Origin: a virus
Lineage: Duplodnaviria; Caudoviricetes
Reading direction: 5' to 3' (one strand)
DNA: 48,084 nt
Virus record (IMG/VR): IMGVR_UViG_3300032237_000447
Span: 1-48,084 of that record
Shown: one piece after another, positions 1-48,084 of the stretch
Position numbering within the stretch: position 1 is the first letter of the stretch
Layout: every line of letters starts with the position of its first letter
Translations under genes and position numbers: made by a program
Notes under the pieces: model-generated
What the model was told of the DNA's origin: nothing
Database searches by the model: none
The model's input: the letters and a program-made list of their open reading frames with translations, nothing else

Positions 1-5
1 GAGCA

Positions 6-860
6 ATGGCACAAGACCATAACGACATCTATAGTATAGTAGAACGACTTCGTATTCTAGAAGAAGGGCTTACCCCTGTCACGGTCAAGCACGGTCTTAA
101 TGCACAACAAAAAAGTGTCAATCAATTAAGTGCTACATTTAAGCCTAAAACAGTAGCAGTGCTTACAGCCAAGAAAGATCCTAAAAATCCCCTGGCAGAT
201 AAATTAGTCGGCGACAGCGTTGAAAATGATAAAGAGCCTGTGGATGAAGATGTCTTAGAAAAAGTTAAAAAATCACTTGCTGATTACCTAAGTAATGTGG
301 CAGATGAAATTAAATCAGACACTGACTTAAAAGACAAGAAAAAAGAAGATTCAGATCTCAAAAAGAAAGACAAGAAGGATCGTGACCTTGTTGCCAAAGA
401 CAATCAAGAAAATCTAGACGAAGATCATCAAAAACTTGAACCAGGTGATCGTGTTAGAGTAGTTGCTCCTAATCATTACGAAGATAGAGTTGGTGAAGTT
501 GTTGAACTAAGCCCAAGTGGTAAGTTTGTTGTTCTTGATTTTGATGGTGACGAAGCAAGCATGCACATATCCGATGTTGAACCAGCTGATGATGTTGGCG
601 ACGAAGAAGACTGGGATGCTGGTTACGACGCTTATAAAGAACGTAGCTGGACCGAAGAAGCACCAGTTAAAACTGTTACTAATGAATGTGGCCTGTTTGA
701 AATACACGGCAACGAACCGTCAGGATTTGAAATACGCCACGGTAACAATGCAATGCGTTCACGGTTTAAGAGTATTGACGAAGCTGTTATGGCTTTAGAA
801 GTGTTTGCAGCTCGTAAAAAAGCCCAAGACGAGTCACAAGATTATATAGAAGAAGCTTAA
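6..860 (+). CDS. Acidic/lysine-rich phage protein with a KOW/SH3-like segment; probable virion (head-processed) protein
   Basis: 284-aa ORF; KOW-like LEPGDRVRVVAPNHYEDRVGEVVE; several x-x-E linkers (ILEEG, VDED, LDED, TEEA) like the downstream polyprotein. Confidence 0.5.
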   Translation: MAQDHNDIYSIVERLRILEEGLTPVTVKHGLNAQQKSVNQLSATFKPKTVAVLTAKKDPKNPLADKLVGDSVENDKEPVDEDVLEKVKKSLADYLSNVADEIKSDTDLKDKKKEDSDLKKKDKKDRDLVAKDNQENLDEDHQKLEPGDRVRVVAPNHYEDRVGEVVELSPSGKFVVLDFDGDEASMHISDVEPADDVGDEEDWDAGYDAYKERSWTEEAPVKTVTNECGLFEIHGNEPSGFEIRHGNNAMRSRFKSIDEAVMALEVFAARKKAQDESQDYIEEA

Positions 861-871
861 GGAAAAAGAAA

Positions 872-3800
872 ATGAATTTGTTTGACTTATATGAAAACCG
901 CGAGCCATATCAACAGGCCATAGACAAGTTAGAAGCTCGTCGCATTGAAGACTTAGAAGCCAAGATGGACGACTATGCTCGCCGTGGTATGAAAGACGAA
1001 TTCCAAAAGTGCAAGGCAGAACGTGACGGTTATTACAAAGTAAAAAATACCAGTGTTGATGAAGCCGGTATTGGTCAAGACCTAGTAACTCCACAACAGC
1101 GTGTTCAACAAGCAACTCCACAAAAACAAACTCCTATACAAAAAGTAGGCAGTACTGTCAAGCATGCCGCTAACTGGTTGGCTGGCCGAGGCGGCCCTGG
1201 TAAAGAAGGCCCAACCTACGAAGAAGCAGAGTTAGACGAACAAGAGGCTGGACCTTTTGATGTAGTAGCGGGTAAAAATTTAGTTCTGCTACAACAAGCC
1301 TGGGAGAAACAATTACCCAATGTTAGTTTAGAATTTCCAGGGCAGAATTTAACTGTTTATTTGCCTCAAGTGTATAGTATTTTTAAACACTTAGAAAAAA
1401 TGAATAATAATAAACAAGTTGCAACAGTTCAAAAGTTTTTTGGCGACAGGCAAGATTTTTTATTGTGGATGAATAGTATCAAACAACTACAAATTCCTCC
1501 CAAGGCACAAAAAGCAATTAAATCTCAATTTGCTCAACCCGAACCCGGTCAACTTGATTTGGGCATTGCCGAAGCAAAAAAAAAAGATAGTTTAAGTACC
1601 CCGGGCGATCCTGAGTCTGAGGTGGCTATTAAATTAGCAAGAAGTCGACATCCTACGGCTAAAAGCGATCTATCAGCATTAGTCAAAGACAAAATTGCTA
1701 CAGATAAAACTGTTAAAAAAGAAATAGATCAAGTAAAAACTGACAACGAACGTCAAGAAAAAGAAATTCAAAGTCTTGAAAAAGAAACTGATGCACTTAT
1801 TATTGCCACCAGAACTGCTAGAAAACCAAAAAACTTCGATACCGACGGGGACCCAACTACACCATTGCCACCGTCGGCTGGAGCATTTGTGCCTGCGGCA
1901 ATCACACCGCCAGTAACAACAGCTACAAAACCTGCCGTTGCAACACCTGCGGACGCAACAACTAGAATAACTCCAAAATCTAGGCAAATCAGATTGGCTG
2001 AACCTCCTATGCTTCCACCAAAGAAATCACCAGACTTTGAGCCAACAGTTAGCAAAGGTAAAGAAGTTAAAGATAAATCAGACACAACAAAAATGAATTA
2101 CCGCTCTGTACCTCAGGGTCGTTTAGGTCGTACTCAAAGACCAGCTCTAGCCGGAGTGGCACAACAGCCTTCAAAAAATATGGGAGGTGTAAATATTGTT
2201 CCCCAAGTAACTGATCAAGGATTGGCTTCTTCTGGAGATACTGCACAATCAGCTCAAGATGCCAGCCGAGGTAATAGACAACAACGATTTGCAAAACCTA
2301 AATCTGTATCAATTACTCCTAATAACTGGGAAGTTCTTCCCAGACTAGAAGAAGGTCAAATGAATGAACTTGATATTGCACGCCAAGACCTAGAACTAAT
2401 GAGTGAACGCCAATTTTACGTTGCTTATGGCATGAGCAAAGCGGCTTTTCAACAACAGTATCGTGCCTTGTTAAATCCTGCTGAGCCTGGATATACAAAC
2501 GAAAGTGTTGACGATGATGATTGGGATGAGGACGAAGGTGACTTTGTTAATGATCCTACTGTTCACGCTCAAGTAAGAAAACAACCCTTGCCAGACTCTG
2601 TGCTACGAGCCATTGAGCGAGATCCCGGTATGAGAGCCGACATCATTGCCGCATACAAGCGCAAGCACGGTATAGCAGAAGGACCAGATTTAATCAACAT
2701 GTCAGACCTACAGTTTTATAAAGAATTGTTAGCGGTCTTGGTAATTCCTATTGCAGGGCTTGGAGCGGCTGCATGGCATCGCGCCCAGAATGCTCTTAAG
2801 TTGTATCGTGCAGAAGATGTAATTACGGCCTTAAACAAAAAAGGCATCACAGTTGACCGTGCTACGCTTGTACAGATTAAACCATTGTTGTTAAAACTTG
2901 AACAGGCCATTGATGTGGACCGGGATGGTGATGCTGCCAAAGAACTAGCCCAGCGTATTCAACAAACTGTCACCTGGGGCAAACTAAAACAGGCCCCTAC
3001 ACAACCAGCAACGCCAGCACACGGGGGTGATGAGAACGGTGTGACGGAAGCTATTCCGGTAATTCGTGGAACACAACCAACTGGTGCCCAGTATTCCACC
3101 CAGTTGGCAAAAATTGCTATGAAGTTGGCTAAACAAAGACACGCTGACGGCTTACGCAACGATGCCAAAGATTTCAACAAGGCGGCTAAATTATTTGCCG
3201 CTGGTGATGTAGATGGTGGTGCAGAAATAATTGCTTACGAAATGGATACAGAGCCAGCTGACGAGTTTTATGCTTATATGGAACATTATAAGATTCCTAC
3301 CGAGATAGTTTTTGGGTTAACTGAAGCCGGTAGCCCAGCACAGCAGGCCGCTATTGCCATCGCTATGAAACGGGCTGGTAAGAAACCTAAACATGTAGAT
3401 GAGGCTGGCGATCGGGTAGATCCTATTTTATACAAAGCATTAGATCGTATGCAGCCTGGCATCGCAGGGCAAGGACAACCTGGAGATGATTTATTCTCTG
3501 CCGCTAGAACAGCTCTAGCCACCGAATGGGGATTGTCAGCATTGAGATCAGAGTATGCTACTGCCACGGCATACACTAGACAGTTAATAGATTTATACCT
3601 TGCAAAACACGGTGCTAAACAAGGTATGGCAGAAGATACAGGTAGTTGGATTGTGTATGATCCTGAGACCAAGCAGATCAAGAAACGTTTCAAGACTCAC
3701 ACCGCCGGCAAGAGTTATGCTAAGGTACATGGCCTGGGCTTTGCCAGTAGTGAATACTACTTTGATAATGTTAAAGAAAAAGCTGTAGCAGAAGGTGCCG

Positions 3801-4231
3801 CCATAGCCTATATTGTTGATATTGAAAGCGAATATGGCGATAAAGGTGATATACGTGTTAAGGCCAAGGATCCACAGGATGCTATCCGCAAGGTAAAAGC
3901 AAAGTTTAAGGACGGAGAATATGCTGTTTGGCCTACGGGTGTCCGCCGTGCTGAAGCGGTTGATGAAGCACAGACAGATTATCAAAAACGTCGCCAGCGC
4001 GAGCGTGATGTTGATGCAGGTAAGCCTGTTAGTAAACCACGTCAACCTAAGATGACCGATTATCAAAAACGTCGTGCTCAAGACCGGAAAGACATGGAGT
4101 TAGGCGAAGAAGGCATGTTTAGCCCGTTAGAAGAAAGTTATACCAAGGTCATGGAATCACAAGGCATTACCGATCCTAAGTTATTAGAAGTTGCTCGTCG
4201 TATTGATGCGTTTGCTAAAACTATAAAATGA
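872..4231 (+). CDS. Large modular protein (1119 aa), probable internal head polyprotein
   Basis: SD-like aagga upstream; unrelated-looking segments separated by recurring [VILM]-x-E-[AGSD] motifs (SVDEAG, GIAEAK, GIAEGP, GVTEAI, GLTEAG, HVDEAG, GMAEDT, AVAEGA, AVDEAQ). Confidence 0.6.
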   Translation: MNLFDLYENREPYQQAIDKLEARRIEDLEAKMDDYARRGMKDEFQKCKAERDGYYKVKNTSVDEAGIGQDLVTPQQRVQQATPQKQTPIQKVGSTVKHAANWLAGRGGPGKEGPTYEEAELDEQEAGPFDVVAGKNLVLLQQAWEKQLPNVSLEFPGQNLTVYLPQVYSIFKHLEKMNNNKQVATVQKFFGDRQDFLLWMNSIKQLQIPPKAQKAIKSQFAQPEPGQLDLGIAEAKKKDSLSTPGDPESEVAIKLARSRHPTAKSDLSALVKDKIATDKTVKKEIDQVKTDNERQEKEIQSLEKETDALIIATRTARKPKNFDTDGDPTTPLPPSAGAFVPAAITPPVTTATKPAVATPADATTRITPKSRQIRLAEPPMLPPKKSPDFEPTVSKGKEVKDKSDTTKMNYRSVPQGRLGRTQRPALAGVAQQPSKNMGGVNIVPQVTDQGLASSGDTAQSAQDASRGNRQQRFAKPKSVSITPNNWEVLPRLEEGQMNELDIARQDLELMSERQFYVAYGMSKAAFQQQYRALLNPAEPGYTNESVDDDDWDEDEGDFVNDPTVHAQVRKQPLPDSVLRAIERDPGMRADIIAAYKRKHGIAEGPDLINMSDLQFYKELLAVLVIPIAGLGAAAWHRAQNALKLYRAEDVITALNKKGITVDRATLVQIKPLLLKLEQAIDVDRDGDAAKELAQRIQQTVTWGKLKQAPTQPATPAHGGDENGVTEAIPVIRGTQPTGAQYSTQLAKIAMKLAKQRHADGLRNDAKDFNKAAKLFAAGDVDGGAEIIAYEMDTEPADEFYAYMEHYKIPTEIVFGLTEAGSPAQQAAIAIAMKRAGKKPKHVDEAGDRVDPILYKALDRMQPGIAGQGQPGDDLFSAARTALATEWGLSALRSEYATATAYTRQLIDLYLAKHGAKQGMAEDTGSWIVYDPETKQIKKRFKTHTAGKSYAKVHGLGFASSEYYFDNVKEKAVAEGAAIAYIVDIESEYGDKGDIRVKAKDPQDAIRKVKAKFKDGEYAVWPTGVRRAEAVDEAQTDYQKRRQRERDVDAGKPVSKPRQPKMTDYQKRRAQDRKDMELGEEGMFSPLEESYTKVMESQGITDPKLLEVARRIDAFAKTIK
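3977..4074 (+). repeat. 17-bp direct repeat gattatcaaaaacgtcg (3977-3993, 4058-4074) within TDYQKRR x2
   Basis: Exact repeat read from the sequence. Confidence 0.85.
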
Positions 4232-5238
4232 AAATTAGCGATTTTAAAATTGTTAACCATGACAAACTAGACAGCATACTTGTACGTCTATGTGAAATGG
4301 TCATTGCAGGACAACAGAAGGATCCTGACAATTATGGCATGGTTGCAGCCGCTGTGTTAGATCCTGACAACAACTGTGTGGCCGCATTAAATTACCGCAT
4401 TGGTGACAAAGATGTGCATGGTGAACGTGCGGCCATTGATGCATATGAACATCGCTTTGGTGACATACCCGACGGCAGTATTATCCTAACCACATGTAGT
4501 CCATGCAGTGAACCCATGCCCGAGCGTGTGGGTGAAAGTTGTCAAGATTTAATTAGTAGCACCAATGTTCATAAAGTTTACGCTGGCTACAGAGATCCTA
4601 GCCAACACACACAGTATTCTGACAAGACCTACCATTTACAGATCACCCGGAACAAAAAAATACAGGACTTATGTCAAGCATTTGCTGACACATGGCTTGA
4701 TGACGAACAGTTAGATGAATCTATGTTTGATCAATGCTATGCCCAAGCTCGCAAATTATATGATCAAGCAGAAAGTAAAGGACTGAATCCTGTGCTAGTC
4801 CAAGTTGCAGATTATCAAAGTGACGGTAGTCATGCAAATCCCAAATGGTTAGAAATTCCACAACGATTATGGCAACACTATGTTACTGTAGTCGGAGATA
4901 TCGTGTATGATCCAACAGCTGAACAATTTGGCAACAAGCCAACCAAGTACAGTGTCGATGACTTAAAAAAACTGTGGGCTAAACAATATCAAATACAACC
5001 CAAAGAACTCAATGAGCTGGCATTCATGGGTAGTCAATGTACCAAAGATTGTAGCGGACATCGTGCTGGCTATGCGTGGTCTCAAGCACGTGGCGGTCGA
5101 AATGCCAATAGTCCGTTTAGTCCAAGTTTTAACAAAGGTTCAGCTATTGGCACTGCCGAATTAATGAAAGCCAAACAACCCAAGCAACCTAAACCTGCAC
5201 CAAACCCTACACGCCCTATTCCTGGCCCAACTATATGA
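4228..5238 (+). CDS. Cytidine-deaminase-fold domain fused to a putative Cys-His-Asp (papain/transglutaminase-like) domain and a short Cys-containing module
   Basis: VHGERAAID...TTCSPC zinc deaminase motif; QCY...QHYV...YDPT spacing in the second domain; linkers QLDES and ELNEL. Confidence 0.6.
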   Translation: MKISDFKIVNHDKLDSILVRLCEMVIAGQQKDPDNYGMVAAAVLDPDNNCVAALNYRIGDKDVHGERAAIDAYEHRFGDIPDGSIILTTCSPCSEPMPERVGESCQDLISSTNVHKVYAGYRDPSQHTQYSDKTYHLQITRNKKIQDLCQAFADTWLDDEQLDESMFDQCYAQARKLYDQAESKGLNPVLVQVADYQSDGSHANPKWLEIPQRLWQHYVTVVGDIVYDPTAEQFGNKPTKYSVDDLKKLWAKQYQIQPKELNELAFMGSQCTKDCSGHRAGYAWSQARGGRNANSPFSPSFNKGSAIGTAELMKAKQPKQPKPAPNPTRPIPGPTI

Positions 5239-5321
5239 ACGACAATCAATACCCAGTATTCCCTGAACAGGCCGAAGGCGACAATAGTGATTATAAACGA
5301 AATCCTTACGCCCCTTGTTAA
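5235..5321 (+). CDS. Possible 28-aa micro-ORF (MNDNQYPVFPEQAEGDNSDYKRNPYAPC)
   Basis: ATGA overlap with the stop of 4228..5238; it also overlaps the start of the next ORF in another frame. Confidence 0.35.
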   Translation: MNDNQYPVFPEQAEGDNSDYKRNPYAPC

Positions 5322-5871
5322 TGAGTCAAGTGGTTACAGCCTTAAAGGCAGTTTCACACACGACTTAATTAAAAGCAAAGTTTGGTTGTTAACTGAGCTG
5401 GCTCGTATTGCTCCTGACGTGGGTACAATCTATGTCCTAGGATCCTGGTACGGTAATCTTGGTGTGTTACTTGCACTGGATCCGGTGATCCGATACAAAC
5501 AATTAATCAATGTAGAAACTGACAAGAAGTTTTTACAGACTAGTGAACGCATACACGATCGTTTAGGCATGGCAAATACTGAATACATGCTCAAAGATGC
5601 CAACGACTTAGATTATCAACAGTTAGGCCGTGATGGTGTAGTCATTAATACCAGTCTAACAGACATGCCAGGCCAGGCCTGGTTCGACAACATACCTGCC
5701 GGCACGTTAGTTGTCATGCAAAGTCGTGATAACGATCCTGGTAATGCCTCACACAGCACACAAAACATTATAGATCGCTTTCCATTAAGCGAAATTATCT
5801 ATGATGGAGAACTCCGATTACAAGATCCTGAAACTGAGTACACCCGTTACATGGTTATTGGCATCAAATAG
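5287..5871 (+). CDS. Class I SAM-dependent methyltransferase-like protein
   Basis: IYVLGSWYGNLG motif-I-like segment, INVETD, KDAND, VINTS; N-terminal INE/VNES linker-like motifs. Confidence 0.6.
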   Translation: MIINEILTPLVNESSGYSLKGSFTHDLIKSKVWLLTELARIAPDVGTIYVLGSWYGNLGVLLALDPVIRYKQLINVETDKKFLQTSERIHDRLGMANTEYMLKDANDLDYQQLGRDGVVINTSLTDMPGQAWFDNIPAGTLVVMQSRDNDPGNASHSTQNIIDRFPLSEIIYDGELRLQDPETEYTRYMVIGIK

Positions 5872-5876
5872 AATAC

Positions 5877-5971
5877 CCTACCTTAGGAACGCTTGCGTTA
5901 CTTTTGGGTTGCCCGGCTGCTGGGCTGAATACTATGGGAGTCGTGCCCCGGAATGGTAATCTAAAGTGAGC
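5877..5971 (+). ncRNA. Candidate structured intergenic RNA (two small hairpins plus a three-way junction)
   Basis: GC-rich island in an AT-rich spacer; stems ccta/tagg, aacgc/gcgtt, acttttgggt/atctaaagt, gcccgg/ctgggc, tactat/atggta. Confidence 0.5.
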
Positions 5972-5987
5972 TTTTACTAAAATATTG

Positions 5988-6015
5988 TTGACTTTTTACA
6001 ATTATGCTGTATAAT
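5988..6015 (+). promoter_or_regulatory. Sigma70-like promoter
   Basis: TTGACT-16 nt-TATAAT upstream of the 86-aa ORF. Confidence 0.65.
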
Positions 6016-6041
6016 CAATATATTATTAATAGGAGAATCAA

Positions 6042-6302
6042 ATGGTAGATCGCGTATTCACAGCAGAACAAACTAATAAACTTACCCAAATTATCAACGA
6101 AGGTATTCAAGTAACTTCTGAGATTGAAACACTATCGGGCGGGTTAAACGATACTATCAAGGCTATTGCCGAAGAATTAGAAATCAAGCCAGGCATCTTG
6201 AAAAAAGCAATCAAGCTGGCACACAAATCAGAGTTTGGTCGTGAACAACAGGATCACGAATTGCTTGAACAAATTTTAGTACAAGTTGGTAAGACTTTAT
6301 AA
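6042..6302 (+). CDS. Small helical dsDNA-binding protein (T4 DsbA/GapR-like)
   Basis: Strong SD aggag; 86 aa, all-helical pattern IKAIAEELEIKPGILKKAIKLAHK; lies near the polymerase. Confidence 0.55.
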   Translation: MVDRVFTAEQTNKLTQIINEGIQVTSEIETLSGGLNDTIKAIAEELEIKPGILKKAIKLAHKSEFGREQQDHELLEQILVQVGKTL

Positions 6303-6305
6303 TAA

Positions 6306-7463
6306 ATGTATAGTGTTTATCAACATTGGGACCCTCTTAAGGTCTGTCTAGTCGGCCGTACATATCCTCCAGAATTTTATTCCTGGATTAAAGATTCGAC
6401 CACAAGACAAAGATTTGAAACTCTTGCCAAAGAAACCGAAGAAGACTATCAAGGTCTTATTCGTTTGTTAGAGAACAAATTTGGCGTCCGTGTACTACGT
6501 CCTGAGTTTCCAGAAGATTTAAGTTCATTATATATTAATGGCAAGTGGGTGCAACCACCAACTGCTCCACGAGATTATTTCTTAATGATTGGCGATAAGT
6601 TTTGGATTCCATATGTTCCAAACGCCAGCCATGCTTGGAGTGTATTTTATAGACAGAACAAGGAAGGGTGGATGCCTGATTGTGTCCGTCCTACTGATTT
6701 TGAAAATCAATTGCCTAACTATTGGCCAGAAATGCAGGCCAAGTTTGTTAAGTTTTGCGCTGTTGATCAAGCACACCTTGATGGTAAGTTAAGTTTTTAT
6801 AATCATGTTTATGATGATATTTGTAGACAGAGCAACGAAATTATCAAAACAGATCTAGATTTTATCAATGGATGTTTTGTAAGTCGAATTGGTGAAGACC
6901 TATATTTTGCTACACAAACTTACTATGACGATAAACAAGCAATCTTAGATCAGGTTAACCAACTATTTCCAAACACACGCAACCATGTTGTCAATGCTGG
7001 TGGGCATGGTGATGCTGTATATTGTCCAGTTACTCCTGGTCTAATTATTAGTTTGAACGATGTACCGACATACGCAGATACGTTTCCAGATTGGGAAGTT
7101 GTTTACTTGCCACCGAGCAACTATAGTCATATGCGTGAGTTTGAATGGTCAATGAAACACAACAAAGGTCGTTGGTTCATGCCGGGATTTGAGCAAGACA
7201 ATAATCTAATTAATATGGTTGATCATTACTTTGATGAATGGGTAGGGCAAGTTAGTGAAACGGTGTTTGATGTTAACATTCTTATTGTAGATCCTAAGAA
7301 CATTGTAGTGAGTACACACAACGATCGAGTTGAAGCGGCATGTGCTCGTCATGGTATTGAAGTTCATATTGTGCCGTTTAGACACAAGTATTTTTGGGAC
7401 TGTGGTATACATTGTGTAACCAACGATCTGCATCGCGAAGGAATAATTGGATCATGGGTGTAA
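6306..7463 (+). CDS. Amidinotransferase (pentein superfamily; glycine/inosamine amidinotransferase-like)
   Basis: WDPLKVCLVGR N-terminus, PRD, GHGD, FDVNILIVD and C-terminal GIHCVTNDL catalytic Cys motif. Confidence 0.8.
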   Translation: MYSVYQHWDPLKVCLVGRTYPPEFYSWIKDSTTRQRFETLAKETEEDYQGLIRLLENKFGVRVLRPEFPEDLSSLYINGKWVQPPTAPRDYFLMIGDKFWIPYVPNASHAWSVFYRQNKEGWMPDCVRPTDFENQLPNYWPEMQAKFVKFCAVDQAHLDGKLSFYNHVYDDICRQSNEIIKTDLDFINGCFVSRIGEDLYFATQTYYDDKQAILDQVNQLFPNTRNHVVNAGGHGDAVYCPVTPGLIISLNDVPTYADTFPDWEVVYLPPSNYSHMREFEWSMKHNKGRWFMPGFEQDNNLINMVDHYFDEWVGQVSETVFDVNILIVDPKNIVVSTHNDRVEAACARHGIEVHIVPFRHKYFWDCGIHCVTNDLHREGIIGSWV

Positions 7464-7640
7464 ACAAATCTTTCAGAATATACCAGTATAGCACCAAAAA
7501 AATTATGACAAGATAGTGCCAGGCGAATTTTATGAATATTGCGAGCATGCTAATCTTTGTACTGTAAAGCCTATGTATGAAAATATACTTGGTTAGTATC
7601 AAACATAGTATTATTAATTTTATTAAAAGAATAAAAATCA

Positions 7641-8483
7641 ATGTTTAATCACCCTATAGTTAATCAATGTCTAACATTTATCAATGATGTTCCTCGAAAT
7701 ACTTGGTATAAAAATCATCTTCGGAAATTATGTGCCGATAAAACAATATTTGAAGTAGGGTGCGGTGCCGGCTTACTTGCAGCATACACTTTACAATACG
7801 GTGCAAAACACTACTACGGTGTAGATATCAGATCAGATCGTGCAAAATTTACGTCAGAGGTTTTAGATCGATTAGGATATCATAATCAACACACAGTATG
7901 GTGTGCTGACGCAGGTGTTATTATGCCAGACGATCTTCCTGATCATGTTGACATAGTCTTATGCGAGCAAACTAGCCATCAGATGCAAAATAATTTTAAT
8001 ATCCAAAAATTTTGGAAAAATTTGCATAAAAAATTTCCTAATGCAATTTTTCTTCCCGATGTTTGGTTTTTAGATGCATATATATACGAAGGATTATTAG
8101 ACAGCACATTAAGTGAATATCAACCACATGTAATATTAGAGGATTCCAGTCTGCCCAAAGATTATGTACAGGTTTTGTCCTCAATGGATTTTGTTAGACC
8201 GTCTGAAACTCTTCGCCAAATTTTAAAAATTACAGCCGGTGCTGTAGAATCGCCTTTAGAATTTATGCTAGACCTTACTAGTTATAAATCAGCTACAATA
8301 GTTTTGTTTGACCATATCGGCTATCAGGATACAGTTTGTCTCAGTCAAAGTAGTCTGACTGATTGGCCTATTCCGGTTAAAATCACAATCAGTGAGGCAG
8401 GTTGTTGTTTTCGTTTCTATTGGAATACCTTAGAAAGAAAAAATAAATTCCCTAACGGATTTTGGTCTTGGGAAAAAATATAA
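7641..8483 (+). CDS. SAM-dependent methyltransferase, protein-arginine-methyltransferase-like
   Basis: D..RNTWY, IFEVGCGAGLLA, GAKHYYGVD, VDIVLCE. Confidence 0.7.
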   Translation: MFNHPIVNQCLTFINDVPRNTWYKNHLRKLCADKTIFEVGCGAGLLAAYTLQYGAKHYYGVDIRSDRAKFTSEVLDRLGYHNQHTVWCADAGVIMPDDLPDHVDIVLCEQTSHQMQNNFNIQKFWKNLHKKFPNAIFLPDVWFLDAYIYEGLLDSTLSEYQPHVILEDSSLPKDYVQVLSSMDFVRPSETLRQILKITAGAVESPLEFMLDLTSYKSATIVLFDHIGYQDTVCLSQSSLTDWPIPVKITISEAGCCFRFYWNTLERKNKFPNGFWSWEKI

Positions 8484-8511
8484 ATTTTTTTTTCCAACAT
8501 AAGTATTTTTA

Positions 8512-8566
8512 GAGTCGTTCACTTTACGAACATGAATCATGGCATACCAGCCATAACTGGAGAACG
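8512..8566 (+). promoter_or_regulatory. Structured leader of the DNA polymerase gene (two hairpins before the SD)
   Basis: gttc-actttac-gaac and atggc-atacca-gccat, then ggag SD; late-promoter-like ataagta near 8499. Confidence 0.45.
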
Positions 8567-11224
8567 ATGAGTTATATTGATGCACTATTTGATCGTGAGC
8601 ACGATCGTATTCATGTAGTTGAGCGCAGAGATGGCAAGCGAGAATATCGCGAGTATCCAGCTAACTACATTTTTTATTACGAGGATCCTCGTGGTAAATT
8701 TCAAAGTATCTTTGGCACAGCCGTGTCAAGATTTAGTTCTCGCAACAACAAGGAGTTCCGCAAAGAAATTCGCATACAGTCGGGCAAGCGATTGTTTGAA
8801 TCGGATATCAATCCTGTATTCCGTTGCTTAGAGGACAACTACAAAGGCCAAGACGGTCCCAAACTAAACGTAGCATTTTTTGATATTGAGGTGGACTTTG
8901 ATCCCGAACGTGGATTTAGTCCACCAAGCGATCCATTTAATTCTATTACTGCTATTTCGGTCTACCTACAATGGCTAGAGCAAATGGTTACACTAGTAGT
9001 TCCGCCCAAGCACATGAGTCAAGAAACTGCACAAGAAATTGCCGCAGAGTTTGAAAATACTGTGGTATTTGCTTGTGAAGAAGATCTACTACAAACATTC
9101 CTGGATTTGATCCAAGATGCTGATGCCCTATCAGGTTGGAACAGCGAAGGCTTCGATATTCCGTACACAGTTAATCGTGTTACCCGTGTGTTGAGCAAGG
9201 ATGACACTCGTAGATTTTGTTTGTGGAATCAATTTCCTAAACCTAGAGAATTTGAACGCTTTGGCGCAACCAGTCAAACATATGACTTGATTGGTCGTGT
9301 ACATATGGATTATATGCAACTGTATCGAAAGTACACATACGAAGAGCGTCATAGTTATAGCCTGGATGCCATTGCTGAATATGAACTAGGCGAAAGCAAA
9401 ACTGTGTTTGAGGGCACACTAGATCAACTGTACAATCAAAACTTCAAAACATTTATTGAATACAACCGCCAGGACACAATGATCCTGGCCAAGTTAGACA
9501 AGAAGTTAAAGTTCTTGGATTTAGCTAACACCCTGGCACATGAAAACACAGTGTTACTACAAACCACTATGGGTGCAGTGGCAGTAACAGAACAGGCCAT
9601 TATAAATGAAGCTCACGAACGTGGCATGGTTGTGCCAAATCGCAAGGAGCGGTATTCGGATGAAGATACTCAAGCGGCTGGCGCTTATGTTGCCTACCCA
9701 AGAAAAGGAATCCACGAGTATGTAGGTTCTATAGACATCAACTCACTATATCCAAGCGCAATTCGAGCCTTGAACATGGGACCAGAAACCATTGTAGGAC
9801 AGTTACGTCCTGTGATGACTGATCGATATATTGCAGACAAGATGCGTGGTGGTAGTAGTTTTGCTGGTGCGTGGGAAGGCCTTTTTGGCAGCCTAGAATA
9901 CGAAGCAGTAATGGCCCTAGAAAAAGGTACAGAGATTACCGTTGACTGGCAGGATGGCAGCGAGAGTGTACACAGTGCCGCGGAAGTATGGCACACAATC
10001 TTTGACACCAACCGTCCTTGGATGTTGACTGCTAACGGAACAATATTTACATACGAGAAGGAAGCAGTTATTCCTGGCTTGTTAAAACGCTGGTATGCAG
10101 AGCGTAAAGAAATGCAGGCCCAACTTAAAGAATGTAAAAATGCAGAAGATGAAGAATATTGGGACAAGCGACAACTTGTCAAGAAGATTAATCTTAACAG
10201 TTTATATGGTGCTATCCTTAACCCCGGTTGCCGCTTTTTTGATAAGCGTATTGGTCAGTCAACAACACTCACTGGACGAGCTATTGCCAAGCATATGGAT
10301 GCCTATGTAAACGAGTGCATCACCGGCAAGTATGATCACGTAGGTGAAAGTATCATTTATGGTGATACTGACTCATGTTACTTTACTGCTTATCCTGTTC
10401 TTAAGGATTCTATAGATCGTGGAGAGATGACCTGGAACAAGGATATTGCTGTACAACTGTATAATAGTATTGCTGATCAAGTCAACACCAGTTTTCCTGG
10501 CTTTATGGAAACAGCATTCCATGTACCTAGAGAGATGGGCGAAGTGATCAAGGGTGGTCGAGAGATTGTAGCTAGTAAGGGCCTGTTTATCACCAAGAAG
10601 CGTTATGCTGTCTTGTACTATGACAAAGAGAACAAGCGTGTAGATACGCATGGCGAGCCTGGAAAAGTAAAAGCCATGGGCCTGGACTTGAAGCGCAGTG
10701 ACACTCCTAAAGTTATTCAAGAATTTTTAAGTGAAATCTTAAACGATGTGCTTACAGGCAAGACTCGCGACGACATCATTGAAAAGATTCGCGAGTTCAA
10801 ATATATTTTTAAAGAGCGACCAGGTTGGGAGAAGGGTAGTCCTAAGCGTGTAAACAACTTGACCAAATATGGCAAAGAGGAAGAACGACTGGGCAAAGCT
10901 AATATGCCAGGACATGTCCGTGCCGCACTTAACTGGAATAATTTACGCAGAATGAATGGCGACAAGTATGCCTTACAAATTGTCGACGGTATGAAAACCA
11001 TTGTGTGTAAGTTAAAACAAAATCCATTAGGTTGGACTAGTATTGGTTATCCCACCGATGAACAACAGTTACCAGCATGGTTTAAGGAGTTGCCGTTTGA
11101 CGATAGTCTAATGGAGGCAACTGTGGTAGATCAAAAGATTGATAACTTGCTGAGCGTTCTAGAATGGGACTTAGCAAGCGCCACCAATACCGAAAACACT
11201 TTTCAAACATTATTTGAGTGGTAA
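8567..11224 (+). CDS. Family B DNA polymerase (T4 gp43-like) with a 3'-5' exonuclease domain
   Basis: FFDIEV (ExoI), GWNSEGFDIPY (ExoII), YNRQD (ExoIII), SIDINSLYPS, KKINLNSLYG, YGDTDS, KKRYA. Confidence 0.97.
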   Translation: MSYIDALFDREHDRIHVVERRDGKREYREYPANYIFYYEDPRGKFQSIFGTAVSRFSSRNNKEFRKEIRIQSGKRLFESDINPVFRCLEDNYKGQDGPKLNVAFFDIEVDFDPERGFSPPSDPFNSITAISVYLQWLEQMVTLVVPPKHMSQETAQEIAAEFENTVVFACEEDLLQTFLDLIQDADALSGWNSEGFDIPYTVNRVTRVLSKDDTRRFCLWNQFPKPREFERFGATSQTYDLIGRVHMDYMQLYRKYTYEERHSYSLDAIAEYELGESKTVFEGTLDQLYNQNFKTFIEYNRQDTMILAKLDKKLKFLDLANTLAHENTVLLQTTMGAVAVTEQAIINEAHERGMVVPNRKERYSDEDTQAAGAYVAYPRKGIHEYVGSIDINSLYPSAIRALNMGPETIVGQLRPVMTDRYIADKMRGGSSFAGAWEGLFGSLEYEAVMALEKGTEITVDWQDGSESVHSAAEVWHTIFDTNRPWMLTANGTIFTYEKEAVIPGLLKRWYAERKEMQAQLKECKNAEDEEYWDKRQLVKKINLNSLYGAILNPGCRFFDKRIGQSTTLTGRAIAKHMDAYVNECITGKYDHVGESIIYGDTDSCYFTAYPVLKDSIDRGEMTWNKDIAVQLYNSIADQVNTSFPGFMETAFHVPREMGEVIKGGREIVASKGLFITKKRYAVLYYDKENKRVDTHGEPGKVKAMGLDLKRSDTPKVIQEFLSEILNDVLTGKTRDDIIEKIREFKYIFKERPGWEKGSPKRVNNLTKYGKEEERLGKANMPGHVRAALNWNNLRRMNGDKYALQIVDGMKTIVCKLKQNPLGWTSIGYPTDEQQLPAWFKELPFDDSLMEATVVDQKIDNLLSVLEWDLASATNTENTFQTLFEW

Positions 11225-11225
11225 T

Positions 11226-12935
11226 ATGAAACTTAGTGAACTTGTTGCCTTTCGAAATAGATTAGAAGAATTACCAGTCAGTGCGGCTGCACAAGTGGCC
11301 AATCACAAACTTAACATACTCATGCATACTATAAATCATCCGTCTGAACAGGCAATGGTTCAACTAGCAGAGCCATTTATACCAGCACTGGAGGCCGACC
11401 TCAAAAAAATTCATGCGGCCTTTGATGATTTTAGTATCAAAGTCGACCAGGTTAAGAAACACGTTCGAGACCAAATTGCAGAACAAGAAAAACATTGGTT
11501 TCAGGAGAGTTATAGGTTATTCGAAGCTGCAGAACTGTGTGAAAAAACTGACCAAATTCTTTATGGTAGAAAAGTTACTGGCACCAAGAGCCAGCAGACC
11601 ATAGATGCCGAAAACACACTTCGTGCAAGATTATCGACTTATGCTGATTGGCGCTGGCCTGGTATGATTATTCGCCCAGGGCTAGAAAACTTTGTTGAAA
11701 ACATGGTAGGCAGCGATCCTTTATACATCATAGATCGAGAACACAATTTACTGCAACCATGCCTTGATCGTTTTCCAAAACTATATCAAAATAGATTGCG
11801 TTCTTATACTACCAACGACTGGAGCGATGATCCAATCCTAGGAAAAATCCCCAATAACCAATTTGGTGTGTGTTTAGCCTATAATGTATTTAATTATCGC
11901 CCACTGGAAATTATTCGTCGATATCTAGAGGAAATTTATACTAAACTTCGACCAGGTGGTACCTTACTAATGACCTACAATGACTGTGACCGGGCTTCGG
12001 CGGTTATGTTAGTTGAACAATTTTGTGCCAGTTATACTCCTGGATACTTGATTCGAGATCTGACTAACAATGTAGGGTTTGATTTGATTCATACTTGGAG
12101 TGATGGTGGGCCTAGTGTTTGGCTAGAACTGCATAAACCAGGGCAACTACTCAGTAATCGAGGAGGGCAAGCCCTTGCTAAAATACACAACATTTTTGAT
12201 TACTCAGATGATATTGACTTCCTCAAAAGAAAAGCGTATACTAATGATGAGGTTAGCAACTTGCAAGAACGAGCAAGGTCTCTTGGTATTGGTGGGAAAA
12301 TCATTAAGCGTAATAAACCATACGATTTATTAGTATTAATTAAGGACACTGAAGATAAAATAAAGGAAGAACAACGCATTAGAGATTGGCGCAAGTTAGC
12401 TATAAAACATAACATTGAATTATCTTTATCAAATTGGCAAGATCTAGTAAAGGAAATTTTGGATAGAGAAGCTGAAGAACAGAATCGCATCCAAGAGGAA
12501 CAATATTTGCAACGCCTTAAAGAAATTGCAGTCTTGCAGAAGGTTGATATTAATTCTGCCAATTGGAAGGAAATCATTGAAGAAATTCTGCGTAAACAAG
12601 CCATTGAGGAACAGCGCAGAATTGAAAAAGAGGAACTTGAACAATTACAGCAACTTGCAAAAAAGTACAATATAAATGTAGATATGAGTGCCATAAACTG
12701 GAAAGATACACTTCGAAAAGTAGTATACGAAAAGAAAGTAGAAGAGGAAAGAATTGCAAGAGAATTACACGAAGAATTTGCAAAATCATTTGATCAACGT
12801 AAAAAAGAAGAATTGGCAATTCTAAGGCAACGTGCCATGGAATTACAAGTAGGTAATCCAAATCTAATTAGATATGGATATTCAGCAGAGAAATTAAAGG
12901 CTTTAATTAAACAAAAGGAAGAGGAAAACAAATGA
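11226..12935 (+). CDS. Methyltransferase-like domain plus a C-terminal helical repeat extension
   Basis: FGVCLAYNVFNY...IYTKLRPGGTLLMTY methyltransferase-like C-half; three ...NW... repeats in a charged tail; ATG at 11226 preferred over the ORF-track start at 11214. Confidence 0.55.
   Translation: MKLSELVAFRNRLEELPVSAAAQVANHKLNILMHTINHPSEQAMVQLAEPFIPALEADLKKIHAAFDDFSIKVDQVKKHVRDQIAEQEKHWFQESYRLFEAAELCEKTDQILYGRKVTGTKSQQTIDAENTLRARLSTYADWRWPGMIIRPGLENFVENMVGSDPLYIIDREHNLLQPCLDRFPKLYQNRLRSYTTNDWSDDPILGKIPNNQFGVCLAYNVFNYRPLEIIRRYLEEIYTKLRPGGTLLMTYNDCDRASAVMLVEQFCASYTPGYLIRDLTNNVGFDLIHTWSDGGPSVWLELHKPGQLLSNRGGQALAKIHNIFDYSDDIDFLKRKAYTNDEVSNLQERARSLGIGGKIIKRNKPYDLLVLIKDTEDKIKEEQRIRDWRKLAIKHNIELSLSNWQDLVKEILDREAEEQNRIQEEQYLQRLKEIAVLQKVDINSANWKEIIEEILRKQAIEEQRRIEKEELEQLQQLAKKYNINVDMSAINWKDTLRKVVYEKKVEEERIARELHEEFAKSFDQRKKEELAILRQRAMELQVGNPNLIRYGYSAEKLKALIKQKEEENK
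12362..12760 (+). repeat. Three degenerate ~40-aa protein repeats (EEQ.RI...LA.K.NI.....NW.D...EIL)
   Basis: LAIKHNIELSLSNWQDLVKEIL / IAVLQKVDINSANWKEIIEEIL / LAKKYNINVDMSAINWKDTLRKVV. Confidence 0.75.
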
Positions 12936-13654
12936 AAGATCATTTATTAGATTTAGTAGAACATACATATGATTTAGGGTGTATTGATCTTGTTAAGATC
13001 GCAGGCACTGATAAAGAAACAGTTATTAGTGGTTTAGCCGAGGATCGTAATGTAGTAGTAGAAGGTACATTTGCTAATCCAGTAGCAGATTTTATTGGAA
13101 CATTTGGTATGCCAAACTTAGGCAAACTTAAGATTCTGTTAAACTTGCAAGAGTATAAAGAAGATGCCAAGTTAAGCATTACACGCAAAGACACTGGCGC
13201 ACCAGATGGCATTAATTTTGAAAACAAAACAGGCGACTTTAAAAACAACTATCGTTTTATGGCCAGTGAAATTGTCAACGAGAAGCTCAAGACGGTCAAG
13301 TTCAAAGGTGTGAATTGGAATATTGAATTTGAACCAACCAATGCCAGCATTCAGCGTTTGAAAATGCAAGCACAGGCCAACGCCGAAGAAGTTAACTTTC
13401 AAGTTAAAACCGATGGTACTGATTTAAAATTCTTTTTTGGAGATCATTCAACTCATGCAGGTAACTTTGTGTTCCAGTCTGGGGTTGCAGGCACTCTCAA
13501 ACGCACATGGTCATGGCCAATCAAAACTGTGATCAGTATTCTTGACTTAACTGGTGACAAGATATTCAAGATCAGCGATGATGGCGCCGCACAGATTACT
13601 GTGAACTCAGGACTTGCAACTTATAACTACATACTTCCAGCACAATCTAAATAA
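12932..13654 (+). CDS. Probable DNA sliding clamp (processivity factor)
   Basis: 240 aa with a two-domain alpha/beta pattern, C-terminal YNYILP resembling clamp termini, and position near the polymerase. Confidence 0.55.
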   Translation: MKDHLLDLVEHTYDLGCIDLVKIAGTDKETVISGLAEDRNVVVEGTFANPVADFIGTFGMPNLGKLKILLNLQEYKEDAKLSITRKDTGAPDGINFENKTGDFKNNYRFMASEIVNEKLKTVKFKGVNWNIEFEPTNASIQRLKMQAQANAEEVNFQVKTDGTDLKFFFGDHSTHAGNFVFQSGVAGTLKRTWSWPIKTVISILDLTGDKIFKISDDGAAQITVNSGLATYNYILPAQSK

Positions 13655-13657
13655 TAG

Positions 13658-15211
13658 ATGACTCAAGATAACTTAACAGCCAAGCAGAACGATTACGCTG
13701 TATTCTTGCCAGCTATCAGTGGGTTTTACGCTACTTTTGTAGGCAAGCAACGTGATCTTGTCAACGGTCCGTATGTAGATCCTGCTCGCATGCCTACTGG
13801 TATTCCAGACATGGAAATGATGAACTGGCTCAATGATCAAAAAGGCCTGTTTCCATACAAGTGGTCGTTGTACTCAGGAGGTCATGCCAACTTAGATCTT
13901 AACAAGCAAGACTGGTCCGAGGACATGGTTCGTAACCGTGATCCTAATACTGTCATGTTAGGTGACTCGGGTGGATTTCAGATTGCCAAAGGCCTGTGGG
14001 AAGGCGACTGGAAGGCCGGTTCAGGTTGTCCTAAAGCACAAAAGAAGCGTGAAGCCATTCTTAAATGGTTGGATGAGATTGCCGACTATGGTATGATTCT
14101 TGATATCCCAACTTGGGTTATTCACGATAAGAAAGCCAGTGTCGCTTGTCAAATTACCACACTAGAAGAAGCAGTAGACGCTACCAAGTTCAACAACGAT
14201 TACTTTATGAAACATCGCAAAGGTGTTAAGAATGGTGGTGCCAAGTTCTTGAACGTGTTACAAGGTGCTAATCATGCTGACGCCGATCGCTGGTATGACA
14301 CAATGAAACACTATTGTGATCCTGCGGTATTCCCAGACACACACTTTGATGGTTGGTCCATGGGTGGTCAGAACATGTGTGACGTGCATTTGGTCTTACG
14401 CAGACTAGTAGCACTACGTCATGATGGCCTACTCAAAGAAGGCATTCATGATTGGATGCACTTCTTGGGCACAAGTAAATTGGAGTGGGCGGTCCTGCTC
14501 ACAGATATTCAACGTGCTGTTCGCAAGTATGTGAATCCTGCTTTTACAATCTCATTTGATTGTGCTAGTCCATTCCTCGCTACCGCTAACGGACAAGTAT
14601 ATCACCATATTGATTTGCCGCACAACGAAAAGTGGTGTTATCGTATGAGTCCTATTGTGGATGACAAGAAGTATGCCAACGATACACGTCCATATGGACC
14701 AACTGTGGTACAAGAAGGTTATGTTGATCACTTTGATGAAAGTCCTATTAGCCGGCACCTAACCATGAAAGATATTTGTATCTATAAGCCAGGCGATCTA
14801 AATAAGATTGGTAAAGAAGGCAAGACATCTTGGGATAGTTTCAGTTATGCATTGTTAATGGGTCACAATGTTTGGATGCACTTGGAAGCTGTGCAACGTG
14901 CCAATCGTGAGTATGATGCAGGTTCGTGGCCTGCCATGATGTGGAATCAAAATGGTGATCATGCTCGCTTCAAAGATATTGTAGATGCTATTTTTGCCAC
15001 GCCAAATCGTGAGGAAGCCGAAGCTATTATTGAGCACTATGATCGCTACTGGATGGACATTGTTGGCACACGTGGATTCAAAGGCAAAAAAGCCAAGAAT
15101 GCACACAGTCAGTTTAATGTCCTATTTGAAGTAGAAGAAACCAACGATGGCATCGATGCCGACGACATTGAATTAGATGAAACCAAACTAGATGAATTGG
15201 AGAAACAATGA
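13658..15211 (+). CDS. dpdA: TGT-fold transglycosylase, DpdA-like (7-deazaguanine insertion into DNA)
   Basis: MLGDSGGFQI, MILDIP, NVLQG, GWSMGG, HFLGTS and SFDCASP match TGT motifs; co-occurs with folE/queD/queE. Confidence 0.75.
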   Translation: MTQDNLTAKQNDYAVFLPAISGFYATFVGKQRDLVNGPYVDPARMPTGIPDMEMMNWLNDQKGLFPYKWSLYSGGHANLDLNKQDWSEDMVRNRDPNTVMLGDSGGFQIAKGLWEGDWKAGSGCPKAQKKREAILKWLDEIADYGMILDIPTWVIHDKKASVACQITTLEEAVDATKFNNDYFMKHRKGVKNGGAKFLNVLQGANHADADRWYDTMKHYCDPAVFPDTHFDGWSMGGQNMCDVHLVLRRLVALRHDGLLKEGIHDWMHFLGTSKLEWAVLLTDIQRAVRKYVNPAFTISFDCASPFLATANGQVYHHIDLPHNEKWCYRMSPIVDDKKYANDTRPYGPTVVQEGYVDHFDESPISRHLTMKDICIYKPGDLNKIGKEGKTSWDSFSYALLMGHNVWMHLEAVQRANREYDAGSWPAMMWNQNGDHARFKDIVDAIFATPNREEAEAIIEHYDRYWMDIVGTRGFKGKKAKNAHSQFNVLFEVEETNDGIDADDIELDETKLDELEKQ

Positions 15212-15414
15212 TCGAAAAATTACAACACCGTTTACAACATTTAGAAAACGACCATGCCGCCATGAACAAGAAGATTGACGGTTTAGAAAAAACTGGTGTA
15301 TTTGGAGATGTAACTTTGGAAGTTTTGAAGAAGCAAAGGTTGCATTTGAAAGACGAAATCAGTAAAATAAAAATTCAAATTGCTTACGAACTTGGACAAC
15401 AGGAAAACGATTAA
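15208..15414 (+). CDS. YdcH/DUF465-family small coiled-coil protein
   Basis: H..L...I..LE...LEVLKKQRLHLKDEI pattern; ATGA overlap with the dpdA-like gene. Confidence 0.7.
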   Translation: MIEKLQHRLQHLENDHAAMNKKIDGLEKTGVFGDVTLEVLKKQRLHLKDEISKIKIQIAYELGQQEND

Positions 15415-15932
15415 TGGACCGTATTGGCCACACAGATGTTAGTTTTTTTATTGGAACCGAAGTAGAGCACACGCCTGCATTTGGCCTACGCACATTATTT
15501 GTAGTAGGCTTGCAGGATCCGCAGATTATCTTACAAGAGTTCGACAATAACGAGTGTGAGCACATCTACTTTGGTGCCAACCAAAGTTTTCCACGGTTAG
15601 CAACCGACGATGGTGACGGATGGCGTGATTGGGAATGGATGATCCAGACTTGCTTGGAGAAGGTTCCTAACTACTGTACATTAGATATCGATGTAACACA
15701 AGCAGAAGGCTTGCTTGAATCCGCATTGGTGGAGTTTCATAACTTTATTCCGATGATTTCAGTTAAACTTCCCTACATTAAACAATTCGGATACAATGCC
15801 ACTATCAAACTCGATGACAAAGATTTTGCCGCAACAAACCCAGGTGTCTGGTGCCACAGTCTTCACGACTTACAAAAGCGTGAGGTGTTTACTGACTGGT
15901 CTAAATACACCAAAGACGAAATAATCAAATGA
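15414..15932 (+). CDS. Hypothetical phage protein translationally coupled to the dpdA-like operon
   Basis: 172-aa ORF with TAATG and ATGA overlaps; GTEVEHTP, HIYFGANQSF, NPGVWCHSL. Confidence 0.7.
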   Translation: MDRIGHTDVSFFIGTEVEHTPAFGLRTLFVVGLQDPQIILQEFDNNECEHIYFGANQSFPRLATDDGDGWRDWEWMIQTCLEKVPNYCTLDIDVTQAEGLLESALVEFHNFIPMISVKLPYIKQFGYNATIKLDDKDFAATNPGVWCHSLHDLQKREVFTDWSKYTKDEIIK

Positions 15933-16888
15933 TAAGTTTAGTCTGTGGTGCCGGAGGATTTATTGGTCATCACCTGGTTAACAGTTTAAAGAGTCAAGGA
16001 CACTATGTTATAGGTGCCGATCTCAAGTATCCAGAATTTGAATCTACTCAAGCAGACGAATTTTATCTTGTTGACCTTCGCGAACAAAGTGCTGTTAGAA
16101 ACGTAATCACAAATCGTATTGATACCATATATCAATTGGCAGCAGATATGGGCGGTGCAGGATATATTTTCACAGGCGAAAATGATGCAGATATCGTTCA
16201 TAATTCAGCACTGATCAATTTAAACATTGTAGAAGCCATGGTAAAAAATCACATAAAAAATGTTTTTTATACTTCCAGTGCTTGCATTTATCCTGGCCAT
16301 AATCAACTGGATCCTGACAATCCGTTACTGAGCGAAAACAGTGCTTATCCAGCTGATCCCGACAGTGAATATGGATGGGAGAAGTTGTTTAGTGAGAGAC
16401 TTTATCTTAGCTATGCTAAAAACTATGACTTGCGTGTACGTATCGCAAGACTGCACAATATTTTTGGCCCATTGGGTTCGTGGAACAATGGCAAAGAAAA
16501 AGTTCCGGCCGCATTGTGTCGCAAAGTAGCGCAAACCGATAGGGAAGTCGAAGTATGGGGGCCTGGAACTCAAACAAGAAGTTTTCTCTACATCAAAGAT
16601 TGCATAGAAGGAATTCATAGGATCCAGCAATCCGACTATAAATATCCATTGAATCTCGGCTCAGAGAGAATGATTTCTATTAATGGTCTTTGTTATTTGA
16701 TCTCAAACATAGCAGGTAAACAAATTACTATAAAAAACATCAACGGACCAACTGGAGTAATGGGACGAACTAGTCATAATCAATTAATACAAGAAATCAT
16801 TGGATGGTCCCCCGAAGACAATCTTGAGCAAGGATTGGCAGAAACTTATCAATGGATTAAAAATATGACCGAAAAGGCAAGTAAATGA
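15929..16888 (+). CDS. NAD-dependent sugar epimerase (GDP-mannose 3,5-epimerase-like)
   Basis: GAGGFIG, LAADMGGAG, SSACIYP, YGWEK, EKVPAALCRK. Confidence 0.9.
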   Translation: MISLVCGAGGFIGHHLVNSLKSQGHYVIGADLKYPEFESTQADEFYLVDLREQSAVRNVITNRIDTIYQLAADMGGAGYIFTGENDADIVHNSALINLNIVEAMVKNHIKNVFYTSSACIYPGHNQLDPDNPLLSENSAYPADPDSEYGWEKLFSERLYLSYAKNYDLRVRIARLHNIFGPLGSWNNGKEKVPAALCRKVAQTDREVEVWGPGTQTRSFLYIKDCIEGIHRIQQSDYKYPLNLGSERMISINGLCYLISNIAGKQITIKNINGPTGVMGRTSHNQLIQEIIGWSPEDNLEQGLAETYQWIKNMTEKASK

Positions 16889-18045
16889 ACATAGGAATTT
16901 TAGGAGTAGGGAAACTAGGTCTTGTATATGCCTTATCTTTTGGCCGACGCGGAGTAACCGTGTATGCTAGTAGCTACAAAGAAGAGTATGTAGAATCTCT
17001 GCAACAAAAAAACATAGATAATATCACAGAACCCGGTATTGCTGATCTATTAACAAACAATAAAAATATAAAATTTACTGTAGACAATCACGAAGTTATT
17101 AAAAACTGTGATATTATGTATGTTATGGTAGCAACTCCTAGTTTACCCGATGGCAGTTATGACATAACGGCCGTGCATGAAATTGCTAAAGATATTTTGG
17201 ATCACCCAGACAATATCAATAACAAAATTTTAATTATTGGTAGCACAGTAAATCCCGGCGATACCGAAACCATACAAAAAATTGTAGAGCCCCGAGGAGT
17301 TCGTGTAGTTTACTCTCCAACTTTTGCAGCGCAAGGTACTGTGTTACGAGATATTGAAAATCCAGTAGGATTGTTACTGGGCACTACTGACAATGACACA
17401 CTTGAAAAATGTCAAGAAGTGTTTTTTAATATTATCCCTAAAAATACACCAGTGTATCAAGTTCATTCCACCAGCGCCGAAATATTAAAAATTGCATTAA
17501 ATTGTTATAGCACTATGCGCATTAACTATTTTAATATGGTCGGCCAAGTACTAATCAAAAGTGGTCTAGACCAAGACATTAAAAAAGCCAACGAATGCAT
17601 TAGTCATTCTGATAATAAAAAAGGAAACTTGCGCTTTGGTTTTGGGTATGGCGGTCCTTGCTTTCCTCGAGATAACCGATCATTTTCCAATTATATGGAC
17701 AAAATTGGAATGACACATCACTATGCTGATTTAACAGATCAATTCAATCAAGAGCATATTAAGTTCCTTACACAGTATTTTTTAGACACAAATGTCGATG
17801 GCTTAGATTTTTATTTTCCATATATTAGTTATAAACCGGGTGTTAAGATTTTTGAAGAGAGTCACCAATTGGATGTTTGTCAAAACCTGTTGTCCAAAGG
17901 TGCCAATGTTTTTGTAGAACCAACCGAATTTGTAGATCCGATTGTACAAAAAGAATTAGAGGACATGTGGGGAGCCCAAATTCAGTTTGTAGCATTGGCT
18001 GATTTGGAAAAATCTAATCATCCGTTATATAAAATTAAACTTTAA
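16885..18045 (+). CDS. UDP-glucose/GDP-mannose dehydrogenase family protein
   Basis: GVGKLG, VATPS, STVNPG, AEILKIALN, GYGGPCFPRD. Confidence 0.9.
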   Translation: MNIGILGVGKLGLVYALSFGRRGVTVYASSYKEEYVESLQQKNIDNITEPGIADLLTNNKNIKFTVDNHEVIKNCDIMYVMVATPSLPDGSYDITAVHEIAKDILDHPDNINNKILIIGSTVNPGDTETIQKIVEPRGVRVVYSPTFAAQGTVLRDIENPVGLLLGTTDNDTLEKCQEVFFNIIPKNTPVYQVHSTSAEILKIALNCYSTMRINYFNMVGQVLIKSGLDQDIKKANECISHSDNKKGNLRFGFGYGGPCFPRDNRSFSNYMDKIGMTHHYADLTDQFNQEHIKFLTQYFLDTNVDGLDFYFPYISYKPGVKIFEESHQLDVCQNLLSKGANVFVEPTEFVDPIVQKELEDMWGAQIQFVALADLEKSNHPLYKIKL

Positions 18046-18057
18046 TATCCAATATTG

Positions 18058-18086
18058 TTGCATAATCTTTGCCTTTATCGTATAAT
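18058..18086 (+). promoter_or_regulatory. Sigma70-like promoter
   Basis: TTGCAT-17 nt-TATAAT; shares the flank aatattgttg with the 5988 promoter. Confidence 0.55.
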
Positions 18087-18110
18087 ATCAATATAAATTA
18101 GGATTACAAA

Positions 18111-18572
18111 ATGATACAAGCACAACGAGAAATCATCGAACGCATTAAAAAATCAGCTGAACGCAAGATCTGGGTTACATTCCGTAAAGAAGGTATTCAT
18201 TGCTATCCGGCGGCTGCAACGGATCCAAACTTAAATACAGCTGGAGAATATGATGTATCGTTTCTTGCTAATCCTCATAGGCACATTTTTCATTTCCGGG
18301 TGTGGATCGATGTCTTCCATAACGACAGAGATATCGAATTCATCCAGTTCAAACGCTGGCTCGAAAATCTCTATACCAGTCACAGAAGTGATGCGAATTC
18401 CGTTTTAGCACTAGACTGGAAAAGTTGCGAGATGATCGCAGATGACTTATATATACAGATAGCACAACGGTATCCCGAACGTGCTGTTTGGATTGAAGTA
18501 GCCGAAGATGGTGAGAACGGTTGCCTCATTAAATATGAACTTTCTCGCCCAACACATAGCATTAAAATTTAA
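18111..18572 (+). CDS. QueD-like T-fold protein, DpdL-like (putative CDG decarboxylase)
   Basis: EGIHCYP, LANPHRHIF (LxxxHRHxF in place of the QueD CxxxHGH), SCEMIA, VWIEVAEDGENG. Confidence 0.65.
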   Translation: MIQAQREIIERIKKSAERKIWVTFRKEGIHCYPAAATDPNLNTAGEYDVSFLANPHRHIFHFRVWIDVFHNDRDIEFIQFKRWLENLYTSHRSDANSVLALDWKSCEMIADDLYIQIAQRYPERAVWIEVAEDGENGCLIKYELSRPTHSIKI

Positions 18573-18583
18573 AAGGAAACACC

Positions 18584-18814
18584 ATGGGCAAGCGTGAATT
18601 TCGTCCCAATCCCCGAGCTCTAGCCATTATGGAAGACTTGGATCTTTTTCGCGAGTTCTGTGTAGACTACGGATATCGCTACAACGAAGCAGACTTGTAC
18701 AATTTCAAAGCATACGCTTGGCAACAGTACAACAAGTTTACCCAAGGCAAAAATGCCAAGAACATGTGGGAAGAAGATACCCGCAGATTCTCTGGATATC
18801 GTCGCCATGCTTAA
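18584..18814 (+). CDS. Hypothetical protein
   Basis: SD aagga; 76-aa ORF. Confidence 0.65.
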   Translation: MGKREFRPNPRALAIMEDLDLFREFCVDYGYRYNEADLYNFKAYAWQQYNKFTQGKNAKNMWEEDTRRFSGYRRHA

Positions 18815-18866
18815 ACTATTAGTTTATGTTGCTAGAACGCCAATAGCAGGATACTAAACTTAAAAT

Positions 18867-19598
18867 ATGTTACGTTTATTAATAATTGGTGACAGTTGGG
18901 GGTGTGGAGAATGGGCAATTTGCTCTGAGAATAATATTAAAGTTGTTCATGCTGGGTTAACTGAATATCTATCTTCCAAATATTTGGTAACTAACTTATC
19001 TAGAAGCGGTGCTAGCAATTGGCAAACTGCATTTTCTTTAAACAATTATCTCACATTTCGAGTTGATCGAGAAACAACACCTATTGTGTTTGTGATACAA
19101 AGCGATGCTAGCCGACCAGTAATGAGCGATAAATTTGATGTGGACTTTGATGTAGATTTGTTACAGTGTACTACTTTACTAGAATTTTATAAAATTGCTT
19201 TAGAAAAGTTTTATATAAAATTAAACTACATAGCCATAAATTATGGTATTAAAATACACATGATCGGCGGATTAACTGATCTTGACCTTGAATTACTTTC
19301 CTTGTATAATAACTTAATTCCGTGTTGCGAAAGTTGGATTAAATTACTCGATGCCAAACATACTATTAGCCAAATTCCGTTAATGTTGGATTCACGATTG
19401 TTAACCAGAGCTAAACGTCTTAATAAATTGAATTTAGTTAACGAAATTATTGACTACAGCGATCGACATTTTTTACAAGCACAAAAACTTATGGAAACAG
19501 ATTTTTTTGGTCCAGCATATGGTGATTTTCATCCCAGTAGAAAATCTCACGAAATATTAACAAATTACATTACAACTTATTTGGAAAATACAAAATAA
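18867..19598 (+). CDS. SGNH/GDSL hydrolase-like protein
   Basis: IIGDSWG, NLSRSGASN, DFHP. Confidence 0.7.
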   Translation: MLRLLIIGDSWGCGEWAICSENNIKVVHAGLTEYLSSKYLVTNLSRSGASNWQTAFSLNNYLTFRVDRETTPIVFVIQSDASRPVMSDKFDVDFDVDLLQCTTLLEFYKIALEKFYIKLNYIAINYGIKIHMIGGLTDLDLELLSLYNNLIPCCESWIKLLDAKHTISQIPLMLDSRLLTRAKRLNKLNLVNEIIDYSDRHFLQAQKLMETDFFGPAYGDFHPSRKSHEILTNYITTYLENTK

Positions 19599-20800
19599 TG
19601 AGAAAACTATTTTATATGGGCCTTGAATCATATGAGGCCCGTTACACTTTACAACTCACCGAGTGGAATCGACGTGTTTTCGATCGCCGTGGACTTGATG
19701 TAGTTTATGTTCCAGGAGCCACTATTGACAACACACAAAGCATCAGTGTCGGCCAAGTGTTAGACGCACATGGTCGCAGTTTCTTTAGTATGAGCCAAAT
19801 GATGAACCTGGTTCAAATGATGCGTAATGGAGAAGTTACTAATGAAGATGTTATCTACTTTGAAGACATGTTTCAACCCGGTATCGAGAGCTTACCTTAC
19901 ATTCTTGATCAAGTCGATCCTACTCAGCGTCCCCGTATATTTGTTCGTTGTCTTGCTCAGGCCATTGATCCTGATGACTTTGTTCATGTATGGGGTATGG
20001 CTAAGTGGATGGGTATATATGAGAAGATGGTTAATGAATTTGCCACTGGTGTATTAGCTACCAATGAAGAAATGGTTGCCCACATGCGCATTGCAGGTTG
20101 GGAAGCACCTATCTATAATATTAGTGGACTGGCGTTTAACAAGGCAGAAGTTCTTGAACGCATTGGTGGTGCGGAAAACATTCGACCATTTGCAGATCGT
20201 AAACAACGGGTGGTATTTGCCGCACGGTTTGATCAAGAGAAACAACCAGGATTCTTTATGGACCTGATTGAAATGTGGGCCACACAAGGTTCTTATCCTG
20301 TGGAGTTTGCCATCTTACAAGGTGGTCCATTGCGTAGTAATAATCCAGAGTATGTTAGCCGTGCTAGAAATTTAGAATCTCGTGGATTACTTAAAATTTA
20401 TGAGAACTTAAAGAAAAATGATTACTATAACCTTGTCAATGATAGTCGCGTTATGTTTAATTGTGCATTACAGGACTGGGTATCTAACACTGTATCAGAA
20501 GCAGATACTTTGGGCTGCAATGTTCTTTATCCTGCTTACAGAAGTTTTCCCGAGACTTTTGCTGATGATCCTAATCGCCTTTATGTTCCTTGGTCAATCG
20601 ACGACGCATTCCATAAGTTAGGAAACTTATTAAACGCACCGCATCATAATATGGGTTTGATTAGCGATTGGACCGATGGTACAGTAGATCGCATTGTAGA
20701 TATCTTAGAAGGCAAGGGCGAGCAATGGAATCGTGCAGGAAATCGTTATCGTGATCAGGTTAGTCAAGCCAAATACCATGTCAGGAAGATTGAAGGGTGA
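19598..20800 (+). CDS. GT-B glycosyltransferase
   Basis: VFAARFDQEKQP, ALQDWVSNTVSEA, GCNVLYP resemble the GT4-like C-terminal donor-binding region. Confidence 0.75.
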   Translation: MRKLFYMGLESYEARYTLQLTEWNRRVFDRRGLDVVYVPGATIDNTQSISVGQVLDAHGRSFFSMSQMMNLVQMMRNGEVTNEDVIYFEDMFQPGIESLPYILDQVDPTQRPRIFVRCLAQAIDPDDFVHVWGMAKWMGIYEKMVNEFATGVLATNEEMVAHMRIAGWEAPIYNISGLAFNKAEVLERIGGAENIRPFADRKQRVVFAARFDQEKQPGFFMDLIEMWATQGSYPVEFAILQGGPLRSNNPEYVSRARNLESRGLLKIYENLKKNDYYNLVNDSRVMFNCALQDWVSNTVSEADTLGCNVLYPAYRSFPETFADDPNRLYVPWSIDDAFHKLGNLLNAPHHNMGLISDWTDGTVDRIVDILEGKGEQWNRAGNRYRDQVSQAKYHVRKIEG

Positions 20801-21378
20801 GCTTTAACGCACTGTTCAAATTTGAACAAGACCTAGCTGAATATACAGGTGCTCCATATGCAGTAGTAACAGATGGTGGCACCCATGCTATTGAGTTATG
20901 TTTAAGACACGATCGGCCGCAGATGTTAGCGTTCACAGCGTTTACCTATTTGTCAGTGCCTATGCTCATGCATCATTTACAAATTAATTATGTGTTAACT
21001 AGCGAAGAATGGGCTGGAGAATACCAATTACATGGCACACGCATTTGGGACAGTGCTCGCAGACTTGAACACGGAATGTATCGCTCTGGGCAGTTGCAAT
21101 GTCTAAGTTTTGGATATAGCAAGCCCTTGTATCTTGGAAAAGTTGGTGCTATTTTGTTAGATGACAAAGAAGCTTATCATACTTTAAGTGCGTGGCGTAG
21201 TGACGGTAGAGACCTGCGTAAACAACCCTGGCAAGACCAACAAGTGTTTGGAATGGGCTGGCATTACTGTCCTACAATTGAAGATTGTGTACGAGGATCA
21301 GAGATGTTGCCTAGCATTGTGCCAACAAGTCAAAAAGTTAATTATCCAGATTGTAGAAATATTCAAATTGTGCATTGA
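20797..21378 (+). CDS. Short DegT/DnrJ-type PLP sugar aminotransferase-like protein
   Basis: FEQDLAEYTGAPYAVVTDGGTHAIEL, WDSA, LSFGYSKPL..G.GAIL. Confidence 0.7.
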   Translation: MSFNALFKFEQDLAEYTGAPYAVVTDGGTHAIELCLRHDRPQMLAFTAFTYLSVPMLMHHLQINYVLTSEEWAGEYQLHGTRIWDSARRLEHGMYRSGQLQCLSFGYSKPLYLGKVGAILLDDKEAYHTLSAWRSDGRDLRKQPWQDQQVFGMGWHYCPTIEDCVRGSEMLPSIVPTSQKVNYPDCRNIQIVH

Positions 21379-21403
21379 CATTGACCTAAATAACCTTTAT
21401 AAT
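21375..21403 (+). promoter_or_regulatory. Consensus sigma70 promoter with an embedded TAAATA late-type box
   Basis: TTGACA-17 nt-TATAAT; ctaaata at 21386-21392. Confidence 0.75.
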
Positions 21404-21445
21404 AGCAGTAAGACTAGCCATCCTCGGCTTTAACTCGGAGAAATA

Positions 21446-22213
21446 ATGTCTAAGAAAAATAAACTAGTAGAAGAAGCACCGTTCCATCCAGGATACGAAG
21501 ATGCAGTAGTAAGACCCGATGATGGTCGTCCACTAAGCGAAGTAATTCGTAAGCGTATGATTGCTGGCAAGAAACGCTTTTGGGCCGGCGATAACATTAG
21601 TGAATATGTTACAGAGGAAGATAAACAACAACTGATCAAAGAAGCTACACAGGCATTTGAAAAAGTCTTAGATGCCTTGTTGATCGATCGTGCATACGAT
21701 CCTAACAGTCACGGCACAGCTTGTCGATTAGCCAAGATGTATTACAATGAAATTATGGCAGGACGATATGAACAAGCTCCAGATTGTACTGCCTTCCCAA
21801 ACAATAGTGAGGATAGATATGAAGGAATGTTGGTTGTACGCAGTGAGTTGCGTAGTATGTGTAGTCATCACCATCAGCCTGTCGCGGGTGTTGCCTACAT
21901 TGGTATTATTGCCGCAGAAAAACTTATTGGCTTGTCCAAGTACACAAGAATTGCACAATGGTGTGCAAGACGTGGTACTCTTCAGGAAGAATTGTGCAAC
22001 GATATTGCCCGCGAAATAATGAAGGCAACCGACAGCAAAAATGTAGGTGTATACATTCAGGCGATTCACGGATGTTGCGAAAATCGCGGCATTATGGCAC
22101 ATAGTTCATTGACGCAAACTACTGTTCTTAAAGGAGTTTTTAATAGTGATCCAGCAACCAAAAAAGAGTTTATGGACAATATCAAACTTCAACAAGAGTT
22201 TGCTCCAAGATGA
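21446..22213 (+). CDS. folE: GTP cyclohydrolase I
   Basis: SMCSHHHQP, IGLSKYTRI, LQEEL, HGCCENRG. Confidence 0.95.
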   Translation: MSKKNKLVEEAPFHPGYEDAVVRPDDGRPLSEVIRKRMIAGKKRFWAGDNISEYVTEEDKQQLIKEATQAFEKVLDALLIDRAYDPNSHGTACRLAKMYYNEIMAGRYEQAPDCTAFPNNSEDRYEGMLVVRSELRSMCSHHHQPVAGVAYIGIIAAEKLIGLSKYTRIAQWCARRGTLQEELCNDIAREIMKATDSKNVGVYIQAIHGCCENRGIMAHSSLTQTTVLKGVFNSDPATKKEFMDNIKLQQEFAPR

Positions 22214-22635
22214 TACAACCATTAAGAGATGATCTCATGGTGCAACAACAGTTGCCTGCGGGCGTAGAAGGTCGTGTGGCTGCCTGGCAACACATGGTCG
22301 CTGTGATCATGCTGAATCAAACCGGACGCAAGCCTGTAAAAACTGTATTCCCCATCTTCATGCACCATTGGCCCACACAAGCCAAGTTCCGCAAGGCTAC
22401 GGAACAAGAGGTCAAGGATGTGATATGGAGCCTGGGCATGGTCAATGTGCGTTATAAAAGATTAGTTGAAATGAGCTATGATTTTGGGCGGTGGAACCTG
22501 GATGATGCCACCGAGTTATATGGCATTGGCAAGTATGGATCGGATAGTTATGAAATCTTTTTTAAGAACAATTACACAGTAGAACCCAACGACAAAGAAT
22601 TACGGCGATATTTAGAAGAGGAAGCGTTCGCATGA
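22210..22635 (+). CDS. HhH-GPD DNA glycosylase, MBD4-like
   Basis: WQHMVAVIMLNQT, LGMVNVR, LYGIGKYGSDSYEIF, PNDKEL parallel the MBD4 catalytic domain motifs. Confidence 0.8.
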   Translation: MIQPLRDDLMVQQQLPAGVEGRVAAWQHMVAVIMLNQTGRKPVKTVFPIFMHHWPTQAKFRKATEQEVKDVIWSLGMVNVRYKRLVEMSYDFGRWNLDDATELYGIGKYGSDSYEIFFKNNYTVEPNDKELRRYLEEEAFA

Positions 22636-22775
22636 TACAGAAACTAAGAATTAAACTAGCTCGTTGGATCTTAGGCAACCATTGTGCTTGCTATCGCATG
22701 GGCTATCATACACTTTGCGACTTTAAACAACGCACAGCAGATGCGGCTGCACATCAACAATCAAGGAAAGAATGA
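22632..22775 (+). CDS. 47-aa hypothetical protein (not in the ORF track)
   Basis: MIQKLRIKLARWILGNHCACYRMGYHTLCDFKQRTADAAAHQQSRKE; ATGA overlaps at both ends. Confidence 0.6.
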   Translation: MIQKLRIKLARWILGNHCACYRMGYHTLCDFKQRTADAAAHQQSRKE

Positions 22776-23275
22776 AAGCCTTGGTACTTGTGGCACATCC
22801 AGATGATTGCGTTATCTGGGCTAGTGCATATATGGATGCGCATCCCGAACACGGCTGGACAATTACATACCTAACACACTGGCGATTTCAAAAAAGAGGT
22901 CGTGAGATTAGTCGTTACTGGAACCACAGAAATGTGCCTGTTCGTTTTTTAGGATTCAAAGACCACGGTAGAGATCTAGGCACCAACAGTTTGATTACTT
23001 GGTCCGAAGAAAAAGCTATCAAAGCATTACAACAGGCAACACAGGAATATGATCTAATACTGACCCACGGTGCCGACGGTGAGTATGGTCATCCGCATCA
23101 TCGTGTTGTACACAAGGCTGTTAAAGATATGACGTTTCTTAAGAAAATTTATTTTTCAAAAGATCCCACAGACATAGCTTACCCAGTTAAGATTGGGCGA
23201 GGCGAATTACCGAGACATAGAGCAGCTATAGAAGTACATGCTCAACCCATAGCATATTATACGGAAGAATCATGA
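22772..23275 (+). CDS. PIG-L/LmbE-family N-acetyl-sugar deacetylase
   Basis: VAHPDD, THGADGEYGHPHH. Confidence 0.8.
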   Translation: MKALVLVAHPDDCVIWASAYMDAHPEHGWTITYLTHWRFQKRGREISRYWNHRNVPVRFLGFKDHGRDLGTNSLITWSEEKAIKALQQATQEYDLILTHGADGEYGHPHHRVVHKAVKDMTFLKKIYFSKDPTDIAYPVKIGRGELPRHRAAIEVHAQPIAYYTEES

Positions 23276-23457
23276 TAGCACTAACAGCGTTGATGTGCAT
23301 ACTACTTGGATATCAAGTCACAATGCCTGCTGTCGATAATGCCAAATATACATTCACTGTTCATAAAGAACAAATTGTTCGAATGAACACGCAAAACGGA
23401 ACATTTGAAGTATGCGATGAGCATTTGAAATGTACGCCGGTTGAAACAAATAAATAG
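23272..23457 (+). CDS. Small hypothetical protein with an N-terminal hydrophobic segment
   Basis: ATGA overlap; 61 aa. Confidence 0.55.
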   Translation: MIALTALMCILLGYQVTMPAVDNAKYTFTVHKEQIVRMNTQNGTFEVCDEHLKCTPVETNK

Positions 23458-23463
23458 TAGTAC

Positions 23464-23528
23464 AGCGGCCTTTCGGCGTCATCCCGCTTTACAAATTCTG
23501 CCGCCTATGCTATAATCTAACATAGGAG
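23464..23528 (+). promoter_or_regulatory. queD leader: H-type pseudoknot, SD-sequestering hairpin and an overlapping sigma70-like promoter
   Basis: agcgg/ccgct stem; loop cggcg pairs with tgccg; cctatg/catagg covers the start of the SD; TTTACA-17-TATAAT at 23488-23516. Confidence 0.5.
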
Positions 23529-23534
23529 AAATAA

Positions 23535-24035
23535 ATGATTCAGCCCGTAACATATAAATTTACCAGCACCAAAGAGTATGTGGACCAATTTCCTGTGGCG
23601 TATCGCCAGTGGAGGGCCGATAGCCATTGTAACCTAATACACGGTTATTCCTTTAGTATGAAGTTCTACTTTGGAACTAACGACTTGGATGTGCGTAACT
23701 GGGCCGCAGACTACGGCGGACTTAAAGAACTTAAAGAAGTGCTACAGTCACAGTTTGATCACACACTGTTAGTAGCCGAAGACGATCCTGAACTTGAAAC
23801 CTATAAGTTATTAGAATCAAAAAACATGGCCAAGTTAACTATCCTTCCACGCCTAGGTTGTGAAGGGTTAGCCGACATGCTGTACAAGTTTGTAAACGGT
23901 GTTTATATTCCTGACACATGGGGACCAGGAGAAGCGGCTCGCTTATGGTGCTACAGAGTTGAAGTTAGAGAAACTCAAAGCAACATGGCATTCCGTGAAG
24001 GACACCGTGAATGGAACGAAGATTTGTTTGCGTGA
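23535..24035 (+). CDS. queD: 6-carboxy-5,6,7,8-tetrahydropterin synthase
   Basis: SHCNLIHGYS, FDHTLL, GCEGLA, VEVRET. Confidence 0.9.
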   Translation: MIQPVTYKFTSTKEYVDQFPVAYRQWRADSHCNLIHGYSFSMKFYFGTNDLDVRNWAADYGGLKELKEVLQSQFDHTLLVAEDDPELETYKLLESKNMAKLTILPRLGCEGLADMLYKFVNGVYIPDTWGPGEAARLWCYRVEVRETQSNMAFREGHREWNEDLFA

Positions 24036-24046
24036 TAATATACGCA

Positions 24047-24054
24047 TATAAATA
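24047..24054 (+). promoter_or_regulatory. T4-type late promoter TATAAATA
   Basis: Exact TATAAATA upstream of the SD ggag and GTG at 24078. Confidence 0.55.
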
Positions 24055-24077
24055 TTTGTCGTTCCAAGGAGAGATGC

Positions 24078-24905
24078 GTGTCTACGCTTAAAATTCACCA
24101 AAATATTGTTGATCAAGAAACAATCAAAGAGTTAGTTGACTTTTTTTACACAGATAAATCTGGACTAGATGTGCGTCCTGATAATATCAGTAAAAACATT
24201 GACTGGAGTAAAGACAGGTGGGACAAACTAACTGTTAAAAAAATCCTTGATCAAATTCTTGAACCAGGTTATGAGCTAGAATACTGGATGGGCATGTACC
24301 GAGCAGATTTTCGCAAAGGTGATACCTATTTTCCTATACATGCCGACACTGGTGCGGGCAAAGACAAACAGGCCATCTACAAAAACATTTTAATTCCATT
24401 AGAATTACCCAAAGAGCCCGGCACGGTTGGTACTGTGTTTTTTGACAACTACTGGAATGGCCCTATGGCCAAGTTTAGCAAACAACCGCATTATGAATGT
24501 GGGTACGACTTGCCTAATCGCCATGGTGGAAAGACCTTTGTTGAAGACCTGCGATTGCTCAAAGAACAAGCCGTTAATAATCCTGCAAGCATCACCGACT
24601 GGATAGTTGATAATGAATTCCTTGAAATGTTAGAATACCTGATTCCACTTAGGCTGACTAGACAAAATCATCCTGTCCGTGATTACTCTGATGTCGTTAA
24701 CTCACACAATCAACCTTTTCCAGAAGATGTTAGACAAAAGTATCTCCCACATATCAATCCAGAAGATCTACATGGCTTATCGTTTGATCAATGTTATGAA
24801 TGGTCCATAGGCGATGTTATCAGCTGGGATCGACCACAAATACATGCTACTGCCGCTGGGCCCACTGGCAAATTGTTTTTGACAATTTTTACTGTAAGAG
24901 AATAA
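24078..24905 (+). CDS. Putative 2OG-Fe(II) oxygenase-like protein
   Basis: IHADTG (HxD), ILIPL, distal WDRPQIHA. Confidence 0.55.
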   Translation: MSTLKIHQNIVDQETIKELVDFFYTDKSGLDVRPDNISKNIDWSKDRWDKLTVKKILDQILEPGYELEYWMGMYRADFRKGDTYFPIHADTGAGKDKQAIYKNILIPLELPKEPGTVGTVFFDNYWNGPMAKFSKQPHYECGYDLPNRHGGKTFVEDLRLLKEQAVNNPASITDWIVDNEFLEMLEYLIPLRLTRQNHPVRDYSDVVNSHNQPFPEDVRQKYLPHINPEDLHGLSFDQCYEWSIGDVISWDRPQIHATAAGPTGKLFLTIFTVRE

Positions 24906-24917
24906 TAGAAAGAAAAT

Positions 24918-25673
24918 ATGAAACTAAAATTACCTGAAGATTTAATTTGTTGCCTTCCTAGTACAATCGAAGACCCAATTCGAATTGGATGCGATAGCGA
25001 TGGTGGCTATATTGTTCCTCGTATGGTATTAGATCATTGCGACGACCTTCTTAGTTTTGGACTTGGTGAAAACTGGAGCTTTGACCGTGCATGGAAAAAA
25101 CTCAAACCTGATGCAAAAATTCACATGTACGATGGCACTGTGAATATTAATAATATGAAAGATTATTTACGAGCTCAATATCATGAGTTTTTTAGCAAAT
25201 CGGCCGTGCATTTTATTGAAAATGTTGGGCGCAAAGGCTACAACATTACTCATACAGAAGTAGGGGAAGCAGTTGACCGTTTGGAGAGCCAACGTATCAT
25301 GTTAAAAATAGATATTGAAGGCGGTGAATTTATCATATTAGATGATATACTTTCCAGACGTGATATTTTTCCTGTCATTGTAATTGAAATACATTTTGCC
25401 AACCATCATAGAGAAAATTTTAAACAGACCATTGAAAAAATCAAAGAATACTACGAGTTGGTTCATACACACGGCAATAATCATACAGTGCTAGGCGCAG
25501 ATGGTAGCTGTGATTGTTTTGAGTTTACCTTTGTACGCAAAGACTTATGCAATGATACTACCTTACGTCACGAGTTTTATATTGACGGGTTGGATTTTAG
25601 CAATGTTCCGGGTTTAGATGATTACGAGTTTTATTTTGAAGATTCTCCCCCAACTAAATCTAAAAAGAAATAA
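24918..25673 (+). CDS. FkbM-like methyltransferase
   Basis: RIGCDSDGGY, LSFGLG, LKIDIEGGE, IEIH, HGNN. Confidence 0.75.
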   Translation: MKLKLPEDLICCLPSTIEDPIRIGCDSDGGYIVPRMVLDHCDDLLSFGLGENWSFDRAWKKLKPDAKIHMYDGTVNINNMKDYLRAQYHEFFSKSAVHFIENVGRKGYNITHTEVGEAVDRLESQRIMLKIDIEGGEFIILDDILSRRDIFPVIVIEIHFANHHRENFKQTIEKIKEYYELVHTHGNNHTVLGADGSCDCFEFTFVRKDLCNDTTLRHEFYIDGLDFSNVPGLDDYEFYFEDSPPTKSKKK

Positions 25674-26303
25674 ATGAAGATTTTTTTAACTGGGGCAAGT
25701 TCTGGAGTAGGTCGAGCCTGTTACGAATTACTAAAAACAGATCATACCGTCGTAACCCCAACAAGTCAAGAATTTAATCTAGGAAATTTTGCCGACATTG
25801 ACGCAATAGATTTGTCCAACATTGACTGTGTAATCAACTGTGCCGGAGTTAATCCGGGATCGTACCAAGGTTGGAAAAATAACCAATGGGAAAAACAACA
25901 ACACCAAGTTGACGTGAATTTTACAGGTGCTTTGCTGTTGGTTAAGAAATATGTTTGTCAACGCAAACAAGGACAGTTTGTCTACATGACCAGTAGCAAC
26001 ATTGATGATCCTATTGCTCATAACATATTTTACACAGCGGCCAAGTATGCGCTGAGATACAGCATTGATACTATTAGAAAAGAATGTCCAGACATGGTGT
26101 TTACAGAAATATGTCCTGGCAAAATTAAAACCAATATGCTACAGCAAAATTATCAAGATACCAAAACTGCTGAAGAGATTGAAAAATTATATGCACAGTC
26201 TCCTACACTCGCCGCAGAAGAAGTAGCAGAGATGATTGTATTTGCAATCAATCGTCAACTAGATCATATTACAATTTTACCTCACAACCACGGCCAGAAA
26301 TAA
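25674..26303 (+). CDS. Short-chain dehydrogenase/reductase
   Basis: TGASSGVG, INCAG, YTAAK, PGKIKT. Confidence 0.85.
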   Translation: MKIFLTGASSGVGRACYELLKTDHTVVTPTSQEFNLGNFADIDAIDLSNIDCVINCAGVNPGSYQGWKNNQWEKQQHQVDVNFTGALLLVKKYVCQRKQGQFVYMTSSNIDDPIAHNIFYTAAKYALRYSIDTIRKECPDMVFTEICPGKIKTNMLQQNYQDTKTAEEIEKLYAQSPTLAAEEVAEMIVFAINRQLDHITILPHNHGQK

Positions 26304-26312
26304 GTAACTCAT

Positions 26313-27170
26313 ATGTCAAAACGCAAATACAGTATAGCAGTAATGTTGGCCACTCATAAAAGAACAGACGCACTTAGTCGTAGTGTGTTTAGTTTGCTTA
26401 AATTCACAAAAAATTTAAATCGCATACAACTTATCTTTGGAATTGATGACAATGATACTATTGGAACCGATCACTTTGTTGATGTTATCCAACCAGAATT
26501 AGACCGGCGTGGGGTAGATTATATTGCTCTTAGTTTTGAACCGTTAGGATATTTGAAACTTAATCAATATTATAACAGAATGGCCGAAGAAGCTGACGCC
26601 GATTGGTTAATGGTTTGGTGTGATGATGCTATCATGGAAACACAAGATTGGGACGAGCGAGTTGCAGAATGCACTGGGGAATTTAAGTTGTTAAAAGCAC
26701 ACGCACACAACGAACATCCCTATGCAGTATTCCCAATTTTACCTGCTGAATGGCGCGAGGTTACTGGATATTTTGCACATCATCAAATGTTAGATGCCGA
26801 AGTTAGTCAAATGGCCTACATGTTAGATGTTATGAAAATTATTGAGATTACTATCACACACGACCGCGCGGACCTCACAGGTAACAACAAAGACGAAACC
26901 AACAACAAGAAAGTAATGTTAGAAGGTAATCCTAATAATCCACTAGATTTTCATTACCCTAAACTTCGGAATCAACGTCTAGCAGATACAGAGAAAATTG
27001 CTCAATACATGAAATCTGTTGGCCTCGATACTTCATGGTGGGAAGAAGTTAGGGCCGGAACAAAAAGTCCATGGACGTTAATGAAAGCTAACGACCCTAA
27101 CGGTCAAACTGTGACTCTCGAGTCGACTACAGATGCTAATGGGCGAACAATTCATAGAAAAATAAACTAA
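26313..27170 (+). CDS. GT-A (GT2-like) glycosyltransferase, paralog 1
   Basis: IAVMLATHKR, GIDDND, WLMVWCDD. Confidence 0.7.
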   Translation: MSKRKYSIAVMLATHKRTDALSRSVFSLLKFTKNLNRIQLIFGIDDNDTIGTDHFVDVIQPELDRRGVDYIALSFEPLGYLKLNQYYNRMAEEADADWLMVWCDDAIMETQDWDERVAECTGEFKLLKAHAHNEHPYAVFPILPAEWREVTGYFAHHQMLDAEVSQMAYMLDVMKIIEITITHDRADLTGNNKDETNNKKVMLEGNPNNPLDFHYPKLRNQRLADTEKIAQYMKSVGLDTSWWEEVRAGTKSPWTLMKANDPNGQTVTLESTTDANGRTIHRKIN

Positions 27171-28000
27171 TGCCTAAAAACACATATAGCATAGCTGTAT
27201 TATTACCCACTAGAGGACGTACCATTGCACTTGAAAATAGTGTGTTTAGTATATTAACGTTGGCTTCGGCGCCTGAAAAAATACAACTAGTATTTGGATT
27301 TGACAATGATGATTCTGTGGGACTTGACTACTTTCTAGAAAAAATACAACCAAAACTAGACGAGCTTGATGCAAATTATATTGCGTTGTCGTTTGAAAGT
27401 ATGGGATACGAAGGGCTTAATCTTTACTATAATATTTTATCAACAAATACCAATGCCGATTGGCTTTTCGTTTGGAACGACGACTGTATTATGAATACTA
27501 AAGCATGGGATGACGAAGTGCGCAAGTACGATGGGCAATTCAAAGTTCTTAAAGTACATACACACAACGAACATCCGTACAGTATTTTTCCTATAATTCC
27601 ATCGACATGGACAGCCCTTGGTCAAGTTAGTCGTCATCAAATGATTGATGCAGAAATTAGTCAAATTGGATATATGCTAGATATAATACAAATTGTTGAC
27701 ATTGATGTAACACATGATCGAACTGACCTTACCGGTAATCAATCGAACGAACCATCAAAACCAAGAATTCGATTTGAAGGAAACCCAGAAGCTCCGTTAG
27801 ATTTTCATAATCATTTGTATGTTCAGACCCGAATGAACGACGCTGAAAGATTATCTATTCTATTAAAAACAACGAATGTTGATACTACATTTTGGGAAAA
27901 TGTTAAATCTCTCAAGCAGGATCCTTGGGAAAAACTTAAACAAAATGATATTAACGGCCATATGTACCAATTTCCGTTACCGGGAGCCAATGTAACATGA
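27170..28000 (+). CDS. GT-A (GT2-like) glycosyltransferase, paralog 2
   Basis: IAVLLPTRGR, GFDNDD, WLFVWNDD; colinear with the upstream paralog (HNEHPY, HQM.DAE, HDR.DLTGN). Confidence 0.7.
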   Translation: MPKNTYSIAVLLPTRGRTIALENSVFSILTLASAPEKIQLVFGFDNDDSVGLDYFLEKIQPKLDELDANYIALSFESMGYEGLNLYYNILSTNTNADWLFVWNDDCIMNTKAWDDEVRKYDGQFKVLKVHTHNEHPYSIFPIIPSTWTALGQVSRHQMIDAEISQIGYMLDIIQIVDIDVTHDRTDLTGNQSNEPSKPRIRFEGNPEAPLDFHNHLYVQTRMNDAERLSILLKTTNVDTTFWENVKSLKQDPWEKLKQNDINGHMYQFPLPGANVT

Positions 28001-29208
28001 TAAACATAACCATTAGTCAACCAGTATCGATTTGTTTAATTTCTGGAGGGCCTGTTGTTAAAATTTTGGATTTTGGACAACAACCATATGCTGACACTTT
28101 TATTGCAGAACATCAACTTAAACTATCAGAACCAATATTTCCATTAGAAGTGTACATGAATACAGAGTCCGGTGGCGTTCAATTAGGATATGTCAGTGAT
28201 GCTGAAGATCGCTACAACTTGTATTCATATAGCTACACGTCGAGCAATAGCAAAACTGCTAGAGATCACTGGGACGAACTAGCCAAACATGTTAAATCAA
28301 CCTATGGCAATGATAAGTTGGTAGTTGAAGTTGGCAGTAACGATGGCTACTTGATTGGGCAGTTTGCCAAGGGTGTTGGCGTAGATAGTTCGCAAGAGAT
28401 GTGTGGTCTTGCCATGGAGCGCGGTGCTAACACTATAAACGCATTATTTGATGTGATGGTTGCTGATCACGTTAAACAAACATATGGCTCTGCTAATGTA
28501 GTATTGGCCAACAATGTATTCAACCATGCTAATAATCCTGTAGACTTTGCTATTGCAGTCTCTAAACTGTTAGATGATAATGGTGTGTTTATATTTGAGG
28601 TTCCATATTGGGGTTGGATGGTCACCAATGGTCGGTTCCCTGACATGGTCTATCACGAACACCCAAGTTACTTTACAGTTAAAAGTGCCCAAACTCTGCT
28701 GGCTCGAGCCGGACTTACAATATTAGATTTTGAACTAGTTGACTATCATGGCCAGAGCCTACGTATTACAGCAAAGCGTGGTATGGCTCAATCAGACAAA
28801 GTTACACAGGCTATCAAACAAGAAACCGAACAGGGCTTGTTTGATCTTGAGTTTTATATTAATTTACAAAAAAAATTAGAAACGACCAAGATAGAATGGT
28901 TGGCAAGATTCTATAAATTGCTTAACGACGATCCTGATGCCGTTGTAATTGGTGTAGGTGCGGCCGCCAAAGCCAACACCTGGTTAAACTACTATGGCTT
29001 AAACAAAACAGTTATTAAATGTATTACGGATGCCAGCGAGTTCAAGCAAGGCAAGTATACACCACTAACTCGTATTCCTATTCGGTCTGATGACGAATTT
29101 GCTAAGTATGCTCGCCCATACGCTCTAATACTAAGTTGGAACATTGCCGAACCACTCAAGCAAGCACTACTCAAAATCAATCCAAACACAAGGTTTATCT
29201 CACAATGA
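27997..29208 (+). CDS. NDP-hexose C-methyltransferase
   Basis: LDFGQQPYADTF, VEVGSNDG, NVFNH, YHEH, GAAAKANT, KQGKYTP, ILSWN. Confidence 0.85.
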   Translation: MINITISQPVSICLISGGPVVKILDFGQQPYADTFIAEHQLKLSEPIFPLEVYMNTESGGVQLGYVSDAEDRYNLYSYSYTSSNSKTARDHWDELAKHVKSTYGNDKLVVEVGSNDGYLIGQFAKGVGVDSSQEMCGLAMERGANTINALFDVMVADHVKQTYGSANVVLANNVFNHANNPVDFAIAVSKLLDDNGVFIFEVPYWGWMVTNGRFPDMVYHEHPSYFTVKSAQTLLARAGLTILDFELVDYHGQSLRITAKRGMAQSDKVTQAIKQETEQGLFDLEFYINLQKKLETTKIEWLARFYKLLNDDPDAVVIGVGAAAKANTWLNYYGLNKTVIKCITDASEFKQGKYTPLTRIPIRSDDEFAKYARPYALILSWNIAEPLKQALLKINPNTRFISQ

Positions 29209-29612
29209 AACACTATAACATTTATAACAATCAAGAACCCAAGTTAGGTAGCTTCACAGACGATCGAGGAACTATCACAGACATCTTTCATTTGATCGAT
29301 ATGAACTCGGCTTGTCTTATAACTAACACACCCGGTGCTGTTCGTGCCAACCATTATCATAAACAAACTACACAGTTTACATACATCCTGTCTGGTTCGT
29401 TGGACTACTATTCTAAGCCAGTGGACAGCGAAGAGCCAGCTAATGTTATTACGGCAGGCACAGGTGATTTTATTATTAGTGAACCAAACGAAATTCACGC
29501 ATGGCGTACTGGCCCAGAAGGTTGTACTCTTATTGCTTTTGCTCAAGGCCCTAGAGGCGGCGAGGACTATGAGAACGATACGTTCCGTGTAGACAGTATT
29601 ATTCCCGAATGA
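29205..29612 (+). CDS. Cupin-fold sugar isomerase/epimerase (FdtA/WxcM-like)
   Basis: DDRG, RANHYH, EIHA; ATG at 29205 overlaps the upstream stop. Confidence 0.7.
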   Translation: MKHYNIYNNQEPKLGSFTDDRGTITDIFHLIDMNSACLITNTPGAVRANHYHKQTTQFTYILSGSLDYYSKPVDSEEPANVITAGTGDFIISEPNEIHAWRTGPEGCTLIAFAQGPRGGEDYENDTFRVDSIIPE

Positions 29613-30202
29613 CCAAAATTGCTGTGATTTTTGGTGCTCGCGGTGGTATCGGCTCTGCTGTTAGAGATACTTTTCTTACAGCCGGGTATCGTGTTATTCC
29701 TATTAATAGTTCTAGTGTGGATTTTAATAATCCTGATTCTTATCAACAGGTCGCTACTATACTTGCTGTGAATCCAGACGTTGTTATAAATTGTGTTGGA
29801 CACTTTGACAACGGTAATGCAGAAGCACACAATAAAACTTTTGACATTAATGTTGGAAGTAACTGGGCAATTATCAAACATTATATTAATAATCCTGGCA
29901 GTAAATCCGTGAAAATTATCATGGTTGGATCCAGTTCTTACCGTAGCGGACGTAGAGATTATATTTTGTACGCGGCCTCCAAAGCAGCACTATATAATGT
30001 GTGGCAAGGGGCATGTGATTACTTTAGTAACACTGATATTACAGTTAGTTTAATTAATCCGGTAAGAACACGCACTCCTTTAATTGATATGTCGACCTCG
30101 GCGGTTTGTTTAACTCCGAACGATGTAGCATTAGAAATATTGAGTATGGCATCAACTGATTCTAACCAATTAGTTGATATGAAATATCCAGAGGAAAATT
30201 AA
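29609..30202 (+). CDS. Short-chain dehydrogenase/reductase
   Basis: GARGGIG, INCVG, YAASK. Confidence 0.85.
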   Translation: MTKIAVIFGARGGIGSAVRDTFLTAGYRVIPINSSSVDFNNPDSYQQVATILAVNPDVVINCVGHFDNGNAEAHNKTFDINVGSNWAIIKHYINNPGSKSVKIIMVGSSSYRSGRRDYILYAASKAALYNVWQGACDYFSNTDITVSLINPVRTRTPLIDMSTSAVCLTPNDVALEILSMASTDSNQLVDMKYPEEN

Positions 30203-30976
30203 ATGAAAATTGGTATTATTGGACGAGGTACAGTAGGCAAGGCAGTTTACGAAGGATTACAATACTTAGGTCATGAGATGTGTTTCTTTGATCCAGCATA
30301 CGAAGGATCAACATTACAAGATGTGTTAGATGCTGACTGTGTATTTCTTTCTGTACCAACCAATCAAGCTGCCAACGGTGATTGCGATACCAGTATTGTA
30401 GAGCGAGTCGTCGAAGAACTTGCACAGGCTCAATATACTGGACTAGTAGGTCTTAAGAGTACTTGTGTTCCTGGTACTTGTGAACGCCTGAGTGCTAAAC
30501 ATCCTACTCTACGCATTTGTTCGGTTCCTGAATTCCTTCGAGCCAAGAGTGCTCTAGCAGACTTTATGTACAATCATGACTTGTTGGTGGTTGGTAGCAA
30601 TCGTGAAGAAGATTTTGAATTAATTAAAAAAATACACGGACACCTGCCAGCAAATGTTGCTTGTGTTAAACCCACCGAAGCTGAAGTTATTAAATACTTT
30701 AACAATGTAAACCATAGTGTTCAAATTATCTTTGCCAACATTGCCTATGAAGTTTGTAAAAAACTTGGTGTACATTATGACGCCGTATATCATGCTATCA
30801 GCAAACGTGAATGCTTTAATCCTGCCTACTTGATGTGTAATGATAACCTACGTGGCTTTGGTGGACATTGTTTGCCCAAGGACACAAGTGCGTGGCGTAA
30901 TCTAGTTAAGGACTTGGGCTTGCCATACGAGATGATTGATGCAGTAATTAAAGATAACGAAAAGATTAACAAATGA
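30203..30976 (+). CDS. UDP-glucose 6-dehydrogenase-like protein (short)
   Basis: GRGTVG, VPT, KSTCVPG, PEFLR, GFGGHCLPKD. Confidence 0.88.
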   Translation: MKIGIIGRGTVGKAVYEGLQYLGHEMCFFDPAYEGSTLQDVLDADCVFLSVPTNQAANGDCDTSIVERVVEELAQAQYTGLVGLKSTCVPGTCERLSAKHPTLRICSVPEFLRAKSALADFMYNHDLLVVGSNREEDFELIKKIHGHLPANVACVKPTEAEVIKYFNNVNHSVQIIFANIAYEVCKKLGVHYDAVYHAISKRECFNPAYLMCNDNLRGFGGHCLPKDTSAWRNLVKDLGLPYEMIDAVIKDNEKINK

Positions 30977-31863
30977 GTAAAGTATTAGTAACCGGAGCCA
31001 GTGGCCTATTAGGCACAGAATTTTGCCGTCAACTCAAAGAAGCTGGACATGAAGTATGGGCATTAGATAACCATAGTCGCAGTTCAAGTATTCCTCCGTG
31101 CGATCAATTTGTTGGTGCAGACTTACAAATAGCAATGGTTTACGAATCACTACCTAAAGATTTTGATTATATCTATCATTATGGTGCTATTAACGGCACT
31201 ACAAACTTTTACGAACGTCCCAACGAAGTATTAAAAACTAACTTTGTAAGTGACCTTAACGTGTTTGAATTTGCCAGCCAGTGCGCTAATCTTAAACGTC
31301 TTGTATATGCTAGTAGTAGTGAAATTGTTAGTGATGACCTTGCAAGTCCAGTTCCTGAAAATTTAGATATCACCATTAAGAACATCCATAACGCTCGTTG
31401 GTCATATCGTTTGGCCAAGGTAACTAGTGAAAACTATTTGGCCAACAGTAAGTTACCGTATGTTATGTTGCGTTACTTTAACGTATACGGAGAGAATTCA
31501 AAGAAGGGTCATTTCTTAGGCGACCAAATTGACAAAATTAAAAACGGTATCTTCACTGTAATTGGCGCACAAGAAACACGTAGTTTCTGCCATGTGTCAG
31601 ATGCTATCCGTGCTAGTATCTATGTTGCCGAACATGTTAATCGTGAATTGGTCAACATTGGTAACGATAGAGAAATCACAATCGGTGATGCTGTACAAGT
31701 TATTGCCGCAGAATTAGGTTACCCTGATGCTGTTTTTGAACAACTGCCAAGCAAAGCTGGTTCCGTGGCTAATCGTCGGCCAGATATTACCCGATTACGC
31801 AGTATCATGCCCGATTACGAGCCTATGAGTTTTGAACAAGGAATTAGATCAATTCTCTCTTGA
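30973..31863 (+). CDS. NAD-dependent nucleotide-sugar epimerase/dehydratase
   Basis: TGASGLLG, YASSSE, YRLAK, RYFNVYG, TRSFCHVSD. Confidence 0.9.
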   Translation: MSKVLVTGASGLLGTEFCRQLKEAGHEVWALDNHSRSSSIPPCDQFVGADLQIAMVYESLPKDFDYIYHYGAINGTTNFYERPNEVLKTNFVSDLNVFEFASQCANLKRLVYASSSEIVSDDLASPVPENLDITIKNIHNARWSYRLAKVTSENYLANSKLPYVMLRYFNVYGENSKKGHFLGDQIDKIKNGIFTVIGAQETRSFCHVSDAIRASIYVAEHVNRELVNIGNDREITIGDAVQVIAAELGYPDAVFEQLPSKAGSVANRRPDITRLRSIMPDYEPMSFEQGIRSILS

Positions 31864-31889
31864 CAATCTAAATACAGTTCGTGTATAAT
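31860..31889 (+). promoter_or_regulatory. Sigma70 promoter with an embedded TAAATA
   Basis: TTGACA-18 nt-TATAAT; ctaaata at 31868-31874. Confidence 0.65.
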
Positions 31890-31895
31890 AACTGT

Positions 31896-32393
31896 ATGAA
31901 GAAAATCTACTATACCTGGTCTGATGTCGAATCTCAAACACAAGAGATCCTGCGTCAGATTTCCTTATCCGATTGGCGCCCTGACTATGTTGTAGGACTT
32001 ACACGTGGCGGACTAGTTCCGGCTAACTTGATTAGTCAATACTTAGAAGTGCCAATGGAATGCCTTAAAGTTAGCCTGCGTAATGATGAAAGCAAACCTG
32101 AGCATAATATATGGATGGCCGAAGATGCTTATCACGGTAAGAACATTCTTATTGTAGACGATATCAACGATTCGGGTGCCACACTTAGTTGGATTAAAAA
32201 GGACTGGGAAGATTTCTATTCAAGTAAACCAGAACCTTGGAAAACTATTTGGAACAATACCGTTCGTTTTGCTGTGTTAGTTAATAATGAGGCCAGCGAA
32301 TACAAACGTATTGATTACTCTAGCATTGATATTAACAAAGCAGAAGAAGATTCGTGGATTGTGTTTCCTTGGGAAGACTGGTGGAAAAACTGA
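31896..32393 (+). CDS. Type I purine phosphoribosyltransferase (xanthine-guanine PRT-like)
   Basis: VGLTRGGLVPA, ILIVDDINDSGATL PRPP motif, WIVFPWE. Confidence 0.88.
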   Translation: MKKIYYTWSDVESQTQEILRQISLSDWRPDYVVGLTRGGLVPANLISQYLEVPMECLKVSLRNDESKPEHNIWMAEDAYHGKNILIVDDINDSGATLSWIKKDWEDFYSSKPEPWKTIWNNTVRFAVLVNNEASEYKRIDYSSIDINKAEEDSWIVFPWEDWWKN

Positions 32394-32965
32394 TGGGCAG
32401 TATGCCGTACAAGAATCTAGAACAACTAGATTTAACTTGTAATAGCGATAATATTGTTGTAGAGATTGGTAGTGAGAATGGTGAAGGTAGTTCTGTATGG
32501 TTGTATGAGTGGGCAACACAACAAGACATAGAATTTTATTCCATTGATGTCGAACATAGGTTGCGTGAACGAACCTATCCACACATCAATTGGGCAGTGG
32601 CAGAATCAGGATCAACATGGTGCAAGACAATTCTTCCAGATCTAAATAAGACTATTAAAGTGTTGTATTTAGATAACTTTGATTGGATTTGGGATTCAAA
32701 TAATATTGCTCCATATTGTCAAAAACAAATTGACAACTACGCTGCACGTGGTGTTGTTATGAATAACCAAAACTGCCAGGCGGAACATAGGTTGCAAGTA
32801 GAATACTGTTTGCCTTATTTAGACAAACAGGCGGTTGTAATTATGGACGATACCTTTTATAATAATGGTACTTGGGATGGCAAATGTGCCACTGCCGTAC
32901 CATTGTTATTAGAAAACGGATTTACAATGCACGGCAGTGATTATGCTACAAGAGTATACAAATGA
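32393..32965 (+). CDS. Class I methyltransferase-like protein
   Basis: VVEIGS, YSIDV, LYLDNFD, IMDDT, GKC. Confidence 0.6.
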   Translation: MGSMPYKNLEQLDLTCNSDNIVVEIGSENGEGSSVWLYEWATQQDIEFYSIDVEHRLRERTYPHINWAVAESGSTWCKTILPDLNKTIKVLYLDNFDWIWDSNNIAPYCQKQIDNYAARGVVMNNQNCQAEHRLQVEYCLPYLDKQAVVIMDDTFYNNGTWDGKCATAVPLLLENGFTMHGSDYATRVYK

Positions 32966-33234
32966 ATACAAAAACTAATGAAGCACTTGTAATCTTACAG
33001 GAAGAATGTGCCGAAGTTATACAAGAGGTTAGCAAATGTTTTCGCTTTGGCATCAACGACCTAAATAAAGATGGTATTAAACACAGCATTGTGTTGGAAA
33101 AAGAAGTAGCCGATATGTTATGCATGGTAGACATATTGGTAGAACAGGGTGTGCTTGATCCTGCTCGGTTGGCGTCAGGCAAGATAGAAAAACAAACAAA
33201 GTTAAAGAAATGGTCAAAACTTTATGAAGATTAA
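32962..33234 (+). CDS. MazG-like NTP pyrophosphohydrolase
   Basis: LQEECAEVIQ...LEKEVADML. Confidence 0.8.
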   Translation: MNTKTNEALVILQEECAEVIQEVSKCFRFGINDLNKDGIKHSIVLEKEVADMLCMVDILVEQGVLDPARLASGKIEKQTKLKKWSKLYED

Positions 33235-34090
33235 GGTAAGCGAGTTATTTTATAGTTTACAAGGCGAAGGTCGCTTTGTTGGTGTGCCTAGTGTGTTCCT
33301 AAGAACATACGGATGTAACTTTACCTGTGCAGGGTTTGGTTGTAAACCAGGCGAAAAGAGCACAGGGGCAGATGAAGTTGCTAAAGTTGTAGACAAGTAT
33401 GCGACATTCTTATCATTGCCGTTGGTTGAAACTGGTTGCGACAGTTATGCGTCGTGGCATCCTGCATTTAAGCATTTGAGTCCTACAGTAGAAACTAGTG
33501 AGTTAGTTAATCAAATGTTAGCACTAACTCCTAACAATATGTGGGCGCAAAATAACGGTAATGATGTACACCTAGTCATCACAGGCGGCGAGCCCTTGTT
33601 AGGTTGGCAACGTGCTTATGGAGAATTATTAAGTCATCCTAAAATGAAAGACTTAAAAAATCTTACCTTTGAAACAAACGGAACACAACAGTTATCCGAA
33701 GACTTCAAAGCATTTTTGATCAACTGGGTCTTAGACGGAGTCGGTGCTCCTAGAGAAGTTACATTTAGTGTAAGTGCTAAGTTAAGTGCTAGTGGCGAAA
33801 AAGTAGAAGATGCTATTTGCCCAGAAGTTGTAAATGAATATCAAGGGATTGGGCATACCTACCTCAAGTTTGTAGTTGAAACTGTAGAGCATGTTGACGA
33901 AGCTGTTCAAGCGGTTGATAAGTTTAGAGCAGGTGGATTCAAAGGTGTTGTTTACTTGATGCCACAGGGTGGTGTTGTAGATCCATACGAAAGTAATAAA
34001 TTAAACATTGCTAATATCTGTTGCGAGCGTGGGTTTAACTACAGTCCACGCCTGCACGTAGACTTATGGGGCAACGGTTGGGGCAAGTAA
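33224..34090 (+). CDS. queE: 7-carboxy-7-deazaguanine synthase (radical SAM)
   Basis: ELFYSLQGEG, FLRTYGCNFTC...CDS, ITGGEP, FETNG, SPRLH. Confidence 0.9.
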   Translation: MKIKVSELFYSLQGEGRFVGVPSVFLRTYGCNFTCAGFGCKPGEKSTGADEVAKVVDKYATFLSLPLVETGCDSYASWHPAFKHLSPTVETSELVNQMLALTPNNMWAQNNGNDVHLVITGGEPLLGWQRAYGELLSHPKMKDLKNLTFETNGTQQLSEDFKAFLINWVLDGVGAPREVTFSVSAKLSASGEKVEDAICPEVVNEYQGIGHTYLKFVVETVEHVDEAVQAVDKFRAGGFKGVVYLMPQGGVVDPYESNKLNIANICCERGFNYSPRLHVDLWGNGWGK

Positions 34091-34321
34091 TTGGCTCCAT
34101 TAGATTCGTTGTTTGGTGCTCGACATAGTTTTTATGCAAAAGCTCATTGGTGTTTAACATTTGCATGGTGGCCACACCGTTGTGTTATCAGCGAAAAAAT
34201 TATATGGCTGAAATATGGTTATATGGGAACAGCTATGTGGACTGGCCCAGGTACACCAGTATATGAGTACAACTGGCATACCGTGGAAGAGCATTTAATT
34301 TGGTGTTTGAAAAATGGTTGA
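34091..34321 (+). CDS. Hypothetical Trp-rich protein
   Basis: 76-aa ORF between queE and the next gene; TTG start. Confidence 0.5.
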   Translation: MAPLDSLFGARHSFYAKAHWCLTFAWWPHRCVISEKIIWLKYGYMGTAMWTGPGTPVYEYNWHTVEEHLIWCLKNG

Positions 34322-34652
34322 TTTATACTTGGATTCACCACTAACCCGCAGTCGAGCATTTACTATAATTGTTCCTGCAGGTGGTTGGCGCAGACATTTT
34401 CCGGTGGCGTATATACGTCAGATTAGACCAATAGCAGAAACACTAGCACTAATGAATCATGATTCACCAAAAGCGTATGAAGCATACCTTCAAGAAGCTG
34501 ATGCAGTACTACGCAATGACAGAGTACACGGCGATATGCCTAGTTGGATTCGGCAGTATTGTGTGATGCAAGAAGATCCAGTTATGTCTGAGTTATGGAA
34601 TAAATTACAAATGCTAATAGCATTAAAGGAAGATGAAAATGGGAATGTTTGA
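34314..34652 (+). CDS. Hypothetical protein
   Basis: 112-aa ORF overlapping its neighbours. Confidence 0.55.
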   Translation: MVDLYLDSPLTRSRAFTIIVPAGGWRRHFPVAYIRQIRPIAETLALMNHDSPKAYEAYLQEADAVLRNDRVHGDMPSWIRQYCVMQEDPVMSELWNKLQMLIALKEDENGNV

Positions 34653-35031
34653 TTTTTTTAAGAAAAAGCCAGAACCACCGCAAAAGAAAAAACCTATTGC
34701 CGATGCGGCCGTAAAGCAGACTAAGTCAGCTAAACAAATTGCCAATGAAAAGGGAGAATCATATGTAAATATTTTAAGCATGGAACTAGATCCTGGCAAT
34801 TTAAACTATGGTAGTTTTGAATTAGATTGGAATGAAAAATTTATTGCTGATCTGGTCCGACATGGGTACATGATGAACCCAAACGATACTGATGCCGACA
34901 TTGTAGACCGATGGTTCACTACAGTATGTCGTAACATTGTGTTAGAAACCTATGAACAAGAACAGGCAATAAATCCAAATCGAGTAGTTAAGAGTCGAGA
35001 CATTGGCGACGGAAGGTCTGAAGTATCGTGA
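34633..35031 (+). CDS. Hypothetical phage protein
   Basis: 132-aa ORF; FELDWNEKFI, IVDRWF. Confidence 0.65.
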   Translation: MKMGMFDFFKKKPEPPQKKKPIADAAVKQTKSAKQIANEKGESYVNILSMELDPGNLNYGSFELDWNEKFIADLVRHGYMMNPNDTDADIVDRWFTTVCRNIVLETYEQEQAINPNRVVKSRDIGDGRSEVS

Positions 35032-35669
35032 TACTGTATGTAAACGGTGACAGCAACAGCAACGGAGCCGAATGTACTGATACTACTAAAAGTTGGCCGG
35101 CTCTGCTGTCTAAAAAAATAAATTGTACTTTAATTAACGAAGCCAAAAGTGGTACAAGTAATCCTAGGATAATGCGTGTAGCCAGTAATGCATTAGCCAA
35201 TAGCGACAAAAATACCATTGCTGTTATTGGATGGACTAGTTGGGAACGAGAAGAGTGGGTGCATAACAATCAATACTTTGATGTTAATTCAGGAGGACAC
35301 GATACCTTACCGCCTGAGCTCGAAGAACGTTATAAACAGTGGGTTACTATGCAAGGAATAGACGAGCAATCTCGTAAATCAAAATCCATGCACGAACAGA
35401 TACATCGACTACATCGTAGTTTAAAAGATCGTCGTATACCTCATGTATTTTTTAACGCACTGATGCCATTTCAACACAATCTAATAGATCCTAACCACAA
35501 AAATTGGGGTAATAATTATCTTGGTCCATATGATAATGAACTAAGTTATTATTGGTATCTTAAAAATCATGGATGGAAGCCCACTGACAATAATCACTAT
35601 ATCGAAAATGCACAGGCAGTTTGGGCGGATGTCTTATATAACTATATTCAAGAAAACAAGCTATTATGA
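35028..35669 (+). CDS. SGNH-like hydrolase, paralog 1
   Basis: LYVNGDS, GTSN, IGWTSWEREEW, C-terminal H. Confidence 0.65.
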   Translation: MILYVNGDSNSNGAECTDTTKSWPALLSKKINCTLINEAKSGTSNPRIMRVASNALANSDKNTIAVIGWTSWEREEWVHNNQYFDVNSGGHDTLPPELEERYKQWVTMQGIDEQSRKSKSMHEQIHRLHRSLKDRRIPHVFFNALMPFQHNLIDPNHKNWGNNYLGPYDNELSYYWYLKNHGWKPTDNNHYIENAQAVWADVLYNYIQENKLL

Positions 35670-36367
35670 TATTATATGTAAACGGTGACAGTCATACCGC
35701 CGCTGCCGAGGCAGTAAATGTGCATGCCTTTGCTGAGGATGATTCAAAATATTTTTACATGGGCCGATCCGCCCATCCTGATAATTTACAAGTAAGTTGG
35801 GGGAAACTTTTAAGTTTAAGTCTACAAGTTGGACTTAAATGTGATGCTGAGAGTGCCAGTAGTAATGCAAGAATCATACGCACCACTCGAGAATATCTAT
35901 CTAATCGATTAACCTCTGAAGACATTTTGGTCATCATACAATGGTCGACTTGGGAAAGAGAAGAATGGTTACATGATGGTGTTTACTATCAAGTCAATGC
36001 TTCGGGTATTGATCAGGTACCGCAGGCACTACAAGAAAAATATCGCCACTATATCATGGGTATTGATTGGCAGGCCAAAACAGAAGAGGCTCATGACCAA
36101 ATTTGGGCATTCCACAAAGAACTAGACGCACAAGGAATTAAACATATCTTCTTTAATGGTAACAACAGTTTTGGTGGCATAAAAGATAAAAAGGACTGGG
36201 GTACCAGTTATGTTAACCCTTATGATCCAAAAGGTACTTTTTCGGCAAAATTAGAACTAGCAGGCATTCAAACAGTTGCGCCCAATAGCTACCATTTTGG
36301 TAAGGATGGCCATAGCTTTTTTAACCGTTTTATGTTACAATACATTATTACTAACAAATTCATTTAA
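35666..36367 (+). CDS. SGNH-like hydrolase, paralog 2
   Basis: LYVNGDS, SSN, IQWSTWEREEW, YHFGKDGH. Confidence 0.65.
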   Translation: MILYVNGDSHTAAAEAVNVHAFAEDDSKYFYMGRSAHPDNLQVSWGKLLSLSLQVGLKCDAESASSNARIIRTTREYLSNRLTSEDILVIIQWSTWEREEWLHDGVYYQVNASGIDQVPQALQEKYRHYIMGIDWQAKTEEAHDQIWAFHKELDAQGIKHIFFNGNNSFGGIKDKKDWGTSYVNPYDPKGTFSAKLELAGIQTVAPNSYHFGKDGHSFFNRFMLQYIITNKFI

Positions 36368-36375
36368 GGTACACA

Positions 36376-37377
36376 ATGCGCTATGTTTTAATTGATACGG
36401 CTAATATGTTTTTTAGAGCCAGGCATGGTGCTCACCGTGCAAGCGACACTTGGGAAAAAGTGGGCTTTGCATTGCATGTTACCTTAATGGCCGCTAACAA
36501 AGTAGCCAAGCGTTTTGAAGCAGATCATGTGGTATTTGGTTTAGAAGGTCGTAGCTGGCGCAAGGACTTTTACAAGCCCTACAAAGCCAATCGTGCTGTA
36601 GCCCGTGCCGCACTTACAGAAACCCAAGCAGAAGAAGATAAAATGTTTTGGGAAACATATGATAGTTTGACTAAATACTTGTCAGAGAGAACAAACTGTA
36701 GCGTTATCAGGCATGAAAATGCCGAGGCTGATGACATTATAGCTCGATGGATCGCATTACATCCCCAAGACGACCATATTATTATCAGTAGCGATACTGA
36801 CTTTGTTCAGCTCATCGCACCCAATGTCAAGCAGTACAATGGTATTACAGACGAACTAATCACAATAGAAGGAATTTTCGATGCTAAAGGAAAAGCGGTC
36901 ATCGATAAGAAAACTAAAGAACCTAAAACTATCCCTAATCCGCAATGGCTACTCTTCGAAAAGTGTATGCGCGGCGATTCGTCGGACAATGTCTTCTCGG
37001 CTTACCCGGGGGTCCGTACTAAGGGCACTAAGAACAAGGTTGGCCTACAGGAAGCATTTGAGGATCGAACGAAACAAGGATATAACTGGAACAACCTAAT
37101 GTTACAGCGTTGGACTGATCATGAAGGCGTAGAACATCGTGTGTTAGATGATTACGAACGCAACGTACACTTGGTTGATTTAACAGCACAACCCGAAGAA
37201 ATTAAGGCGGCAGTAGATACAGCAATCCGTGACCAAATGTCACACAAAGATGTAGGCCAAGTTGGTGTACGATTCATGCAGTTTTGTGGCAAATATGACT
37301 TAAACAAACTAAGCGAGCAGGCAGACAGTTTTGGTCGTTGGATGAACGAAACCTACAAAGGAGTCTTAAATGGCTAA
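36376..37377 (+). CDS. rnh: 5'-3' exonuclease / T4-type RNase H (FEN family)
   Basis: LIDTAN, WRK..YKPYKANR, EADDII, SSDTDFVQL, GDSSDNV. Confidence 0.9.
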   Translation: MRYVLIDTANMFFRARHGAHRASDTWEKVGFALHVTLMAANKVAKRFEADHVVFGLEGRSWRKDFYKPYKANRAVARAALTETQAEEDKMFWETYDSLTKYLSERTNCSVIRHENAEADDIIARWIALHPQDDHIIISSDTDFVQLIAPNVKQYNGITDELITIEGIFDAKGKAVIDKKTKEPKTIPNPQWLLFEKCMRGDSSDNVFSAYPGVRTKGTKNKVGLQEAFEDRTKQGYNWNNLMLQRWTDHEGVEHRVLDDYERNVHLVDLTAQPEEIKAAVDTAIRDQMSHKDVGQVGVRFMQFCGKYDLNKLSEQADSFGRWMNETYKGVLNG

Positions 37378-37558
37378 AGATTTATTTTGGACAACAGTAA
37401 CCTTTGTTATTGTGTTAGGTATGTTGGTATTGGCCTTTTGGCCCCAGGATCGAAATCAAGTAGTAGTAAAATATGATTGCCGCATGTTGATGGGCGGTTG
37501 GCATCCAGATGTGCCAGTAGCAGTACAAGAAGAATGTCGAAAGAGGAGTACTAAATGA
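37370..37558 (+). CDS. Small membrane protein
   Basis: Single hydrophobic N-terminal segment; SD ggag. Confidence 0.6.
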   Translation: MAKDLFWTTVTFVIVLGMLVLAFWPQDRNQVVVKYDCRMLMGGWHPDVPVAVQEECRKRSTK

Positions 37559-38010
37559 CACTAATAGCAAAACCTGTAATTGATCGTAAGTATTGGATCT
37601 TACAAGAAAATGACAAGAAGGTTGGTAATGTAGAAGCTTGTGATGGTGGCTTTCAAGTTAAGATTAATAATCAGATTCAACAATACAAAACTATTAAAAT
37701 GGTCGAACAACGTGTTCAGGTGCATTTTGAGCCACCTTTAAAGACCAAGGCCAAACCAATTACTAACTTAGTACACGGATATCCAGTAGCAGGGCGTGTT
37801 TGTAATCCTATGTGGGACGTACCCAAAAAGTTACCTGTGTACACTAAGACTAACAAAAGTAAGTCGTGGTTTGCCGCTGGATGGTACAAGGTCAAGAAAG
37901 GTCGTAATTGGGCCGCTATACAAGGCCCTAAATTAATACTACTACAACGCTACCCGTATGCGGGTCCATTTTATTCTAAAGAGGAAGCAGAGAACCGTGC
38001 ATCCATTTGA
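37555..38010 (+). CDS. Hypothetical phage protein
   Basis: SD aggag; 151 aa. Confidence 0.7.
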   Translation: MTLIAKPVIDRKYWILQENDKKVGNVEACDGGFQVKINNQIQQYKTIKMVEQRVQVHFEPPLKTKAKPITNLVHGYPVAGRVCNPMWDVPKKLPVYTKTNKSKSWFAAGWYKVKKGRNWAAIQGPKLILLQRYPYAGPFYSKEEAENRASI

Positions 38011-38620
38011 TTTTCCAGCTAGTACCAAAACTGTACGTGGTGCTGGATCTGATTATTATAACTTTATAGATCAAACGTACTTTCAAAATTTTAAAAATCA
38101 AAGAATTTTAGAAATTGCGCCATTTGTTGGGCTTCATTCAAAACTTATTGCTAACAAGCAACCCAAATATTTTAAATGTATTGAGGGCGATCAATTAAAT
38201 TTAGAAAAATTAAAACAAATTCCAAATATTGATGAAATTGTTATTGACGATGCATGGTTAGCAATTAACAAAGAAGAACTATTTGATATTGTTATATGTT
38301 ACGGACTTTTATATCATCATCATAGTTCACTGCAACTCATTGAACAAATTGTAAATTTTTGTAAACCAAAATATTTGTTAATTGACTGTGTGACCGCAGA
38401 ACATCCGTTGGCCTATAATGCTGAATCGGCTGGCTCTTCTGGAAATAGACAAGTTCGCAACAATTGGAAACAAGCCGGGGTTAATTTAAAAACACCATTT
38501 TTTATTATCAATCAAAGTATGTTTAATATGGATTATCAGCTCGAGCAAGCCCACCATATGAATTTTGACGACTTTTCAAAAAATAATAGCTGGGTAGCCA
38601 GTTGGAAAATTAAGGAATAA
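37997..38620 (+). CDS. Class I SAM-dependent methyltransferase
   Basis: ILEIAPFVG, FDIVICYGLLYH; start uncertain (ATG 37958 or GTG 37997). Confidence 0.7.
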   Translation: MHPFDFPASTKTVRGAGSDYYNFIDQTYFQNFKNQRILEIAPFVGLHSKLIANKQPKYFKCIEGDQLNLEKLKQIPNIDEIVIDDAWLAINKEELFDIVICYGLLYHHHSSLQLIEQIVNFCKPKYLLIDCVTAEHPLAYNAESAGSSGNRQVRNNWKQAGVNLKTPFFIINQSMFNMDYQLEQAHHMNFDDFSKNNSWVASWKIKE

Positions 38621-38658
38621 TATTATGACCAATCTATTTTACACCGAGGAGACTGCCA

Positions 38659-38868
38659 GTGAGCATTCATTTACACCGGTTTATTGAAAGGCTACAAGGG
38701 TTTGAAGCTCGTGGTGCCAAGGACTTTATTATGCCCATAACTGACGCTAAAGGCATGCATGCTGACCTAACTCAACTGTTATTAGAGCTTACTGCTTTTA
38801 AAGAACAGGCAGTAGCGGTCCAAACCGACGAAGTAATTTCAATCAAAATGGATGGGGGCTCATTCTAA
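38659..38868 (+). CDS. Hypothetical protein
   Basis: SD gaggag; GTG start; ends MDGGSF. Confidence 0.6.
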   Translation: MSIHLHRFIERLQGFEARGAKDFIMPITDAKGMHADLTQLLLELTAFKEQAVAVQTDEVISIKMDGGSF

Positions 38869-38911
38869 AACTACCTATATTTTAGCATAAATAATATATA
38901 GGAGTTTAATA

Positions 38912-39199
38912 ATGAGTAGACCAAAACCCAACGTCCTGATTGAGTTGGCAAACAAAAGCACATACAAGACCGAACAGGTATTAGCAAGTGAGGGTGTATG
39001 GGCTGTGTTTTACGAGAACAAGCCAATCAATCTTAAAACCTCGAACCTCTTGGTTCAGTACCCTGGCCCTAAGTACAAGAAGGTCAGCTTCTCCAATCCT
39101 GGCCACGCAAAGAACTTGGCCAAGAAACTCAACTCACAATTTAAAACAGACAAGTTCACGGTTGTCTTATTAAAAGTCGGCGACCACGTCTACCCTTGA
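38912..39199 (+). CDS. Hypothetical basic phage protein
   Basis: cataaata late-like box and SD aggag upstream; 95 aa. Confidence 0.75.
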   Translation: MSRPKPNVLIELANKSTYKTEQVLASEGVWAVFYENKPINLKTSNLLVQYPGPKYKKVSFSNPGHAKNLAKKLNSQFKTDKFTVVLLKVGDHVYP

Positions 39200-39200
39200 T

Positions 39201-39569
39201 GTGCGTGACAAATACCTACTTACCCAAGAATTAATTCAACACCTGCCCGATCCTTACAAGGTTACTGAGGCAGAGGCCTTGGCCCTATGGTGGTTTAATC
39301 TGAGACGCAATGGTGGACTAAGGTTGACCAAGATGGGGTATGAAGCCTTGGCAAAACACATTGAACTTGAACACTACGATTACAATGTTGAACCGTTTGT
39401 TATAAACAGTAAAATGATTATTGCTTTAGATCGTAAACTACAACAACCTTGGTATATTTACACTGTTAAAATGATGCCTCGTACTTTGGTATTTTTTGGT
39501 AGTAAAGAAGCCATGATGGCTAACCTATACGGAGATTTGAAGAAGTTTCTTGACAATTATACGCAATAG
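39201..39569 (+). CDS. Hypothetical protein
   Basis: 122-aa ORF directly after the previous stop. Confidence 0.65.
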   Translation: MRDKYLLTQELIQHLPDPYKVTEAEALALWWFNLRRNGGLRLTKMGYEALAKHIELEHYDYNVEPFVINSKMIIALDRKLQQPWYIYTVKMMPRTLVFFGSKEAMMANLYGDLKKFLDNYTQ

Positions 39570-39578
39570 TGCTATAAT
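39550..39578 (+). promoter_or_regulatory. Consensus sigma70 promoter for the tRNA
   Basis: TTGACA-17 nt-TATAAT, 10 nt before the tRNA 5' end. Confidence 0.8.
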
Positions 39579-39587
39579 GCTATTATT

Positions 39588-39664
39588 GGGCCTTTAGCTC
39601 AGTTGGTTAGAGCAAACGACTCATAATCGTTGGGGCGATGGTTCAAGTCCATCAAGGCCCACCA
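39588..39664 (+). tRNA. tRNA with CAU anticodon, Ile2-type
   Basis: Cloverleaf gggcctt/aaggccc, anticodon loop ctcataa, T loop ttcaagt, encoded CCA; the body resembles bacterial tRNA-Ile2 more than tRNA-Met. Confidence 0.9.
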
Positions 39665-39682
39665 ATACTAAATACACAGACT

Positions 39683-39850
39683 ATGGAACAAAAGAAACCA
39701 GTAGCACAGTATTACTACTCTGAAGAAGAGTGGTCAAGATTAGGCTGTGGGCCTTTGCCCAAAGAGCGCGAGTATGCTCGTCAGGTGCAAGATGTTATTG
39801 CTCGGGCCAATCCCAAAATAGATAATAATGTAGTTAAAGGTAGCAATTAA
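39683..39850 (+). CDS. Small hypothetical protein
   Basis: The ORF-track start lies inside the tRNA; the likely start is ATG 39683 after ctaaata. Confidence 0.5.
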
Positions 39851-39884
39851 TTTTCAAAGTATTTTAATAAAGGAAGTAAGTAAC

Positions 39885-40088
39885 ATGGCAACAGGTAAAG
39901 TAAAGTGGTTTAATGATGCAAAAGGTTTTGGATTTATTGTTCCAGATGGTGGTGGCGACGAATTGTTTGCACATTTCTCAGCTATTAATAGCAATGGATT
40001 TAAGAGTCTTAAAGAGAATCAAGCGGTAACTTTTGATGTAGTGCAAGGCCCAAAAGGCAAGCAAGCATCAAACATTATTCCGCTGTAA
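39885..40088 (+). CDS. cspA: Cold-shock protein
   Basis: [15 protein letters not shown] (RNP1), LFAHFS (RNP2). Confidence 0.95.
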
Positions 40089-40089
40089 A

Positions 40090-40446
40090 GAATTGTTGTA
40101 ATTCCTTCGTAGTGAAGGCACTGTGGACCCGGGTTCGATTCCCGGCATCTCCACCAAAGTGTATTGTCTACTGGAGAGTGGGGACAACCCTTCGAGGGCC
40201 CACCGTAAGATCCACACAGTATGCTTTGTTGGGGATGACAAGGTTTCGACATGGTGAGATAGCAAAAGAGGCAACACAGTAGGCGATGACTGTAAATCAA
40301 GCAAACTATGTAAATGCAAAAACATCTACAGGCGAAGTAACTGTTTCAGGTAAGAACATCAAGTTCTCTGCTCGTTCAGCACAACGCCAATCTTTAGCAG
40401 TTTAATCACTGCTTAGGGCAGGAAATGCCTCGTAACAGAAACCACC
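40090..40446 (+). ncRNA. ssrA: Circularly permuted (two-piece) tmRNA
   Basis: T arm and 3' acceptor strand (ccgggttcgattcccggcatctccacca, ending 40156) precede the 5' strand ggggatgac (40231); G3-U70 Ala identity pair; tag ORF 40316-40405 after taaat; outer boundaries approximate. Confidence 0.88.
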
Positions 40447-40447
40447 T

Positions 40448-40472
40448 AAAATGGCACTTCGGTGCCATTTTT
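40448..40472 (+). terminator. Intrinsic terminator
   Basis: aaaatggcac-ttcg-gtgccattttt. Confidence 0.85.
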
Positions 40473-40473
40473 C

Positions 40474-40502
40474 TTGACTTTTATAGTAGAACCTGTTATA
40501 GT
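40474..40502 (+). promoter_or_regulatory. Sigma70-like promoter for porin 1
   Basis: TTGACT-17 nt-TATAGT. Confidence 0.55.
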
Positions 40503-40541
40503 AGTAAAGCAGTTTACAAACTTAACAAGGAAAATTTATTC

Positions 40542-41318
40542 ATGAAAAAGATCTTAGTATCACTCCTGTTAGCCACAGGATTAACAACGGTCAATGCTGT
40601 AGAAGTACTTGATGGTAATCTAACTGGTAACATGACTATTAATAGCGATTATAAGTTCCGTGGTATTAGTCTAAGTCAAAATGGTCCGGCTATTCAAGGA
40701 GGTATTGACTACAATCACTCTACAGGTTTATACATCGGTAACTGGAACTCCAGTATGCGTGGTGTGCCGAATATGAACAACGACGATGTCGACAGTAACA
40801 GTGGTATGCAGTCTAATTTATATGCTGGCTGGAAGAAAGATGTTTACAAAGGTATTATCGTTGATGTAGGAACTATTAGTTATTTGTATCCTACTGCTAG
40901 TTCAGGTGGTTCAAAAATTAATTATACCACCAATGAAGTATATGCTGGTGTAGGGTATGGTCCTGTTGCGGTAAAGTACAGCCAAACTACTTCAAACTAC
41001 TTTGGCCTAAACAATAGTTCCGGTACACAGTACTATCAGGCCGATATCAAACAAGATCTTGGGTTTGTTAACAGTTCATTAAAGGATTTAAGTGTTGTAG
41101 CACACTATGGTCATACACAAGTGGCCAACAACAGTAATTTGAACTACAATGACATGAATATTGGTGCAATTTATTCTTTCCCAGGAAAGTGGGATTTGGC
41201 AGCTCGTTACTATACTAATAGTTCTATGAGTAACAAGTTCAAACAGTACAATAGTTGGAATGGTACTAACTTCTATCAAAATGCATTTGTAGCTAGTGTT
41301 ACCAAAACATTTGACTAA
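40542..41318 (+). CDS. TorF/Gcw_chp-family putative outer-membrane porin, copy 1
   Basis: Signal peptide MKKILVSLLLATG; SDYKFRGIS..GPAIQGGIDY, GLYIGNWNS; ends VTKTFD; ATG 40542 follows SD aagga. Confidence 0.85.
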   Translation: MKKILVSLLLATGLTTVNAVEVLDGNLTGNMTINSDYKFRGISLSQNGPAIQGGIDYNHSTGLYIGNWNSSMRGVPNMNNDDVDSNSGMQSNLYAGWKKDVYKGIIVDVGTISYLYPTASSGGSKINYTTNEVYAGVGYGPVAVKYSQTTSNYFGLNNSSGTQYYQADIKQDLGFVNSSLKDLSVVAHYGHTQVANNSNLNYNDMNIGAIYSFPGKWDLAARYYTNSSMSNKFKQYNSWNGTNFYQNAFVASVTKTFD

Positions 41319-41335
41319 TCTAGTCTAACGCAAAC

Positions 41336-41358
41336 AAAGGCACTTTGGTGCCTTTTTT
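41336..41358 (+). terminator. Intrinsic terminator
   Basis: aaaggcac-tttg-gtgcctttttt. Confidence 0.85.
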
Positions 41359-41481
41359 GTTGACCATAAACTACTAACATAAAGACCAAAAATGCCCAAT
41401 AACCTATAGAAATTTACTGCATTGGCAGTGAACCCAGTAAATAATATTGTTGTATAACTTTTATAAAAGGAAACACACAGA

Positions 41482-42219
41482 ATGAAAAAAATATTATTAG
41501 CATTGTTTGCGATCGCAGGTATTACTTCTGCTCACGCACAAGTAACTGGCAATTTAGGTTTGGCAAGTGACTATCGCTTCCGCGGTATTAGTCAAAGTCA
41601 AAATGGTCCAGCAGTACAAGGCGGTGTTGACTACACTCACTCAAGTGGTTTGTATATTGGCAACTGGAACAGTAGTGTATCTAGCCAACTGTACACAGGC
41701 GGAGCTGGTGTGGAGTCAGACATCTATGCTGGATACAAGAAAGACATTTACAAGGGCTTGACTATTGACGTTGGTTCTTATAACTATTTCTTTCCTAATG
41801 CCACCAATGGTAAGAATCCTAACTTCAACACACAAGAATTATTTGCTGGGTTAGGTTATGGTCCTGCTAGTGTCAAGTATAGCCGCAGTACAAGCAATTA
41901 CTTTGGCACACAAAATAGTGCTGGTACACAATACTACCAAGCTGATGTTAAGCAATCATTTGAGCCGGTAACTGCTAAACTCAAAGACTTGAGTTTTGTT
42001 GCTCACTATGGTCGTACTGCTGTTGCCAACAACGGTAATTTGAGTTACAACGATATCAACGTAGGCGCTGTCTACACCTTGCCAAAAGCATGGGAACTTG
42101 GTGTTCGTTATTACACAAATACAAGCAAGACAAGCACTTTCCAAAATGCCAACACCGTAAATGGTCAGCAGCTTTATAAAGATGCTTGGGTAGCTCTAGT
42201 AACAAAAACATTTGAATAA
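41482..42219 (+). CDS. TorF/Gcw_chp-family putative outer-membrane porin, copy 2
   Basis: Signal peptide ending AHA; SDYRFRGISQ..GPAVQGGVDY; ends VTKTFE. Confidence 0.88.
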   Translation: MKKILLALFAIAGITSAHAQVTGNLGLASDYRFRGISQSQNGPAVQGGVDYTHSSGLYIGNWNSSVSSQLYTGGAGVESDIYAGYKKDIYKGLTIDVGSYNYFFPNATNGKNPNFNTQELFAGLGYGPASVKYSRSTSNYFGTQNSAGTQYYQADVKQSFEPVTAKLKDLSFVAHYGRTAVANNGNLSYNDINVGAVYTLPKAWELGVRYYTNTSKTSTFQNANTVNGQQLYKDAWVALVTKTFE

Positions 42220-42244
42220 TTAAACTTATTCAAAGTTATACAGC

Positions 42245-42267
42245 AAAAGGCCCTTAGGGGCTTTTTT
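42245..42267 (+). terminator. Intrinsic terminator
   Basis: aaaaggccc-ttag-gggctttttt. Confidence 0.8.
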
Positions 42268-42284
42268 GTTGGCTAAGTATTTGC

Positions 42285-43130
42285 ATGATAGATATTATTA
42301 CAGTAGTATTTCGAGAAGAACTACCGATACTAAAACTACAAGCAGAAAGCATTTCGTTATACTGTAATCGTATGTGTTTACATACCATTTATGTTGTTAT
42401 AAATGATGACGGCATGACCGAAAATGATATTGATGTTTTGTGGTGGGGCAGATTTGCCAACCGAGTAAAAATTATTCATAGAAAACACTGGGATATCACC
42501 CTTGAAGGAAATGGGTGGCTTACACAACAACTATTAAAATTGTTGGCTGCAAAACAAAGCAACAGTGAATGGTCGATGGTTCTCGATGCTAAAACAATTA
42601 TTATACAACCAGTAGAACTTGACAAAATATTTGATGACACTGGAAAACTTACCTGGGGATCTATACCAATCTTTCCAGTATTTGATACTGCTAAACACAG
42701 AGTTAGCCAACTATTTAATATCAATCAAACACACATAGCAGGACCGGCTGGCATTCCTTTCTTTTTTCACAATCAAACAGTTAACAATATGATTGAAGAC
42801 ATTCAACAACGGACTAATCAAAGTTTTAGTAAATGGTTTTTAGATCAAGGTATGATTACTGAATTTATATTATACTCTGGTTACATACAATATCGAGATG
42901 GGTCACTGGATAAAATGTATGTTAACAGCAACAATTCTTATTACCCGTGTAATGTTTGTCACAGCGAAGTAGAATCATTTGATCGAAAGTATCAGCAAAT
43001 GCAACATCCCAATACACTAACTGTTAGTGTACATCGAAATGCCTGGACAAAACTAACAGATTTACAAAAACAAGCATATCGTAATTTATTACTTATTTCT
43101 GGTATTACTTGTGCCAAGGATCTTATATGA
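42285..43130 (+). CDS. Glycosyltransferase-like protein (GT-A-like)
   Basis: GWLTQQLLKL, MVLDAK, TEFILY. Confidence 0.55.
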   Translation: MIDIITVVFREELPILKLQAESISLYCNRMCLHTIYVVINDDGMTENDIDVLWWGRFANRVKIIHRKHWDITLEGNGWLTQQLLKLLAAKQSNSEWSMVLDAKTIIIQPVELDKIFDDTGKLTWGSIPIFPVFDTAKHRVSQLFNINQTHIAGPAGIPFFFHNQTVNNMIEDIQQRTNQSFSKWFLDQGMITEFILYSGYIQYRDGSLDKMYVNSNNSYYPCNVCHSEVESFDRKYQQMQHPNTLTVSVHRNAWTKLTDLQKQAYRNLLLISGITCAKDLI

Positions 43131-43669
43131 AAGCTATCGCAATGGTGGCACATCCGGACGACTGCGTTATTTTTGCCTACAGTTTTATACATGCCCATCC
43201 TGAACTAGACTGGACTGTGTGCTATCTTACATACAATGACCACGACTATCGAGGTAGTGAACTAAAATCATTTTGGGATAAACGAAATATTAAAACTAAA
43301 TTTCTGGGCTATGTTGATAATTGGCACGATATAGAAAATAAACAAATTAGTTTTGACGAAGCACATGCTTGGATTGATATTCAGGAAGCTGTTAGTGCTA
43401 ACGATATTGTGTTAACACACGATCAAGATGGCGACTACGGACATCTACATCATAAATTTGTATATGATGCGGTAGCCGACTATCACCCTAACATGATAAC
43501 TTTTGCTGGTATAGGCAAAGGCAATGTTAAATTTACTATACCTACAGGAACTTATACGTTAGATGAATTGCCCAAGCATGGCAAAATTATAGCTGAGTTC
43601 CATCAAACGGAACATGCCAATGAATATTTTATTCCTGACTCAGTTAAAAAACTATTAAATAGATCATGA
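43127..43669 (+). CDS. PIG-L/LmbE-family deacetylase, second copy
   Basis: VAHPDD, THDQDGDYGHLHH; ATGA overlap at 43127. Confidence 0.8.
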   Translation: MKAIAMVAHPDDCVIFAYSFIHAHPELDWTVCYLTYNDHDYRGSELKSFWDKRNIKTKFLGYVDNWHDIENKQISFDEAHAWIDIQEAVSANDIVLTHDQDGDYGHLHHKFVYDAVADYHPNMITFAGIGKGNVKFTIPTGTYTLDELPKHGKIIAEFHQTEHANEYFIPDSVKKLLNRS

Positions 43670-44484
43670 AAAAGAAATTAATGGTGGCGGGCTGTAGTTT
43701 TAGTGCCGTGAGTCAAACTCTGCCGGGTACTAGTTGGAGTGAGGTACTGGCAAACCAGTTAGATTGGGATCTAATTAATCTGGCTCGCCAAGGATGTAGT
43801 AACGGTGGTATTCGTATTCAAATTGAAGAGATTCGTAGGCAACGGCCAGACTTTGCTATAGTGAGTCCTACATTTTGGGACCGTATGGAAATACCTGCTA
43901 CGGCTGCTCCGTATGATTGGGTGAATAATATACCGGGTGGTGAGAATCCTCCACTGGAGCAACACTTACAAAATCGTGAATTAAAGAATGGTTACAATCG
44001 ACAAGATGGCATCGACAATGTCAACTACGGTAATAATAACTACAACATGATCTGTGAAACTATTTTCAGTCTAGCAGAAAACTATACACATCCATATCGT
44101 TCTGGATTAATTAGTAAAGACGCACAAAGAGGAGTTCGTGCCTGGATCGACAGCATCTACGACAATGCCTGGAAAAAACAAATGGATGAGTGGATTATGG
44201 TTGAAGGTGTGCTACAGATGTATCTAGATGGTATTAACTTTTTAGTACTGCCAAACTTATTATGGCCATTTGATCCTAACAATGTAGATCAATGGCGCAA
44301 TGCATTTCCAAAAATTATTACAGATCAGTATATACAACTAGAATCTATTCAAAGCCCACAAGCAATATGTGGAAATAATCCTTTTAAAGGAGATGATCCT
44401 GGCTACCACGGCAACGAACAAAGTCAAATTATTATTGCCAACAACTGGTACAATCGCATTAAAAACGATTTTAATCTAGTTTAG
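43666..44484 (+). CDS. SGNH-like hydrolase
   Basis: VAGCSFS, NLARQGCSN, PGYH. Confidence 0.6.
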   Translation: MKKKLMVAGCSFSAVSQTLPGTSWSEVLANQLDWDLINLARQGCSNGGIRIQIEEIRRQRPDFAIVSPTFWDRMEIPATAAPYDWVNNIPGGENPPLEQHLQNRELKNGYNRQDGIDNVNYGNNNYNMICETIFSLAENYTHPYRSGLISKDAQRGVRAWIDSIYDNAWKKQMDEWIMVEGVLQMYLDGINFLVLPNLLWPFDPNNVDQWRNAFPKIITDQYIQLESIQSPQAICGNNPFKGDDPGYHGNEQSQIIIANNWYNRIKNDFNLV

Positions 44485-45541
44485 GAATCTTTATTCTAAG
44501 CAGGTTGTGCATCTGTTTTAAGGTCTTGTGTTTTAATGTTTGTACAAGATTACAATTATGTTCCAACTCCCCTTGTATCTGACTGTATATTTCTCTAGGA
44601 TCTTGCTCGCTTAACCACTGACATTGTTCAAATGCATGATCAAATCTACGCACATGATCTTCTATGTTATCGTAATGTTCGTTTACAACCTTGCTAAATG
44701 TTTCAAATCCTAAATTTCGTAGGTTTTTTAAGAAGCCAACTGCACCAAACATCACAAATAACCTTTTAGCCAGCAACGGTTTAGTAGTTTTTTCGCTGAA
44801 GAAAAAAGTATCCGAGGTTCCTAATGTTTCACAAACAACTGTATAGTTTGTCTGCTGATACATTTTATACGGCATAAAGGGACTAATGTTTTTGACTAGA
44901 TTCTCTTGTACTTCCCAAGTAAGATCTAAGTTAGGGCTAATATAAGGATAATTTAATTTTGTTGACGGAAAGCAATCATGTACTTGTTTAGTCCAGGGAT
45001 CTATAACTCCACCTACAAACATTTCTCTATAGGTTACAATACTGCGCTCTAATAGTCCTGATTGTGTAAATGCCAGCATCGCATAATCTCTGTGCGGTCT
45101 ACGAGCTCCTAGTAATACATCAAAGTCATAAGGTTTATTGTATCCACTGGTGTCAATAATTTCGTTAAATTTCAAAAGGTTATAACTCCACCAAGGACGA
45201 TAAATCATACACGACTCATCTACTAACTCTTTACGATGTAAGCCGCCCAATGCCAATACATAATTGCGTATGCCGTTTTTTTCAATCCAAATTTTGATCC
45301 ACTCTAAAGGACGATACTCGATGTCGGTTAGAATAACAAGATCAAATATACTTAGGTCTAGGTGTTCTATCTCTGGCTTATATGCAAAATCGTTACGTTC
45401 ATTACACATAACAGGCAATGCAGCAATCTTAAAGTCACTACGCATAACTTCGTTGAGGTCACTTGTTACCGGTTCAATATTCCAGTCTATTGCCGCTAAC
45501 TCTCCCCACTTAGGACAATATATAGGATAAGGGATCTTCAT
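44471..45541 (-). CDS. Glycosyltransferase-like protein
   Basis: LLGARRPHR, VVCET, FSEKTTKP, LRNLGFETF, YDNI. Confidence 0.55.
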   Translation of the reverse strand: MKIPYPIYCPKWGELAAIDWNIEPVTSDLNEVMRSDFKIAALPVMCNERNDFAYKPEIEHLDLSIFDLVILTDIEYRPLEWIKIWIEKNGIRNYVLALGGLHRKELVDESCMIYRPWWSYNLLKFNEIIDTSGYNKPYDFDVLLGARRPHRDYAMLAFTQSGLLERSIVTYREMFVGGVIDPWTKQVHDCFPSTKLNYPYISPNLDLTWEVQENLVKNISPFMPYKMYQQTNYTVVCETLGTSDTFFFSEKTTKPLLAKRLFVMFGAVGFLKNLRNLGFETFSKVVNEHYDNIEDHVRRFDHAFEQCQWLSEQDPREIYSQIQGELEHNCNLVQTLKHKTLKQMHNLLRIKIPKLD

Positions 45542-46398
45542 AGACGATTTTTAATTACGTTAAGATAGTGGTCAAAGTCACAAACTACTTGTGCGTCGTT
45601 GTCCCAATGTAGGCTTAGGCTTAGGTCAGGAACGGTATCAGCAAAACAATTATAATTGTTTGTGAAGTTTTTTAGTTTATCTAAACTATCGTATTCAAAC
45701 CGTCGTTGTTCTTGTATGTCTATATCGTGACGATACATTGCCCAGTTGCCTAGTAATTCATATTCACTGAACCATTTAATAATGTTACCAGTACCCCATG
45801 GTGGCACAGTAGGCATGCCCGGTACAGCATCTATAATAGCATCAAGGAACCATTTGTTATGCTTATGTTCTAACAAAGTCTTAAGTGCTTGCCAATCTTC
45901 CTTATGTACAGGCACTAGCTCTGTAACAAAACAATTTGGAGTTTGTCTTTCAATACCTACCACACTTTCAAGTACTCCGCGATAGCTATCGTGTGTGGTG
46001 TTAGGTATAATTAAATAGTTTAAGCGACCATCCTTATAGCACTCGTACGGCTCAACCATAAACGTATCAGGATCATGCATCAATACAACGTCATCATCTA
46101 AGTAGTCACGTACAGCTAACTTTAATGCCTGTTGCCACAACCACTTACCGCGATAGTCATCTGCAAAGATCCAGTGATCAATTTCGGGATATTCATTTAG
46201 TATCACACTGTCTGGCAGGTATTCGAATCGAGTTGTATCTATGTTATATTTTGCAAAGATACTCCATAATTCATCTTTGGGTACAGGACTACTAATAACT
46301 GTACGATCTATCCCTTTAAGGAAATGATCAAACTGCATGGTCAAACAAGCATGTGGTATGCGATAACGGGCAAGGAATACTACGCGAGCTACTGTCAT
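45538..46398 (-). CDS. Glycosyltransferase-like protein related to 42285..43130
   Basis: WLWQQALKL, MHDPDT, FSEYELLG. Confidence 0.55.
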   Translation of the reverse strand: MTVARVVFLARYRIPHACLTMQFDHFLKGIDRTVISSPVPKDELWSIFAKYNIDTTRFEYLPDSVILNEYPEIDHWIFADDYRGKWLWQQALKLAVRDYLDDDVVLMHDPDTFMVEPYECYKDGRLNYLIIPNTTHDSYRGVLESVVGIERQTPNCFVTELVPVHKEDWQALKTLLEHKHNKWFLDAIIDAVPGMPTVPPWGTGNIIKWFSEYELLGNWAMYRHDIDIQEQRRFEYDSLDKLKNFTNNYNCFADTVPDLSLSLHWDNDAQVVCDFDHYLNVIKNRL

Positions 46399-47390
46399 AC
46401 ACGATTACAACTGTTTACGCAACCATACAATCGTCCTTCGTTAACACTGGCCTTGGTCCAGGTCTCTTCTATACTATCAAACCAACTCATACAATGCTCT
46501 AGATTGTATTGTAAAGCATTGTTTTCTTTTACTAAAGGAATTAACTGTTCGTTACCAGGGTGAGTCATTTGACCAGGGTAGAATCCCAAGAAACAACAAG
46601 GCCATACACTACCGTCTGCGGCTATGTATAATTCTTCTAATCGTTTATGCTGGCATATCATATTAAGTATGGGAGTATCCTTAATTGGTTTAACTGTGCG
46701 ATGATCAAACCAAGTGATATGATCTTCGACCATACGCTTACTATCTATTGGCCAATCTTGTTTAGGTCCTACCCAATGACTAAGCTCCCCATCACGAGTA
46801 AACACAGGTCCTTGATCTCTACCTTCGTGTATGTTTTCAAATTGCTTAAAACCCCAGGCTTCGGCTAACAATCTAGCAGCCGGTTCTTGATCGCGATTGT
46901 GATCAAACGGAATCCATCTCCATATAGCATATCCTCCTGCCGCAATAAAAGAACGAGCATTTTCTACCACACGATCCCAATTGGTATCTTGTCGATACAG
47001 TGCGTGTGTTGCTGGGTCAATTCCATCCAATGCCCAACCGATACTAACCCCAGGCAAGGCAAACTTTGCCCACCATTCAGGACTACGCATACTTCCATTA
47101 GTGTTGATATGTACCTGCACTTCTTGGCTAACCAGCCATTCTACTATTTCAAGTCCATCACGTGCTGTGCCAAAGTCGCCTAAATTACCATTAAAACTAA
47201 CACCCTTTGATAACTGTTTTAAAAAATCAGGTCGTAATATATGTTGAACATTCTGTAAACTTAGCTCTGTATCTGGGTATCCAGAGTTAAAGTCCATACC
47301 GCGGTAGTTCCGCATACACATGGGACAACGAGCATTACAACGGGTAGTGAGTTCTATTTGTACCTGACGAATGTCAGCTAGTTTTAACAT
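46395..47390 (-). CDS. Radical SAM protein with a SPASM/twitch-like C-terminus
   Basis: CNARCPMC, GNLGD, NTNG, DG; C...YIAADGSVWPCC...CVNSC. Confidence 0.85.
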   Translation of the reverse strand: MLKLADIRQVQIELTTRCNARCPMCMRNYRGMDFNSGYPDTELSLQNVQHILRPDFLKQLSKGVSFNGNLGDFGTARDGLEIVEWLVSQEVQVHINTNGSMRSPEWWAKFALPGVSIGWALDGIDPATHALYRQDTNWDRVVENARSFIAAGGYAIWRWIPFDHNRDQEPAARLLAEAWGFKQFENIHEGRDQGPVFTRDGELSHWVGPKQDWPIDSKRMVEDHITWFDHRTVKPIKDTPILNMICQHKRLEELYIAADGSVWPCCFLGFYPGQMTHPGNEQLIPLVKENNALQYNLEHCMSWFDSIEETWTKASVNEGRLYGCVNSCNRV

Positions 47391-47414
47391 GAAAATATTT
47401 ATGGACCATAGAGG

Positions 47415-47443
47415 TTGACAAAGTATAAATACTCGTCTATAAT
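47415..47443 (+). promoter_or_regulatory. Consensus sigma70 promoter with an embedded T4 late TATAAATA
   Basis: TTGACA-17 nt-TATAAT; tataaata at 47424-47431. Confidence 0.8.
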
Positions 47444-47452
47444 AATACTATT

Positions 47453-47554
47453 ATGAAACATTTAACCTATACACTCTTAGCAACACTACCAAGTAATATT
47501 TGGGTGTGGGCCAATGATTGTGGCTTAGAACAAGGAGTTAAGGTTTTTGAATAG
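47453..47554 (+). CDS. Putative attenuator leader peptide (33 aa, MKHLTYTLLATLPSNIWVWANDCGLEQGVKVFE)
   Basis: ATG about 10 nt after the -10 box; its stop codon lies in the antiterminator 5' strand. Confidence 0.6.
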   Translation: MKHLTYTLLATLPSNIWVWANDCGLEQGVKVFE

Positions 47555-47577
47555 TAGTAAGGATTTGTTTATTATTC

Positions 47578-47608
47578 AAAAGCCTCTAAGTAGTTAGGGG
47601 CTTTTTTT
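47578..47608 (+). terminator. Conditional intrinsic terminator (attenuator)
   Basis: aaaagcctctaa-gtag-ttaggggcttttttt; the 5' arm is shared with the alternative 15-bp stem 47541-47555/47571-47585. Confidence 0.8.
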
Positions 47609-47624
47609 ATGAAAAGGAAAAAGT

Positions 47625-47798
47625 ATGACAATTGATTACTCTAAATTGAATGATCGTATTGTGGAACAAGCTAAACAAGCGGCCAAGGCTCACTTTGCGT
47701 TAAGCGAAGATCAGAAGGCTGAATTGTTCCAGAATAAGATCGAGCGGGCCAAGGCCATGCTCAAATCAAGAGATGTTTACGTCCAGATAGAGGACTAA
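47625..47798 (+). CDS. 57-aa hypothetical helical protein
   Basis: SD aagga; MTIDYSKLNDRIVEQAKQAAKAHFALSEDQKAELFQNKIERAKAMLKSRDVYVQIED. Confidence 0.55.
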   Translation: MTIDYSKLNDRIVEQAKQAAKAHFALSEDQKAELFQNKIERAKAMLKSRDVYVQIED

Positions 47799-47908
47799 AC
47801 AGAGCACCAAGTGGTTGCAGGCAACGAGGGCCTGTGTTACACTATAACTTAACACAAACGGGCGGGCTACGGGATGGAATCTCTTTTGTGAGACTAAAAA
47901 TCGTAGCG

Positions 47909-48014
47909 TAATAAAGCATACTGCCACTTAATACATATATGCGGAGTATTGCCGGCACACCTTCCGCGGGTCAGTTACAGGTTCGAAACTGTAACGCAGT
48001 ATGCTTTATTACCA
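47909..48014 (+). ncRNA. tRNA-like structured element with a long closing stem, a T-loop hairpin and 3' CCA
   Basis: 16-bp inverted repeat 47909-47924/47996-48011 followed by cca; inner stems gcgga/tccgc and gttacag-gttcgaaa-ctgtaac. Confidence 0.5.
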
Positions 48015-48035
48015 GCTTTCTAAAGAGAGCTGTAT

Positions 48036-48084
48036 GGAGAAGAAGCATCAATGGTGATGCAGTGGACTGTAAATCCGCCGCCTA
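48036..48084 (+). tRNA. tRNA-Tyr(GUA), truncated by the window end
   Basis: D arm gcatc-aatggt-gatgc; anticodon arm gtgga-ctgtaaa-tccgc. Confidence 0.8.

Follow-up and report, generated by a model that had tools for sequence, protein, structure and literature searches.

A putative ribosome-coupled transcription attenuator ahead of tRNA genes in jumbo phages

Why phages carry tRNA genes is a long-standing question. In the accessible text of the papers on cultured relatives of the phage studied here, phage tRNAs are explained by codon usage (PMC6102473, PMC8504454), and recent work, as far as its available text goes, lists cleavage of tRNAs among the common outputs of immunity. The locus at the end of the window (the whole 48,084-nt stretch of phage DNA that was analysed) raises the question in a more specific form: does the translation of a short leader ORF decide whether the tRNA genes behind it are transcribed? 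Judging from the sequences of this locus and its relatives, we consider it probable that the leader ORF, an alternative stem and an intrinsic terminator together form a ribosome-coupled transcription attenuator, the codons of which would sample the tRNAs of the downstream block. Translation of the leader and the in vivo direction of control are the parts of this model that we infer.

Layout and genomic setting of the element

The promoter at the head of the element (Table 1) is as perfect as the initial annotation had claimed, and of 30 promoter-like sites at positions 40000-48084 it alone matches 12/12. Its spacer contains an octamer, TATAAATA, which we take to resemble a T4 late promoter; the composite of sigma70 and TATAAATA elements was found again upstream of many leaders. 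The ATG of the leader lies 9 nt past the -10 hexamer and has no Shine-Dalgarno sequence, in agreement with the earlier description of a near-leaderless 33-aa ORF containing W-V-W (47501-47509). The motif TAAATA is found 4-5 nt ahead of the ATG in 3 of the 45 long ORFs of the window, and also on the opposite strand, before 47390. The TATAAATA octamer in the sigma70 spacer and the TAAATA motifs near ATGs suggest a late promoter and leaderless mRNAs.

Table 1. Positions in the window of the features of the element and its surroundings.
Feature	Position	Strand	Remarks
sigma70-type promoter, TTGACA-17-TATAAT	47415..47443	+	12/12 match
TATAAATA octamer	47424-47431	+	within promoter spacer
Leader ORF	47453..47554	+	33 codons, near-leaderless; predicted sensing zone, codons 2-26
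Antiterminator, 5' strand	47541..47555	+	last four codons, stop and one further base
Antiterminator, 3' strand	47571..47585	+	final four bases shared with the terminator, as the first half of its core 5' arm
Intrinsic terminator	47578..47608	+	A run before, 8-bp core hairpin, U run after
57-aa ORF	47625..47798	+	Shine-Dalgarno-like run; first gene past the terminator
Structured RNA	47810..47907	+	three covarying stems and a predicted 4-bp pseudoknot
Long stem around tRNA-like T-arm	47908..48012	+	
Putative tRNA-Tyr(GUA), 5' part	48036..48084	+	first tRNA of the array; truncated by window end
Radical SAM gene	46395..47390	-	divergent; syntenic marker for fetching relatives; outside the switch

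The terminator, likewise recovered as described, pairs 47582-47589 with 47594-47601 in its core, and is absent from the output of a simple terminator scan. The alternative stem over the end of the leader and its stop also stood up: it comprises 15 bp including two G-U pairs, and its duplex is predicted at -19.1 kcal/mol, as against -5.6 for shuffled sequences (z -6.7). The two structures had been described as mutually exclusive. Their overlap is real, but the antiterminator takes only 4 of the 8 core pairs of the terminator, and competing and hybrid folds lie within 0.5 kcal/mol; the structures therefore compete rather than strictly exclude each other.

Several elements separate the terminator from the array. 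The 57-aa ORF, which has no Pfam or PHROG family, is kept directly past the terminator in many relatives and is the first protein that the switch would control. The T-arm element is without a standard anticodon arm, and the tRNA model gives its counterpart in a close relative 26.9 bits. The identification of the first tRNA as tRNA-Tyr holds in part: it is based on a 47-nt match of 93.6% to an annotated phage tRNA-Tyr, but the gene is truncated in the window and drew no call from either ARAGORN or Rfam.

The DNA polymerase encoded in the window is closest to those of the jumbo phages Phosso, Atu_ph07 and the Rak2-like group (43-49% identity), and related complete records measure 337-353 kb. DNA contigs from four sequencing runs contain strain variants, none of which reaches past the window into its array. 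Searches of annotated phage DNA matched only the tRNA-Tyr piece with the window region as query, and gave chance matches only with the region of a relative, L455. A permuted tmRNA of betaproteobacterial type (40053-40474) suggests a betaproteobacterial host; permuted tmRNAs are also close to the leaders of L205, L253, L257 and L393. In the same part of the window, a tRNA-Met (39588-39664) lies beside a cold-shock-like ORF, and positions 40425-42219 hold a tandem pair of paralogous ORFs that start with signal-peptide-like segments, have a Phe-acidic terminal end and resemble outer-membrane proteins.

A predicted RNA switch under selection

We collected 444 loci through the adjoining radical SAM gene and three DNA patterns, plus one annotated record, and took as tRNA-linked sites those in which a promoter is followed by a terminator at up to 330 nt and by a tRNA at up to 2 kb. 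Across these uncultured phage contigs, a first-ATG ORF of 20-70 codons ending 20-45 nt ahead of the terminator was present at 32 of the 36 distinct tRNA-linked sites and at 0 of the 10 promoter-plus-terminator sites without a downstream tRNA, so that the attenuator layout ahead of phage tRNA genes is conserved; these counts are biased and no neutral census, because the search patterns were derived from the element, one of them including the first codons. Three further loci (L224, L243 and L247) carry a promoter and a terminator ahead of tRNAs, about 217-236 nt apart, with a first-ATG ORF of only 2-5 codons. A contig search with a loose downstream-motif pattern returned 120 matches, which were chance-like.

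The 43 distinct leader peptides fall into 26 lineages at <60% identity. Leader length ranges from 27 to 62 codons across the family, and the distance between stop and terminator remains at 25-35 nt. Strict detection of perfect helices gave only 15 sites, and energy-based tests were used instead. In the 26 lineages, the antiterminator strands of the same leader pair at -15.5 kcal/mol on average, whereas swapping the partners gives -10.1 (0 of 20,000 permutations), and the corresponding value for 40 control terminators that follow long ORFs is -4.6 kcal/mol. Six lineages are no better than swapped in the narrow window used: five of them have a longer helix that starts upstream, and the sixth (L006) is weak.

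A MAFFT alignment shows two-sided changes in 9 of 13 antiterminator pairs and in 6 of 9 terminator pairs, and 96% of the alignment cells of the terminator helix are paired. The covariation score of either helix was reached by 0 of 500 shuffles, a comparison in which the helices have an advantage over slid controls since their structure was taken from the same sequences. The leader ORF and both stems, whose conservation before tRNA arrays in related phages the initial annotation had named as a check, thus recur across the 26 lineages with both helices covarying, and the RNA switch is under selection. Its alternative helix takes the 5' arm of the terminator, and the other strand of that helix would lie under the ribosome at the leader end, which is the arrangement that defines this class of attenuator.

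We also examined 17 regions near the tRNA clusters of nine cultured jumbo phages, with a terminator scan that misses weak U runs. The layout is present in three of them: Atu_ph07, where the leader is gp469 (42 codons, z -5.2); Phosso, where it is gene 599 (54 codons, z -4.8) and TTGACG elements stand directly past the terminator; and RsoM2USA, which has two minus-strand leaders, at 87361-87248 (leader A) and 112124-112047 (leader B) of its record. In both RsoM2USA leaders the stem containing the stop is in competition with a hairpin, and the same TATAAATA motif stands upstream. Leader A is absent from the annotation of the record, and leader B, which has a weak U run and was missed by the terminator scan, was chosen by eye. 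The layout was not found in the fetched tRNA-near regions of the other six of the nine phages (GAP32, XbC2, SHEFM2K, Paride, XacN1 and RaK2), nor in Limnohabitans phage DC31. Between the terminator of leader B and a tRNA-Pro, RsoM2USA has a short Lys/Arg-rich ORF, which we take to be similar to the ribosome rescue factor ArfA.

Leader codons, downstream promoters and rival readings

The window leader is of mixed composition: it contains 19 of the 20 amino acids (no Arg; p about 0.02 against same-length protein stretches) in 26 distinct codons. Across the family, 24 of the 26 leaders are richer in amino-acid types than protein stretches of the same length, by a mean of +2.1. For comparison with the arrays we fetched 20 longer regions and detected a leader in 18. 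The amino acids of first-block tRNAs, those ahead of the first internal promoter, were found in the leader in 55 of 55 cases (40.4 expected), and those with later tRNAs in 149 of 160 (131.2 expected); amino acids without a tRNA had no excess (97 of 127, with 100.5 expected). At the codon level, the leader offered a readable codon for 51 of the 55 first-block tRNAs, against 33.1 expected, and the match of the first block persisted when the last 7, structure-bound codons were dropped (53/55 versus 37.0 expected).

These loci are related, and collapsing them left 12 lineages after L458, the contig of which ends inside the array, was dropped. Among the 12, the missing amino acids that do have a tRNA numbered 7.7, compared with 14.4 after swapping arrays (P 0.01). 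In the 6 lineages with incomplete arrays the swap was not significant (2.7 versus 4.2, P 0.23), owing to a common Cys-Trp-Glu-Gly-Thr core. A counter-example is L460, in which the leader lacks four amino acids for which its own array has tRNAs. The window itself contains a Tyr codon in its leader and only a partial tRNA-Tyr, and the match between leader and array is known from relatives alone because the window's array lies beyond the window end.

The clearest control comes from the cultured phages: the two leaders of RsoM2USA each stand before a different tRNA block. Residues of leader A come from the amino acids of block A in 33 of 36 cases and from those of block B in 5 of 36; for leader B, 21 of 24 residues come from block B, covering all 9 of its types, and 6 of 24 from block A. 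For block-specific residues the leaders are opposite (Fisher p 3e-9). We also considered a leader made to contain all 20 amino acids, a reading that holds for phages with full arrays. Leaders of reduced-array phages miss 2-4 amino acids and those of RsoM2USA have 13 and 11 types, and because these leaders are incomplete, matching to the array fits better. These comparisons point to a sensor made up of several codons that correspond to the tRNAs downstream.

Behind the terminator, the structured RNA motif occurs in 22 of the 43 family loci, and its stems covary. It consists of a hairpin with a conserved 7-nt loop, a second hairpin whose loop can pair with an upstream 4-mer, a G-rich linker and a third stem; the predicted pseudoknot pairing holds in 30 of 30 copies and is compensatory in three. 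The motif has no Rfam match. Its second loop is, as we presume, loosely boxA-like, and the RNA might be an antitermination or processing signal.

It is possible that a genuine attenuator controls chiefly the 57-aa ORF and the structured RNA, with the tRNAs transcribed from promoters of their own past the terminator. This is the case that had been named as one that would refute the proposal, and it is partly present: promoter-like sites of at least 10/12 stand between the terminator and the first tRNA at 12 of 32 loci (TAAATA at 4 of 32), the two closest relatives have an 11/12 site at the downstream RNA motif, with which such a site coincides at several loci, and internal promoters of 11-12/12 lie further along in most arrays. 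However, 20 of the 32 loci have no such site before the first tRNA, and the best in the window is 9/12. The apparent promoter at the RNA motif is better read as RNA structure, since its bases covary as the pseudoknot in every copy. Transcription from separate promoters gives no reason for the match between leader codons and tRNA identity. We therefore regard this explanation as unlikely, and favour the attenuator acting on tRNA genes, with one restriction: most arrays contain internal promoters, so control by the leader probably extends no further than the first tRNA block.

Another reading would have the switch set by a protein or RNA factor, or by a leaky terminator, with the ORF being a small peptide gene or encoding an arrest peptide of the TnaC type. 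In its favour, one central Trp is kept 16-25 codons from the start in 24 of the 25 lineages that have Trp. The residues at fixed distance that mark TnaC-type arrest were not found, however: this Trp lies 11-25 codons before the stop, and there is therefore no fixed tunnel register. The peptide drifts within the window subfamily, where non-synonymous codon differences (39) exceed synonymous ones (22), and a functional leader peptide was rejected as a candidate, with no signal of purifying selection and no Pfam or PHROG match. The constancy of the distance between stop and terminator over leaders of such different length, and a composition that follows the tRNA block, also speak against a peptide or factor, and we hold this reading to be quite improbable.

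A Trp-specific, trpL-like attenuator sensing through W-V-W, the motif pointed out in the initial annotation, can draw on the two Trp codons of the window leader, on Trp being present in 25 of 26 lineages (13.9 expected) and on a tRNA-Trp in nearly all arrays, but it is hardly tenable, given that W-x-W occurs in 2 of 26 lineages and a single Trp in 19, that Cys is kept just as well (26 of 26; 11.0 expected), that there is no tandem run of Trp codons, and that RsoM2USA leader A has no Trp before a block with no tRNA-Trp.

Attenuation logic and known systems

How the attenuator would work can be followed by folding the nascent window RNA with the bases under the ribosome masked. In this simulation the probability of the antiterminator is at least 0.99 for an A site at any position up to codon 26, and it is lost from codon 27; in unmasked nascent RNA, with no ribosome, it is 1.0 (equilibrium folding, window only). 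Together with the covariation, this agrees with the earlier suggestion that a ribosome reaching the stop would block the antiterminator. In equilibrium folding of the full RNA with a free antiterminator strand, the terminator has a probability of 0.61-0.99 under 7 of 8 settings. Since the terminator mostly wins over the full RNA, readthrough must be kinetic.

We propose that a ribosome loads at the 5' end of the RNA and trails RNA polymerase. If it arrives at about codon 27 in time, it would cover the 5' strand of the antiterminator, the terminator would fold and transcription would end at about 47608. A delay at codons 2-26 through a shortage of charged tRNA, or the failure of any ribosome to load, would let the antiterminator fold first, and the polymerase would go on to transcribe the 57-aa ORF, the structured RNA and the first tRNA block. 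The result would be a negative feedback in which tRNA shortage turns on tRNA supply. Host anticodon nucleases, starvation and the decay of host tRNAs during infection are candidate causes of such a shortage.

The enterobacterial leader-peptide attenuators include trpL, hisL, pheL, and the multivalent thrL and ilvL. The phage element resembles them in its short leader ORF, in the stem overlapping a terminator and in codons that match what the operon supplies. It differs from them in that the leader has no tandem regulatory codons and in that the output is tRNA rather than biosynthetic enzymes. A 1:2 hairpin of the trpL type, which brings about termination when the leader is untranslated, is not seen; the untranslated phage RNA folds the antiterminator. 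Because the antiterminator forms without a ribosome, an untranslated leader would mean readthrough, unlike in trpL and as in mycobacterial whiB7.

According to the available text of PMC10274678, efficient translation of the whiB7 uORF leads to an intrinsic terminator, and stalling or loss of the start leads to an antiterminator and readthrough. Single codons set which shortage is sensed, and the M. smegmatis uORF contains 19 of the 20 amino acids (PMC10274678). This system is an experimental precedent for a promoter-proximal uORF of mixed composition with the same logic (PMC10274678), and, as far as that text describes it, it differs in having an Ala-rich uORF and, as its output, a bacterial transcription factor, whereas the phage element stands before tRNA genes and its composition tracks the block. 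The likeness is one of logic and layout. In vmlR and yxjB of Bacillus subtilis, as described in the accessible part of the literature, leader translation likewise sets terminator against antiterminator; there, drug-induced stalling is sensed and resistance genes are controlled, with no link to tRNA supply.

Like the predicted phage switch, T-box riboswitches respond to uncharged tRNA by controlling whether transcription terminates, but they bind the tRNA directly and have no leader ORF. No T-box covariance-model match was found in the window, nor among 150 of the 169 matches listed for 12 related loci. The Rfam leader families (Phe_leader, PyrR and others) stayed below threshold, at 25.6 versus 55 bits and 17.7 versus 54 bits.

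A literature search that reached few subscription papers found no description of a phage tRNA attenuator or of attenuation control of tRNA genes. Within their main text, the genome papers of Atu_ph07 and RsoM2USA do not mention attenuation, a leader or a terminator (PMC6102473, PMC8504454), and the accessible text of a jumbo-phage review has no mention of attenuation, leader peptides or antitermination (PMC7824862). Leader-peptide attenuation is a known principle; its use for phage tRNA blocks with block-matched codons would be new as far as that search reached, and it would place tRNA genes themselves under attenuation. Phage tRNAs would then be made in response to a shortage, as a leader reading its own block's codons implies, instead of being supplied constantly. 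More tentatively, and with rather less than even confidence, we suggest that in T4-like jumbo phages each tRNA block has a test ORF of its own with matching codons, and that the loss of a particular host tRNA, including that caused by anticodon-nuclease immunity, would stall the ribosome on the codon concerned and induce the block with the replacement tRNA, a protein-free inducible counter-defence. Such a leader, present in three cultured phages, would be a ready reporter of which tRNAs become scarce during infection.

As to the arrays themselves, ARAGORN called tRNA-Ser(act) and tRNA-Leu(aag) in those of L463, L448, L450 and L393, with A at the wobble position; anticodons with a wobble A are rare in bacteria.
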